64,000 nucleotides of DNA from Anaeromyxobacter sp. GTDB taxonomy: Bacteria > Myxococcota > Myxococcia > Myxococcales > Anaeromyxobacteraceae. The stretch is taken from contig JADKCZ010000005.1 in assembly GCA_016718565.1 (NCBI GenBank), forward strand, positions 238,218-302,217, given 5' to 3'. A program made the position numbers and the translations under genes. Positions 1 through 64,000 of the stretch are shown one piece after another. Numbering within the stretch: position 1 is the first letter of the stretch; each line of letters opens with the position of its first letter. The notes beneath the pieces were generated by a model. That model had not been told where the DNA came from, made no database searches, and was given only the letters and a program-made list of their open reading frames with translations.

Positions 1-161
1 GCTACCGGCAGGCCAGCGACGACCTCTGGCTCCTGCTCGACGGCGAGACCGGCCGCCTGCGCGCCCACGTCCACCGCCGCTGGGAGAGCCAGGACCCGGA
101 GCGCAGGGACAGCGCGCGCCGGGGCGAGGCGGATCCTTGGTCCCCGGGGGCCACCCAGTGA
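1..161 (+). CDS. 3' end of a hypothetical protein that is paralogous to the next gene; its 5' end lies outside the window
   Basis: Frame from nt 3 reads ...YRQASDDLWLLLDGETGRLRAHVHRRWES... and stops at TGA 159-161. The C-terminus parallels the DELWVLVDEETGLVADVVRR C-terminus of the downstream gene. Confidence 0.35.
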   Translation, partial: YRQASDDLWLLLDGETGRLRAHVHRRWESQDPERRDSARRGEADPWSPGATQ

Positions 162-655
162 CCGGGCGCCAGCGCCGGCGAGCCGCGGCGGCGGTGGCCA
201 TGGGGCTGCTCCTCCCCAGCTGCATCATCCCGCTGGCCGGCGACCGGACCGGCCGCTCGGTGTCCCTGCACCCGGCGGACCTGCAGCCGGGCAAGACCAG
301 CAAGGCCGGGCTGTTCGGCCGCCTCGGCCCGCCGCTGGCCATCGCCGGGCCCGGCGAGGAGGTGGCGTTTCCCGCGCCCCGCGTCCAGCACGTGGCCCGC
401 TTCGGTGCCCGCCTGGACGGCGGGGGCACCACCACCCGGCAGGCCGACGCCTGGTTCGCCTCGTTCGAGGCGCGGGGTCCGGTCCGCGCCGGCCACCGGG
501 TCTACTACTGGTCCACCACCACCCACGGGGGCTGGGCGCTCTGGCTGGTGTTCCTGGTGTTCCGCGGCAACTCGTCTTCGACCGACGAGCTCTGGGTCCT
601 GGTCGACGAGGAGACAGGGCTGGTGGCGGACGTGGTGCGCCGCTCCGGCGGGTGA
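158..655 (+). CDS. Hypothetical lipoprotein, tandem paralog of the upstream partial gene
   Basis: GTG start at 158 overlaps the upstream TGA (GTGA). Signal peptide RRRAAAAVAMGLLLPSC has a lipobox-like LPSC. The protein composition is non-repetitive. Confidence 0.45.
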   Translation: MTGRQRRRAAAAVAMGLLLPSCIIPLAGDRTGRSVSLHPADLQPGKTSKAGLFGRLGPPLAIAGPGEEVAFPAPRVQHVARFGARLDGGGTTTRQADAWFASFEARGPVRAGHRVYYWSTTTHGGWALWLVFLVFRGNSSSTDELWVLVDEETGLVADVVRRSGG

Positions 656-767
656 GGGCGGCGCCGCCCCCGGTCTGCTGGTCTGCAGCCTGGTGACTGA
701 TCCGGCTGCCGGCGCGGTGGCGCCCGTTCCCGCGGCGCGGCGCGCGGCGCACCGTTAGCTCCCCGAC

Positions 768-1379
768 ATGGCACCCACCGTCACCCTCTGGTCCGACTTC
801 GTCTGACCCTTCTGCTTCGTCGCCGAAGCCAGCAGCCTGGTCAGGCTGCAGCAGGAGTACGACGTCACGCTCGACTGGCGCGGGTTCGAGCTCCACCCGG
901 ACACGCCGATCGGCGGCCGGGCGCTGGCCGACACCTTCGGCGCCGAGAGGTACGCCGCCATGCGCGCCCACCTCTCCCGCTTCGCGGCCGGCTTCGGCAT
1001 CACCGACATGCTGGCCCCCGAACGCTCCCCCAACACCCGGGCGGCCCTGGCGCTGGCGGAGCACGCCCGGGACCAGGGGCGGCTCCACGAGGCACGCCAC
1101 GCCCTCATGGAGGCCTTCTGGCGGCGCGGCGAGGACCTGGAGGACCGGGCGGTGCTGGCCCGCTGCGCCAGCGCGGCCGGCCTCGATCCGGTCGCCGCGC
1201 TGGCGGCCATCGACGACCCGGCGGTGACGGCCCGCGTCGACGCCATGGGGCGCGACGCCGCCCGGGCCGGCGTGACCGGCATCCCCACCTTCCTCATCGG
1301 CGACCGCCGGGTGGTCGGCTGCCAGCCGTTCGAGGTGCTCGCGGCCGCGGCGGAAGCGGCCGGGGCGAGGCGGCGCTGA
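768..1379 (+). CDS. DsbA/FrnE-like thiol-disulfide oxidoreductase, predicted selenoprotein with a U-P-F-C redox motif and an in-frame TGA at 804-806
   Basis: ATG 768 follows a TAG at 756-758. Translation MAPTVTLWSDFV[TGA]PFCFVAEA... runs in frame into ORF 960..1379. The TGA sits exactly where the first Cys of the DsbA-family SDxxCP(F/W)C motif is expected. A hairpin GCAGCC-UGGUCA-GGCUGC at 832-849 lies 26-43 nt downstream of the UGA and has GGUC in its loop, which is SECIS-like. Confidence 0.6.
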
Positions 1380-1623
1380 GGAGATCCCCGGGCGCTCCCC
1401 CCCGGGGTGGTCGGGCCCGACACCGCCGGCACCGGCGCGGCGGGTCAGCGAGCGGTGGGCCAGGCGGGCCTGGCCGCGCGGAGCCACCAGGCGCTCCTGG
1501 CGCGTCGGCGCCGCGCCGCTGAAGCCGCTTCCGTGAGCCTCCCTGGCGGAGGCCTCACGGCCAGCGCCCGGGCGAGCGGCGGCCGCGGGGCACGCCCGCG
1601 GTGGTGTTACACTCCGCGCCCAT

Positions 1624-3291
1624 GTGCCCTCCCAGCTGGCCTTTCGTGCCCGTCGCAGGCGAGGCCGCCGAGTGAGCGCCCCGGCCGGCGCCGATCGGCG
1701 GCGCGACCGAGGCGCGCTCCTCGCGGTCGCCTGCGTCACCTTCCTGGTCTTCGCCTTCACCCTGCGCCTCGACTTCGTGGCCACCTGGGACGACGGCATC
1801 TACATCCTCGGCAACGAGAACATCCGCCAGCTCTCGCTGGCCACCGTGGGCTGGGCGATCACCGCCGTGCAGCACCTCTGGGCCCCGGTCACCTGGCTCT
1901 CCTTCGCGGTCGACCACGCCATCTGGGGGCTCGACCCGTTCGGCTTCCACCTCACCAACGCGGTCTGCCACGCGCTCGCCGCCGGCCTGGTGGCCTGGCT
2001 GGCGCTGGAGGTGCTGCAGGCGGCCTCCCCCGGGCTGCCGCGGCGGACCAGCCGGGTGGTGGCCCTGGCCGCGGCGCTCGTCTGGGCGCTGCACCCGCTG
2101 CGGGTGGAGTCGGTGGCCTGGGTCTCCGAGCGCAAGGACGTCCTGAGCGGCCTGCTGGGGCTCCTCGCCGTCCTCGCCTACCTCGGGTACGCGCGGAGCC
2201 CGGCCGGGCCCGGCCGGCGCTGGGGCGCCTACGGCCTGGCGCTGGCCTGCTACGCGCTCTCGCTGGGCGCCAAGTCGGCGCTGGTGACGCTGCCGCTGGC
2301 CCTGCTGCTCCTCGACTGGGTGCCGCTCCGCCGCTTCGGCGCCGAGGGCCTGCGCGCGCTGCTCCTGGAGAAGCTCCCGTTCTTCCTGCTGGCGGGCGTG
2401 GTGACCGCCATCACCTTCGTGCCCTTCCAGGGCGCCGGCCTGTCGCTCCAGGAGTCCGGGCTGGAGTCGCGCGCCCTCATCGCGCTGCGCTCGACCTGGG
2501 ACTACCTCGGCATGTCGCTCTGGCCCTCCGGCCTGAGCCCCTTCTACCTGCACCCGATCCGGGCCAGCCTCCAGGACCCCGCCTTCCTCCTGCCCTCGCT
2601 CGGCACCCTGGCGCTCACCGCGGCGGCGCTCTGGCAGGCGCGGCGGCGGCCGGCGCTGGCCGCCACCTGGCTCGCCTACCTCGTGCTCCTGGCCCCAGGG
2701 CTCATGGCCACCCAGGTGTCCGACACGGCCATGGCCGATCGGTTCACCTACCTCCCGGCCATCCCGCTCACGCTGCTGCTCGCCGCTGGCCTGGGCGCGC
2801 TGGCCGACCGCGTCCGCGCGCCGGCCGGCCTGGCCGTGGCCGGCGCGGTGGCGCTGGGCGTGCTGGTGACGCTGTCCGTCCTCACGGTCCGCCAGATCTC
2901 CTACTGGCAGGACGACGTGACCCTCTGGACCCGCGCCATCGACGTCCGGCCGCACTTCTCCGGGCGGATCTACTTCATGCGCGCCACCGCTCACGAGCAG
3001 CGCGGCGACCTGAAGAGCGCCCTGGTCGACGTGGACGAGGCCCTGGCCATCGCCACCGCCAAGCGGTACGGCCGGCTGCAGGACCTCCACACCAAGCGCG
3101 CCCGCATCCGGAAGCAGGCCGGTGACCTCGCCGGGGCCCTGGCCGACTACAGCCAGGCCCTCGCCACCGAGAGCTCGCCGGACCTGCGCGCCATGCTGCT
3201 CGCCGAGCGCGCCGAGGTCCACCGTGGGCTGGGCCAGGCCGACCTGGCGGACGAGGACCTCCGCCAGGCGGCGCAGCCCGCGCAGCGGTAG
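1624..3291 (+). CDS. Polytopic membrane protein of the PMT / GT39 (C-type glycosyltransferase, DUF1736-like) family with C-terminal TPR repeats
   Basis: GTG start. DDGIYIL (DD motif in the first loop), multiple TM helices, and a C-terminal TPR-like region (HEQRGDLKSALVDVDEALAI..., QAGDLAGALADYSQALA...). This architecture is typical of Anaeromyxobacter/Geobacter TPR-glycosyltransferases. Confidence 0.65.
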   Translation: MPSQLAFRARRRRGRRVSAPAGADRRRDRGALLAVACVTFLVFAFTLRLDFVATWDDGIYILGNENIRQLSLATVGWAITAVQHLWAPVTWLSFAVDHAIWGLDPFGFHLTNAVCHALAAGLVAWLALEVLQAASPGLPRRTSRVVALAAALVWALHPLRVESVAWVSERKDVLSGLLGLLAVLAYLGYARSPAGPGRRWGAYGLALACYALSLGAKSALVTLPLALLLLDWVPLRRFGAEGLRALLLEKLPFFLLAGVVTAITFVPFQGAGLSLQESGLESRALIALRSTWDYLGMSLWPSGLSPFYLHPIRASLQDPAFLLPSLGTLALTAAALWQARRRPALAATWLAYLVLLAPGLMATQVSDTAMADRFTYLPAIPLTLLLAAGLGALADRVRAPAGLAVAGAVALGVLVTLSVLTVRQISYWQDDVTLWTRAIDVRPHFSGRIYFMRATAHEQRGDLKSALVDVDEALAIATAKRYGRLQDLHTKRARIRKQAGDLAGALADYSQALATESSPDLRAMLLAERAEVHRGLGQADLADEDLRQAAQPAQR

Positions 3292-3436
3292 GCCGGCGTC
3301 ACCACCTGGGCGGGGGTGTGGCGCAGGGGCAGGGGCGTGCTGCTGCACCCTCTCCCGCTGGCCCGAAGGTGAGGCTCCACCCGGCGCGTGTCCTCCCGGC
3401 GTCCGGGGGCGCAGACTCCTGGTCCGGGAGGCCCCC

Positions 3437-3838
3437 ATGCGCACGCCTGTCCTGCTGCTGCTGCTCGCCGGATGCGGCAACGCCCACTGGACCGAGGCCG
3501 AGGTGGAGCCGCCGCGAGACACCGACGAGGTGGTCGCCGCGGTGGCCTCCCTGCCCGAGTGCGGTGCGCTCCGGGACCGCGGCGGGATCATCCGCTGGCG
3601 CCCCCTGGTGTTCTGCGGGGCAGCCCAGCCGGTCTCGGGCTGCGCCTACCCGTTCCGGGACCCGCCGCTCATCGAGCTCGTCTACCGCTCGTCGGCCTGG
3701 GACGGCCCGCCCCAGAGTCCGACCATCTCGGCCCTGGCCCACGAGCTCTGCCACGTGTGCGGCTACATCGACGGCCCGGACCGCGAGGCGCAGGCCGACG
3801 CGTGCGCCATGCGGGCCAGGCACATGGCTGGGCAGTGA
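3437..3838 (+). CDS. Small lipoprotein with an HExxH zinc-metalloprotease-like motif
   Basis: RBS GGGAGG precedes ATG 3437. Signal and lipobox LLLLLAGCGN. Motif ALAHELCHVCGY. Several Cys residues. Confidence 0.5.
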   Translation: MRTPVLLLLLAGCGNAHWTEAEVEPPRDTDEVVAAVASLPECGALRDRGGIIRWRPLVFCGAAQPVSGCAYPFRDPPLIELVYRSSAWDGPPQSPTISALAHELCHVCGYIDGPDREAQADACAMRARHMAGQ

Positions 3839-3878
3839 GCACCCGCCGTCCAGGTCGCACCCGCACCGGAGGTCCGCC

Positions 3879-5069
3879 ATGCCAGGCGCGCGTCGTGGTC
3901 ACCCGCCACTCCTCCTCGCCCTGGTGGCCGCGCTCGGCGCCTGCGGCAGCGAGCCGACCGGCACCGTCGGCGCCTGGCGACTCGGCGCCCCGATGATCGA
4001 GGCGCGCTCGGGTCACAGCGCGACCGTGCTGCCGAGCGGCCTCGTCCTGGTGGCGGGCGGCGCGGGCGCCTGGCACGCGGACGGCAGCGCCGACATCCTG
4101 GCCAGCGCCGAGCTCTACGACCCGGTGACCGGGGTCTGGACCCCGGCGGCCTCCATGGGGACGGCCCGCGGCTGGCACTCGGCCACGCTCCTCCAGGACG
4201 GCCGGGTGCTGGTGGCGGGGGGCGTCGGTGCCCAGCTCCCGGGCCGGTACACCGACCTCACCAGCGCCGAGCTCTACGACCCCGCCACGAATCGCTGGGA
4301 AGAGACCGGCTCGATGGCCTGGCCACGCGACGGCGAGGCCGTGCTCCTGCCCGACGGCCAGGTGCTGGTCGCCGGGGCCTGCCTGGACGACGGGACCGTG
4401 CTGGCCGTCTCCGAGCGCTACGACCCGGTGAGCGGGACCTGGTCGGACGCGGGGGCGCTCCCCGCCGCGCAGTACTCGATGCCGATGGTGCTCCTCGGGC
4501 CGGCTGGCCCCGTCCTCCTGGCGGGCGGGATCAGCTCCAGGTGCACCACCTGGGAGACCGCCGGGCTCACCTCGCGGGCCCACCTGTACGACCTCACGAC
4601 CCGGACCTGGCGGGCGACCGCGCCGCTCCCCGTCTCGATCTCCGACCACACGCTGACGCTGCTCTGGTCCGGCGAGGTGCTCCTCACCTCGGGGGGCCGG
4701 GGCCGGACCCAGAACCCGGGCGGACCGGCGCTGCTCTTCGACCCCGCCCAGGAGACCTGGCGGCCGACCGGCCCGATGGCGTGGACGCACCACGTCGCGG
4801 AGGCGCGCGTCCTGCCCTCTGGCCGGGTCCTGGTCGCCGCCGGGAACTGGGTGGACGACGAGGGCGACTACCACGCTCCGGGAGGTGACGTGTACGACGC
4901 CGGCCTCGACGCCTGGTCGCCCACCCCGGTGCTGCCCCACCACGTCCTCGCCTGGTGCGCCGCCGTGACCCTGCCGTCTGGTGAGGTGCTCCTCACCGGG
5001 GGCGAGATCTTCAGCCCGGGCCCCTCACGGCAGGTCACCATCTCCGCCGTCCAGCTCTTCCGGGAGTGA
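3879..5069 (+). CDS. Kelch-repeat beta-propeller lipoprotein (galactose-oxidase-like fold)
   Basis: RBS GGAGG precedes ATG 3879. Lipobox LGACGS. Repeated motifs such as LxDGRVLVAGG and AELYDPxTxxW are typical of Kelch blades. Confidence 0.65.
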   Translation: MPGARRGHPPLLLALVAALGACGSEPTGTVGAWRLGAPMIEARSGHSATVLPSGLVLVAGGAGAWHADGSADILASAELYDPVTGVWTPAASMGTARGWHSATLLQDGRVLVAGGVGAQLPGRYTDLTSAELYDPATNRWEETGSMAWPRDGEAVLLPDGQVLVAGACLDDGTVLAVSERYDPVSGTWSDAGALPAAQYSMPMVLLGPAGPVLLAGGISSRCTTWETAGLTSRAHLYDLTTRTWRATAPLPVSISDHTLTLLWSGEVLLTSGGRGRTQNPGGPALLFDPAQETWRPTGPMAWTHHVAEARVLPSGRVLVAAGNWVDDEGDYHAPGGDVYDAGLDAWSPTPVLPHHVLAWCAAVTLPSGEVLLTGGEIFSPGPSRQVTISAVQLFRE

Positions 5070-5137
5070 GCGCTGCACCGCCGATCCCCACGCTGGGCAG
5101 GGATGCCGCCCCGGCCGCCCGGCGCTAGGCTCTCCCC

Positions 5138-5659
5138 ATGCTCGTCGGCCTGGTCTCCGACTCCCACGGCCTGGCCGACCCGGCCCTGCCGGCGCTCCTG
5201 GCCGGCTGCGACCTCATCCTGCACGCCGGCGACCTGGTGAAGCCGGCGGTGCTGGCCGCCCTGGAGGTGGTGGCGCCGGTCCGCGCGGTGCGGGGGAACA
5301 ACGACCTGGCGCCGGGGCTGGAGGAGCTGCCGGACCACCGGCTGGTCACCCTCGACGGCCTGACGGCCTACCTGGTGCACGACGTCGGCTCGCCGGGGCG
5401 CCCCCACCCCTCGGTCGGCAAGGCGCTGCGCCGGCTCCGGCCCGCCCTGGTGATCCACGGCCACAGCCACCGGCCCGGCACGGCGCTGGTGGGGAGCCAC
5501 CTCTTCGTCAACCCGGGCAGCGCCGGGCCGCGCCGCTTCGACCTGCCGCGCACCGCCGGCCGGCTCCGGGTGGACGGGCGCGGGGTGGAGGTGACGCTCT
5601 TCGACCTGGCCACCTCGCCGCCGAGGCCGCTCGCCGCGCCGCTCCGGCTGCTGCTGTGA
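5138..5659 (+). CDS. Metallophosphoesterase (YfcE/MJ0936-like calcineurin-type phosphodiesterase)
   Basis: Motifs DSHG, GD, GNND and GHSH, in the order expected for the MPP superfamily. Confidence 0.85.
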   Translation: MLVGLVSDSHGLADPALPALLAGCDLILHAGDLVKPAVLAALEVVAPVRAVRGNNDLAPGLEELPDHRLVTLDGLTAYLVHDVGSPGRPHPSVGKALRRLRPALVIHGHSHRPGTALVGSHLFVNPGSAGPRRFDLPRTAGRLRVDGRGVEVTLFDLATSPPRPLAAPLRLLL

Positions 5660-5766
5660 CCCCCCTCCCCTGGAGGTGGTCCACCCCCTTTCCTCGAAGT
5701 GCACCCCCCGGGCAGACCTCGTTCGCCTAGACTCCCCGCTCCCGCGCCGCACCTGGAGACCTGCCC

Positions 5767-8268
5767 ATGACCACCCGCCTCGCCGCCCTGGCCTTGCTCA
5801 TGGTGTCCGCAGCCTGCGGAGGCGGGTCGTCTTCTCCGGCGCCGGCCTCGCTGGCCTTCACCGCCGAGCCCGCCTCGGGCAGCGCCCTGGCGCCGCTGGC
5901 CCCCGTGGTGACGGTGGAGCTGCGCGACGCCGCCGGCCTGCTGGTCGCGGACGCCACGGCCTCGGTGACGGTGGCCCTGGCCCCGGGCGCCGGCGCGGCG
6001 GTGCTGGCCGGCACCACCACCCGGGCCGCGGTGGCCGGGGTGGCCACCTTCCCTGGCCTGGTGGTGGCCCGCGCGGGGAGCGGCTACCGCCTCACGGCCA
6101 GCTCGGCCGGGCTCACCGGCGCCACCAGCGCCGCCTTCTCGGTGGCGCCGGGGCCCGCCGCCACGCTGTCCCTGGTGCGCCAGCCCGCCGACGGCCGCAC
6201 CGGGGTGGCGCTGGTGCCCGCCCTGGAGGTGAGCGTGCTGGACGCGGCCGGCAACGCCGTGGAGGACTACGCCTACCAGGTCGACGTGTCGCTCGCGCCG
6301 GGTCCGTCGGGCGGGCCGCTCACCGGCGCCACCTCCGTCGCGGCGGTGGGCGGCGTGGCCAGCTTCCCCGACCTCGCCGTGGGCGGCGTGGGTCCCCACG
6401 CGCTCCGGGTGTCGCAGGGCGGCTTGCCCGCGCTGACCACCTCCACCTTCACCCTCTCCGACGCCTGGGTCTCCCTCGGCCCGGACGGCGGCCTGGTGGC
6501 GGTGGCCCCGGATCCCGGCAGCCCGCTCACCGCCCTGGCGGGCGGGGAGGCCAGCGGGGGGCTCTGGCGCACCGAGGACGGCGGCCTCAGCTGGACGCCC
6601 ATCGCCCCGCTGCGCGGCCGCACCCTCACCCCGACCTTCCAGCAGGCGGGCGTCGCCTGGGCCTACGGCGACTCGCTCTGGCGCTCGGCCGACGGCGGCG
6701 TGAGCTGGGTGGAGACCCCTGGCCTGGCCCTCTCGCAGGACGGCGCGGTCGTCGGGGTGGCGCGGGATCCGGTCAGCGGGGTCACCTACGCCGCCATCAG
6801 CGACATCGACAGCCGGATCCTGGCCAGCGCCGACGACGGCGCCACCTTCACGACGGTGGCCCCGGCGCTCCCCGCCGGCGCCTCGCTCCTCGAGGTGGCG
6901 GCCGGACCGGGCGGCCTCTCGGTGCTCACCAGCCAGGGGTTCCAGACCCTGGCGCGGGACGCGCTCGCCTGGACCTCGCCCGTCCCGGTGGACACCAACC
7001 CGTACCTCCTGCTGGCCCACCCCACCGAGCCCCAGGTCCTCTTCGCCGCCGGCATCTTCGGCCTCCACCGGACCGGCGACGGCGGCGCCACCTGGGAGCA
7101 GGTGGCGCAGGGCCCCTTCCGCGACGTCTGGATCGACCCGGCCGACGACGCGGCCGTCCTGGCCCTCCGGCTCGTGGGCGGCCTGCAGGTCTCCGGCGAC
7201 GGCGGCCTCACCTTCCCCACCAGCGTGGCCCTGGCTTCCTTCGAGGGGCTGTCTCTCGCCGGCACCGCCTCGAGCCTCTACCTCGGCGCGGACGACGGCC
7301 CGTACCGCAGCACCGACCGAGGTGCGACCTGGACTGCCGCCAGGGGCGGACTGCACGCCCGCCGCCTCGGCGCCGTCGCGGTCTCGGGCGGGTCGCCCTC
7401 GGTGCTCCTGGCCGCGGCCGACCACGGCGCGCTCTTCCGCTCGCTCGACGGCGGGAGCACCTTCGAGCCGGTGGCCTCGGGCGGGGGCTCCGAAGGGCGG
7501 CAGCTGGTCTTCGATCCCGCCAGGCCGGAGCGCGCCTACTTCCTGAACGGCACGCTGATGGCGTCGGACGACGCCGGCGCCACCTGGACCCAGCTCGGCG
7601 CGGCGCCCCCGGCCATCGTGCACCTGGCGATCTGCCGGCAGACGCCGACCACGCTCTGGGCCTCCGATCAGAACACCACCGGCGTCTGGCGGTCGACCGA
7701 CGCCGGCGCGACCTGGGCCAGGGTCTTCACCCGGCCGGACGCCAACTTCGGGGTCGGCGACGTGTCGGCCGACGCGGGCGACCCGGCCGTCGCCACCTTC
7801 CCGGCCATCGACTACGCCCCCAGCAGCGCCAGGACCGGGCTCTGGCAGACCCGCGACGCCGGCCTCACCTGGAACAAGCTGGCCGAGCCCTTCTACGGCT
7901 ACCTCCTGGTGGACGGCCTGGAGCCCGGCGCGTTCTGGGCGCTCAACGGCTCCTCCCTGAAGGGCACCACCGACCAGGGGGCCACCTTCACCTCGGTGGC
8001 GCCGCCCATGACCGGCAGCGGATTGGCGCTGGCCCTCGACCCCGCCGATGGGTCCCGGCTGGCGCTGGGCACCGTGAGGACCTACGCCTCCCTGCCGGCC
8101 GACGGCGTCTTCCTCTCCGCCGACCGCGGCGCCACCTGGTTCCAGGCGCGCAGCGGGCACGACCTCTTCAGCACCTACGCCCTGGCCTTCGACCCCGGCG
8201 ACGCGGCCACCCTGTACGCGGCGACCAGGGGCGGCGGCCTCCTCAAGACCACCACCGGCGGGCGGTAG
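5767..8268 (+). CDS. Lipoprotein with N-terminal Ig-like repeats and a BNR/Asp-box beta-propeller (sialidase / Ycf48-like fold)
   Basis: RBS GGAGAC. Lipobox SAACGG. About ten S/T-x-D-G-G-x-S/T-W/F Asp-box motifs (TEDGGLSW, SADGGVSW, TGDGGATW, STDRGATW, ...). Confidence 0.75.
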   Translation: MTTRLAALALLMVSAACGGGSSSPAPASLAFTAEPASGSALAPLAPVVTVELRDAAGLLVADATASVTVALAPGAGAAVLAGTTTRAAVAGVATFPGLVVARAGSGYRLTASSAGLTGATSAAFSVAPGPAATLSLVRQPADGRTGVALVPALEVSVLDAAGNAVEDYAYQVDVSLAPGPSGGPLTGATSVAAVGGVASFPDLAVGGVGPHALRVSQGGLPALTTSTFTLSDAWVSLGPDGGLVAVAPDPGSPLTALAGGEASGGLWRTEDGGLSWTPIAPLRGRTLTPTFQQAGVAWAYGDSLWRSADGGVSWVETPGLALSQDGAVVGVARDPVSGVTYAAISDIDSRILASADDGATFTTVAPALPAGASLLEVAAGPGGLSVLTSQGFQTLARDALAWTSPVPVDTNPYLLLAHPTEPQVLFAAGIFGLHRTGDGGATWEQVAQGPFRDVWIDPADDAAVLALRLVGGLQVSGDGGLTFPTSVALASFEGLSLAGTASSLYLGADDGPYRSTDRGATWTAARGGLHARRLGAVAVSGGSPSVLLAAADHGALFRSLDGGSTFEPVASGGGSEGRQLVFDPARPERAYFLNGTLMASDDAGATWTQLGAAPPAIVHLAICRQTPTTLWASDQNTTGVWRSTDAGATWARVFTRPDANFGVGDVSADAGDPAVATFPAIDYAPSSARTGLWQTRDAGLTWNKLAEPFYGYLLVDGLEPGAFWALNGSSLKGTTDQGATFTSVAPPMTGSGLALALDPADGSRLALGTVRTYASLPADGVFLSADRGATWFQARSGHDLFSTYALAFDPGDAATLYAATRGGGLLKTTTGGR

Positions 8269-8505
8269 CCGCTCGCGGCGGCCCGCACCGGGCCCGCCGC
8301 GGAGGCCTGGCACGAGACACCGGGCTCGCCGCCCTGCCGGGAGGCGAGGCCGCCCAGCGCCTCGGCCCCCCTTCCCGCCAGGGGCTCGGACGTTCCATCG
8401 CACCCGGCCGTGGCGACCCGGCAAATCCGGATCCCGACCTCGACGGGGGACCTACGCTTGGTCCGTCGTTCGCCCGGCGTGCCGGAGCGGACGGGGAGGG
8501 GTCCC

Positions 8506-18896: not shown

Positions 18897-19523
18897 TCAG
18901 GCGGCCGGGAAGGCGCCGGCCGCCAGCCGGCGGGCGTAGGCCCCCACGTCGGGCGGCCAGGCCGCCGTGAGCGCCTCGAAGCGCTCGCCCTGCCCGGCGA
19001 AGAGCGCCCGGGTGGCCTCCTCGTAGCCCGGCAGGTCGCCGGCCAGCGAGGTCATGAGGCGGTAGGCCACCTCCTGGGCGCGCCGCACCCGGTCGCGGCC
19101 CCCGCCCAGCCGGCGGGCCTCCTCGACCAGCCGGCGCAGCGCCACCGAGGCCCCACCCGGCTGGGCGGCGAGCCACTCCCAGTGGCGCGGCAGGAGCGTC
19201 ACCTCGCGCGCCACCACCCCCAGCCTGGGCCGGCCCGGACCGCGCGGCTCGGCCGGGGGTGCCCCCGCCGGCGCCGCCCCGTCGGCCCCAGGGGCCACCG
19301 GCTGGGCCAGCCTGGCCGCGTGGCGGGCCTTCACCTCGGCGGCGCTGCCCCGCAGGTCGAGCTCCACCTGGCGCGCCGTGGCGTCCTCGAAGGCCAGGAG
19401 CGCGGCCCGCTCGCCCCGCTCGAGGGCGCCCCGGGCGGCCAGCGCCACCGTGACCAGGTCGCCCTCGGCGAGGCGGCGGTGGCCGGCGAACAGGGTGCAG
19501 CTGGGGGCGCTGGCGGCGGTCAT
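18897..19523 (-). CDS. Hypothetical protein (DUF2239-like)
   Basis: Non-repetitive 208-aa ORF that sits in a clear gap between flanking genes. Confidence 0.45.
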   Translation of the reverse strand: MTAASAPSCTLFAGHRRLAEGDLVTVALAARGALERGERAALLAFEDATARQVELDLRGSAAEVKARHAARLAQPVAPGADGAAPAGAPPAEPRGPGRPRLGVVAREVTLLPRHWEWLAAQPGGASVALRRLVEEARRLGGGRDRVRRAQEVAYRLMTSLAGDLPGYEEATRALFAGQGERFEALTAAWPPDVGAYARRLAAGAFPAA

Positions 19524-19704
19524 GGTGGGCTCCTGGGCGCCCGGGCTGGCCGGGCGCTCCAGGTTTTACCCGGGTCAAACGTCGGCGTCAATTCCACCCG
19601 GATGAAACGGTGGCGCGGGCGGCCCCGCTGGCCCGGTCCACCGGACGCCCGGGCGAGGCTGGAGGGGGCGACTCCGGGTCCGTCCGCTCGCGTAGGATGC
19701 GCCG

Positions 19705-21681
19705 GTGCTCCTCCCCATCGGGCTCGACAACGCGCGGGTCAGCCGCCTGCCCTGGGTCACCATCACGCTGCTGGTGCTCAACGTGCTGGCCTTCGTGGGC
19801 TCGGCGCTCGCCGCCGACGACGACGCCCTGGCGGCCCGCTGGCACGAGCTGGCCACCTACTGGCAGGCGCACCCGTGGCTGGAGCCCCCGGAGGCGCTGC
19901 GCCCCCTGCAGCCGCGGCCCGCCGAGGCGGACGAGCCCGGCGAGGTGGAGGCGACCGCCGCGCCGCAGCGTCCGGCGCCCCCCGCGGGCGTCGACCTCGA
20001 GCCGCAGCGGCGCGCGCTGGCCGGCCTGGCGGAGGCCTACCTGGCCGAGCGGGAGGCGCAGCCGCGGCGGCGCTTCGCGCTCGTGCCGGCGCGCGGCCCG
20101 TGGCAGGTGGGGTGGCTGACGCACCTCTTCATGCACGCCGACCTGGAGCACCTGCTCGGGAACATGCTGCTCTTCCTGCTGGTGGTGGCGCCCTTCCTGG
20201 AGGACGCGTGGGGCGGCGGGTTCTTCCTGGCCTTCTACCTGGGCGGCGGCCTGGTGGCGGCGCTGGCGCAGGTGCTGCCGAAGGGCGCGTCGGAGGTGGG
20301 GCTGATCGGCGCCTCCGGCGCCATCTCCGCGTGCCTGGGGGCCTTCGCGGTGCGCTTCGCCCACCGCAAGGTGCGCATCTTCTACTGGTTCTTCCTCCTG
20401 GTGCGCGGCACCTTCTTCGTCCCCTCCTGGGCCTACGCGCTGGCCTTCGCCTCCATGAACCTGTGGGCCCTCTCGCTGACCGGGACCACCGGCCCGGTGG
20501 CCTTCGCCGCCCACGTGGGCGGGTTCGCCTTCGGCCTGGGGGTGGTGCTGGTGATGCGGGCCACCCGCCTGGAGGACCGGCTCTCGCCGGAGGGGGCCAC
20601 CCGCTGGCGTGGCCACATGGGCCACGACCGCGCCGCCGAGGCCCTGGCCGCCGGCGACCTGGCCGGTGCCCGGCAGCGGCTCCAGGAGGTGGTCCAGCAG
20701 CGCCCCGACGATCAGGTGGCGCTCCTCGAGCTCGCCCGCATGGACGCGGCCCGCCTCGACGCGGTGGAGGCCACGCCGCGGGTGGAGCGGCTGGTGCTGC
20801 TGCGGCTGGCGGCCGGAGACGAGGCGGGTGCCCGGGCGCTGGCGGCCGAGCTGGGCCAGGTGACCCGGCCCGACCTCCTCCGGCCTGCCTCGGCCTACCG
20901 GCTGGGCGAGCTCGTGGAGCCGGCCGAGCCGGAGCGGGCGGCCCGGCTCTTCCAGGCGGCGGCGCGCGGCGACGGCGCGCTGGTGGGCAAGGCGGCGCTG
21001 CGGGCGGCGCTGCTGCTGCGCGACACCCGGCCCGCCGAGGCCCTGGAGCTGGCCGAGCAGGCGGCCGCCTCGGCCGAGGCGCCGCCGCCGCTGGCCGCGC
21101 AGGCGCAGGCCCTGGCGGTGGAGCTGGCCGCCGCGCTGGCCCGGGCCGACCCGTTCGCCGGTGGCCTGGCGCTCGAGCCGGAGGCGCCGGCGGCGGACGC
21201 CCTGGGGGCCGCCGAGCCGGTGCGCCTGGTGCGCTGCCGCCTGGCCGGGGTGGACGAGGGCGGCCTCGACCTGGTCACCGCGGAGGGGCGGCGCGCCCGC
21301 GTCGAGGCGGGGCGGCTGGCCGCGGTGGCCTGCGGCCTCGTGCCGGGGACGGCGGCGCCCGGCGCCACGGCGCCGCCCCGTCCCACCGTGCTGGTGGACC
21401 TCCTGCTCCACCCGCGCCCCGGCGAGCCGCGCGTGGTGCTGCGGCTGCCGGGCCAGGGACTCGACCTGGCCCGCCTGGCCCCGGGCGTGCCCCCCGCCGA
21501 GGCCTTCGCCCGGCTGCTGGGCCGCCTGCTCGAGACCAGCCGGGCCCGCGCCATCCCGGATCGCGCCGCGGTGCTGGGGCAGGCCTTCGCCCGCTTCGCC
21601 GACGCCGAGACCTTCGAGCGGGCCGCCTGGGGGCGGAGGCTCGAGCCAGCGGCGCCTGCCGGGACGGCGCCCGGAACCTAG
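19705..21681 (+). CDS. Rhomboid-family intramembrane serine protease with a long C-terminal TPR-like soluble extension
   Basis: GASGAISACLG (catalytic Ser) and AHVGGFAFG (catalytic His). Six TM helices in the first ~300 aa, followed by a ~350-aa Ala/Leu-rich helical-repeat region. Confidence 0.85.
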   Translation: MLLPIGLDNARVSRLPWVTITLLVLNVLAFVGSALAADDDALAARWHELATYWQAHPWLEPPEALRPLQPRPAEADEPGEVEATAAPQRPAPPAGVDLEPQRRALAGLAEAYLAEREAQPRRRFALVPARGPWQVGWLTHLFMHADLEHLLGNMLLFLLVVAPFLEDAWGGGFFLAFYLGGGLVAALAQVLPKGASEVGLIGASGAISACLGAFAVRFAHRKVRIFYWFFLLVRGTFFVPSWAYALAFASMNLWALSLTGTTGPVAFAAHVGGFAFGLGVVLVMRATRLEDRLSPEGATRWRGHMGHDRAAEALAAGDLAGARQRLQEVVQQRPDDQVALLELARMDAARLDAVEATPRVERLVLLRLAAGDEAGARALAAELGQVTRPDLLRPASAYRLGELVEPAEPERAARLFQAAARGDGALVGKAALRAALLLRDTRPAEALELAEQAAASAEAPPPLAAQAQALAVELAAALARADPFAGGLALEPEAPAADALGAAEPVRLVRCRLAGVDEGGLDLVTAEGRRARVEAGRLAAVACGLVPGTAAPGATAPPRPTVLVDLLLHPRPGEPRVVLRLPGQGLDLARLAPGVPPAEAFARLLGRLLETSRARAIPDRAAVLGQAFARFADAETFERAAWGRRLEPAAPAGTAPGT

Positions 21682-22724
21682 AGCGGCGGCGACACGTACA
21701 CGGCGCTGGCGCTGGCCGGCGCCGCCGCGGCCGCACCGCAGTCGCTGTTCCCGAACAGGTAGAGCCGGCGCCCCACCACCGCGCCCTGGTACAGCGGCGA
21801 CGCGGCGGCCGGCAGCTGGGCCAGGGCCGACCACGGGCCGGGCTGCCCGTCGGCCTGCGGCGTGCTCGCCACCACCTCGCGGGAGCCCCCCAGCGCCACC
21901 ACCAGCCGGCCCGACACCACCGTGAGGTGCGGGAAGCTCACGGCGGCGGGGAGCTGGCTGGTGGACTCCACCCAGGCGCCGAGCGTGTGGTCCGCCGCCA
22001 CCGGCGCCACCCAGAGCCGGGTGCCGCCGCCGGGCAGCAGGTAGGCCCGCCCACCCAGGAAGACCAGGCCGGCGTTGAGCGTCGGCGTGGGCATGGTGGA
22101 GGCCTCGAACCAGCCGGTGGGCTCCCCGGTGGTGGCGTCGAGCGGCGAGGCGTAGAGCGCCTGGCTCACGTTGGGCGAGGCCGAGATGTTGAGCCCGCCC
22201 CCGGCGTAGAGGACGCCGTCCCGGGCCGCCACCAGCGGGGCCGAGCCGATCCAGCCGGGCGCGGGATTGGCCGCCGCGGTCCAGGCCGAGAGCGTGCCGT
22301 CGGTGGCCGCCCGGGCGAGCCAGACCGCGCCGTCCCAGCTCGGGCCGTTCCTGGCGCCGCCGGCCGTGTAGATGAAGCCGTTGGCCACCGCCACGCCCCC
22401 CAGCGACCGGTTGAATCCGCCGGGCCCGGTCTCGCCCTCGGCCCAGGCGCCCAGCGTGCCGTCGGCGGCCACGGCGGCGCGGAAGACCCGGCCGTCGCTC
22501 CGGCCGGTGTTGCACGCGGCCGAGTCGACGTAGCCGTTGAAGAGGTAGACGTGGCCGTTGCCGGGGGCGGCCGCCACCGCGTTGATGCGCGGCGAGAGGA
22601 GCGCGGCCGAGGCCTGCCACGCCCCGCCCTCCTCCGACCCAGACCCGCCCCCACAGCCGGCAGCGGCGAGCGAGGTCACGAGCCCGATCCAGACGCACCA
22701 ACCCTGCGAGCGCATCCCGTTCAT
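21678..22724 (-). CDS. Kelch-like beta-propeller lipoprotein
   Basis: RBS GGAGGGAG precedes the ATG (complement 22722-22724). Lipobox LAAAGCGG. Repeated blade motifs such as G(H/R)VYLFNGY, GFIYTAGG, DGVLYAGGG and GRLYLFGN. Confidence 0.6.
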   Translation of the reverse strand: MNGMRSQGWCVWIGLVTSLAAAGCGGGSGSEEGGAWQASAALLSPRINAVAAAPGNGHVYLFNGYVDSAACNTGRSDGRVFRAAVAADGTLGAWAEGETGPGGFNRSLGGVAVANGFIYTAGGARNGPSWDGAVWLARAATDGTLSAWTAAANPAPGWIGSAPLVAARDGVLYAGGGLNISASPNVSQALYASPLDATTGEPTGWFEASTMPTPTLNAGLVFLGGRAYLLPGGGTRLWVAPVAADHTLGAWVESTSQLPAAVSFPHLTVVSGRLVVALGGSREVVASTPQADGQPGPWSALAQLPAAASPLYQGAVVGRRLYLFGNSDCGAAAAAPASASAVYVSPPL

Positions 22725-22968
22725 GGTGCTCCCTCCAGTCAGCCGGTTCTTCTGGTCGATCGTCCGCTCGCCGCCCAGCTGCGGCGGCAGGATCTTGGGT
22801 GCCGACCTGAGGTGGGCCGCGCGGCGGCGCGCCACGGCCCCGACCCGGACGAGCCGTTGAACCCTGGGCAGGGGACACGACTGCGCCCGCGTGGCCAGGC
22901 GGCGGCCCGCCTGGACTCCGGGCGCGGCCCGGGTACACTGCCTGTCCGGATCCCTGGAGGGGGACACC

Positions 22969-24327
22969 ATGCGCCACCTGCTGGCCCCGCGGCTGCTCGC
23001 CGCAGCCCTCGCGCTCTCGGCCTCGCCGGCCGCGCGCGCCGGGACGTTCGACGAGGGCGGACGCAAGACCACCCGCCAGGAGCTCTCGGTGGAGGTGGAG
23101 CGGCTGGAGCTCCAGAACGGCCTGGTGGTCCTGCTGGCGCCGGACCCGGCCGTCGCCAGCGTGGCCGTCTGGATGAGCTTCGGCGCGGGCGCCATCCACG
23201 AGCCGCCCGGCCGGAGTGGACTGGCCCACCTGGCCGAGCACCTCATGTTCTCCGGCCCCACGCCGGAGACCGACTACCAGGCCCTGCTGGAGGGGCGGCG
23301 CGCCCGCCACCTCAACGCCAGCACCGGCTACGACGCCATGATCTTCCAGGTGGTGCTGCCGGCCGAGGAGCTGCCGGCGGCGCTGTGGGTCATGGCCGAC
23401 CGGCTGGGCACCCTGCCCGGGCTGGTGGACGACGTCCAGGTGGAGCGGCATCGGCGGGTGGTGCTCGAGGAGCGGGCCATCCGCGCGGTGGACGAGCCCT
23501 ACGGCCTGGTCGGCGAGCAGCTCCTGCGGCGGCTCTACGCGGCGCCCCACCCGCTGCACGCCGGGGTGATCGGCGCGCCGGCCCAGCTGGCCGCCGTCAC
23601 GGGCGGCGAGGTGCGGGCCTTCGTGGCCGAGCGGCTGGTGCCGGCCAACGCGGTCCTGGCGGTGGTCGGGCGCTTCGACCCCGCCGAGGCGCGCCGGCTG
23701 GTGGAGGACGGGCTGGGCCGCCTGCCGGGCGGGCGACGCTCCCGCCCGCCGCCCCTCCCGCCGCCCTCCGAGGAGTACGTGGACCAGCGGGCCGAGCCGC
23801 TCTCGCGCGAGCCCCGCGTCACCATGGCCTGGCGGTTCCCGGGCATGCCCCACGCCGACGCCGTGGCGCTGGAGCTGGGCGGACAGCTCCTCACCCTGCT
23901 CACCGACGGCGCCTGGGGCATGCGCGTCTCGGCCGGCCTGCACGAGTACGTCGGCGAGACCACCTTCCGGATGGACCTCACCGTGCCCTACGACGAGCCG
24001 ATGGCCGCGCTGCACCGCGACGCCGACGGCTTCCTGCGGATGCTGACGGTGCGCGAGATGCCGGTGGAGCACCTGCTGACGGCCAACCTGCTCCTCGATC
24101 GGCGGGCGCTCTTCGACCTGGACACGCTGGAGGGGCGCGCCGGGGCGCTGGTCCACTTCGAGCGGTTCGGCGGGGCCCGCCTCACCGTGGGCGACCACCT
24201 CTCCTGGCACTGGAAGCTGGACCGGATGGTGGTGCGCGACGCGGCCCGCGTCCACCTGCGCCAGCCCAAGGTGGTGATGCACGCCCGGCCGACCCGCCCC
24301 AAGCCGGCCCGCCTGGAGCGCGAGTGA
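22969..24327 (+). CDS. M16 (pitrilysin) family zinc peptidase, active subunit
   Basis: RBS GGAGGGGG. Signal peptide. HLAEHLMF inverzincin HxxEH motif. Confidence 0.85.
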   Translation: MRHLLAPRLLAAALALSASPAARAGTFDEGGRKTTRQELSVEVERLELQNGLVVLLAPDPAVASVAVWMSFGAGAIHEPPGRSGLAHLAEHLMFSGPTPETDYQALLEGRRARHLNASTGYDAMIFQVVLPAEELPAALWVMADRLGTLPGLVDDVQVERHRRVVLEERAIRAVDEPYGLVGEQLLRRLYAAPHPLHAGVIGAPAQLAAVTGGEVRAFVAERLVPANAVLAVVGRFDPAEARRLVEDGLGRLPGGRRSRPPPLPPPSEEYVDQRAEPLSREPRVTMAWRFPGMPHADAVALELGGQLLTLLTDGAWGMRVSAGLHEYVGETTFRMDLTVPYDEPMAALHRDADGFLRMLTVREMPVEHLLTANLLLDRRALFDLDTLEGRAGALVHFERFGGARLTVGDHLSWHWKLDRMVVRDAARVHLRQPKVVMHARPTRPKPARLERE

Positions 24328-25832
24328 GCCGCCCGCCCCGCCCCGGCCGGCCGGCCCTCCTCCTGGCGCTGGCCGCCCTGGCCCTGGCGGCGCCCCGCGC
24401 CGGGGCCGCCCTGCCCGCCGCGTCGCCCACCCTGCCCGCCGCGCCGGCCGCCCCCTGGCAGGCCACCGCGCCGCCGCCGGCCCTGGCGCCAGCCCCGGCG
24501 CCGGCGCCGCCGGCCCGCGAGCTCCTCCTGCCGAACGGCCTGCGGGTGGTGGTGGTGGAGCACCACCGGCGCCCGCTGGTGGTGGTCGACCTGCTGCTGG
24601 CCCGCGGCACCCTGCTCGACCCGCCGGAGGTGGGCGGCGCCGCGGCCCTGGCGGTGCGCCTGGCCGGCGACTTCCACGAGGTCTCCGAGACCGGCGAGGA
24701 GCTGGTGGAGGAGAAGTCCTTCCGCCGCCAGCTCATCGAGCTGGGTGGCGTGGCCCACTTCGAGGCCCAGGCCGACCTGGCCAGCGCCAGGCTGGCGGGC
24801 TACGCCCGCGACACCGGCGCCTACCTGCGGCTGCTGGCCGGCGCGGTGCAGGAGCCCCGCCGCGGCGAGCGGTCCTTCAAGGCGCGGCGCGACGGCTTCC
24901 TCGACGCGCTGGAGGACCTCCGGTCGTCCGACCCCGAGGCGCTGGAGCGGACGGTGGTCGAGGCCGCCTTCGGGGTCGGGCACCCGTACGCCCGCTCCGA
25001 GATCGGCACCCACGCCAGCCTGACCGCCATGGGGCTGGAGCAGGTGGTGGAGCTGCAGCGGCAGCTCTTCGTGCCGGAGGGCGCCACGCTGCTGGTGGTG
25101 GGCGACGTCGCGGCCAGCCGGGTCTTCGCCGAGGCCCGCCGGGCCTTCGGCGCCTGGGAAGGGCGCGCCGCGCCGGCGCCGGTGGTGGGCGCCACCCGCG
25201 CCCCGACGCGGCGCCAGCCGGTGGGGCTGCTCAGGCGGGAGCCGGCCAGCACCCTCGTCACCTGCGCCACCCGCCCGCTGGGCGGGGTGCGGGCCAGCGA
25301 CGGCGCGCTGGAGGTCCTGGCCACCCTGCTGGGACAGGGGGGCGGCAGCCGGCTCTCCCTGGCGCTGCGCGACCAGGCGGGCCTCACCTACGACGCCAGC
25401 GCCATGCTGGTGCGGCGCCGCCACGCCCGCGCCTTCGTGGCCTGCTCGGCGTTGGCCGCCGATCGGGCCGGCCAGGGGCTGCGGCTCTTCCGGGAGACGC
25501 TGGAGGCGGCCCGGACCCGGGCACCCGTCGCGGCCGAGGTGGCCCGGGCCAAGGCCCTGCGGCTGGCCCAGCTGGAGGGCGCCTGGGACGACGCCGACCG
25601 CATCGCCCAGACCTGGCGGGAGGCCATCGCCCTGGGCACGCCGCGCCCCAGCCTCGAGCGGAGGCGGGCCGAGATCGAGCGGGTCACGGTGGACGACCTG
25701 GCCCGGCTGGCGCAGGAGGTGCTGCGCCCCGAGACCATCCGCTGGGTCGTCTCCGGCGAGCGCCTCGTCGCGGCCAGCGCCACCGCCGCCAACGGCCTGG
25801 GCCCGCCCGCCGCGCTGGTCGTCGGCCGGTGA
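24324..25832 (+). CDS. M16 peptidase-like protein, non-catalytic partner subunit
   Basis: GTG start overlaps the upstream TGA (GTGA). Signal peptide. M16 fold-like length and position, without an HxxEH motif. Confidence 0.75.
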   Translation: MSRPPRPGRPALLLALAALALAAPRAGAALPAASPTLPAAPAAPWQATAPPPALAPAPAPAPPARELLLPNGLRVVVVEHHRRPLVVVDLLLARGTLLDPPEVGGAAALAVRLAGDFHEVSETGEELVEEKSFRRQLIELGGVAHFEAQADLASARLAGYARDTGAYLRLLAGAVQEPRRGERSFKARRDGFLDALEDLRSSDPEALERTVVEAAFGVGHPYARSEIGTHASLTAMGLEQVVELQRQLFVPEGATLLVVGDVAASRVFAEARRAFGAWEGRAAPAPVVGATRAPTRRQPVGLLRREPASTLVTCATRPLGGVRASDGALEVLATLLGQGGGSRLSLALRDQAGLTYDASAMLVRRRHARAFVACSALAADRAGQGLRLFRETLEAARTRAPVAAEVARAKALRLAQLEGAWDDADRIAQTWREAIALGTPRPSLERRRAEIERVTVDDLARLAQEVLRPETIRWVVSGERLVAASATAANGLGPPAALVVGR

Positions 25833-25845
25833 AGCGGCCCGGCCC

Positions 25846-26427
25846 CTACAGCGGGAACTTCAGGCCGACGTTGAGGTAGAGGGCGCGGGAGGCCCCGACG
25901 TCCACGGTCTTGAGCGTGCTCAGGTCGGTGAGCGACCACTCGGAGCTGAGGTCGGCGAAGAGGAAGGCCAGGTCGAGGCCGACGCCGGCGACCACCCCGT
26001 AGGTCGGGTCCTCCAGGTCGCCCCTGGAGAGACCGCGGCCGTCCACCGCGGTGACGAAGAAGGCGGAGGCGCCGCCGAAGGCCCGCACCGAGAGGAACCC
26101 GCGGGCGTCGCCGATCAGGTGGTAGCCGACCACGACCGGGACGCGCAGGCCGGTCAGCCCGTCGAAGTCCACCCCGTGCGAGGCCGCGGTGATGGTGGTG
26201 CTCTTGCGCGCGTAGAAGGCCCCGGCCTCGAGGTAGAGCAGCTCGCCGAGCAGCGCGGTGCCGCCGGCCTGCCAGCCGACCTTGCCGGAGGCCTGCCCGC
26301 TCTGGGGATCCCGCGTCACGTCCGAGAAGGTGACCCCCGCCGCCGGCTTGAGCGTGAGCTGGGCGGCCGCGGCGCCGGGCGCGAGGGCGAGGGCGAGCAG
26401 GAGGAGCGCGGCGTGGGTGCGGTGCAT
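25846..26427 (-). CDS. Small outer-membrane beta-barrel protein (OmpW/OmpA-like porin family)
   Basis: RBS GGAGA. Signal LLLLALALAPGAAAA. Alternating beta-strand pattern. C-terminal ...VGLKFPL. Confidence 0.65.
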   Translation of the reverse strand: MHRTHAALLLLALALAPGAAAAQLTLKPAAGVTFSDVTRDPQSGQASGKVGWQAGGTALLGELLYLEAGAFYARKSTTITAASHGVDFDGLTGLRVPVVVGYHLIGDARGFLSVRAFGGASAFFVTAVDGRGLSRGDLEDPTYGVVAGVGLDLAFLFADLSSEWSLTDLSTLKTVDVGASRALYLNVGLKFPL

Positions 26428-26573
26428 GGTGGTCTCCGGTGGGCCGGTGCAGCAGGGGGGCACCTCGGTGACCCTCGGCGGCCACCGGATGCGACCGGGC
26501 GCCGGCCCGGCTCCCCAAGAGGGCGGCGGCGGCAGGCCCCCCGAGGGCCGCGGCGTGCCGGACCCTCCCCGCC

Positions 26574-27848
26574 TCAGTTGACGCAGACCAGCCGCAGGTC
26601 GATGGCGTCCCCCAGCCCGAGCCGGCAGCCGTTCTGGAACGTCAGCTGGGCGGGCCGGCCGAAGCGCGGCGGGGCGTAGACGGCGTCGGCGGCGGCCGCG
26701 CCGGCGGACCCTTCCTCGGCCACCTGGCAGGCCACCGTGCCTCCGCCCGCCCGGGTCAGCGAGACCACCAGCATGTGCCAGTCGGCCGGAGCGCCCTGCA
26801 GGGGCAGCGACGAGGGCATCAGGATCTCGGCGAAGCCCGCCAGCGTGTCGGCGAAGCTGGCGTCGCAGATGGACCCCAGCCGCATGCGGGCGCCGCCCAC
26901 CGCCTCGAGCAGCGCGGCGAAGCGGTCGCCCTTGTCGAAGGCGGTGCCGCAGGCCGTGTTGACGCCGGCGCACTGCGGCTCGCCGCAGGAGGGGGCCAGG
27001 CTGGCGGGATCGAACCCGGCGATGACGCCCACCGCCACGTCGCGCAGCTCGCCGTCCAGCGGGCCGAAGAGGAAGGAGGCCAGGTCCTCGGGCGGGTCGA
27101 GCACCGGCGGCTCGGCCCCCTTGACGGCCGGGTCGTGGCACTCGGGGTTGGAGGCGGCGCGCGGCTCGGCCGAGTCGGAGCAGTCGTCCTCGTCGGTGAC
27201 GAAGATCACGGCCAGCCGGGCCCCGGGGCGCAGGAACCCGGCGTTGGCGTCGCGCAGGCGGTCCGAGAGGGCCAGCCGCGCGGCGCGGAAGGGCTGCTCC
27301 TTGCCGGTGCCGCGGACGCCCAGCAGCACGTTGGCCCTGAAGTCCCTGGCCAGCCCCGCCAGCGCCGCGGGCGAGGCGCCCTTGTCGAGGACGCGGGCCC
27401 CGCCCCAGCCGCCGGTGGCCGCGTAGGTGGCGGCGTCGTACACCAGGTCGCCCGCCAGGCCGTCGCCGCCGGCGTCCTGCGCCACGGCCACCAGCGCGCC
27501 GTCCGGGTAGGGCACGCCGGCGGCCGGCCCGGCGCCGTAGGCCTGGCCGGCGGTGGCGCCGGCGCCGAAGCCCTCCACCGAGGTGGAGGTGACCCCGATG
27601 CGGAAGTCGTTCTGCACCGGCGAGGCGATGAGGGTGTCGATGAAGACCCCCAGGTTGTCGCGCAGGGTGGCCTGCTCCTCCGCCATCGACTGGGAGTCGT
27701 CGATGACGAAGAGGATGTCGGTGGCCACGGCGTCGGGCAGCACCTGCGTCGCGGCGCAGTCCTCGACCGCGCCGGCGGGGACGGCGCCGCAGCCGCAGCC
27801 GGGGAGCGCGGCCAGGGCGCCGAGGAGCAGGAGGGTGGCGGTGCGCAT
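26574..27848 (-). CDS. von Willebrand factor A (VWA) domain lipoprotein
   Basis: RBS AGGAGA. Lipobox LPGCGC. MIDAS motif DDSQSM. A Cys-rich C-terminal region. Confidence 0.75.
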   Translation of the reverse strand: MRTATLLLLGALAALPGCGCGAVPAGAVEDCAATQVLPDAVATDILFVIDDSQSMAEEQATLRDNLGVFIDTLIASPVQNDFRIGVTSTSVEGFGAGATAGQAYGAGPAAGVPYPDGALVAVAQDAGGDGLAGDLVYDAATYAATGGWGGARVLDKGASPAALAGLARDFRANVLLGVRGTGKEQPFRAARLALSDRLRDANAGFLRPGARLAVIFVTDEDDCSDSAEPRAASNPECHDPAVKGAEPPVLDPPEDLASFLFGPLDGELRDVAVGVIAGFDPASLAPSCGEPQCAGVNTACGTAFDKGDRFAALLEAVGGARMRLGSICDASFADTLAGFAEILMPSSLPLQGAPADWHMLVVSLTRAGGGTVACQVAEEGSAGAAAADAVYAPPRFGRPAQLTFQNGCRLGLGDAIDLRLVCVN

Positions 27849-27868
27849 GGGCAGGTCTCCTGTGGGTC

Positions 27869-28504
27869 TCAGCGCTCGAGGCGCGCCTGCTTCTCGCCGG
27901 CCAGCCGCTCCAGCACCCCGGCCGCCGCGGCCCGGGCCTCGGCGCCCGCGCCGGCGTCCTTCAGCGTGGCCGCCGCCTGGAGCAGCAGGGCGCGCTCGCC
28001 CGCCTCCCGCCGCCGCAGCGCCTCCACCATGCCGGCCACGTCGCCGGCCAGCGCCACCAGGAGGTCGCGGGTGCGCAGCGGCCGCGGGGGCCGCAGCGCC
28101 CCCTCGGCCACCTCGCGGCAGGTGCGGCCGATGGCGAAGGCCGGGCCGGCGATCCGGTGGGTGATGACCACCGCCGCCAGGAGCAGCAGCAGCAGCACCC
28201 CGGCCAGGGCCGCGGCCACCAGCACGATGCGCCCGCGGTCCTCGGCGGCCAGCGCCCGGGCGATGGACTCCCCGGCGTCGGGGTCGCCGAGGGCGATGAC
28301 CCGGCTGGTCTCCTGCCAGGCCCGCAGGAGGAGCCAGCCGAGGCCGAGGCACAGGAGCAGCGCCACCGCCACCAGGTAGCTGGCCAGCCTGAGCTGCAGC
28401 GCGCCGTCGACCAGGTAGTTGCGGATGCGCCGGTGGCTGCGGCCGCCGCGCGCCTGGGCGGGGGCGGGGGCCGTGGCGGGGCCGGGCTGGGCGGCGTGGT
28501 CCAT
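27869..28504 (-). CDS. Two-TM membrane protein with a HAMP-like linker
   Basis: Two hydrophobic helices (LVAVALLLCLGLGWLLL and IVLVAAALAGVLLLLLLAAVVI) followed by an amphipathic coiled segment. A 21-nt gap separates it from the VWA gene. Confidence 0.5.
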   Translation of the reverse strand: MDHAAQPGPATAPAPAQARGGRSHRRIRNYLVDGALQLRLASYLVAVALLLCLGLGWLLLRAWQETSRVIALGDPDAGESIARALAAEDRGRIVLVAAALAGVLLLLLLAAVVITHRIAGPAFAIGRTCREVAEGALRPPRPLRTRDLLVALAGDVAGMVEALRRREAGERALLLQAAATLKDAGAGAEARAAAAGVLERLAGEKQARLER

Positions 28505-28516
28505 GGCTGTCCCCTC

Positions 28517-29245
28517 TTACCGCCGTCCGAGGCGGGTCGCGAGCTCCTCACACGGCCCCCGGGCGGCTGCGTCCACCACCGTGGCGGCCACGGCGGCCAG
28601 CCGCGCCTCCGGCAGGGCGCCCGTCACCGTGGCCCGGGCGCTGCCCTCCAGGAGGTCGAGCCGGCCGTCGCCGTCGACGGCGGCCAGCGACACCGTGGCG
28701 GACACCACGGTCCGCTCGCCGCCCGCCTCCACCGCCACCTTCACCGTCACCGCCGGCCGGACCCGCACCTCGCCTGGCCCGGTGAGCGGCAGGCCGAGCC
28801 GCGCCAGGTGGCCCTGCAGCGCCTGCCGGGCCACGGCGCGCGCCGAGGGGGTGCCGGTCGGCTCCTCCAGGGCGAGGGTCACCGGGCCGAGGCCGGCCAG
28901 GGCGCGGGTCGCGGCGGCGCGCACGGCGGGGTCGGGGTCGGCCTGGGCGGCGGCCTGCAGGGTGGGCCGGGCCACCTGGGCGCCCATCCTGGCGAGCGCG
29001 CCCACCGCGGCCAGGCGGACCGCGGCGGCGCGGTCCTCGGCCACCGCCTGGCGCAGCGCCGGCACCGCCTCGAGGGCGCCGCGCTGCCCGAGCAGGATGG
29101 CCGCCTGGGTCCGCACCTTGAGCGAGTCGTCGCGGCGCAGCGCGCCCACCGCGGCCTCCACCGGCGACCCGGCGCGCGCCGGGGGCGCGAGCCCCACGGC
29201 CAGCGCCAGGGCGAGGAGGCGGCGGCGCGTGGACGGGTGGATCAC
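28517..29245 (-). CDS. Secreted HEAT-repeat (PBS-lyase HEAT-like) protein
   Basis: GTG start overlaps the OmpA-gene TGA (GTGA). Signal peptide RRRLLALALAVGLAPPARA. Repeats VRTQAAILLGQRGALEAVPAL, AVRLAAVGALARMG and DPAVRAAATRALAGLG. Confidence 0.55.
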   Translation of the reverse strand: MIHPSTRRRLLALALAVGLAPPARAGSPVEAAVGALRRDDSLKVRTQAAILLGQRGALEAVPALRQAVAEDRAAAVRLAAVGALARMGAQVARPTLQAAAQADPDPAVRAAATRALAGLGPVTLALEEPTGTPSARAVARQALQGHLARLGLPLTGPGEVRVRPAVTVKVAVEAGGERTVVSATVSLAAVDGDGRLDLLEGSARATVTGALPEARLAAVAATVVDAAARGPCEELATRLGRR

Positions 29246-30753
29246 TGGCCCGCGGGCGGCGCGCCCTCGCCCAGGATGGTGAACTCGACGCGCCGGTTCC
29301 TGGCGCGGCCCAGGGCCGTGGCGTTGCTGGCGATGGGGCGCTCGAAGCCGAAGCCCGCCGGGACCAGCCGCCCGGCCGGGATCCCCTTGCCGACCAGGTA
29401 GCGCGCCACCGCGGCGGCGCGCCGGGCCGACAGCTCCTTGTTGTAGGCGGCGGGGCCGACGTCGTCGGTGTGCCCCTCGACGCGGAGCCGGCCCAGCTCG
29501 TCGTGTTCGGCCAGCAGCCGGGCCACCTGGTCGAGCACCGGGAAGGACCCGGCCTGGATGGTGTCCCGGTCGGTGTCGAAGTGGATGGCGTCCTTGAGCG
29601 AGAGCCGCTGCGCCTCGATCTCCACCAGCGGCTCGCCCGGCTCGGGCGGGCAGCCGGCGCGCTCCGCCGGCCCTGGCACCCGCGGGCAGCGGTCCTCGCC
29701 GTCGGGGATGGCGTCGCCGTCGGCGTCGGGGCAGCCGTCGAGCTCCCGGCGGCCGGGCACGGTGGGGCAGGCGTCCTTCCCGTTGGGCACGCCGTCCCGG
29801 TCGGCGTCCTCGTCGGGCCGGCCCACCGCCTGGCCGCCCCAGCGGACCCCTGCGAAGACCCGCCAGCGCTCGTGGCCGTAGCCGGCCGCGCCCAGGCCGG
29901 CGCCCAGCCCGGCCTCCACCGACAGCGCCTGGGTCAGGAAGGCCCGCAGGCCGGCCCGCGCCGCCAGCGGGGCCCGCCAGCGCGCGCTGCCGGGCTCGAG
30001 GCCGGGCGGCACCTGGCCGGTGACCTCGGCCAGGGCCCGCCAGCGGTCGAGCCGCCCCACCGGCGGCAGCTCCAGGGTGGCGCCGGCGCCCCAGGTGAAG
30101 GCGTCGTCCACCGCCAGCTGGGCGTACTGCCCGCGGCCGCGGAGCAGCCAGCCGACCTGGCCGTCCAGCCGGAGGCGGCCCAGGGTGCGGGAGGCCAGCA
30201 GCGAGGGGGCCAGCGCCAGGCCGTCGCCGGCGAAGGCCCGCCGGTCGCCGGTGGGGAGCCGCAGGTCGAGCAGCGCGGCCAGCGAGACCGGCCAGCCCGC
30301 CAGGAAGGTGAGGGGCGCCTTGGCGCCGAGGCGCAGGTCGCCGAGCGCCGCGGCCGCCACCGGCTCCACCAGCGGGCCGGTCACCCCCTGGTCGGTGAGG
30401 AAGGAGAGGTCGCTCCACTGGCGCAGCGCCACCGGGAGGTGCGCCGAGAGCTCCACCCGGCCCAGCGACCAGCCGCCCAGCAGGTGGAGCGCCAGCCGCC
30501 GCTCCAGCAGGTCGTCCTGCCGGCCGCCCTGCGAGGCCGTCAGCAGGCCGCTGGCCAGGTCGAGCAGGGCGGCCAGCCGCCAGGTGCCGGTGGGCAGCGC
30601 CGCCGCGGTCTCCACCGTGAAGCCGCCGTCGAGCGAGAGGGCCAGGCGCGACGGATCGGCGTCGAAGCCGCGCTGGGTGGGATCCTCGGCCGCCCCGGCG
30701 CGCGCCGCGAGGGCGGCCGCGGCGGCCAGGCACAGGAGGAGGCGCTGCGGCAT
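29242..30753 (-). CDS. OmpA/MotB-family outer-membrane protein with thrombospondin type-3 (Ca-binding) repeats
   Basis: Signal peptide. DADRDGVPNGKDACP and DADGDAIPDGEDRCP TSP3 repeats. C-terminal OmpA_C peptidoglycan-binding domain (HTDDVGPAAYNKELSARRAAAV...NRRVEF). Confidence 0.85.
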   Translation of the reverse strand: MPQRLLLCLAAAAALAARAGAAEDPTQRGFDADPSRLALSLDGGFTVETAAALPTGTWRLAALLDLASGLLTASQGGRQDDLLERRLALHLLGGWSLGRVELSAHLPVALRQWSDLSFLTDQGVTGPLVEPVAAAALGDLRLGAKAPLTFLAGWPVSLAALLDLRLPTGDRRAFAGDGLALAPSLLASRTLGRLRLDGQVGWLLRGRGQYAQLAVDDAFTWGAGATLELPPVGRLDRWRALAEVTGQVPPGLEPGSARWRAPLAARAGLRAFLTQALSVEAGLGAGLGAAGYGHERWRVFAGVRWGGQAVGRPDEDADRDGVPNGKDACPTVPGRRELDGCPDADGDAIPDGEDRCPRVPGPAERAGCPPEPGEPLVEIEAQRLSLKDAIHFDTDRDTIQAGSFPVLDQVARLLAEHDELGRLRVEGHTDDVGPAAYNKELSARRAAAVARYLVGKGIPAGRLVPAGFGFERPIASNATALGRARNRRVEFTILGEGAPPAGQ

Positions 30754-30854
30754 CCGGCGAGCTTAGGCGACTGGCACCGGGAGGCAAGGGTGCGCCGGCT
30801 CCCCGCGTCCCCGCCCTGTGGCAGGCTGGGCCCTCTTCGCCGGGGAGGCACACC

Positions 30855-33146
30855 ATGGGACTGCTGGACGCGCTGCGCGGTGAGCTGGTCGACATCGTGG
30901 AGTGGGTGGACGACACCAACCGGACCCTGGTGTGGCGCTTCCCGCGCTACCAGAACGCCATCAAGAACGGCGCCCAGCTGATCGTGCGCCCGGGCCAGGT
31001 GGCGGTCTTCGTGGACCGCGGCCAGATCGCCGACGTGTTCCAGCCGGGCATGGTGCAGCTCACCACCGCCAACCTGCCGCTGCTCTCCACGCTGCAGGGC
31101 TGGAAGTACGGCTTCGAGAGCCCCTTCAAGTGCGAGGTCTACTTCGTCTCGACGCGCCAGATCACCGACCTGAAGTGGGGCACGCCCAACCCGGTCATGC
31201 TGCGCGACGCCGACTTCGGCCCCATCCGCCTGCGCGCCTTCGGCACCTACGCGCTCAAGGCCTCCGACCCCAGGGCGCTGCTGACCGGCCTGGTGGGCAC
31301 CGACGGGGTCTTCGAGGCCGACGAGGTGGGCGAGCTGCTCCGCTCGCTCATCACCAGCGCCTTCGCCCAGCTGGTGGGCGAGAGCAAGATCGCCGCGCTC
31401 GACCTGGCCGCCAACACCACCGCCCTCTCCGAGACGCTGCGCGCCCGGGTGCAGGCCCGCATCGACGACGAGTACGGGCTGGAGCTGCCGCAGTGCCTCA
31501 TCGTCAACGTCTCGCTCCCGCCGGAGGTGGAGAAGGCGCTCGACACCCGCAGCAGCATCGGCGTCATGGGCGACCTGCAGAAGTTCCAGCAGTACCAGCT
31601 GGGCCAGGCCATGCTGGCCTCGGCCCAGAACCCGGCCGGCGGGCTGGGCGCGGCCGGCGCCGGGCTGGGGCTGGGGGTGGCCATGCTGGGCCAGGTGGGC
31701 CAGGCCCTGGCGCCCCCGGCCGCCTCGCCGCCGCCCCCGCCGCCGCCGCCCGCCGGCTGGCACCTGGCGGTGAACGGGCAGACGCAGGGGCCCTTCGACG
31801 CCGCCGCGCTGGCCGCGGCCGCCGCCCGCGGGCAGCTCACGCCGGCCTCGCTGGTCTGGAGCGCGGCGCTGGCGGGCTGGACCCCGGCCGGCCAGGTGCC
31901 GGCGCTGGCCGGCCTCTTCGCCCCGCCGCCCCCGCCCCCCCACCAGCCCCCTGACCTGGACGTCGCCGCAGCGGCCGCCCGCACCGTGAGCGCTCCTCCG
32001 CCTCCCCTGCCGCCCCCGCCGGCGCCCCCGGGCTCCAGCCGGGGCCCGGCCGCCCCGGCCGCCGATCAGGACCGGGGCCGCACCTTCCCCTGCGAGCGCT
32101 GCGGGGCCGACCTCACCTTCAGCATCGGGGCGCAGCTGCTGCGCTGCGGCCACTGCGGCTTCGAGAAGGCGCTGGACGCGCCGGCCGCGCCCGAGGTCCA
32201 GGAGAACGACCTCGCCGCGGGCCTGCAGCGGCAGGTGGAGCGGCGCTCCCGCGGCGCCCAGGCGGTGGGCACCAGCGAGCTCGGCTGCGCCGCCTGCGGC
32301 GCCACCGTGGTCTTCCAGGGCACCCTCACCGCCACCGCCTGCGCCTACTGCGGCGAGCCGCTGCTGCGCGACCAGGTCCACGCCGCGCCCGACCGCGTCC
32401 CGGTCGACGGCCTGCTCACCTTCGCGGTGGAGCAGGCGGCGGCGCGCGCCGGGCTGGCCGGCTGGGTGCGCGGCCTCTGGTTCGCGCCCACCGAGTTCGT
32501 GCGGCGCGGCATCGACGGCGCGCTGCAGGGCGTCTACCTCCCCTACTTCACCTTCGACGCCATGACCTCCACCCGCTACGCCGGCGAGCGCGGCGACCAC
32601 TTCTGGGTCGAGGTGGGCAGCGGCACCCAGCGCCGCCGCGAGCAGCGCACCCGCTGGACGCCGGCGGGCGGCGAGTTCCAGCGCTTCTTCGACGACGTGC
32701 TGGTGCCGGCGGTGTCCACCCTGCCGGCGGCGCTGCTGGACCGGCTCGAGCCCTGGCCGCTCGGCGGCGTCATCGCCTTCACCCCCGCGGCGCTGGCCGG
32801 CGCGCGGGCCCACACCTACGACCTCGAGCTCGAGCCGGCCGGCGGCCAGGCGCGGGCCCGCATCGAGGCGGCCCTCTCGGAGGAGGTGCGGGCGCGCATC
32901 GGCGGCGACGTGCAGCGGGTCCAGGCGCAGCAGACCGCCTACGCCGGGCTCACCTACAAGCACCTGCTGCTGCCGGTGTGGCTGCTGGCCTACCGCTACG
33001 GCGACCGGAGCTACCGGGTGGCCATCAACGCCTGCACCGGCGAGGTGCACGGCGAGCGGCCCTGGAGCCCCTGGAAGATCGGCGCGGCGGTGGTGCTCGG
33101 GCTGCTGGCGGCCGGGGTGGTGGCGCTGCTGACCGAGGGGCGCTGA
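30855..33146 (+). CDS. SPFH/Band-7 domain protein (COG4260-type) fused to a DUF4339-like module, two zinc-ribbon motifs and a C-terminal TM anchor
   Basis: N-terminus MGLLDALRGELVDIVEWVDDTNRTLVWRFPRYQNAIKNGAQLIVRPGQVAVFV...LQGWKYGFESPFKCEVYFVSTRQ is SPFH-family. Pro-rich linkers. WHLAVNGQTQGPFDAAALAAAAARGQLTPASLVWSAALAGWTPAGQVP is DUF4339-like. CERCGADL...CGHCGF and CAACGAT...CAYCGEPL are zinc ribbons. The C-terminus KIGAAVVLGLLAAGVVALL is a TM helix. Confidence 0.7.
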   Translation: MGLLDALRGELVDIVEWVDDTNRTLVWRFPRYQNAIKNGAQLIVRPGQVAVFVDRGQIADVFQPGMVQLTTANLPLLSTLQGWKYGFESPFKCEVYFVSTRQITDLKWGTPNPVMLRDADFGPIRLRAFGTYALKASDPRALLTGLVGTDGVFEADEVGELLRSLITSAFAQLVGESKIAALDLAANTTALSETLRARVQARIDDEYGLELPQCLIVNVSLPPEVEKALDTRSSIGVMGDLQKFQQYQLGQAMLASAQNPAGGLGAAGAGLGLGVAMLGQVGQALAPPAASPPPPPPPPAGWHLAVNGQTQGPFDAAALAAAAARGQLTPASLVWSAALAGWTPAGQVPALAGLFAPPPPPPHQPPDLDVAAAAARTVSAPPPPLPPPPAPPGSSRGPAAPAADQDRGRTFPCERCGADLTFSIGAQLLRCGHCGFEKALDAPAAPEVQENDLAAGLQRQVERRSRGAQAVGTSELGCAACGATVVFQGTLTATACAYCGEPLLRDQVHAAPDRVPVDGLLTFAVEQAAARAGLAGWVRGLWFAPTEFVRRGIDGALQGVYLPYFTFDAMTSTRYAGERGDHFWVEVGSGTQRRREQRTRWTPAGGEFQRFFDDVLVPAVSTLPAALLDRLEPWPLGGVIAFTPAALAGARAHTYDLELEPAGGQARARIEAALSEEVRARIGGDVQRVQAQQTAYAGLTYKHLLLPVWLLAYRYGDRSYRVAINACTGEVHGERPWSPWKIGAAVVLGLLAAGVVALLTEGR

Positions 33147-33327
33147 GGCGGAGGCGCCCGGAGCGCCCGCCCCGACACACGGTTCGCTCCCACGCAGGGT
33201 CCGCCGATGGCGTGCGACACGGCGTCGCCCCCAGGCTCAGGCGGGCCTGCCACGGATGGCGGCTGGCCTTCTCCCTCCGGCGGTGGGACCGTTCTGGGGT
33301 CGAGTCGTCGTGAACCTGGGCACCTTG

Positions 33328-36285
33328 GGGGGAGCCATGTTCCGTTCGATCGCCGCCGCCCTGTCGCTCCTCGTGGCTGGCTCGCAGCTCGGCTGCGCCA
33401 AGAAGGCCTCAGACCCGATCCAGCCCTGCCAGCAACCGAAGCCCACGCTCGAGCAGTGCCTCGACACGGCCTGGATGACGCAGGTGCAGGAGGGCATCAC
33501 GGAGGGCACCTGCGCCGACCAGCTCAGCGCCACCTGCTACGACCTCTTCGCCGATGCGCAGTCCGAGGCGCGGCTCAAGCAGGCCGCCTGCGACGACTAC
33601 TGGAAGCCCTGCACCGAGGCCATCTGCCCCACCGGCCCCAACACCAGCGACGCCCCGGTGGTCTGCTACCGCGTCACGCTGGAGCTGTACCCGACCCACG
33701 TCCGGACGGACGGCCTGCTGCAGGGCAACCAGATCAGCTACGCCTGCCGCAAGACCTTCCTCCCCGGCAAGCCGCCCCTCACCACCACCACCGGCAACCC
33801 GCTCGAGCAGGACCTGCAGGAGCTCATCCTGCAGGAGCGCACCCTGCCCTGGAGCAAGGTGGAGGTGGGCGGGCTCGTCACCTGGGGCGTGACCGAGCAG
33901 GAGCAGCAGCAGGTCATGTCGCTCTCCATCCCGGCCGAGCCCGCCTCGCGGCCAGCGCCCAGGCAGCGCTCGCTCAACAACGTGCGGCTCTCCACGCTAT
34001 GCGCCGGCGAGACCCTGCCCGAGCCGAACATCACCTACGAGTCCAGCCAGTGGTTCGACGAGCCGCTGCAGGACCAGCAGCTCGACATCGCCGAGCTGGG
34101 GAGCTGCCAGGGGTACGCCATCAACAAGTACTACGACTGGTCCGTCTTCAAGGCGCGCATGTCCCACGAGCGCGCCTACTCGCAGGAGGTGCCGGCCATC
34201 CTGCGCGTCCGCAAGGCCTTCGGCGGCGGGGTGGCCGCCACGCGCGGCGCCATCGGCTCGCTCTACCTCTCCACCGGGCTGATGTCGCGGAGCCTGGAGC
34301 CCGGCGCCTTCTCGGTCGGCCCCAACCCGGCCTTCCCGCTCACCGCGGGGGTGAGCCGCCAGGTGAGCCTGGTGCGCGAGATCCTGTTCCGGGCCCGCCG
34401 CGCCAACCTGGCGACCGCCCCCGACGACCACCGGCACCGGCTCAAGTTCGTCACGCCGGCCCTGGCGTCCTGGACCTCGCCCTGCCCCACGCCCACCTCC
34501 TGCCTGAACCTGCCCACCACCGAGGACTGGGCCTGGCACCGCGACATGCTGAACCGGTACCTGGAGACCGCGGTGACGCCGCTCCAGGAGGTCACGGCGC
34601 GCCTGCAGCGCCAGGCCCTCCTGGAGCTGCTGGCCCGGCGGGCCCAGGTGGAGGTGGCGGCCTGGCTGGTCGACCGGGATGTGACCCCGGTGGCGCGCAC
34701 CGTGATCCTGCCCACCCCCAGCGTGAGCAACCTGGCCAGCATGTGGGCCTGGGAGCTGGCCCAGGGCCACATCTTCACCACCCTCGAGTCGGTGACCACC
34801 GAGGAGCGGCGCTTCCTGCAGGAGCAGTTCGCCCGCGACTGGGAGCTGGTCAAGTTCAACGTGAAGACCATGTCCGACGCCACGCTGGACCAGCTCCTGC
34901 GGGAGATCGACGAGCTGATCGAGACCTCCATCACCAAGCAGCACGCCGCCTGCCTGGCGGCCAGCGCCGCCGGCCGGCCGGTGCTGTGCGACTGGCTCCC
35001 GGAGATGTTCACGGCCCGCTTCGAGGGCGTCACCGAGCGCGACCTGCTGGCCCTGCCGGCGCCCGGGAGCGGCGACCTGCCCGACGCCGGTCCCAGCGCG
35101 GACAAGCACCGCTGCGACGTCTACACCGCGGGGCTGAGCTTCAGCCGGCTGGCGGGCACCCCGCAGCACCCGGGCTTCGCCTTCTCCTGCCCGCTCAACT
35201 CGGGGGTGGGGGACCTGGACCAGTACCAGGTGTGCGGCTGCAGCGAGGTCGCCGGGGGCTACGTCTGCGGCGACGACGACACCTTCAACCCGACGCCCAG
35301 GCCCGCGCCGCCCGGCACCTCCCCGCTCTTCTACCCGGCCACCAGCTACCGGGCCTCCATCGGCGCGCTGCAGCTCCTCTTCGGCAAGGGCGGGCGGGTG
35401 GACCGGATGAACGACGTGGCCTTCGCCGTGGCCACCTCCTTCATCCCCAACTGCAGCCCGACGCCCACCATGACCGAGGTCCGGGCGGCCACCCAGACGC
35501 TGGGCTTCGGCCTGTTCGGCGCCACCCTGGTGGAGGAGTTCAGCTGGTCGAAGAGCGGCGCCGCGGACGACCGTTCCTTCCTCAAGGCCCACTTCAAGGC
35601 CGAGGCGAAGGTCCTGTCGCTCGACGTCCCGCTCCTCGACGTGACCGCCACGGCCGACCGGGTGCGCGACTCGGACGGCACCCGGTCGCTCACCGTGGAG
35701 GCGGCCGGCATGAACATCCCCATCCCGGGCGACGGGACGAGCTTCAACGACGGGGACGAGTGGCTGGGCATCGGTGGCTTCTTCCCCTTCATGGTCGGAC
35801 CGATCCCCATGTCGGTGAGCTTCGGCGTGGGCGGCTCCTGGAGCGTCCACGCCGGCGCCGGGCTGGCCTCGCCCTTGAAGGTCACGGCCGGGGGCCTCAC
35901 CGGCGCCAACCTCTTCGTGGAGGGCGGGGTGGACGCCGGCATCGCCGGCGCCGGCATCGGCGCCTACATCGACATCGTGAAGCTGGGCCCGAGCTTCAGC
36001 GGGGCGCTCGGCATGCGGACCACGCCGCAGGGGAGCGGGCACTTCGCCCCGAACCCGCTCCAGCTCTCCTCCTCGCTGGACCTCGACACCGTGCTCCTCT
36101 CGGGCGCCTTCTACGCCTGGGCCAAGGTGGGGGTCTGCCCCATCTGCAAGAAGTTCTCGCTGACGCTCTTCGAGTGGGGCGGCTACCGGCTCAAGACCCC
36201 GGTCTGGAGCCGATCGGTGCCGCTCACCGAGGGGAACCTGGACAAGCTGGGGTCCTGGCACCCGCCCCCGCAGTGCACCAACTGA
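33328..36285 (+). CDS. Large (~985 aa) Cys-rich secreted lipoprotein of unknown function
   Basis: RBS GGGGGGAG precedes ATG 33328. Lipobox SQLGCAKK. Cys-rich N-terminal region and a Gly-rich beta-type C-terminal region. Consistent, non-repetitive composition. Confidence 0.6.
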   Translation, partial: GGAMFRSIAAALSLLVAGSQLGCAKKASDPIQPCQQPKPTLEQCLDTAWMTQVQEGITEGTCADQLSATCYDLFADAQSEARLKQAACDDYWKPCTEAICPTGPNTSDAPVVCYRVTLELYPTHVRTDGLLQGNQISYACRKTFLPGKPPLTTTTGNPLEQDLQELILQERTLPWSKVEVGGLVTWGVTEQEQQQVMSLSIPAEPASRPAPRQRSLNNVRLSTLCAGETLPEPNITYESSQWFDEPLQDQQLDIAELGSCQGYAINKYYDWSVFKARMSHERAYSQEVPAILRVRKAFGGGVAATRGAIGSLYLSTGLMSRSLEPGAFSVGPNPAFPLTAGVSRQVSLVREILFRARRANLATAPDDHRHRLKFVTPALASWTSPCPTPTSCLNLPTTEDWAWHRDMLNRYLETAVTPLQEVTARLQRQALLELLARRAQVEVAAWLVDRDVTPVARTVILPTPSVSNLASMWAWELAQGHIFTTLESVTTEERRFLQEQFARDWELVKFNVKTMSDATLDQLLREIDELIETSITKQHAACLAASAAGRPVLCDWLPEMFTARFEGVTERDLLALPAPGSGDLPDAGPSADKHRCDVYTAGLSFSRLAGTPQHPGFAFSCPLNSGVGDLDQYQVCGCSEVAGGYVCGDDDTFNPTPRPAPPGTSPLFYPATSYRASIGALQLLFGKGGRVDRMNDVAFAVATSFIPNCSPTPTMTEVRAATQTLGFGLFGATLVEEFSWSKSGAADDRSFLKAHFKAEAKVLSLDVPLLDVTATADRVRDSDGTRSLTVEAAGMNIPIPGDGTSFNDGDEWLGIGGFFPFMVGPIPMSVSFGVGGSWSVHAGAGLASPLKVTAGGLTGANLFVEGGVDAGIAGAGIGAYIDIVKLGPSFSGALGMRTTPQGSGHFAPNPLQLSSSLDLDTVLLSGAFYAWAKVGVCPICKKFSLTLFEWGGYRLKTPVWSRSVPLTEGNLDKLGSWHPPPQCTN

Positions 36286-36297
36286 CCGGGGAGGCGC

Positions 36298-38208
36298 ATG
36301 GCGCGGCGAGGCGGCGGCTGGCCGAGGTGGGGGCGCTGGGCGCTCGGCGGGGCGCTGGCGACGGCCCTGCTGGTGGCGATCGCGCTGGTGACCTTCGGGC
36401 CGCTGGGGTCCGGGCTGCGCGCCCTGCCCCGGTGGGAGCCGGGCCAGGCCTACCGCTACCGGCTGGACTACCGGGCCACCGAGCGGGTGGCGCTGCTGGG
36501 TGACCCGGCGGCGGCCGGTGGGCGGGCCGACGTGGAGGGGCGCTTCGAGGTGGCCGCCACCCTGGTGCTGGGCGCGCTCGGGGTGGAGCCAGGCGGGTCG
36601 CTCCTGGCGCTCACCCTGGAGGCGCCCACGGCGGCCCGCTTCGAGTTCATGGGGCAGCCGCTGGTGCCCGAGGCGGAGGCGAGGGCCCAGCTGGCCGCGG
36701 GCGAGGCGCTGCTGGTGCTCACCCCCGGGGGCCAGGTGGCGTCGGTCCGCTTCGTGCCGGGCGCGCCGGTCCTCTTCCGGCGGACGGTGCTGACCGTCCT
36801 CTCGGAGCTTCGCCTGGACCTGCGCGCCGGGCAGGCGGCCTGGCAGGTCGCCGAGGCGGGCCAGCGCGGCGCCGGCCAGGCGGCCTGGAGCGCGCGCCGC
36901 GGCCTCACGGCCGACCTGGCCACCAAGCTGAAGGCGCCCTACACCCGGCTGCACGCCGTGCCGGAGGGGCTGGCCGGGCTGGCGCAGGACCTCGACGCCC
37001 GGGTCGAGGTCGAGGTCACCCTGCGCGGCCGCCTCCGGCGCGTCGCCAGCTCGGAGCGGCTCAGCCTCCGCACGGCCGCCCGCGCCACCCGGCTGGCCGC
37101 CGAGGCCAGCTGCTCGCTCCTGCTCTCCGGGGAGCGCCCGCTCGACGCGCCGCGGGGGCTCGAGGCGCTGCGGGACCGGGCGCTGGAGCGGCTGGCCGAG
37201 GCCGCGCCGGCCCGGCTGGAGGATCCCAGCCCGTCGGAGGAGACCCGGCGGGCGCTCGAGGAGCAGGTGGCCGGCGGGGTGGACCTGGCCGTGCTCATGG
37301 GCCGGCTCGACGGGCTGGCGGCCGGTCACCCGCTGCCCGCCGACTTCATGTGGCGTGGCGGCACCTGGCTCAGGCTCCACCCGGAGGCCTGCGCCGCCCT
37401 GGCGGCTCGCTTCCGCGAGGCCGGCGCCACGCCGCGGGTGCGCCGGGCGCTGGTCTCGCTGCTGGTCCAGGCGGCCTCGGCGGAGGCCCAGGCCACCCTG
37501 CGCGAGCTGCTGTCCGCCGCGACGTCGCGCGCCCAGGAGGGCTGGCCGCGCCTCCTCACCCAGCTCACCTTCCTGGAGACGCCCGAGCCGGCCACGCTCG
37601 AGCTCCTGGCCGCCGTGGCCGGCGCCGATGGGCCGGGCCGCACCGCGGCCACCATGGCGCTGGGGGCGGCCATCGGCCGGGCGCGCGGCGAGGAGGCCGC
37701 CGCGGTGGCGTCGGAGCTCGACCGGCGCCTCGGCGCCGAGCTGGCGGCGACCGCCGATCCGGCCCGCCAGGCCGTCCTGCTGGCCTCCCTGGCCAACGCC
37801 GGGCGGCCCGACGACGTCCCGGTGGTGCTGCCCTTCGCCGCGGCCCGGTCGGCGCAGGTCCGCATCGCGGCGGCCGACGCCCTGGGCCGGACGCCCACGC
37901 CGGACGGGGTGGCGGCGCTGGAGCGGCTGGTGGTGGACGGGGAGCTGCCGGTGCAGGGCGCGGCCATCGCGGCGCTGGCCCGCCACGCGCCCGGCCAGCA
38001 GGGCCTGGAGCGGCTGGCCGCCCTGGTGCGGGGCGGGGCGGTCCACGAGCTCTCCTTCCCGGCGCTCCTCAACCTGGCCGCGGCCAGCCGGGCCACCGGC
38101 GCGCCGCCACCCGCCGTCCGGGCGCTGCTGGCGGCCATGTCGGCCGCGCCCATCGGCCGGCCGGAGATCCGGCGGCTGGTGGACGACGCGCTGGCGGCCG
38201 CGCCCTGA
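36298..38208 (+). CDS. Membrane-anchored protein with C-terminal HEAT/PBS-lyase-like repeats
   Basis: A 13-nt gap separates it from the lipoprotein gene. N-terminal TM helix WALGGALATALLVAIALV. C-terminal repeats (RQAVLLASLANAGRPDDVPVVLPFAAARSAQVRIAAADALGR...). Confidence 0.6.
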   Translation: MARRGGGWPRWGRWALGGALATALLVAIALVTFGPLGSGLRALPRWEPGQAYRYRLDYRATERVALLGDPAAAGGRADVEGRFEVAATLVLGALGVEPGGSLLALTLEAPTAARFEFMGQPLVPEAEARAQLAAGEALLVLTPGGQVASVRFVPGAPVLFRRTVLTVLSELRLDLRAGQAAWQVAEAGQRGAGQAAWSARRGLTADLATKLKAPYTRLHAVPEGLAGLAQDLDARVEVEVTLRGRLRRVASSERLSLRTAARATRLAAEASCSLLLSGERPLDAPRGLEALRDRALERLAEAAPARLEDPSPSEETRRALEEQVAGGVDLAVLMGRLDGLAAGHPLPADFMWRGGTWLRLHPEACAALAARFREAGATPRVRRALVSLLVQAASAEAQATLRELLSAATSRAQEGWPRLLTQLTFLETPEPATLELLAAVAGADGPGRTAATMALGAAIGRARGEEAAAVASELDRRLGAELAATADPARQAVLLASLANAGRPDDVPVVLPFAAARSAQVRIAAADALGRTPTPDGVAALERLVVDGELPVQGAAIAALARHAPGQQGLERLAALVRGGAVHELSFPALLNLAAASRATGAPPPAVRALLAAMSAAPIGRPEIRRLVDDALAAAP

Positions 38209-38232
38209 GCGGCGCGCCGCCGGGGCCCGCCC

Positions 38233-38925
38233 TCACGTCTTCAGCGAGAAGGGCGTGAAGTCGGTGTCGCGGTCGTAGTAGTCCTCCTGCTCCCGCCGCT
38301 TCAGGAAGCCCACCACCCGGTAGGTCACCGGGGTGGCCAGCACCTCCCAGGCCACCTTGAGCGCGTAGTTCCCCAGCATCACCTTGAGCAGCAGCGAGGG
38401 CGCCCAGACGCCCAGGAACGCCAGGGGGTAGAACACCAGCGTGTCGGCGGCCTCGCCCACCACGGTGGAGCCGATGGTCCGCACCCACAGGAAGCGGCCG
38501 GCGGTCTTCACCTTGAGCTTGGCCAGGGTCACCGAGTTGGCGAACTCCCCGCAGGCGTACCCCAGCAGCGAGGCCAGCGCGGTGCGCCAGGTGGAGCCGA
38601 AGACGGCCGCCAGGGCCTCCTGGCCCTGCCACTCGGGCGAGGGCGGCATCTGCACCACCACCGCGCTCATGAGCGAGGCGTAGGCCAGGGCCGCGAAGCC
38701 GGCCCACACCACCTTGCGGGAGCGGGCGTAGCCGTAGACCTCGGTCAGGACGTCGCCGAAGAGGTAGCTGAGCGGGAAGAACAGGTTGCCGGCGCCGAAG
38801 GTGAAGCCGGCCACCGTGACCGCCTTGCTCACGCCCACCAGGTTGGCGCACAGCAGCACCGTGACGAATGCGGCCATGAGCAGGTCGTAGTACCGGTAAG
38901 TTCTGGCGGGAGGTGGCGTGGACAT
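38233..38925 (-). CDS. yhhQ: Queuosine-precursor transporter, YhhQ/VUT (DUF165) family
   Basis: Polytopic protein with characteristic YhhQ segments (FPLSYLFGDVLTEVYGY, FANSVTLAKLK, YALKVAWEVLATPVTY). Confidence 0.85.
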   Translation of the reverse strand: MSTPPPARTYRYYDLLMAAFVTVLLCANLVGVSKAVTVAGFTFGAGNLFFPLSYLFGDVLTEVYGYARSRKVVWAGFAALAYASLMSAVVVQMPPSPEWQGQEALAAVFGSTWRTALASLLGYACGEFANSVTLAKLKVKTAGRFLWVRTIGSTVVGEAADTLVFYPLAFLGVWAPSLLLKVMLGNYALKVAWEVLATPVTYRVVGFLKRREQEDYYDRDTDFTPFSLKT

Positions 38926-38997
38926 GGTCTCGAGCCGCAGGGGGTGCGCGTCGTGAAGAGGACTCTGGACTGGCCGGAAGGCTCCGAGGAGCTTCCC

Positions 38998-39969
38998 ATG
39001 GTCGACGTCTACTTACCGATGATGAAGGCCGCGGCCATCATATCCGCAGGCCAGCTGCGGCTCTTCGAGGCGCTGGCCGGAGGGCCGCTGGGCGTGGCCC
39101 GCCTGGCCGAGGTCACCGGCTCGAGCGAGCTGGGCATCCGGCACCTGGCCGACTTCCTGGTGGCCGTGGGGTACCTGGTGGAGGGTCCCGAGGGGCTGTC
39201 CAACTCGCGGCGCGCGGCCCGCTGGTTCACCGGCCAGGGCGACGTGGACTACACCGCGGGCCTGCTCTGGACCGCCGAGTCCTGGGGCCTGATGGGCCAC
39301 CTGACGGCGGCGGTGCGCCAGGGCGCGCCCGAGAAGACGCTGTGGGAGTCGATGCAGGAGCGGCCCCACTGGGGCCCCATCTTCTCGAGCTACATGATGG
39401 CCTTCGCCAGGCACCTGGGGCCGGACCTGCTCGAGCGGGTGGTCCTGCCCGGGGGAGCCCGCCGGCTCCTCGACCTGGGTGGGTCCCACGGGCTCCACTC
39501 GGTCGGCTTCTGCCGGCGCTACCCGCAGCTGGAGTCGGTCATCGTCGACTTCCCCAGCGCCCTCACCCAGACCGAGGCCATGCTGGCGCGCGAGGGGCTC
39601 TCCGATCGCATCCGCGTCCAGCCGGGCAACCTGCTGGAGGGCAGCTGGGGTGACGGCTACGACGTGGTGCTCTACCTCTCGGTGGCCCACAACCAGACCG
39701 CCGAGGACAACGCCCGGGTGCTCAGGCACATCGGGGCGGTGCTGCGCCCGGGCGGCCTGCTGGTGATCCACGAGTACCTCGCCGGCGCGCCGCTCGACGT
39801 CTACGACGCGGCCTTCCGGCTCACCCTGCTGGTCGAGACCGCCACCCGCACCTACAGCCTGGAGGAGATCTCCGCCTGGCTGGCCGACGCCGGCTTCGAG
39901 CCGCCGGAGCGGACCGACCTGGCGCCGCGGGAGAAGGGCTCGCTGGTCTTCGCGCGCAGGCGGGCCTGA
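38998..39969 (+). CDS. Class I SAM-dependent O-methyltransferase (COMT/plant-type OMT family)
   Basis: RBS GAGGAG 8 nt before ATG 38998. LLDLGGSHGLHS SAM-binding motif I. Dimerisation-domain-like N-terminus. An alternative in-frame start lies at 38944. Confidence 0.8.
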   Translation: MVDVYLPMMKAAAIISAGQLRLFEALAGGPLGVARLAEVTGSSELGIRHLADFLVAVGYLVEGPEGLSNSRRAARWFTGQGDVDYTAGLLWTAESWGLMGHLTAAVRQGAPEKTLWESMQERPHWGPIFSSYMMAFARHLGPDLLERVVLPGGARRLLDLGGSHGLHSVGFCRRYPQLESVIVDFPSALTQTEAMLAREGLSDRIRVQPGNLLEGSWGDGYDVVLYLSVAHNQTAEDNARVLRHIGAVLRPGGLLVIHEYLAGAPLDVYDAAFRLTLLVETATRTYSLEEISAWLADAGFEPPERTDLAPREKGSLVFARRRA

Positions 39970-39994
39970 CGCCGCCCCGGCGCCTGGCCGGCGG

Positions 39995-40303
39995 CTACTT
40001 GATGAGCTTCAGGAAGGTCAGGGTGTCGCGGATGATGCCCATGACCACCCAGACGAAGACCGCGCCGAAGAGGAAGACCCCGAAGACCAGCAGGTTGAGG
40101 TACTGGGCCGGGATCTCGAAGTAGAGCGCCAGCGGGGAGAGCAGGTAGCAGGCGAAGAAGACCACGATGAGGGCCGTCAGCAGCCCCCACTTCTCGCCGA
40201 CCTCGCCGCCCACGATGGCCCGCTTGAGCTGGACCGCCAGGACCGCGTTGTAGCCCATCACCAGGATGGCCAGGCCCGCCAGGGCGTAGGCGACGTAGAG
40301 CAT
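39995..40303 (-). CDS. Small three-TM membrane protein
   Basis: Strongly hydrophobic 102-aa ORF with low-GC codons relative to its surroundings. Fits the gap between flanking genes. Confidence 0.55.
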   Translation of the reverse strand: MLYVAYALAGLAILVMGYNAVLAVQLKRAIVGGEVGEKWGLLTALIVVFFACYLLSPLALYFEIPAQYLNLLVFGVFLFGAVFVWVVMGIIRDTLTFLKLIK

Positions 40304-40323
40304 GTGGTTCCCCTCGTGGGTGG

Positions 40324-40962
40324 TTACGTGGCGCGCTCCAGCAGCTCGCGCATGTGGCGGCCGAGCTCCTCGGCCTTCTTCTTGCTGATGAAGAGCCGCG
40401 TCAGCCTCTCGACGTCGGCGACCGCGCCGTGGAGCGCCTTGGGCACGTTCCCGGCGGCGGCCAGCAGCTCGTGCGCCTGCGCGCCCTGCTCGCCGAGCTC
40501 GGCGGTGACCAGCGCCTGCAGCCGGTCCAGCAGGCTGGGCTCGGGCGGGCGCGCCGGCGGCGCCGCGGCCAGCGCGAGCTCCCCGGTGGTGGCCCTGGCC
40601 GGCTCGCCGCCCAGGCGCAGCCGCCGGAGCACCTGGGTGAGCGACATGGAGAGCAGCGGCGCGTTCACCTGCGGGGTGCAGAGCACCAGCAGCCAGGCCT
40701 GCTCCATGGACCGGAGGATGACGCGCCCGTCACCGAACTGGAGGTCGAGGCTGGCGTGGTCGCCGGCCAGCCACTCCTGGAAGTACCCGTCGGCCGACAG
40801 CGTGCCGGCCAGCGCCTCCAGGCCGGCGGTGTCGAACACCGGCGGGAACTCGGAGAAGGCCACGGCGCCCGCCTGGTCGAAGACCATGCTGCCCACCACG
40901 CCGGGCACGGCGGCGAGCTGGCTGAGCGCGGCGCGCTGTCCCAGGGAGGGCTCCACGGTCAC
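40324..40962 (-). CDS. Roadblock/LC7 (MglB-like) domain protein
   Basis: GTG start overlaps the upstream TGA (GTGA) and is preceded by GGGGAGG. LSQLAAVPGVVGSMVFDQAG is a roadblock signature. Confidence 0.7.
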   Translation of the reverse strand: MTVEPSLGQRAALSQLAAVPGVVGSMVFDQAGAVAFSEFPPVFDTAGLEALAGTLSADGYFQEWLAGDHASLDLQFGDGRVILRSMEQAWLLVLCTPQVNAPLLSMSLTQVLRRLRLGGEPARATTGELALAAAPPARPPEPSLLDRLQALVTAELGEQGAQAHELLAAAGNVPKALHGAVADVERLTRLFISKKKAEELGRHMRELLERAT

Positions 40963-41690
40963 CTCCCCGCCGGGCGCGTCAGCAGCCCGCGCACCTGCAC
41001 CGCGATGGGCTCCATGGCGACCCCCGGACCGCCCGCCACGCCCAGGTAGTTGCCGTTGCTGTGCACCACCAGGAACGCCTCGCGGGCGCCCTGCAGGGTG
41101 GCCACCACCAGCGCGCCCAGCCCGAAGGCCGCCCCGACCGCGCCGGCGTGGTTCAGCGCCAGGTACAGCCCCTTGGCGGCCAGCTCCTCGGCCGCGGGCC
41201 CCTCGCCGGGCGCCGTGCGCCCGTCGCTCCCGAAGCGCACCGCGCGGGCCACGCCCTGGATGGCCCGGACCCGGTCCACCGTGCTGGGCACGGCCCGCTC
41301 CCGCGCCGCCGGGCCGATGGGCGGCGGCGTCAGGGCCGGCGCCGGCTGGCGGCGCTGCTCGTCCAGCACCCGGTGGGTGTCGAGCAGCAGGTGGCTGAGC
41401 CGCTTGGTGATGGTCCGCTTGAGGGTGGTGGTGTTGGGGAAGGGCTCGAAGGCGCCGTCGGGCCAGCCGAGGATGACGCCCACGGCCTGCTCGCCCACCA
41501 CCTGGCCGGCCTCGGCGTGCACCACCTCGCCGGCCTCGAAGTAGAGGTGCCCCACCTGGCCGTGGAAGGTGACCGCCACCAGGCCGGAGAAGTGGTTGAG
41601 CGACCAGACCTGGAGCAGGTCCACCAGCGGCAGGCCGCCGGTGGCGCCGCTGAAGCCGGCGCCGGCTGGACTCTCGGAGCGATTGGTCAT
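40959..41690 (-). CDS. DUF4388 (PATAN-like) plus Roadblock/LC7 domain protein
   Basis: RBS GGAGGAGA precedes the ATG (complement 41688-41690). GGLPLVDLLQVWSLNHFSGLV is a DUF4388 signature. The C-terminal half (AAKGLYLALNHAGAVGAAFG...LVVHSNGNYLGV) is roadblock-like. Confidence 0.65.
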   Translation of the reverse strand: MTNRSESPAGAGFSGATGGLPLVDLLQVWSLNHFSGLVAVTFHGQVGHLYFEAGEVVHAEAGQVVGEQAVGVILGWPDGAFEPFPNTTTLKRTITKRLSHLLLDTHRVLDEQRRQPAPALTPPPIGPAARERAVPSTVDRVRAIQGVARAVRFGSDGRTAPGEGPAAEELAAKGLYLALNHAGAVGAAFGLGALVVATLQGAREAFLVVHSNGNYLGVAGGPGVAMEPIAVQVRGLLTRPAGR

Positions 41691-42075
41691 GGTCTCCTCC
41701 GCGCTGCCCGCGTCGGACCTCCGGGGGCATGCACCGGTCCGGCCCGATGGGCCACCAGCGGCCCTCATACACACGGTCCAGGAGGCTCGCAAGGAAAGGG
41801 CACCCGGGCCAGCCCACGATCGAGTGTGTAGGCACAGGAGGAGGCGGGTGAGGATGCTGGGTAGGGGCGTGTGCGGCGAGGCCCTGGTGACCGCTCGCGC
41901 CCGGGCGGCGCCGGCCCGGCGTGGGGGTGGCCCAGGCTGCTCCGTACCGCGAGCACGGGACGGCGTGAGGGTGGCGGGTGCGACCGACGCTCGGTGGCGC
42001 TCCCCTGCGGCCGCGCTGCCACTTCACCGCCGCCATGTGGTCGGCTAGCCTCCGCCGCGGAGGAGGTCCACGCGC

Positions 42076-45012
42076 ATGCCCGCCGCACGGAGTGACGGCC
42101 AGCCACGGCAGGTCCCGATGCGCCCGCGGGCAGGCACGCCCCGGCGGCGCGCGGCCGACCTGCTGGCCCTGGCCTGGCTCGCCGGGCTGGCGGCCTGTGG
42201 CGCCTCCGGCCCGGCCGAGGTGGCGCCGGCGCCCAGCATCTCCTCCTTCGCCGCGGCCCGGTCACCGCTCACCGCCGGGGAGGCCACCACCCTCACGGCC
42301 GTGTTCGCTGGTGGCACCGGCCGCGTGGACCCGGGCGTGGGGCCGATCGAGAGCGGTGTCCCGGCCGGCACCGGCGCGCTGGCCGAAGACACCACCTTCA
42401 CGCTCTCGGTGGGCGGCGAGGGCGGCACCGCCGAGCGGACGGTGCGGGTGGTGGTGGTCGCCGCGCCGGTCGTGCCGGTGGTCACCGCGCCCGCCCTGCT
42501 GACGGCCGGCGCGGCCGGCGCGGCGTCGGTGCCACCCCAGGACGGCGTGACCTTCGAGTGGACCATCACCGGGGGCACCTTCCCGGGCGGGCGCAGCGCC
42601 ACCACCGGCGCCTCGACCACCTTCACCGCCGGGGGACCAGGCGTCCTCCACCTGGCCTGCACCGCCACCAACTCCGCCGGAGCCACCTCCGCGCCCGGGG
42701 CGCGGGACGTGACCCTGGTGGCCCCCCCGGCCATCGCCTCCTTCGCGGCGGCGCGCTCGCCGCTCACCGCGGGCGGCGCCACCTCCCTCACCGCCACCTT
42801 CAGCGGCGGCGCGGGCGCCGTGGACCACGGCCTGGGCCCCGTGACCAGCGGCGTGGCCATGCCCACCGGCACCCTCGCCGGCACCACCACCTTCACCCTC
42901 ACCGTCACCAACGCCGCCGGCGACTCCGTCACCGCCCAGGCCACCGTGCTGGTGGTGGCCCCCCCGGCCATCGCCTCCTTCGCGGCGGCGCGCTCGCCGC
43001 TCACCGCCGGCGGCGCCACCTCCCTCACCGCCACCTTCAGCGACGGCGCGGGCGTCGTGGACCACGGCCTGGGCCCCGTGGCGAGCGGCGTGGCCATGCC
43101 CACCGGCACCCTCGCCGGCACCGCCACCTTCACCCTCACCGTCACCAACGCCGCCGGCGACTCCGTCACCGCCCAGGCCACCGTGCTGGTGGTGGCCCCC
43201 CCGGCCATCGCCTCCTTCGCGGCGGCGCGCTCGCCGCTCACCGCCGGCGGCGCCACCTCCCTCACCGCCACCTTCAGCGGCGGCGCGGGCGCCGTGGACC
43301 ACGGCCTGGGCCCCGTGACCAGCGGCGTGGCCATGCCCACGCCCCTCATCGGCGAGGACACCACCTTCACCCTCACCGTCACCAACGCCGCCGGCGACTC
43401 GGTCACCGCCCAGGCCACCGTGCTGGTGGTGTCCCCCCCGGCCATCGCCTCCTTCGCGGCGGCGCGCTCGCCGCTCACCGCGGGCGGCGCCACCTCCCTC
43501 ACCGCCACCTTCAGCGGCGGCGCGGGCGTCGTGGACCACGGCCTGGGCCCCGTGACCAGCGGCGTGGCCATGCCCACCGGCGTCCTCGCCGCCACCACCA
43601 CCTTCACCCTCACCGTCACCAACGCCGCCGGCGACTCCGTCACCGCCACGGCCGCGGTGCAGGTGGTCCCGCCGCCGGTGATCTTCCGGTTCGCCGCCAC
43701 CCACGCCGCGCTCCCGGAGGGGAGCGCCACCACCCTCACGGCCACCTTCGCCGGCGGCGCGGGGGCGGTGGACCAGGGGCTCGGCGCCGTCCTGAGCGGC
43801 GTCCAGGTGCCCACCGGGGACCTGGCGCAGTCCACCAGCTACACGCTCACCGTGACCAACGCGGCCGGCGACTCGGTCACCTCCACCGCCACCGTCGCCC
43901 TGCTCCCCGCCACCAGCGTCATCACCTTCACCACCGAGGGCGAGACCTTCGCGCCGGTGCTGGTGGTGGAGGGCTCGCCGGACATCCTCTGGACCTTCGC
44001 CGACGGCACCACCAGCACCTCCCGGTCGCCCACCAAGTCCTACGGCTCGGCGGCCTCCAGGCCCACCACCCTGCGGGTGACGCCCTGGAGGGCGCTGCGG
44101 CGCATCAACCTGGGCTACGACGCCAGCGACGGCGGCTCCCCTGCCATCGAGCAGGTGCCGGACCAGCACGTCTCGGCGGTCGCGGGGCTGGAGGTGGTGG
44201 CGCCCACCCTGGCCCAGTGGTGCTCCTCCTACAACCAGCTCACCGCGCTGGACTTCGGAGACTTCACCAACCTCGACACCATCGAGTGCTACCACTCGGC
44301 GACCCTCACCAGCGTGCGACTGGTCAACACGCCGCGCCTGAGCCGGGCCTGCTTCGAGGACTGCCACCTCGCCGCCCTGGACGTCTCGGAGAGCCCCCAT
44401 CTGGCGGACCTGCGCGGCGCCCTGAACGCCTTCCCCACGGTGGACTTCGGCGGCGTCCGCTTCGCCGAGGCCTGGCACATCTGCATCCGCGAGAACCCCC
44501 AGCTCACCAGCCGGTCGCTGTTCGCCGCCGCCGACCAGTTCCCCGCCATGGCGGAGCTCTGGATCTGGGAGACCCACCAGGCCGGGGCGCTGCGGCTCGG
44601 CTCCACCCACCCCACCCTGGACGTGAGCATCCTGGCCGCCACCAACCAGTACGACTCCCTGCTCCTGGCCGGCGCGCTGCAGAACCCCGGCGCCCGGGGG
44701 GTGGTCAACCTGCGGCGCAACCTGCTCACCCGGGTGGACCTGACCGGCTGCGTCCAGCTCACCGAGCTCTACCTGGCCGACAACCTGCTCGGCGAGGCCG
44801 AGGCGGACGGCATCCTGGCCACCCTGGACTCCCTGGGGCGGGCGCGCCTCGGCGCCAGCGATCTCACGACCCTGGAGGTGGACCTCACCGGCAACGCCAG
44901 CCCCAGCGCCGCGGGCCGCGCCAGCGCGGTCCGCCTGGCGTCCAGGGGTTGGACCGTCCGGACCCGCACCTGGACCGAGACGCCGCCGGCCGCGGCCGGC
45001 CCCACCCCCTGA
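42076..45012 (+). CDS. Surface lipoprotein with about 7 tandem Ig-like ~80-aa repeats and a C-terminal leucine-rich-repeat (LRR) domain
   Basis: RBS AGGAGG. Lipobox LAACGAS. Repeat unit VAPPAIASFAAARSPLTAGGATSLTATFSGGAGAVDHGLGPVTSGVAMPTGTLAGTTTFTLTVTNAAGDSVTAQATVLV. C-terminal LxxLxLxxN-type repeats (LTALDFGDFTNLDTIECYHS..., LTRVDLTGCVQLTELYLADNLL). Confidence 0.7.
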   Translation: MPAARSDGQPRQVPMRPRAGTPRRRAADLLALAWLAGLAACGASGPAEVAPAPSISSFAAARSPLTAGEATTLTAVFAGGTGRVDPGVGPIESGVPAGTGALAEDTTFTLSVGGEGGTAERTVRVVVVAAPVVPVVTAPALLTAGAAGAASVPPQDGVTFEWTITGGTFPGGRSATTGASTTFTAGGPGVLHLACTATNSAGATSAPGARDVTLVAPPAIASFAAARSPLTAGGATSLTATFSGGAGAVDHGLGPVTSGVAMPTGTLAGTTTFTLTVTNAAGDSVTAQATVLVVAPPAIASFAAARSPLTAGGATSLTATFSDGAGVVDHGLGPVASGVAMPTGTLAGTATFTLTVTNAAGDSVTAQATVLVVAPPAIASFAAARSPLTAGGATSLTATFSGGAGAVDHGLGPVTSGVAMPTPLIGEDTTFTLTVTNAAGDSVTAQATVLVVSPPAIASFAAARSPLTAGGATSLTATFSGGAGVVDHGLGPVTSGVAMPTGVLAATTTFTLTVTNAAGDSVTATAAVQVVPPPVIFRFAATHAALPEGSATTLTATFAGGAGAVDQGLGAVLSGVQVPTGDLAQSTSYTLTVTNAAGDSVTSTATVALLPATSVITFTTEGETFAPVLVVEGSPDILWTFADGTTSTSRSPTKSYGSAASRPTTLRVTPWRALRRINLGYDASDGGSPAIEQVPDQHVSAVAGLEVVAPTLAQWCSSYNQLTALDFGDFTNLDTIECYHSATLTSVRLVNTPRLSRACFEDCHLAALDVSESPHLADLRGALNAFPTVDFGGVRFAEAWHICIRENPQLTSRSLFAAADQFPAMAELWIWETHQAGALRLGSTHPTLDVSILAATNQYDSLLLAGALQNPGARGVVNLRRNLLTRVDLTGCVQLTELYLADNLLGEAEADGILATLDSLGRARLGASDLTTLEVDLTGNASPSAAGRASAVRLASRGWTVRTRTWTETPPAAAGPTP
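42718..43677 (+). repeat. Four near-identical direct 240-bp tandem repeats inside the Ig/LRR lipoprotein gene, flanked by more diverged copies
   Basis: Units start near 42718, 42958, 43198 and 43438, each gcccccccggccatcgcctccttcgcggcggcgcgctcgccgctcaccgc..., with only a few substitutions per unit. Confidence 0.8.
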
Positions 45013-45079
45013 GGCCTGGGCCGGAGGCCGGGCCTCGGCCCGGCCCTGGCCCGCTCGTGACCACGCCCTGGCCAGGCGC

Positions 45080-45988
45080 TCACGGGCCGAGGGGCGCGGC
45101 CCTCGGCGCGGCTGGCGCGGCGCGAGCCGGCGGGCCGGCCAGCGGCGCCAGGCGGAGCCGCTCCTGCGCGATCCGGTCGAGCAGCGCCGCCAGCCGGAGG
45201 CCGGCCTTGACGAGGGCGGCCTCGGCGCGCGCCCGCTGGCGGGACGCGTAGTCCGCCGGCACCAGGAGCCGCTCGGTCCTGGTCGGCGTGGCGCCCAGCT
45301 CCTGGTAGACGGCGCGGGCCAGCCGGTTCGATTCGCCCGCCCAGTCCGCCGGCGAGCGGTCGGCCGTCCAGGCCCGGCGCGAGGCCTCGTCGAGGGCGGC
45401 GTCGAGCGCCGCGGCGGCCTCCGTCGGCGACCGCCCCGCCAGGATGGGCCAGACCACCACCGCGTCCCAGACCACGTGCAGGTTGGTGTCGAAGGGTGGG
45501 CTGCCGGCCCTGGCCGGGAGGCGCACGCCGCCCAGGTTGCCCTGGCGCCACCCCTGCGCAGCGTGCAGCGGCTGGTGCAGGTCGCCCACCACGTGGACCA
45601 GCCACCGCAGCGCCTCGAGGCGACGCCCCGGGTCGTCGTCGCGCGCCAGCACCTCGGCCGCCCGCTCGATGCAGGCCACGGCGCACAGCCCCCCCGGGCA
45701 GTCGCGCGCCGCGTCGTAGCGCCCGGCCTCGAAGGGGATGTCCACCCAGTGGTTGGGCGCGTTGGCCCGCGTCCGGTGGTCGTCGGCCCAGACCGCCACC
45801 TCGTGGTCCGAGAGGTGCCCGTCGCCCAGCAGCTCGCGCACCAGGGCGCTGGCCTCTGGCCCGAGCCGCCGCTCGGCCAGCGCCCCGACCAGCTCGTGCC
45901 CCTCGTCGTTCCAGGCCCGCGCCGGGCCGGGGCCGAGCTGGGCGGCCAGCGCGAGGAGCGGCAGGAGGCGGCGCACGGGCCGGATCAT
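45080..45988 (-). CDS. S1/P1-family nuclease, secreted
   Basis: Signal peptide, then AWNDEGHELV (N-terminal Trp/His Zn ligands), HVVGDLHQPLH and NLHVVWD motifs. Confidence 0.8.
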   Translation of the reverse strand: MIRPVRRLLPLLALAAQLGPGPARAWNDEGHELVGALAERRLGPEASALVRELLGDGHLSDHEVAVWADDHRTRANAPNHWVDIPFEAGRYDAARDCPGGLCAVACIERAAEVLARDDDPGRRLEALRWLVHVVGDLHQPLHAAQGWRQGNLGGVRLPARAGSPPFDTNLHVVWDAVVVWPILAGRSPTEAAAALDAALDEASRRAWTADRSPADWAGESNRLARAVYQELGATPTRTERLLVPADYASRQRARAEAALVKAGLRLAALLDRIAQERLRLAPLAGPPARAAPAAPRAAPLGP

Positions 45989-46103
45989 AGCGCCCGCGCC
46001 GCCGCCGGGCCGCGCGGCGGGTTCGGCGCGCCGCGGCGAGGGCCCTCCGCCCGCCTGCGCCGGATCAAGGCGCACCGGGAGTCCGGCCTGCTAGGGTGCC
46101 CGG

Positions 46104-46970
46104 ATGCGCTCGCTCCCGCTCCTCGTCCTGCTGGCCACCGGCTGCGCCGCCCCCGGGTTCGTGGGCCAGGTGGGCCGCGTCACCCCGGTGAAGGACGTGC
46201 GGCTCGGCCTCGGCGCCGGGTACCAGGTCAACACCTCGGCGGCGGCGGTGGTGCTGGACGGCCGCGACCTGGCCAGGCAGCTCTCCGGGAAGTCGGTGGC
46301 CTGCCCCGATCTCGCCGCCCAGGACTGCTGGACCCTGGCGGACGTCCGGCCGGTGGTCCGCGCCGGGATGCGCTTCGCCCTGGCGGCGCCGCTCTCCGCC
46401 AACACCTCGCTGTCGGGCCGCTACGGCTACGCCGACGGCCTCGACGTCGGGCTGCGCTTCGGCCCCGACAACAAGGGGCTCGACCTCGGCTGGCAGGCCT
46501 TCGGCCCGCGCGACGCCGCCGTGGAGGGGTGGGCCGGCTCGCTCTTCGCCGGCTGGACCAAGCGCGACATGGGCACCCTCGGCGCCATCATCGAGGACGT
46601 CCTGCAGGGGAGCGCCTCGCTCGACGACTACTCGCTCACCTTCGTGGCCGGCCGCCAGTTCCGCCAGGTGGCCCACGTCTACCTGGGCGGCCGGTACATC
46701 TACTCCCGCTGGAAGGTGCAGGTGCTGCCCGACCTGCCGATCGTCTACGACGGGGCCGCGTCGCAGCGGGCCCTGCTCGGCACCGACCCGTCGGGGAGCC
46801 TCCACCACGTGGGCGCGGTCCTCGGCGCGGCGGTGGGCTGGCGCAGCGTCTTCCTGGGCGCGGAGCTGAACCTCCTGCAGACCTTCGGCCGGGCCGAGGT
46901 GCTCTTCGAGGAGGTGAGCCTGTCCGGCTTCGGGGTCATGCCCGCCGTCTACCTGTACGGGCAGTTCTGA
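46104..46970 (+). CDS. Outer-membrane lipoprotein / beta-barrel protein of unknown function
   Basis: Lipobox LLATGCAAP. Amphipathic beta-strand pattern. C-terminal aromatic residue ...YLYGQF. Confidence 0.6.
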   Translation: MRSLPLLVLLATGCAAPGFVGQVGRVTPVKDVRLGLGAGYQVNTSAAAVVLDGRDLARQLSGKSVACPDLAAQDCWTLADVRPVVRAGMRFALAAPLSANTSLSGRYGYADGLDVGLRFGPDNKGLDLGWQAFGPRDAAVEGWAGSLFAGWTKRDMGTLGAIIEDVLQGSASLDDYSLTFVAGRQFRQVAHVYLGGRYIYSRWKVQVLPDLPIVYDGAASQRALLGTDPSGSLHHVGAVLGAAVGWRSVFLGAELNLLQTFGRAEVLFEEVSLSGFGVMPAVYLYGQF

Positions 46971-47004
46971 GCGCCCGCCCGCCCCGCGGACCGCCCCGGA
47001 GCGG

Positions 47005-47946
47005 CTACCCGCGCACCAGCGAGGCCAGCTTGGACACGTCCACCGTGCGGGCCTGCTCCTGGATGGCCCCGGTGTAGCGCTGCTGCAGGGCCCGCCCGTC
47101 GGCCAGGGTGGCCTGGAAGGCCTGGCGCACCGCGTCCGCGGTCAGGGTGCGGCCGCTGGCGTAGTAGCGCTTCGCCACCTGGCCCAGCGCGTAGGTGGAG
47201 GCGAAGGAGACCGCCGAGCCGGTGGCCGCGCCGGCCAGCCCGCCGAGCAGCCCGCCGGCCAGCCGGCCCAGCAGCCCACCCACCAGCTTGCGCCCCACCT
47301 GCTCGACGTACTGCGACGCCAGCCCCACGCCGGCGGTGGCCAGGAAGTCCTTCACGTGGCCGGCGTCGAGCTCGTAGCCGTGGGCCTGGCCGAGCCGGTA
47401 CACCAGCCGCATCTGCAGCGGGATGATGGCCAGGGTGGCCAGCGACTGCGGCAGGAGCTCCAGCGCCCCGTTGAGGATGGCGGCGTCGAGGATGGTCTTG
47501 TCGAGCGCGGCGCCGTCCGGCGCCGCCCGCCCGGCCGGCCCGGCGGCGGGGCCCGCCCGCGGCCCGAGCGGCGCCGACACCAGCGCCCCGGCCTCGCGCC
47601 GGTAGGCCGCGGCCGCCGCGGCGTCCAGCCCGAGGGCGTCGCGCAGCCGCTCCAGGAAGCGCGCCTCGGCCTCGCCGTGGGCGCCGTCGGCGTCGCAGAC
47701 GCCCACCGCCAGCTCGAAGGCCGCCTGCCTGCCCTCCGGCGAGGTCAGCGTAGCGGCCACGATGGTGGGCGTGAGGCGCCCGGTCCGGATCTCCTCCACC
47801 AGCGCGTCCAGCCGGTCGGCCGCCTCTGGGGCGAGCGAGCTGGCGATGCGCCGGAGCTCGGCCTGCTCGCGGGCGTCCTGCGCGCCGTCGGCGAGCGCGG
47901 CCATGAGGGCGATGGCGAGGGTGGCTTCCCGTTCCTGGCTGGTCAT
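47005..47946 (-). CDS. TerB-like (tellurite-resistance TerB/DUF533-type) N-terminal domain protein with a Gly-rich C-terminal membrane-associated domain
   Basis: The first Met is MTSQEREATLAIALMAALADGAQDAREQAELRRIAS... (TerB-like). The C-terminal half is GLLGRLAGGLLGGLAGAATG. The rest of the 1592-aa six-frame ORF is antisense to ppdK. Confidence 0.65.
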   Translation of the reverse strand: MTSQEREATLAIALMAALADGAQDAREQAELRRIASSLAPEAADRLDALVEEIRTGRLTPTIVAATLTSPEGRQAAFELAVGVCDADGAHGEAEARFLERLRDALGLDAAAAAAYRREAGALVSAPLGPRAGPAAGPAGRAAPDGAALDKTILDAAILNGALELLPQSLATLAIIPLQMRLVYRLGQAHGYELDAGHVKDFLATAGVGLASQYVEQVGRKLVGGLLGRLAGGLLGGLAGAATGSAVSFASTYALGQVAKRYYASGRTLTADAVRQAFQATLADGRALQQRYTGAIQEQARTVDVSKLASLVRG

Positions 47947-48096
47947 GTCCGGAGCATAGGCGCAACCCCCGGCCCGCCGCCCGACCCGGCCCCGACTGGC
48001 ACGCCGCGCCGGCCCACCCCGATGGCGGGAGGTGCTACCATCGTCGCCCTCGATCGCGGAGACTGGCCCCTCATCCCGCAGCCGGCCCCCTGACCA

Positions 48097-48945
48097 GTGC
48101 CCACCAGCCTCGACTTCCCGACGCTGTCGCTCTCCACCTCGGTGCTGGTGCTGGCGCTGGCGGCCGCCATGCTCTACGTGAGGGCCACGCGGCGCACCTA
48201 CCCCGGCTTCGACCACTGGGTGGCCGGGGCCCTCTTCGCCGGCCTGGCCTCGCTGCTCGGCGTGTTCCGCGGCGAGCTGCCGTCCCTGGTCAGCGCGGTG
48301 ATCGGCAACACGCTGGCCAGCCTGGGCATCGCCCTGGTGGCCTCGGGGCTGGAGCGCTTCCTGGAGCGACCTGGCCGGTCCTGGCCGCAGCTGCTGGGGG
48401 TGGGCGCCACCCTCGCCACCTCCGTGGCCTTCACCTGGTGGTGGCCGTCGCTGCGGGCCCGGGTCGCCACGGGTGAGGCCATCTACCTGGTGCAGGTGAG
48501 CCACTGCCTCTGGCTGGTGGCGCGCGGCATCGCCCCGGCCCTGGGAGGGCGCAACCGGCTGCTCGAGCTGGTGCTGGGCCTGCAGGCCGGCTGGGGGGCG
48601 GTGCGCGTGGCGCTGGTGACGCTGGGCGACGGCAGCTTGGGCCCGCTGCTCGACGGCGACTTCGCCCGCGACCTCACCTTCCTCCTCTACCCCACCACCA
48701 CCGCGGTGCTCACCTTCGGGCTGACCGTCCTCGACCTGCAGCGCGTCGAGGCCGACCTGCGCGCCTCGGTGGAGGAGGTGCGCACGCTGCGCGGCATCAT
48801 CCCCATCTGCGCCACCTGCAAGAAGGTGCGGGAGGGGGCCGACTGGACCCGCATCGACGCCTACGTGCAGCAGCACACCGAGGCCCAGTTCAGCCACGGC
48901 ATCTGCCCGGAGTGCCTGGACCAGCTCTACCCGGGCGGCATCTGA
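48097..48945 (+). CDS. Polytopic membrane sensor-like protein ending in a Cys-rich CxxC...HGICPEC motif
   Basis: About 7 TM helices. The C-terminus is GIIPICATCKKVREGADWTRIDAYVQQHTEAQFSHGICPECLDQLYPGGI. Confidence 0.55.
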   Translation: MPTSLDFPTLSLSTSVLVLALAAAMLYVRATRRTYPGFDHWVAGALFAGLASLLGVFRGELPSLVSAVIGNTLASLGIALVASGLERFLERPGRSWPQLLGVGATLATSVAFTWWWPSLRARVATGEAIYLVQVSHCLWLVARGIAPALGGRNRLLELVLGLQAGWGAVRVALVTLGDGSLGPLLDGDFARDLTFLLYPTTTAVLTFGLTVLDLQRVEADLRASVEEVRTLRGIIPICATCKKVREGADWTRIDAYVQQHTEAQFSHGICPECLDQLYPGGI

Positions 48946-49149
48946 CCGCCGGAGGCGTGACCCTCCCGGGCGCGCGCCCGGGATGCCCTCCCGGGCGCCG
49001 AGCCCGGCGTCCCGCGCGCGGGGCGCACGCGCGGGGACGCGCCGCGGCGCCCTGCCGCACCGTTCCCTGGCGGCCTCGAATGGGAGGAGACTCCCGGGTG
49101 TCGGCGTGCCGCGGGCAGACGCGCGGCCGCCCTCGCGCAGGGGGACGCC

Positions 49150-51981
<2,832 letters not shown>

Positions 51982-52019
51982 CCGGTGGCGCGGCCGGGGA
52001 GGTGGCGGTGCGCCTGCCT

Positions 52020-52326
52020 TCCTCCCTCCATGGGCCTGGGTGGACTGGTCGTCCCTGTCGGGGCGAGGGTGGACACTTCGTCATCCCCGCAAGGCTGTAC
52101 ATGGATTGACCATGTCAATATTGAGCGCATTGCTCCAGCAACGCCCAGCTGCGGCACGATTGTCGATTCCTGATTCCGGAGTTCATTGACGTGGATCAGC
52201 GATAAGGCATTTAACCCACTACAATCAATGAGTTCCGAGTCGTGCGTGGGACTGGTGGTCCGCCGCGCCGAGCGTACATTGGCCCAAGTCATCCGCGCAG
52301 CCCGCGCGGAGCAGGGGAGGGTCACC
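52020..52326. promoter_or_regulatory. AT-rich island (roughly 50% GC against a ~74% background) with repeated ATTGA(C) motifs and short inverted repeats; a putative promoter or regulatory region, possibly a small-RNA locus
   Basis: ...ggattgaccatgtcaatattgagcgcattgctcc...cgattgtcgattcctgattccggagttcattgacgtggatcagcgataaggcatttaacccactacaatcaatgagttcc... TTGACG and TACAAT-like hexamers are present. Downstream, a GGGGAGGG RBS and ATG 52327 follow. Confidence 0.4.
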
Positions 52327-52572
52327 ATGGACAGCAACTATTCGGCGCTCACCTTCGAGGAAGTGGCCGTCGCCAAGGCCGCCATTCGCGTCTTCCGGTA
52401 CCTGGCGGTCGTGGCCACCGCGGTGCTGGTGCCCGCGGTGGTGGTGCTGGTCACGCCGCTGGTCGGGTGGGCGCTGGTCGCCGCCATCGTCTTCAGCCCG
52501 CTGGTCTTCGCTTACGTCCTGGTCCTGGCCGCGCGGCAGGCCGCCGAGGAGCGCCGCCAGGCAGCGCCCTGA
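52327..52572 (+). CDS. Small (81 aa) two-TM membrane protein
   Basis: RBS GGGGAGGG 9 nt before ATG 52327. Hydrophobic helices AVVATAVLVPAVVVLV and LVAAIVFSPLVFAYVLVL. Confidence 0.4.
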   Translation: MDSNYSALTFEEVAVAKAAIRVFRYLAVVATAVLVPAVVVLVTPLVGWALVAAIVFSPLVFAYVLVLAARQAAEERRQAAP

Positions 52573-52850
52573 CTCGGGCCGGCCCGGGCCTCGCCCGCCC
52601 TCGCCGCGGGCGCTCCGGGCGCTCCGGGCGCTCGGGGCGCTCGGACGCTCCGGACGCTCCGGACGCGCGGCGTGAGGCGTGGGGCGTGCCGCTGGCGCAC
52701 GGTGTGTGAGGCCGCGTCCCGTCGTCGGGGACCCGGCCAGGCCCAAGCGGTCGGATTTCGTGGCGGCGCCGGCGGCATGGCCGGTGCACCGGTGGCTCCT
52801 CGCCGGCCGCCCTCCCTCGACCTCCGCCGGCACGAAAGGCAGGCCGCTCC

Positions 52851-53009
52851 ATGCTGAAGCCCTTGCTCGCGCTCGCGGCGATCGTCGCCGTGCTCTCCGC
52901 CACTGGCTGCTGCCTCCCGCTGCACGGCGGCAGGTACTACGGCGACGACCGCTGGTCCGACTCGGATCGCCCGGCCTCGCCGGGCCACCGCAGCCGCCCG
53001 CACCGCTGA
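52851..53009 (+). CDS. Small (52 aa) putative lipoprotein
   Basis: MLKPLLALAAIVAVLSATGCC... with an L-S-A-T-G-C lipobox. Stop TGA 53007-53009. Below the ORF-track size cutoff. Confidence 0.35.
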   Translation: MLKPLLALAAIVAVLSATGCCLPLHGGRYYGDDRWSDSDRPASPGHRSRPHR

Positions 53010-53064
53010 GCGGTAGAGGCCCCGCCGCCGGTGAGGGCGTGGCCACCGCCGGGCGGCCGCGCCC

Positions 53065-53754
53065 TCACCACTCGCGGAGGAAGTGGCAGGTGTAGCCGCC
53101 CGGGTGCTTCAGCAGGTAGTCCTGATGGTCGGCCTCGGCGCGGTACCACGGCCCCGCCGGCGCGATCTCCGTGACGATGACGCCCTTCCACCGACCGGCC
53201 TGCTGCACCCGCGCCTTGACCGCCTCGGCGGTGCGGCGCTGCGCCTCGTCGGCGTAGAAGATGGCGCTGCGGTACTGCGTGCCCCGGTCGTTGCCCTGCC
53301 GGTCCCTGGTGGTGGGGTCGTGCATGCGGAAGAACCACCGCTCGAGCAGCTCGTCAAAGCCGAGCCGCCTCGGGTCGAAGACCACCCGCACCGCCTCGGC
53401 GTGGCCGGAGCGCGAGTCGTGGGTGTCCTGGTAACGCGGGTTCAGGAGCCACCCGCCGGTGTAGCCCACCTCGGTCTCGAGGACGCCCGGGATCTTCCTG
53501 AGGAGGTCCTGCATGCCCCAGAAGCAACCTCCGGCCAGCACCGCCACCTCGCGCTCGCCGACCGGGCGGGGCGCGGCGGTGGCCGGCGGCGCTGGCGCCG
53601 GGGCGGGCCGGGACGCCGCGGCGGGCCGCTTCACCGCGGGTGATGTCGGCTGGTCGGCCGGCGCAGCGGCGGGCAGGAGGGTGGCGGCCAGGAGGGCGGC
53701 GGCGAGCGCCCGGCCCATCAGGTGGACGGCGGGGGCGGCAGTGGACGACGGCAT
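53065..53754 (-). CDS. msrA: Peptide-methionine (S)-S-oxide reductase MsrA, secreted/periplasmic form
   Basis: Signal peptide plus a Pro/Ala linker, then LAGGCFWGMQ (catalytic Cys motif) and the conserved MsrA core. Confidence 0.9.
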   Translation of the reverse strand: MPSSTAAPAVHLMGRALAAALLAATLLPAAAPADQPTSPAVKRPAAASRPAPAPAPPATAAPRPVGEREVAVLAGGCFWGMQDLLRKIPGVLETEVGYTGGWLLNPRYQDTHDSRSGHAEAVRVVFDPRRLGFDELLERWFFRMHDPTTRDRQGNDRGTQYRSAIFYADEAQRRTAEAVKARVQQAGRWKGVIVTEIAPAGPWYRAEADHQDYLLKHPGGYTCHFLREW

Positions 53755-53763
53755 GGCAGGGTC

Positions 53764-55146
53764 TTAGCGGGGAGGGCGGGGTGGCGCCTCCTCCACCTCG
53801 TCGTCGGCGCCCTGGGCCAGCAGCGCCTGGGCCCGCTCGGTCTTGATCGGCGCCCCCAGCGCGGCGATGGCCCGCGCCCGGCCGAGCACGTTGCCCTTCC
53901 CGGTGGCCAGCTTGGCGCGCGCCGTGTCGAAGGCGTCCTTCGACTGGTCGAGCCGCTGGCCCACCTCGTCGAGGTCGGCCACGAAGCCGGCCAGCTTCTC
54001 CAGCAGCTTGCCGGCCTCCTCGGCGATCTCCTGGGCGTTGGCGTTCTGCTTCTCCGACCGCCAGACGTGGGCCACCAGCTGCAGGGCCGCCAGCAGGGTG
54101 GTCGGGCTGCAGAGCACGATGCGGTGGCGGAAGGCCTCCTCGTAGAGCCCGGGAGCGCGCGACAGCGCGGCGTGGAAGGCCGCCTCGTTGGGCACGAAGA
54201 GCAGCACCAGGTCCACGGTCCGTTCGGCCACCACCTCCGGGTAGCGCTTGGCCGCCAGCCCCTTCACGTGGGTGCGCACCGAGGCCAGGTGGGCGTCGAG
54301 CGCGGCCTCGCGCGCCTCCGGGCTGGTGGCGCGCGCCGCCTCAACGAAGGCGGTGAGCGAGCACTTGGCGTCCACCACCAGGGCCCGGTTGCCCGGCAGG
54401 TAGACCAGCGCGTCGGGCTGCTTGCGGCCGCCGGCCTCGTCCTGGTGGCTCACCTGCAGGGCGTACTCGCGCCCGGCGGTGAGCCCGGCGGTCTCGAGCA
54501 CCCGCTCCAGGACCAGCTCGCCCCAGTCGCCCTGCGCCTTGGACTCGCCGGTGAGGGCCCGCGACAGCGCCTCGGCGTCCTCGTGCAGCCTCCCCTGCGT
54601 CTCCTGCAGGCGCCGCAGGGCCTCCAGCAGGCTGGCCCGGTCGCGGTTCTCGGCGTCGTAGGTCTTCTCGACCTTGGCCTCGAAGGTCTCGAGCCGCGCC
54701 CTGAGCGGCGCGAGCAGCGCGCCCAGCCCCTCCTGGCTGCGATCGAGCAGCGCCTTCCCCTTCTCGTCGAGGACGCGGCCGGCCAGCTTCTCCACCTCGG
54801 CCCGCACCTGCTCGCGGGTCCGCTCGGCCTCCAGCCGCCGCTCGCCGGCGGCGCGCCGCTCACCGTCCAGCTCGGCGCGCGCCCCCGCCAGCTCGGCGGT
54901 GAGGGCGGTGAGCCCCTGCCGCGCCGCGGCCGCCTCGCGCTGCGTCGCCTCCGCCGCCCGGCGCGCCTCGGCCACCTGCCCCTCGCGGGCTCGCAGCTGC
55001 TCGCGCAGCGCCGCCAGCTCCAGGTCGGCCGCCCGCCGCGCCTCGCCGCCGGCCGACTCCAGCGCCAGCCGCCGCAGCCACAGCCCCACGCCGAGGCCTG
55101 CCGCCAGGAAGACCAGCGCCACCACCACCGTCGTCGCGACGTCCAT
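53764..55146 (-). CDS. rmuC: DNA recombination protein RmuC
   Basis: RBS GAGGAGGAGG precedes the ATG. N-terminal TM helix, a long coiled coil, then the RmuC core (DALVYLPGNRALVVDAKCSL...LFVPNEAAF). Confidence 0.85.
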   Translation of the reverse strand: MDVATTVVVALVFLAAGLGVGLWLRRLALESAGGEARRAADLELAALREQLRAREGQVAEARRAAEATQREAAAARQGLTALTAELAGARAELDGERRAAGERRLEAERTREQVRAEVEKLAGRVLDEKGKALLDRSQEGLGALLAPLRARLETFEAKVEKTYDAENRDRASLLEALRRLQETQGRLHEDAEALSRALTGESKAQGDWGELVLERVLETAGLTAGREYALQVSHQDEAGGRKQPDALVYLPGNRALVVDAKCSLTAFVEAARATSPEAREAALDAHLASVRTHVKGLAAKRYPEVVAERTVDLVLLFVPNEAAFHAALSRAPGLYEEAFRHRIVLCSPTTLLAALQLVAHVWRSEKQNANAQEIAEEAGKLLEKLAGFVADLDEVGQRLDQSKDAFDTARAKLATGKGNVLGRARAIAALGAPIKTERAQALLAQGADDEVEEAPPRPPR

Positions 55147-55392
55147 GCCTCCTCCTCTCGCCACCCGCGCCACCCGCGCGCGGCCTGCGCCGACTGCGCC
55201 GACTGCGCCGACTGCGCCGCCCGCCCCGGTGCAACATGGCTGCCCGGAGCGCCCTGGCGCCCGCGCCGGCCGCGTCCGCCCCCCGGCCACGCTCGGGAAC
55301 GCGGCGACCGCGGTCACGGGGTGGTGGCAGGGCGCTGGACCCCATCTCTAGCGCGGCCCCCTGTCTGCGGCGTCGGCAGCCGGGGTGGGCCT

Positions 55393-55510
55393 AGGGGTCG
55401 GGGTCGAGGTCGGGGTCGGGGTCGGGGTCTAGGTCGAGGTCGGGGTCGGGGTCGGGGTCGGGGTCGAGGTCGGGGTCGGGGTCGAGGTCGAGGTCGGGGT
55501 CCAGGTCACG
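55393..55510. repeat. Hexanucleotide microsatellite (GGGGTC/GAGGTC)n, about 19 units
   Basis: ggggtcggggtcgaggtcggggtcggggtc... seen directly. Intergenic between rmuC and the HNH gene. Confidence 0.85.
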
Positions 55511-55526
55511 ATCGCGGCCGCGGTCC

Positions 55527-55590
55527 ACCGCTCTCCCTCTCCCCCAGCCCGCTGGGGGAGAGGGCCGGGGTGAGGGGGCAGCACGAGGGA
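55527..55590. repeat. GC-rich palindromic REP-like element, copy 1 (core CTCTCCCCCAGCCCGCTGGGGGAGAGGGCCGGGGTGAGGGGG)
   Basis: A perfect 11-bp inverted repeat, ctctcccccag / ctgggggagag, around ccc g. The same ~50-bp core recurs at 61183-61240. A related GGGGAGAGGGCCGGGGTGAGGGG core is triplicated at 63274-63446. Confidence 0.8.
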
Positions 55591-55704
55591 GGGGGCCGCC
55601 TGAGCAGTGCCCGCGAGCCCCGCCTCCATTCACCCTCGGTGACCACCGCCCTGCCCGCGCCCCCCGGCGCCCCGGCTGTCAGACCCGCGGCGCATACTGT
55701 ACGC

Positions 55705-57639
55705 ATGAGCAGCCGCGCTCCAGGTCCGGGTCTCCTCCTTCCGCCCCCCGGCGCGGAGGCCCTGTCCCCCTCGGCCGCGCTGGCCGAGGCCGCCTGGCAG
55801 CTCGAGCAGGTCCCCTTCGAGGAGCGGCGCCACGTGCTGCGCGGCGAGGCCGGCCTGCTGATCGACGGCCTGCTCACCCGCGTGGCCCGCGGCCAGGGCG
55901 CGCTCGAGGTCTCCCTGGCCGAGGGGCTGGCGGCCCTCTCCGCCGGCGACCGGCTGCTCCGGCTCGGCTACTCCTGCGTCGGCGACTACGCCCGCGAGCG
56001 GCTCGGCCTGGCCGGCCGGACCGCGCAGGCCCTGGTGCGGCTCGGCGCGGGGCTGACCGAGCGGCCGGTGCTCCGGGCTGCGGTCCGCCGCGGTGAGGTG
56101 AGCCTGCGCCGGGCCCAGGTGGTCCTGCCGGCGGCGCGCGGCGAGGCCGAGGCCGCCTGGGTGGAGCGGGCCCGGGGTGAGACCACGCGGGCCCTCGAGG
56201 CGGCCGTGGCGGCCTGGGCGCGGGGGGAGCGGGAGGCGGTGGAGCGCGACCCGGACGAGGAGAAGGCGGCGGACGGGGCAGCAGCAGGAGGCCAGGGTGC
56301 GCAGGTGCGGGCGCCACCGGCTTCACCCAGGTTCGACGACGACGAGCCCTGGGAGCGGCTGGTCCTCCCGCTCCCTCCCGAGACGGCCGACACGCTCGAC
56401 CGGGCCTGCGCCCTGGCCGGCCGCCTGCTCGGCGCCGCCTCCCCCACCTGGCAGCGGCTCGAGGCCATCGCCCAGGAGTACCTCGGCGAGCACCCGCCCG
56501 ACGACGCCGACCAGGAGGTGGCGGCCTGCGGCATCGAGGCCTGGGACCCGCCGCCCGACGGGACCGATCCCGACGGGTTCGATCCCGACGGCTCGGGTCC
56601 CGACGGCTCCTGCCCCGGAGACCTGTCGCCCTGGGCCAACGGCCCCCGGCCTGGCCGCCCTCCCTCCCTCTCCGAGCCCATCCCCGCTTGGAGCGCCGAC
56701 CTCGAGGCCGTCCTCGAGCAGGAGTTCCACCGCTGGGACTTCCTCGCCACCGTCGAGCCGGTCGGCTCCCCTCCCCTCCTCGCCCTCGGCCTCTCTCCCC
56801 AGGACCTCGACCTCGAGCTCCGACACCTCTCCTCCCTGCGCGCCCGCTGGGACGAGCTCCTCGGCCACCTCGCCCTCCTCCTCCGCTCCCTCGGCCTTTG
56901 GCGCGACATGGGCTTCCTCTCCTTCCCCCACTACCTCAAGGAGCGCCTCGGCCTCGGCACCCGCGCCGTCGAGCAGCGCATCGCCCTCGAGCGCCGCCTC
57001 CACGAGCTCCCTCCACTCCGTGCCGCCCTCCGCGCCGGCCGCCTCTCCTACGAGCAGGCCCGCCTGGTCGCCCGCGTCGCCACAGACGACCTCTCCACCG
57101 AGGCCTGGGTGGCCCGCGCCGAGGGGCTCTCCTGCCTCGCCCTCCAGCGCCTCCTCGACACCTCCTCCACCGCGCAGGTGCGGGCGCGCGGCCACCTCGA
57201 CCTCCGCGTCCCGAGCAGGGTCGGCGTCCTCCTCGCCGCCGCCTTCCGCGCCGCCGAGCGCGCCTCCGGCCGCTGGCTCTCCCAGCCCGCCTGCCTCTCT
57301 GCCCTCTGCGACCACTTCCTCCTCACCTGGGCCGGCCTCCCTCCACCTCGCCGCTCCGTCCAGCGCCGGGTCCTCCACCGCGACCACGGCCTCTGCCAGG
57401 TCCCAGGCTGCAGCCGCGCCGCCGCACGCCCACCACCTCACCTTCCCGCCCACGGCGGCTCCGACCTCCCAGACAACCTGGTCGCCCTCTGCGCCGCCCA
57501 CCACCTCCACGGCGTCCACGCCGGCTGGCTCAGGGTCCACGGCTCCGCTCCTCACCACCTCTCCTGGGAGCTCGGCGAGCGCCGCCCGCCGGGGCCGGAC
57601 CTCGGGCACCGGGCACCGACGGAGGACTGGCGAGCCTGA
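55705..57639 (+). CDS. HNH endonuclease-domain protein of the DUF222/13E12-repeat type
   Basis: The large helical N-terminal DUF222-like region ends in RRVLHRDHGLCQVPGCSR...GGSDLPDNLVALCAAHHLHGVH (HNH-like). ATG 55705. Confidence 0.75.
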   Translation: MSSRAPGPGLLLPPPGAEALSPSAALAEAAWQLEQVPFEERRHVLRGEAGLLIDGLLTRVARGQGALEVSLAEGLAALSAGDRLLRLGYSCVGDYARERLGLAGRTAQALVRLGAGLTERPVLRAAVRRGEVSLRRAQVVLPAARGEAEAAWVERARGETTRALEAAVAAWARGEREAVERDPDEEKAADGAAAGGQGAQVRAPPASPRFDDDEPWERLVLPLPPETADTLDRACALAGRLLGAASPTWQRLEAIAQEYLGEHPPDDADQEVAACGIEAWDPPPDGTDPDGFDPDGSGPDGSCPGDLSPWANGPRPGRPPSLSEPIPAWSADLEAVLEQEFHRWDFLATVEPVGSPPLLALGLSPQDLDLELRHLSSLRARWDELLGHLALLLRSLGLWRDMGFLSFPHYLKERLGLGTRAVEQRIALERRLHELPPLRAALRAGRLSYEQARLVARVATDDLSTEAWVARAEGLSCLALQRLLDTSSTAQVRARGHLDLRVPSRVGVLLAAAFRAAERASGRWLSQPACLSALCDHFLLTWAGLPPPRRSVQRRVLHRDHGLCQVPGCSRAAARPPPHLPAHGGSDLPDNLVALCAAHHLHGVHAGWLRVHGSAPHHLSWELGERRPPGPDLGHRAPTEDWRA

Positions 57640-57645
57640 GCGCGG

Positions 57646-57745
57646 GTGAGGTGGCGGTGGGCGTGGCGGTGGGCGTGGCGGTGGGCCTGGCGGTGGGCCT
57701 GACCGTGGGCCTGACCGTGGGCCGGGTCGGTGGGGCCGGGCCGTG
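57646..57745. repeat. 12-bp tandem repeat (GGCGGTGGGCGT/GGCCTG variants), about 7 units, immediately 3' of the HNH gene
   Basis: gtggcggtgggcgtggcggtgggcgtggcggtgggcctggcggtgggcctgaccgtgggcctgaccgtgggcc seen directly. Confidence 0.8.
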
Positions 57746-57893
57746 AAGCGCGGCCGCTCCAAACTCACGGTCAGGTACGACAGCGATGCCCCCACGAACA
57801 CGGGACGAGAAATCCAGACGGGCCGTCCGCCCCTCCCGCCTTCACGGGACCTACCCGAGGCTGTTTGTCGCGGTACCACGTCCACGGACCGCG

Positions 57894-58604
57894 ATGAGCG
57901 AACCCCACGACCAGACCTGCAGCGCCATCGTGAACCCACGCCGGGCCCCGCGGCTCGCGGTGCGGTGCCTGGTCCGGGCCGCGGCGCTGGATCGCCCCTG
58001 GACCACCGAGACCGAGGACATCAGCCAGCATGGCTGCCAGCTGCTGGCGCCGCTGGCGCTCCCGCGCGGGCAGGAGGTGCGGCTGGTGCTCACCTACCCG
58101 AGCCTGCCGGAGGCGCTGCACGTCGCCGGGGCGGTGGCCTGGGCCGGCCCCCACGCCCCGTGGCGCCACGGCGTCGCCTTCGACGCGGCGAGCCTGCCCG
58201 CCGCCGAGCGCTGGATCCTCCGCCTGCTGGCCATCCACCCGGAGCTGTCCTGCGCCCCACGGCTGCCGGCCCGGCTCGACCCGAGCGCCCGGCTGCACCT
58301 CGGCGAGCCGCCGCGCCACATCGTGGACTTCACCCACGAGGAGCTGGCGGTGCTCCACCTGGTGCGCGCCGGCGCCACCGCGGGCGAGCTCCGGGAGCGG
58401 CTCGGCGCCCACTGGAGCACCTCGCTGCGAGCCCTCTTCTCGCTCCTGAACCGGCGGGCCGTGACCTTCGACCGGACCGAGGGCCCCGCGCCGGACGCCT
58501 GGGACGCGGCGCTCGGCCCGAACGGCCCGCTCCGCCCACCCGGGGAGCCGCAGCGGCTGGCGCGGTTGAACGCCAGGCCTGCCCCGACGCCGGCCGGCAA
58601 CTAG
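57894..58604 (+). CDS. PilZ-domain protein (putative c-di-GMP-binding)
   Basis: The N-terminus RRAPRLAVRCLVR...TEDISQHGCQLLAP fits the PilZ RxxxR...D/NxSxxG pattern. Confidence 0.55.
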   Translation: MSEPHDQTCSAIVNPRRAPRLAVRCLVRAAALDRPWTTETEDISQHGCQLLAPLALPRGQEVRLVLTYPSLPEALHVAGAVAWAGPHAPWRHGVAFDAASLPAAERWILRLLAIHPELSCAPRLPARLDPSARLHLGEPPRHIVDFTHEELAVLHLVRAGATAGELRERLGAHWSTSLRALFSLLNRRAVTFDRTEGPAPDAWDAALGPNGPLRPPGEPQRLARLNARPAPTPAGN

Positions 58605-58605
58605 A

Positions 58606-59037
58606 ATGCCTGGCATGCCCCTCGTCGACCTCGACACCATCCCGCAGGTCCCGCTCGACTTCATCAACGCTGACCACCGCGAGGAGGCCAGGCTCCTCAA
58701 CGAGCTGGCCGAGGCCATCGCCGACCACCGGGCCGGCACGGTGGGCCCGGAGGCGGTGGTGGCCACCTTCCAGGTGCTCTACCAGCACACCGAGGAGCAC
58801 TTCGGCCGGGAGGACCAGGCCATGCAGAAGAGCGGCTTCCCGCCCTACCAGATGCACCACTCAGAGCACGTCCGCGTGCTGGCCGAGCTGGCCGCCGAGG
58901 GGCGGCGCTTCGCCGAGACCGGCGACGCCGTCCGGCTCGACACCTACGTGACCAAGGTGGTCCCGAGCTGGTTCGTGAACCACATCCAGTCGATGGACCT
59001 CATCACCGCCCGCTTCGTGTCGATGCAGGACGGGTAG
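58606..59037 (+). CDS. Hemerythrin-like (HHE cation-binding) domain protein
   Basis: His/Glu ligand pattern: H..E (HREEARLLNE), H..EEH (YQHTEEHF), H..H (MHHSEHV) and FVNHIQSMD. Confidence 0.8.
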   Translation: MPGMPLVDLDTIPQVPLDFINADHREEARLLNELAEAIADHRAGTVGPEAVVATFQVLYQHTEEHFGREDQAMQKSGFPPYQMHHSEHVRVLAELAAEGRRFAETGDAVRLDTYVTKVVPSWFVNHIQSMDLITARFVSMQDG

Positions 59038-59129
59038 CCGGCGACCGGCCCGGGGCGCGATCCACCCCCAGGGGAGACCGGTCGGCAGGGAGACCGGGCC
59101 TCGGCGCGGCCGGCCCTCCTCGCGACCAC

Positions 59130-59519
59130 TCAGCCCTCGCCGGGGTTCATCTCGCGCAGGTCCGGCAGCAGCGAGAGCACGTCGTGCTCGGCCACCACCG
59201 GCACGGCGCTGGCGAGGTCGGCGTGATCCCAGACCTCGCCCCCCGGGTTTGGCTCGAGCGCCTCGGCCACGTTCGGCGACAGGGCCAGCGTCAGGCGCGA
59301 CGAGAAGATCCAGGCGTGCGGCGAGGTGGCCGGCCAGCGCCAGGCCTCGATGGCCTCCACCGCGTGCTCCCATGCCTCGTCGCCCGTGTAGCCGAGCGCG
59401 TCGAGCTCCCTCGCCAGCGCCTCGGCGATGGCCCGCACAGCCGCCTGGTACCGCGCGGTCAGCGCCTGCACCGCCTCCGGCTCCGGCACCACCACCTCGG
59501 TCGTCACCGCCTCGATCAT
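59130..59519 (-). CDS. Hypothetical acidic protein
   Basis: Non-repetitive ORF. Start taken at the internal Met MIEAVTTEVV.... Confidence 0.4.
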   Translation of the reverse strand: MIEAVTTEVVVPEPEAVQALTARYQAAVRAIAEALARELDALGYTGDEAWEHAVEAIEAWRWPATSPHAWIFSSRLTLALSPNVAEALEPNPGGEVWDHADLASAVPVVAEHDVLSLLPDLREMNPGEG

Positions 59520-59599
59520 CGGGTCCTGCGCCTCCGCGCCGTGTCTTCTACCAAGCGCCACCCGTGGCGCGCCAGCCGGGTGTGCGCTCCGTTCCCCAC

Positions 59600-59791
59600 T
59601 GGGTGGCCCACCCGGTGGCCCACCCGATCGCTCACCGGATCGCTCACTTGATCGCTCACCTGATCGCCCGCCCGATCGCTCACCTGATCGCCCGCCCGAT
59701 CGCTCGCCTGATCGCTCGCCTGATCGCTCACCCGATCGCTCACCTGATCAGTCACCTGATCGGTTGCCCGATCGGGCACCTGATCGTTTGC
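59600..59791. repeat. 16-unit tandem array of a 12-bp repeat (GATCGCTCACCT and variants) carrying 14 GATC sites
   Basis: ggtggcccaccc x2, then gatcgctcaccg, gatcgctcactt, gatcgctcacct, gatcgcccgccc, ... gatcgtttgccc, seen directly. Lies in the divergent intergenic region between 59519(-) and 59893(+). Confidence 0.85.
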
Positions 59792-59892
59792 CCGCTGGCC
59801 CTCCGGGGCGCGGACTTTCGTCGGCCTGCCCGCCGGACGGACGCGACCGCCGTCGGGCGCGCGGGGCGGCGCTGGCATAGACTCCTGGGCCA

Positions 59893-60471
59893 ATGCGGAC
59901 GGAGCTGCACGTCGACTTCCTCGGCGCCGAGGTGCACGGCCTGCCGGGCCGGCTCGGGCTCACCAGCGCCCCGGGCGGCTGGTGGCCGGGGCGCGCCATG
60001 CCCCGCGACGGCGGTGAGCTGCTCGAGGACGACCTGCGCCTCCTCACGCAGGATCACGGCGCCAGCCTGCTGGTGACCCTCCTCACCGCACGCGAGGTGG
60101 CCAGGCTCGGCGACCTGAAGCGCCGCACCCGGTCGCTCGGGGTCGAGTGGCTCCACCACCCCATCCCGGACATGTGCCCCCCCGGCTCGCCGGCCGCGGC
60201 GGACAAGGTGGTGGAGCGCCTGGTGGCCCACCTGGGCGAGGGGCGCACCGCGGTGGTCCACTGCCTGGCCGGCCTCGGCCGGACCGGCACGGTGGCGGCC
60301 TGCCTGCTGGTGGAGCGCGGGCGCAGCGCCGAGGAGGCGGTGGCGGCGGTGCGGGCGGCCAGGCCGGGCTCGGTGCAGACCTCCGAGCAGGAGGCCTTCG
60401 TGGGCGCCTACCAGGCCTGGCGGGTCGAGCGCGCCGCCCGCCCGCCGCGGCGCCGCTTCTTCTTCAGGTGA
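59893..60471 (+). CDS. Protein tyrosine / dual-specificity phosphatase (CDKN3/KAP-like)
   Basis: VHCLAGLGRTG is the CX5R P-loop signature. Confidence 0.85.
   Translation: MRTELHVDFLGAEVHGLPGRLGLTSAPGGWWPGRAMPRDGGELLEDDLRLLTQDHGASLLVTLLTAREVARLGDLKRRTRSLGVEWLHHPIPDMCPPGSPAAADKVVERLVAHLGEGRTAVVHCLAGLGRTGTVAACLLVERGRSAEEAVAAVRAARPGSVQTSEQEAFVGAYQAWRVERAARPPRRRFFFR

Positions 60472-64000: not shown

Follow-up and report, generated by a model that had tools for sequence, protein, structure and literature searches.

A selenoprotein family termed "DsbA-like protein", assigned to COG2761 and carrying a UxxC motif, was described as new from the Sargasso Sea in 2005, together with a predicted SECIS (PMC1088965). 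Members were reported from four genomes, including that of A. dehalogenans, in 2006 (PMC1794560) and from 41 organisms in a 2016 survey (PMC5029168), and a 2026 review lists the entry "DsbA-like protein form 1, PF01323, UxxC" (PMC13188914). A. dehalogenans has 11 selenoproteins, SelD and the DsbA-like protein among them, and its SelA and SelB sequences are found in the supplement of the same paper (PMC1794560). The published model of the bacterial SECIS (bSECIS) specifies a loop of 3-9 nt on a stem of 4-16 bp, a UGA-loop spacing of 16-37 nt, a G at loop position 1 or 2 (usually G[G/U]) and a minimum free energy of -7.5 kcal/mol or lower (PMC13188914). FrnE of D. radiodurans, a Cys enzyme, acts in vitro as a disulfide reductase/isomerase and is cytoplasmic; its active site is regenerated by a CxxxxC motif, and its inducers are cadmium, radiation and desiccation (PMC8945050).

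Here we describe a gene at positions 768..1379 (forward strand) of a 64-kb stretch of DNA, the whole of which is hereafter called the window. We propose, with a probability of about 0.93, that it encodes a cytoplasmic FrnE-type thiol-disulfide oxidoreductase of the DsbA family (COG2761) whose attacking residue is selenocysteine, U13, in the motif U-P-F-C16.

The reading frame could be established directly from the DNA. From the ATG at 768..770 (+), the first start codon past an in-frame TAG (756-758), the frame runs MAPTVTLWSDFV-TGA-PFCFVAEASSLVRLQ... and continues in phase to a TGA at 1377..1379 (+), so that the complete CDS comprises 203 codons including Sec13, plus the stop. This was the reading proposed in the initial annotation, with translation resuming as PFCFVAE... 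after an in-frame TGA (804..806, +), and it was confirmed by our translation. UGA serves this gene twice, as its predicted selenocysteine codon and as its stop. The position of the true stop agrees with the lengths of homologs, whose median is 204 aa and which have a Met at the position equivalent to our start. The mechanical ORF list gives the gene as 960..1379, with ATG 960 as the start and a product of 139 aa.

The window has a G+C content of 75.9%, and therefore third-position G+C (GC3) is a good marker of the coding frame. In the frame of the gene GC3 is 0.95 over 768-959 and 0.96 over 960-1379, while in the same frame it is 0.68 over the 112 nt upstream of 768. Beyond the stop the coding signature is absent (1380-1623, same frame: GC2 0.78, GC3 0.83). 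The 12 codons before the TGA and the 51 codons after it have a GC3 of 0.92-0.98 and show coding-type constraint. Therefore, coding begins at approximately 768 and continues through the TGA at 804-806. When the whole window was scanned for TGAs flanked on either side by coding signal, two were returned in 64 kb, at 804 and at 16550, the latter being an ordinary stop between two adjacent genes. A promoter and terminator consensus scan of 500-1700 found no sites.

Protein-level comparisons bear on the same point. It had been envisaged that homologs might all start downstream of the motif, with 768-959 unconserved; this was rejected, as a Met lies 12 residues ahead of the Sec/Cys codon in most of 80 homologous loci and the sequence that follows the TGA is constrained. 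In a comparison of the window with its nine closest relatives, the substitution rate over 807-959 is no higher than over 960-1330 and the third-position bias is similar. Moreover, when the TGA is read as Cys, residues 4-194 match positions 1-189 of the 191-position Pfam DSBA profile (PF01323, E 8.9e-37). As the match begins at residue 4, the segment ahead of Met-960 belongs to the domain, and a start at Met-960 would cost the first third of it. The observation in the initial annotation that the ORF track, by starting at Met-960, cuts off the active site is therefore upheld: 960 is indeed the listed start, and PF01323 needs the residues that precede it.

The redox motif U13-P14-F15-C16 (UxxC; 804..815, +) is supported by sequence conservation and by a structure model. 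C16 is invariant in 81/81 sequences, and D10, V12, P14, F15 and C16 are all invariant in our alignment A2. The model is that of a Cys homolog of 65% identity, used as a proxy for the window protein (pLDDT 94.3). In it, position 13 sits directly ahead of helix 14-21, where thioredoxin folds normally place their attacking residue. The Pro173 codon (1284..1286, +) falls in a G-I-P-T sequence whose four residues, G171, I172, P173 and T174, are likewise invariant in A2, just before strand 174-177 of the model. From general knowledge of the fold we take Pro173, by its position, to be the cis-Pro loop that adjoins the active site. Besides C16 the only cysteines are C133 and C185, and the protein ends at residue 203. 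Cys185 (codon 1320..1322, +, in VVGCQP) is a third, largely conserved cysteine, being Cys in 23/23 Cys forms and in 43/58 Sec forms; 14 Sec forms have Ala at residue 185.

The best fold matches of the proxy model were FrnE (TMq 0.84, rmsd 2.5 A) and SCO1869. Among solved structures FrnE also ranked first by sequence (E 3.8e-18), so that the label "FrnE-like" given in the initial annotation stands on both counts. The N-terminus reads MAPTVTLWSDFVU. The motif starts at residue 9 and the active site is at residue 13, too early for a signal peptide to precede them, and the protein is therefore cytoplasmic. In NCBIfam no dedicated model for the DsbA-like selenoprotein family was found. The model NF041057 (Rcas_1661 family thioredoxin-like (seleno)lipoprotein) scored 40.2 bits against a cut-off of 190, over the C-terminal 100 residues only.

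A search of approximately 5.8 billion proteins returned full-length close homologs of about 204-216 aa, all of which carry (S/T)D(F/I)VCPFC. To this we added 80 homologous loci from species-representative genomes, in which the codon at the U13 position was read directly from the DNA. Of the 80 loci, 57 have TGA there, 13 have TGC and 10 have TGT; neither TAA nor TAG occurs. The proposal that the TGA occupies the place of the first Cys of the DsbA motif, as one half of a Sec/Cys pair, is thus borne out by 57 TGA against 23 TGC/TGT. Moreover, U13 aligns with Cys22, the nucleophile of CPWC in D. radiodurans FrnE. To judge by their record titles, the TGA forms come from Anaeromyxobacter, Anaeromyxobacteraceae, other Myxococcota, Gemmatimonadota, Chloroflexota, Binatia, Marinimicrobia, Calditrichaceae and Thermoanaerobaculia; Cys forms belong chiefly to Polyangia. 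The gene is also present on four contigs from four separate sequencing runs (independent metagenome assemblies), with zero differences over 768-1379 where they overlap. Three of the four contain the TGA motif, the fourth starting at position 800. The match between these independent contigs excludes both a sequencing error and a lineage-specific pseudogene. Searches for conserved synteny with orthologs by tblastn and tblastx gave only compositional noise, even against a 90%-identical ortholog.

Downstream of the TGA, the initial annotation had noted a hairpin at 832-849 with GGUC in its loop, at a SECIS-like distance. The hairpin (832..849, +) lies within the CDS, where it encodes S-S-L-V-R-L-Q. 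It is present as described, and its stem is one pair longer than first noted, U838-A843 also being paired. The sequence GCAGCCU-GGUC-AGGCUGC forms a 7-bp stem (832-838/843-849) with a 4-nt apical loop (GGUC, 839-842) at -11.1 kcal/mol, 32 nt separating the UGA at 804-806 from the loop. All four properties set by the bSECIS model are present. The spacing of 32 nt is near the upper end of the 16-37 nt of the model.

Taken singly, such a hairpin is weak evidence, because a hairpin that satisfies the model lies downstream of 23.6% of the 873 TGA triplets in the window, and one of equal strength lies downstream of 3.0%. The fold of 800-870 has a z-score of -1.48, with 19/200 shuffles folding equally well. 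Rfam searches of the whole window at gathering thresholds, and of 700-950 at E values up to 10, matched no bacterial SECIS or other family and gave only two chance hits (E > 4). A nearer hairpin at 813-828 (GCUUCG/CGAAGC) was considered as part of the SECIS and rejected, since its structure is unconserved and RNAalifold retains only 2 bp of it.

Comparison across homologs gives a far sharper picture of 832-849. Standard pairs account for 95.9% of the stem cells of 56 distinct Sec-form sequences, and 3/7 stem pairs have undergone double compensatory changes (G-C to C-G, G-C to A-U and C-G to U-A). None of 500 shuffles reached the covariation score of the stem, and when the partner strand is slid by 1-3 nt pairing falls to 17-46%. 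The loop begins with GG in 58/58 Sec forms as against 1/23 Cys forms, and the mean number of stem pairs, out of 7, is 6.72 in Sec forms as against 4.22 in Cys forms. The entropy of third codon positions within the hairpin is 0-0.42 bits in Sec forms, compared with 1.2-1.6 bits at flanking third positions; in Cys forms 5/6 of the third positions in the hairpin vary (0.84-1.49 bits). The Arg codon in the hairpin is AGG in 53/58 Sec forms, even though many of the hosts are rich in G+C. One Cys form (L008) is a natural control, in that it keeps the peptide SSLVRLQ through other codons and its hairpin is broken. Another Cys form, L067, retains the hairpin intact. Taken together, these comparative data are decisive and far above chance: it is in the Sec forms alone that the hairpin is conserved with covariation. 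Within this DsbA-like family its sequence hardly varies across the several phyla represented. The hairpin is also a neat case from nature in which an RNA structure constrains the overlapping protein sequence.

We also searched for components of the Sec machinery. A Pfam scan of approximately 40 ORFs across the 64-kb window detected no SelA, SelB or SelD. The same scan, together with the two-sided coding-signal TGA scan, detected no other selenoprotein gene in the window. No tRNAs were found in the window, and ARAGORN predicted no tRNA-Sec in the window or in the 57 Sec-form loci with their flanks, returning only one tRNA-Leu.

Three other explanations of the TGA at 804-806 were weighed against selenocysteine. 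Were it a real stop, the locus would be a pseudogene or would encode a naturally short protein, yielding either nothing functional or a product that starts at GTG 819 (Val18) or ATG 960 and has no redox motif. This would accord with the mechanical ORF call from 960, with gene callers having chosen that start on the four independent contigs too, and with the truncated calls made for 54 of the 120 best database homologs. However, 57 species-level genomes, drawn from several phyla, share the TGA at this very codon, where TAA and TAG never occur, and the codons on either side of it are under coding-type constraint with a GC3 of 0.92-0.98. Moreover, the Pfam domain requires residues 4-64, synonymous sites in the hairpin are constrained only where the codon is TGA, and the truncated product would have a fold that is missing its first strand, its helix 1 and its catalytic residues. 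We therefore regard a genuine stop as highly improbable, and these comparative data effectively refute it already. An error in sequencing or assembly, by which TGC or TGT became TGA, has in its favour only that such errors are possible in general. It is already refuted, its chance being negligible, by the four matching contigs from separate runs, three of which confirm the TGA motif, and by the same TGA in 57 other genomes.

The remaining alternative accepts that the UGA is read through and assigns it to another amino acid, be it Cys, brought in by a UCA-anticodon tRNA(Cys) together with a SelB-like factor, as is known from the literature, or Trp, Cys or Arg inserted by near-cognate decoding. 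The inserted amino acid is not readable from sequence alone, Cys would be functionally acceptable given its use by 23/80 homologs, and no Sec machinery was found among the ORFs scanned in the 64-kb window. Against this, the hairpin fits the SelB-type bSECIS model, including the conserved GG in a small loop, and the genus has published SelA, SelB and SelD as well as 11 selenoproteins, the DsbA-like family included (PMC1794560). A genome-wide reassignment of UGA is excluded, as TGA is an ordinary stop in this 76% G+C window and even in the gene at 768-1379. We consider recoding to an amino acid other than selenocysteine very unlikely, if somewhat less so than a genuine stop, and selenocysteine at U13 is the reading that we adopt.

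The decoding of the gene may be reconstructed from the E. coli paradigm of Sec insertion, from which we infer both selenium incorporation and SelB binding (summarised in PMC1794560). With the ribosome at UGA 804-806, the hairpin at 832-849 would recruit SelB-GTP-Sec-tRNA(Sec) by way of its GGUC loop, and Sec would be inserted at the UGA in place of termination. The ribosome would then melt the hairpin, read it as SSLVRLQ and end at UGA 1377-1379. By homology, Sec13 would be placed at the N-terminus of helix 1, in a thioredoxin fold with an inserted helical domain. Sec13 and Cys16 would alternate between the selenol/thiol and selenenylsulfide states, and substrate disulfides would be reduced or reshuffled; the choice of substrates and the direction in which the reaction runs in the cell are likewise presumed. 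Since the C-terminal CxxxxC tail of FrnE is missing here, the window protein would have to be recycled by another route.

A wider interpretation may also be drawn from these data. The FrnE-like clade might be predominantly Sec-using (57/80 genomes, at least 6 phylum-level lineages), with a near-invariant SECIS that fixes SSLVRLQ and with repeated horizontal spread. Cys185 might then be a third redox residue that takes the place of the CxxxxC tail and resolves the selenenylsulfide. A near-invariant SECIS and the lack of conserved synteny would, if this is true, point to repeated horizontal spread of a self-contained selenoprotein-plus-SECIS gene. As a joint proposition we think this doubtful, and even if true it would leave the identity of the gene unchanged.

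The truncated calls extend well beyond this locus. The 54 of 120 best database homologs that are truncated lack the active site, and these short calls begin at "(M/V)AE.SSLV", the first possible start past the motif, or further downstream. The product of the window itself is present in databases only as a 139-aa fragment without the active site. The DsbA-like selenoprotein family is thus systematically mis-annotated, and without a dedicated NCBIfam model the annotation pipeline cannot rescue the truncated calls. The 58 Sec-form and 23 Cys-form sequences, with their sharply conserved SECIS, are sufficient to build a family model. The value of this is practical rather than scientific. The scientific weight of the locus is small, as the family has been in the literature since 2005 and in Anaeromyxobacter since 2006.

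Lastly, we compared the gene and its product with known systems. The hairpin resembles the bSECIS model in being an in-CDS stem-loop just 3' of the UGA with a 7-bp upper stem and a small loop that starts with GG; no bulged U is evident in it. The apical loop of the E. coli fdhF SECIS also contains GGUC. Periplasmic DsbA (E. coli type), kappa-class GST and HCCA isomerases share with the window protein a thioredoxin fold with an inserted helical domain, and are weaker matches than FrnE (E 1e-9 to 1e-5, TMq 0.5-0.75). The last two of these families comprise glutathione-dependent isomerases or transferases and not CxxC dithiol enzymes. Identity with periplasmic DsbA was rejected on the grounds of an active site as early as residue 13 and the absence of a leader.

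FrnE of D. radiodurans (DR_0659; PDB 5cnw, 5co3), a cytoplasmic disulfide oxidoreductase/isomerase, has approximately 26% identity to the window protein. Like it, FrnE has no signal peptide and has its active site, WSD..CP(W/F)C, at the equivalent place. The two differ in that FrnE has Cys where the window protein has Sec and Ala where the window protein has Cys185, and in that FrnE has a C-terminal extension with CxxxxC, whereas the window protein has no CxxxxC and stops at residue 203. The FrnE proteins of S. roseofulvus and D. maricopensis are also without CxxxxC (PMC8945050), and therefore this motif does not strictly define the FrnE subfamily. The window protein fits that subfamily (cd03024-type), having a CP(W/F)C-type site (here UPFC) and a DsbA-like domain, with no signal peptide. 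Disulfide reductase/isomerase activity has been demonstrated in the subfamily only for the D. radiodurans enzyme.

The closest described protein is the member from A. dehalogenans, whose genus-level lineage is that of the closest relatives of the window. In contrast to this published protein, the window copy carries no selenoprotein annotation in the databases searched, being represented there by its 139-aa fragment alone. Over 192 aa the two proteins are 57% identical (E 7e-57). As the identity is only 57%, the A. dehalogenans protein comes from a different species or is possibly a paralogous copy. It has the same DSBA domain, the same UxxC motif with Sec first, a length of 203 aa and Sec at residue 13. 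Its sequence, MPARLRLFTDFVUPFCFVAERSSLVRL...VVGCRPYDVL..., shares (S/T)DFVUPFCFVAE.SSLVRL and the C-terminal VVGC.P with the window protein. The gene at 768-1379 is thus a member of an already described selenoprotein family, and its recognition here is a correct rediscovery.

Among the homologous loci, L067, from a Leptospiraceae MAG (motif at 643), is a Cys form with TGC, yet its SECIS stem pairs at 7/7 positions and the GGUC loop is kept; this hairpin looks like a fossil SECIS following a recent switch from Sec to Cys. L008, a Cys locus of Myxococcaceae GXIMD 01537 (motif at 3025), has the peptide SSLVRLQ of the window protein, written with other codons that abolish the hairpin. Moreover, a variant SECIS loop, UGGA(C/U/G)C, was found in the Gemmatimonadota Sec forms L020, L022, L028, L037 and L066. 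In these loci the GG is kept, the U-A closing pair is lost, therefore giving a loop of 6 nt, and the peptide LVRL is replaced by L(D/E)RL.

Two further hairpins flank the selenoprotein gene. The intergenic hairpin GCAGCC-UGGUGACUGAUCC-GGCUGC (685-709) lies between the end of the upstream ORF at 655 and the selenoprotein gene, and has both the arms GCAGCC/GGCUGC and the 9-mer GCAGCCUGG in common with the SECIS stem at 832-849. This likeness may be due to chance in a genome of 76% G+C. Downstream, a perfect 7-bp G+C palindrome, CCCCGGG[CGCUCCCC]CCCGGGG (1386-1407), starts 7 nt past the true stop TGA at 1377-1379. Its loop begins 13 nt after this stop, which is below the 16 nt minimum of the published bacterial SECIS model; no U-run follows the palindrome on its 3′ side, and it was not among the results of a consensus terminator scan.

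Gene calls for this family are frequently truncated, as in the protein database hits P0004, P0018-P0040 and others and at L081-L084. Among the 120 database proteins most similar to the window product, 54 are shortened calls from which the CPxC motif is missing. The product of the window gene itself is represented in the database solely by a 139-aa fragment, and NCBIfam holds no model dedicated to the DsbA/FrnE-like selenoprotein. When positions 1-6000 of the window were compared with the homologous loci L001-L006, no conserved neighbourhood was found and the selenoprotein gene alone aligned, a comparison restricted by short MAG contigs. The neighbourhood differs even from that of an ortholog 90% identical in protein, which would fit mobility of the gene.

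Elsewhere in the window, only one TGA besides that at 804 has a coding signal on both sides, namely TGA 16550. This lies between the glyoxylate shunt genes for isocitrate lyase (14201-16552, + strand) and malate synthase (16571-18868, + strand), which adjoin in a shared reading frame with the TGA and 18 nt in between; it is an ordinary stop. Methionine sulfoxide reductase A (MsrA), a selenoprotein in some bacteria according to the table of a 2006 survey (PMC1794560), is encoded at 53065-53754 on the - strand (PF01625, full-length match). This ORF has no interruption, and thus the window MsrA is presumably a Cys form. We also observed, in this apparently Anaeromyxobacter-like genome, a 996-aa ORF (8410-11400, + strand) with domains of the clostridial binary-toxin-B / anthrax protective-antigen type (PF03495, E 4e-13; PF17475, E 7e-9).

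Lastly, the selenoprotein carries a third cysteine, Cys185 (VVGCQP; 1320-1322, + strand), whose conservation was followed among both Sec and Cys forms. All 23 Cys forms have this residue, as do 43/58 Sec forms; another 14 Sec forms have Ala instead. FrnE of D. radiodurans, the closest solved structure, has Ala at this position; conversely, the C-terminal CxxxxC motif that regenerates the active site of FrnE is missing from the window protein. Cys185 might stand in for this CxxxxC tail.
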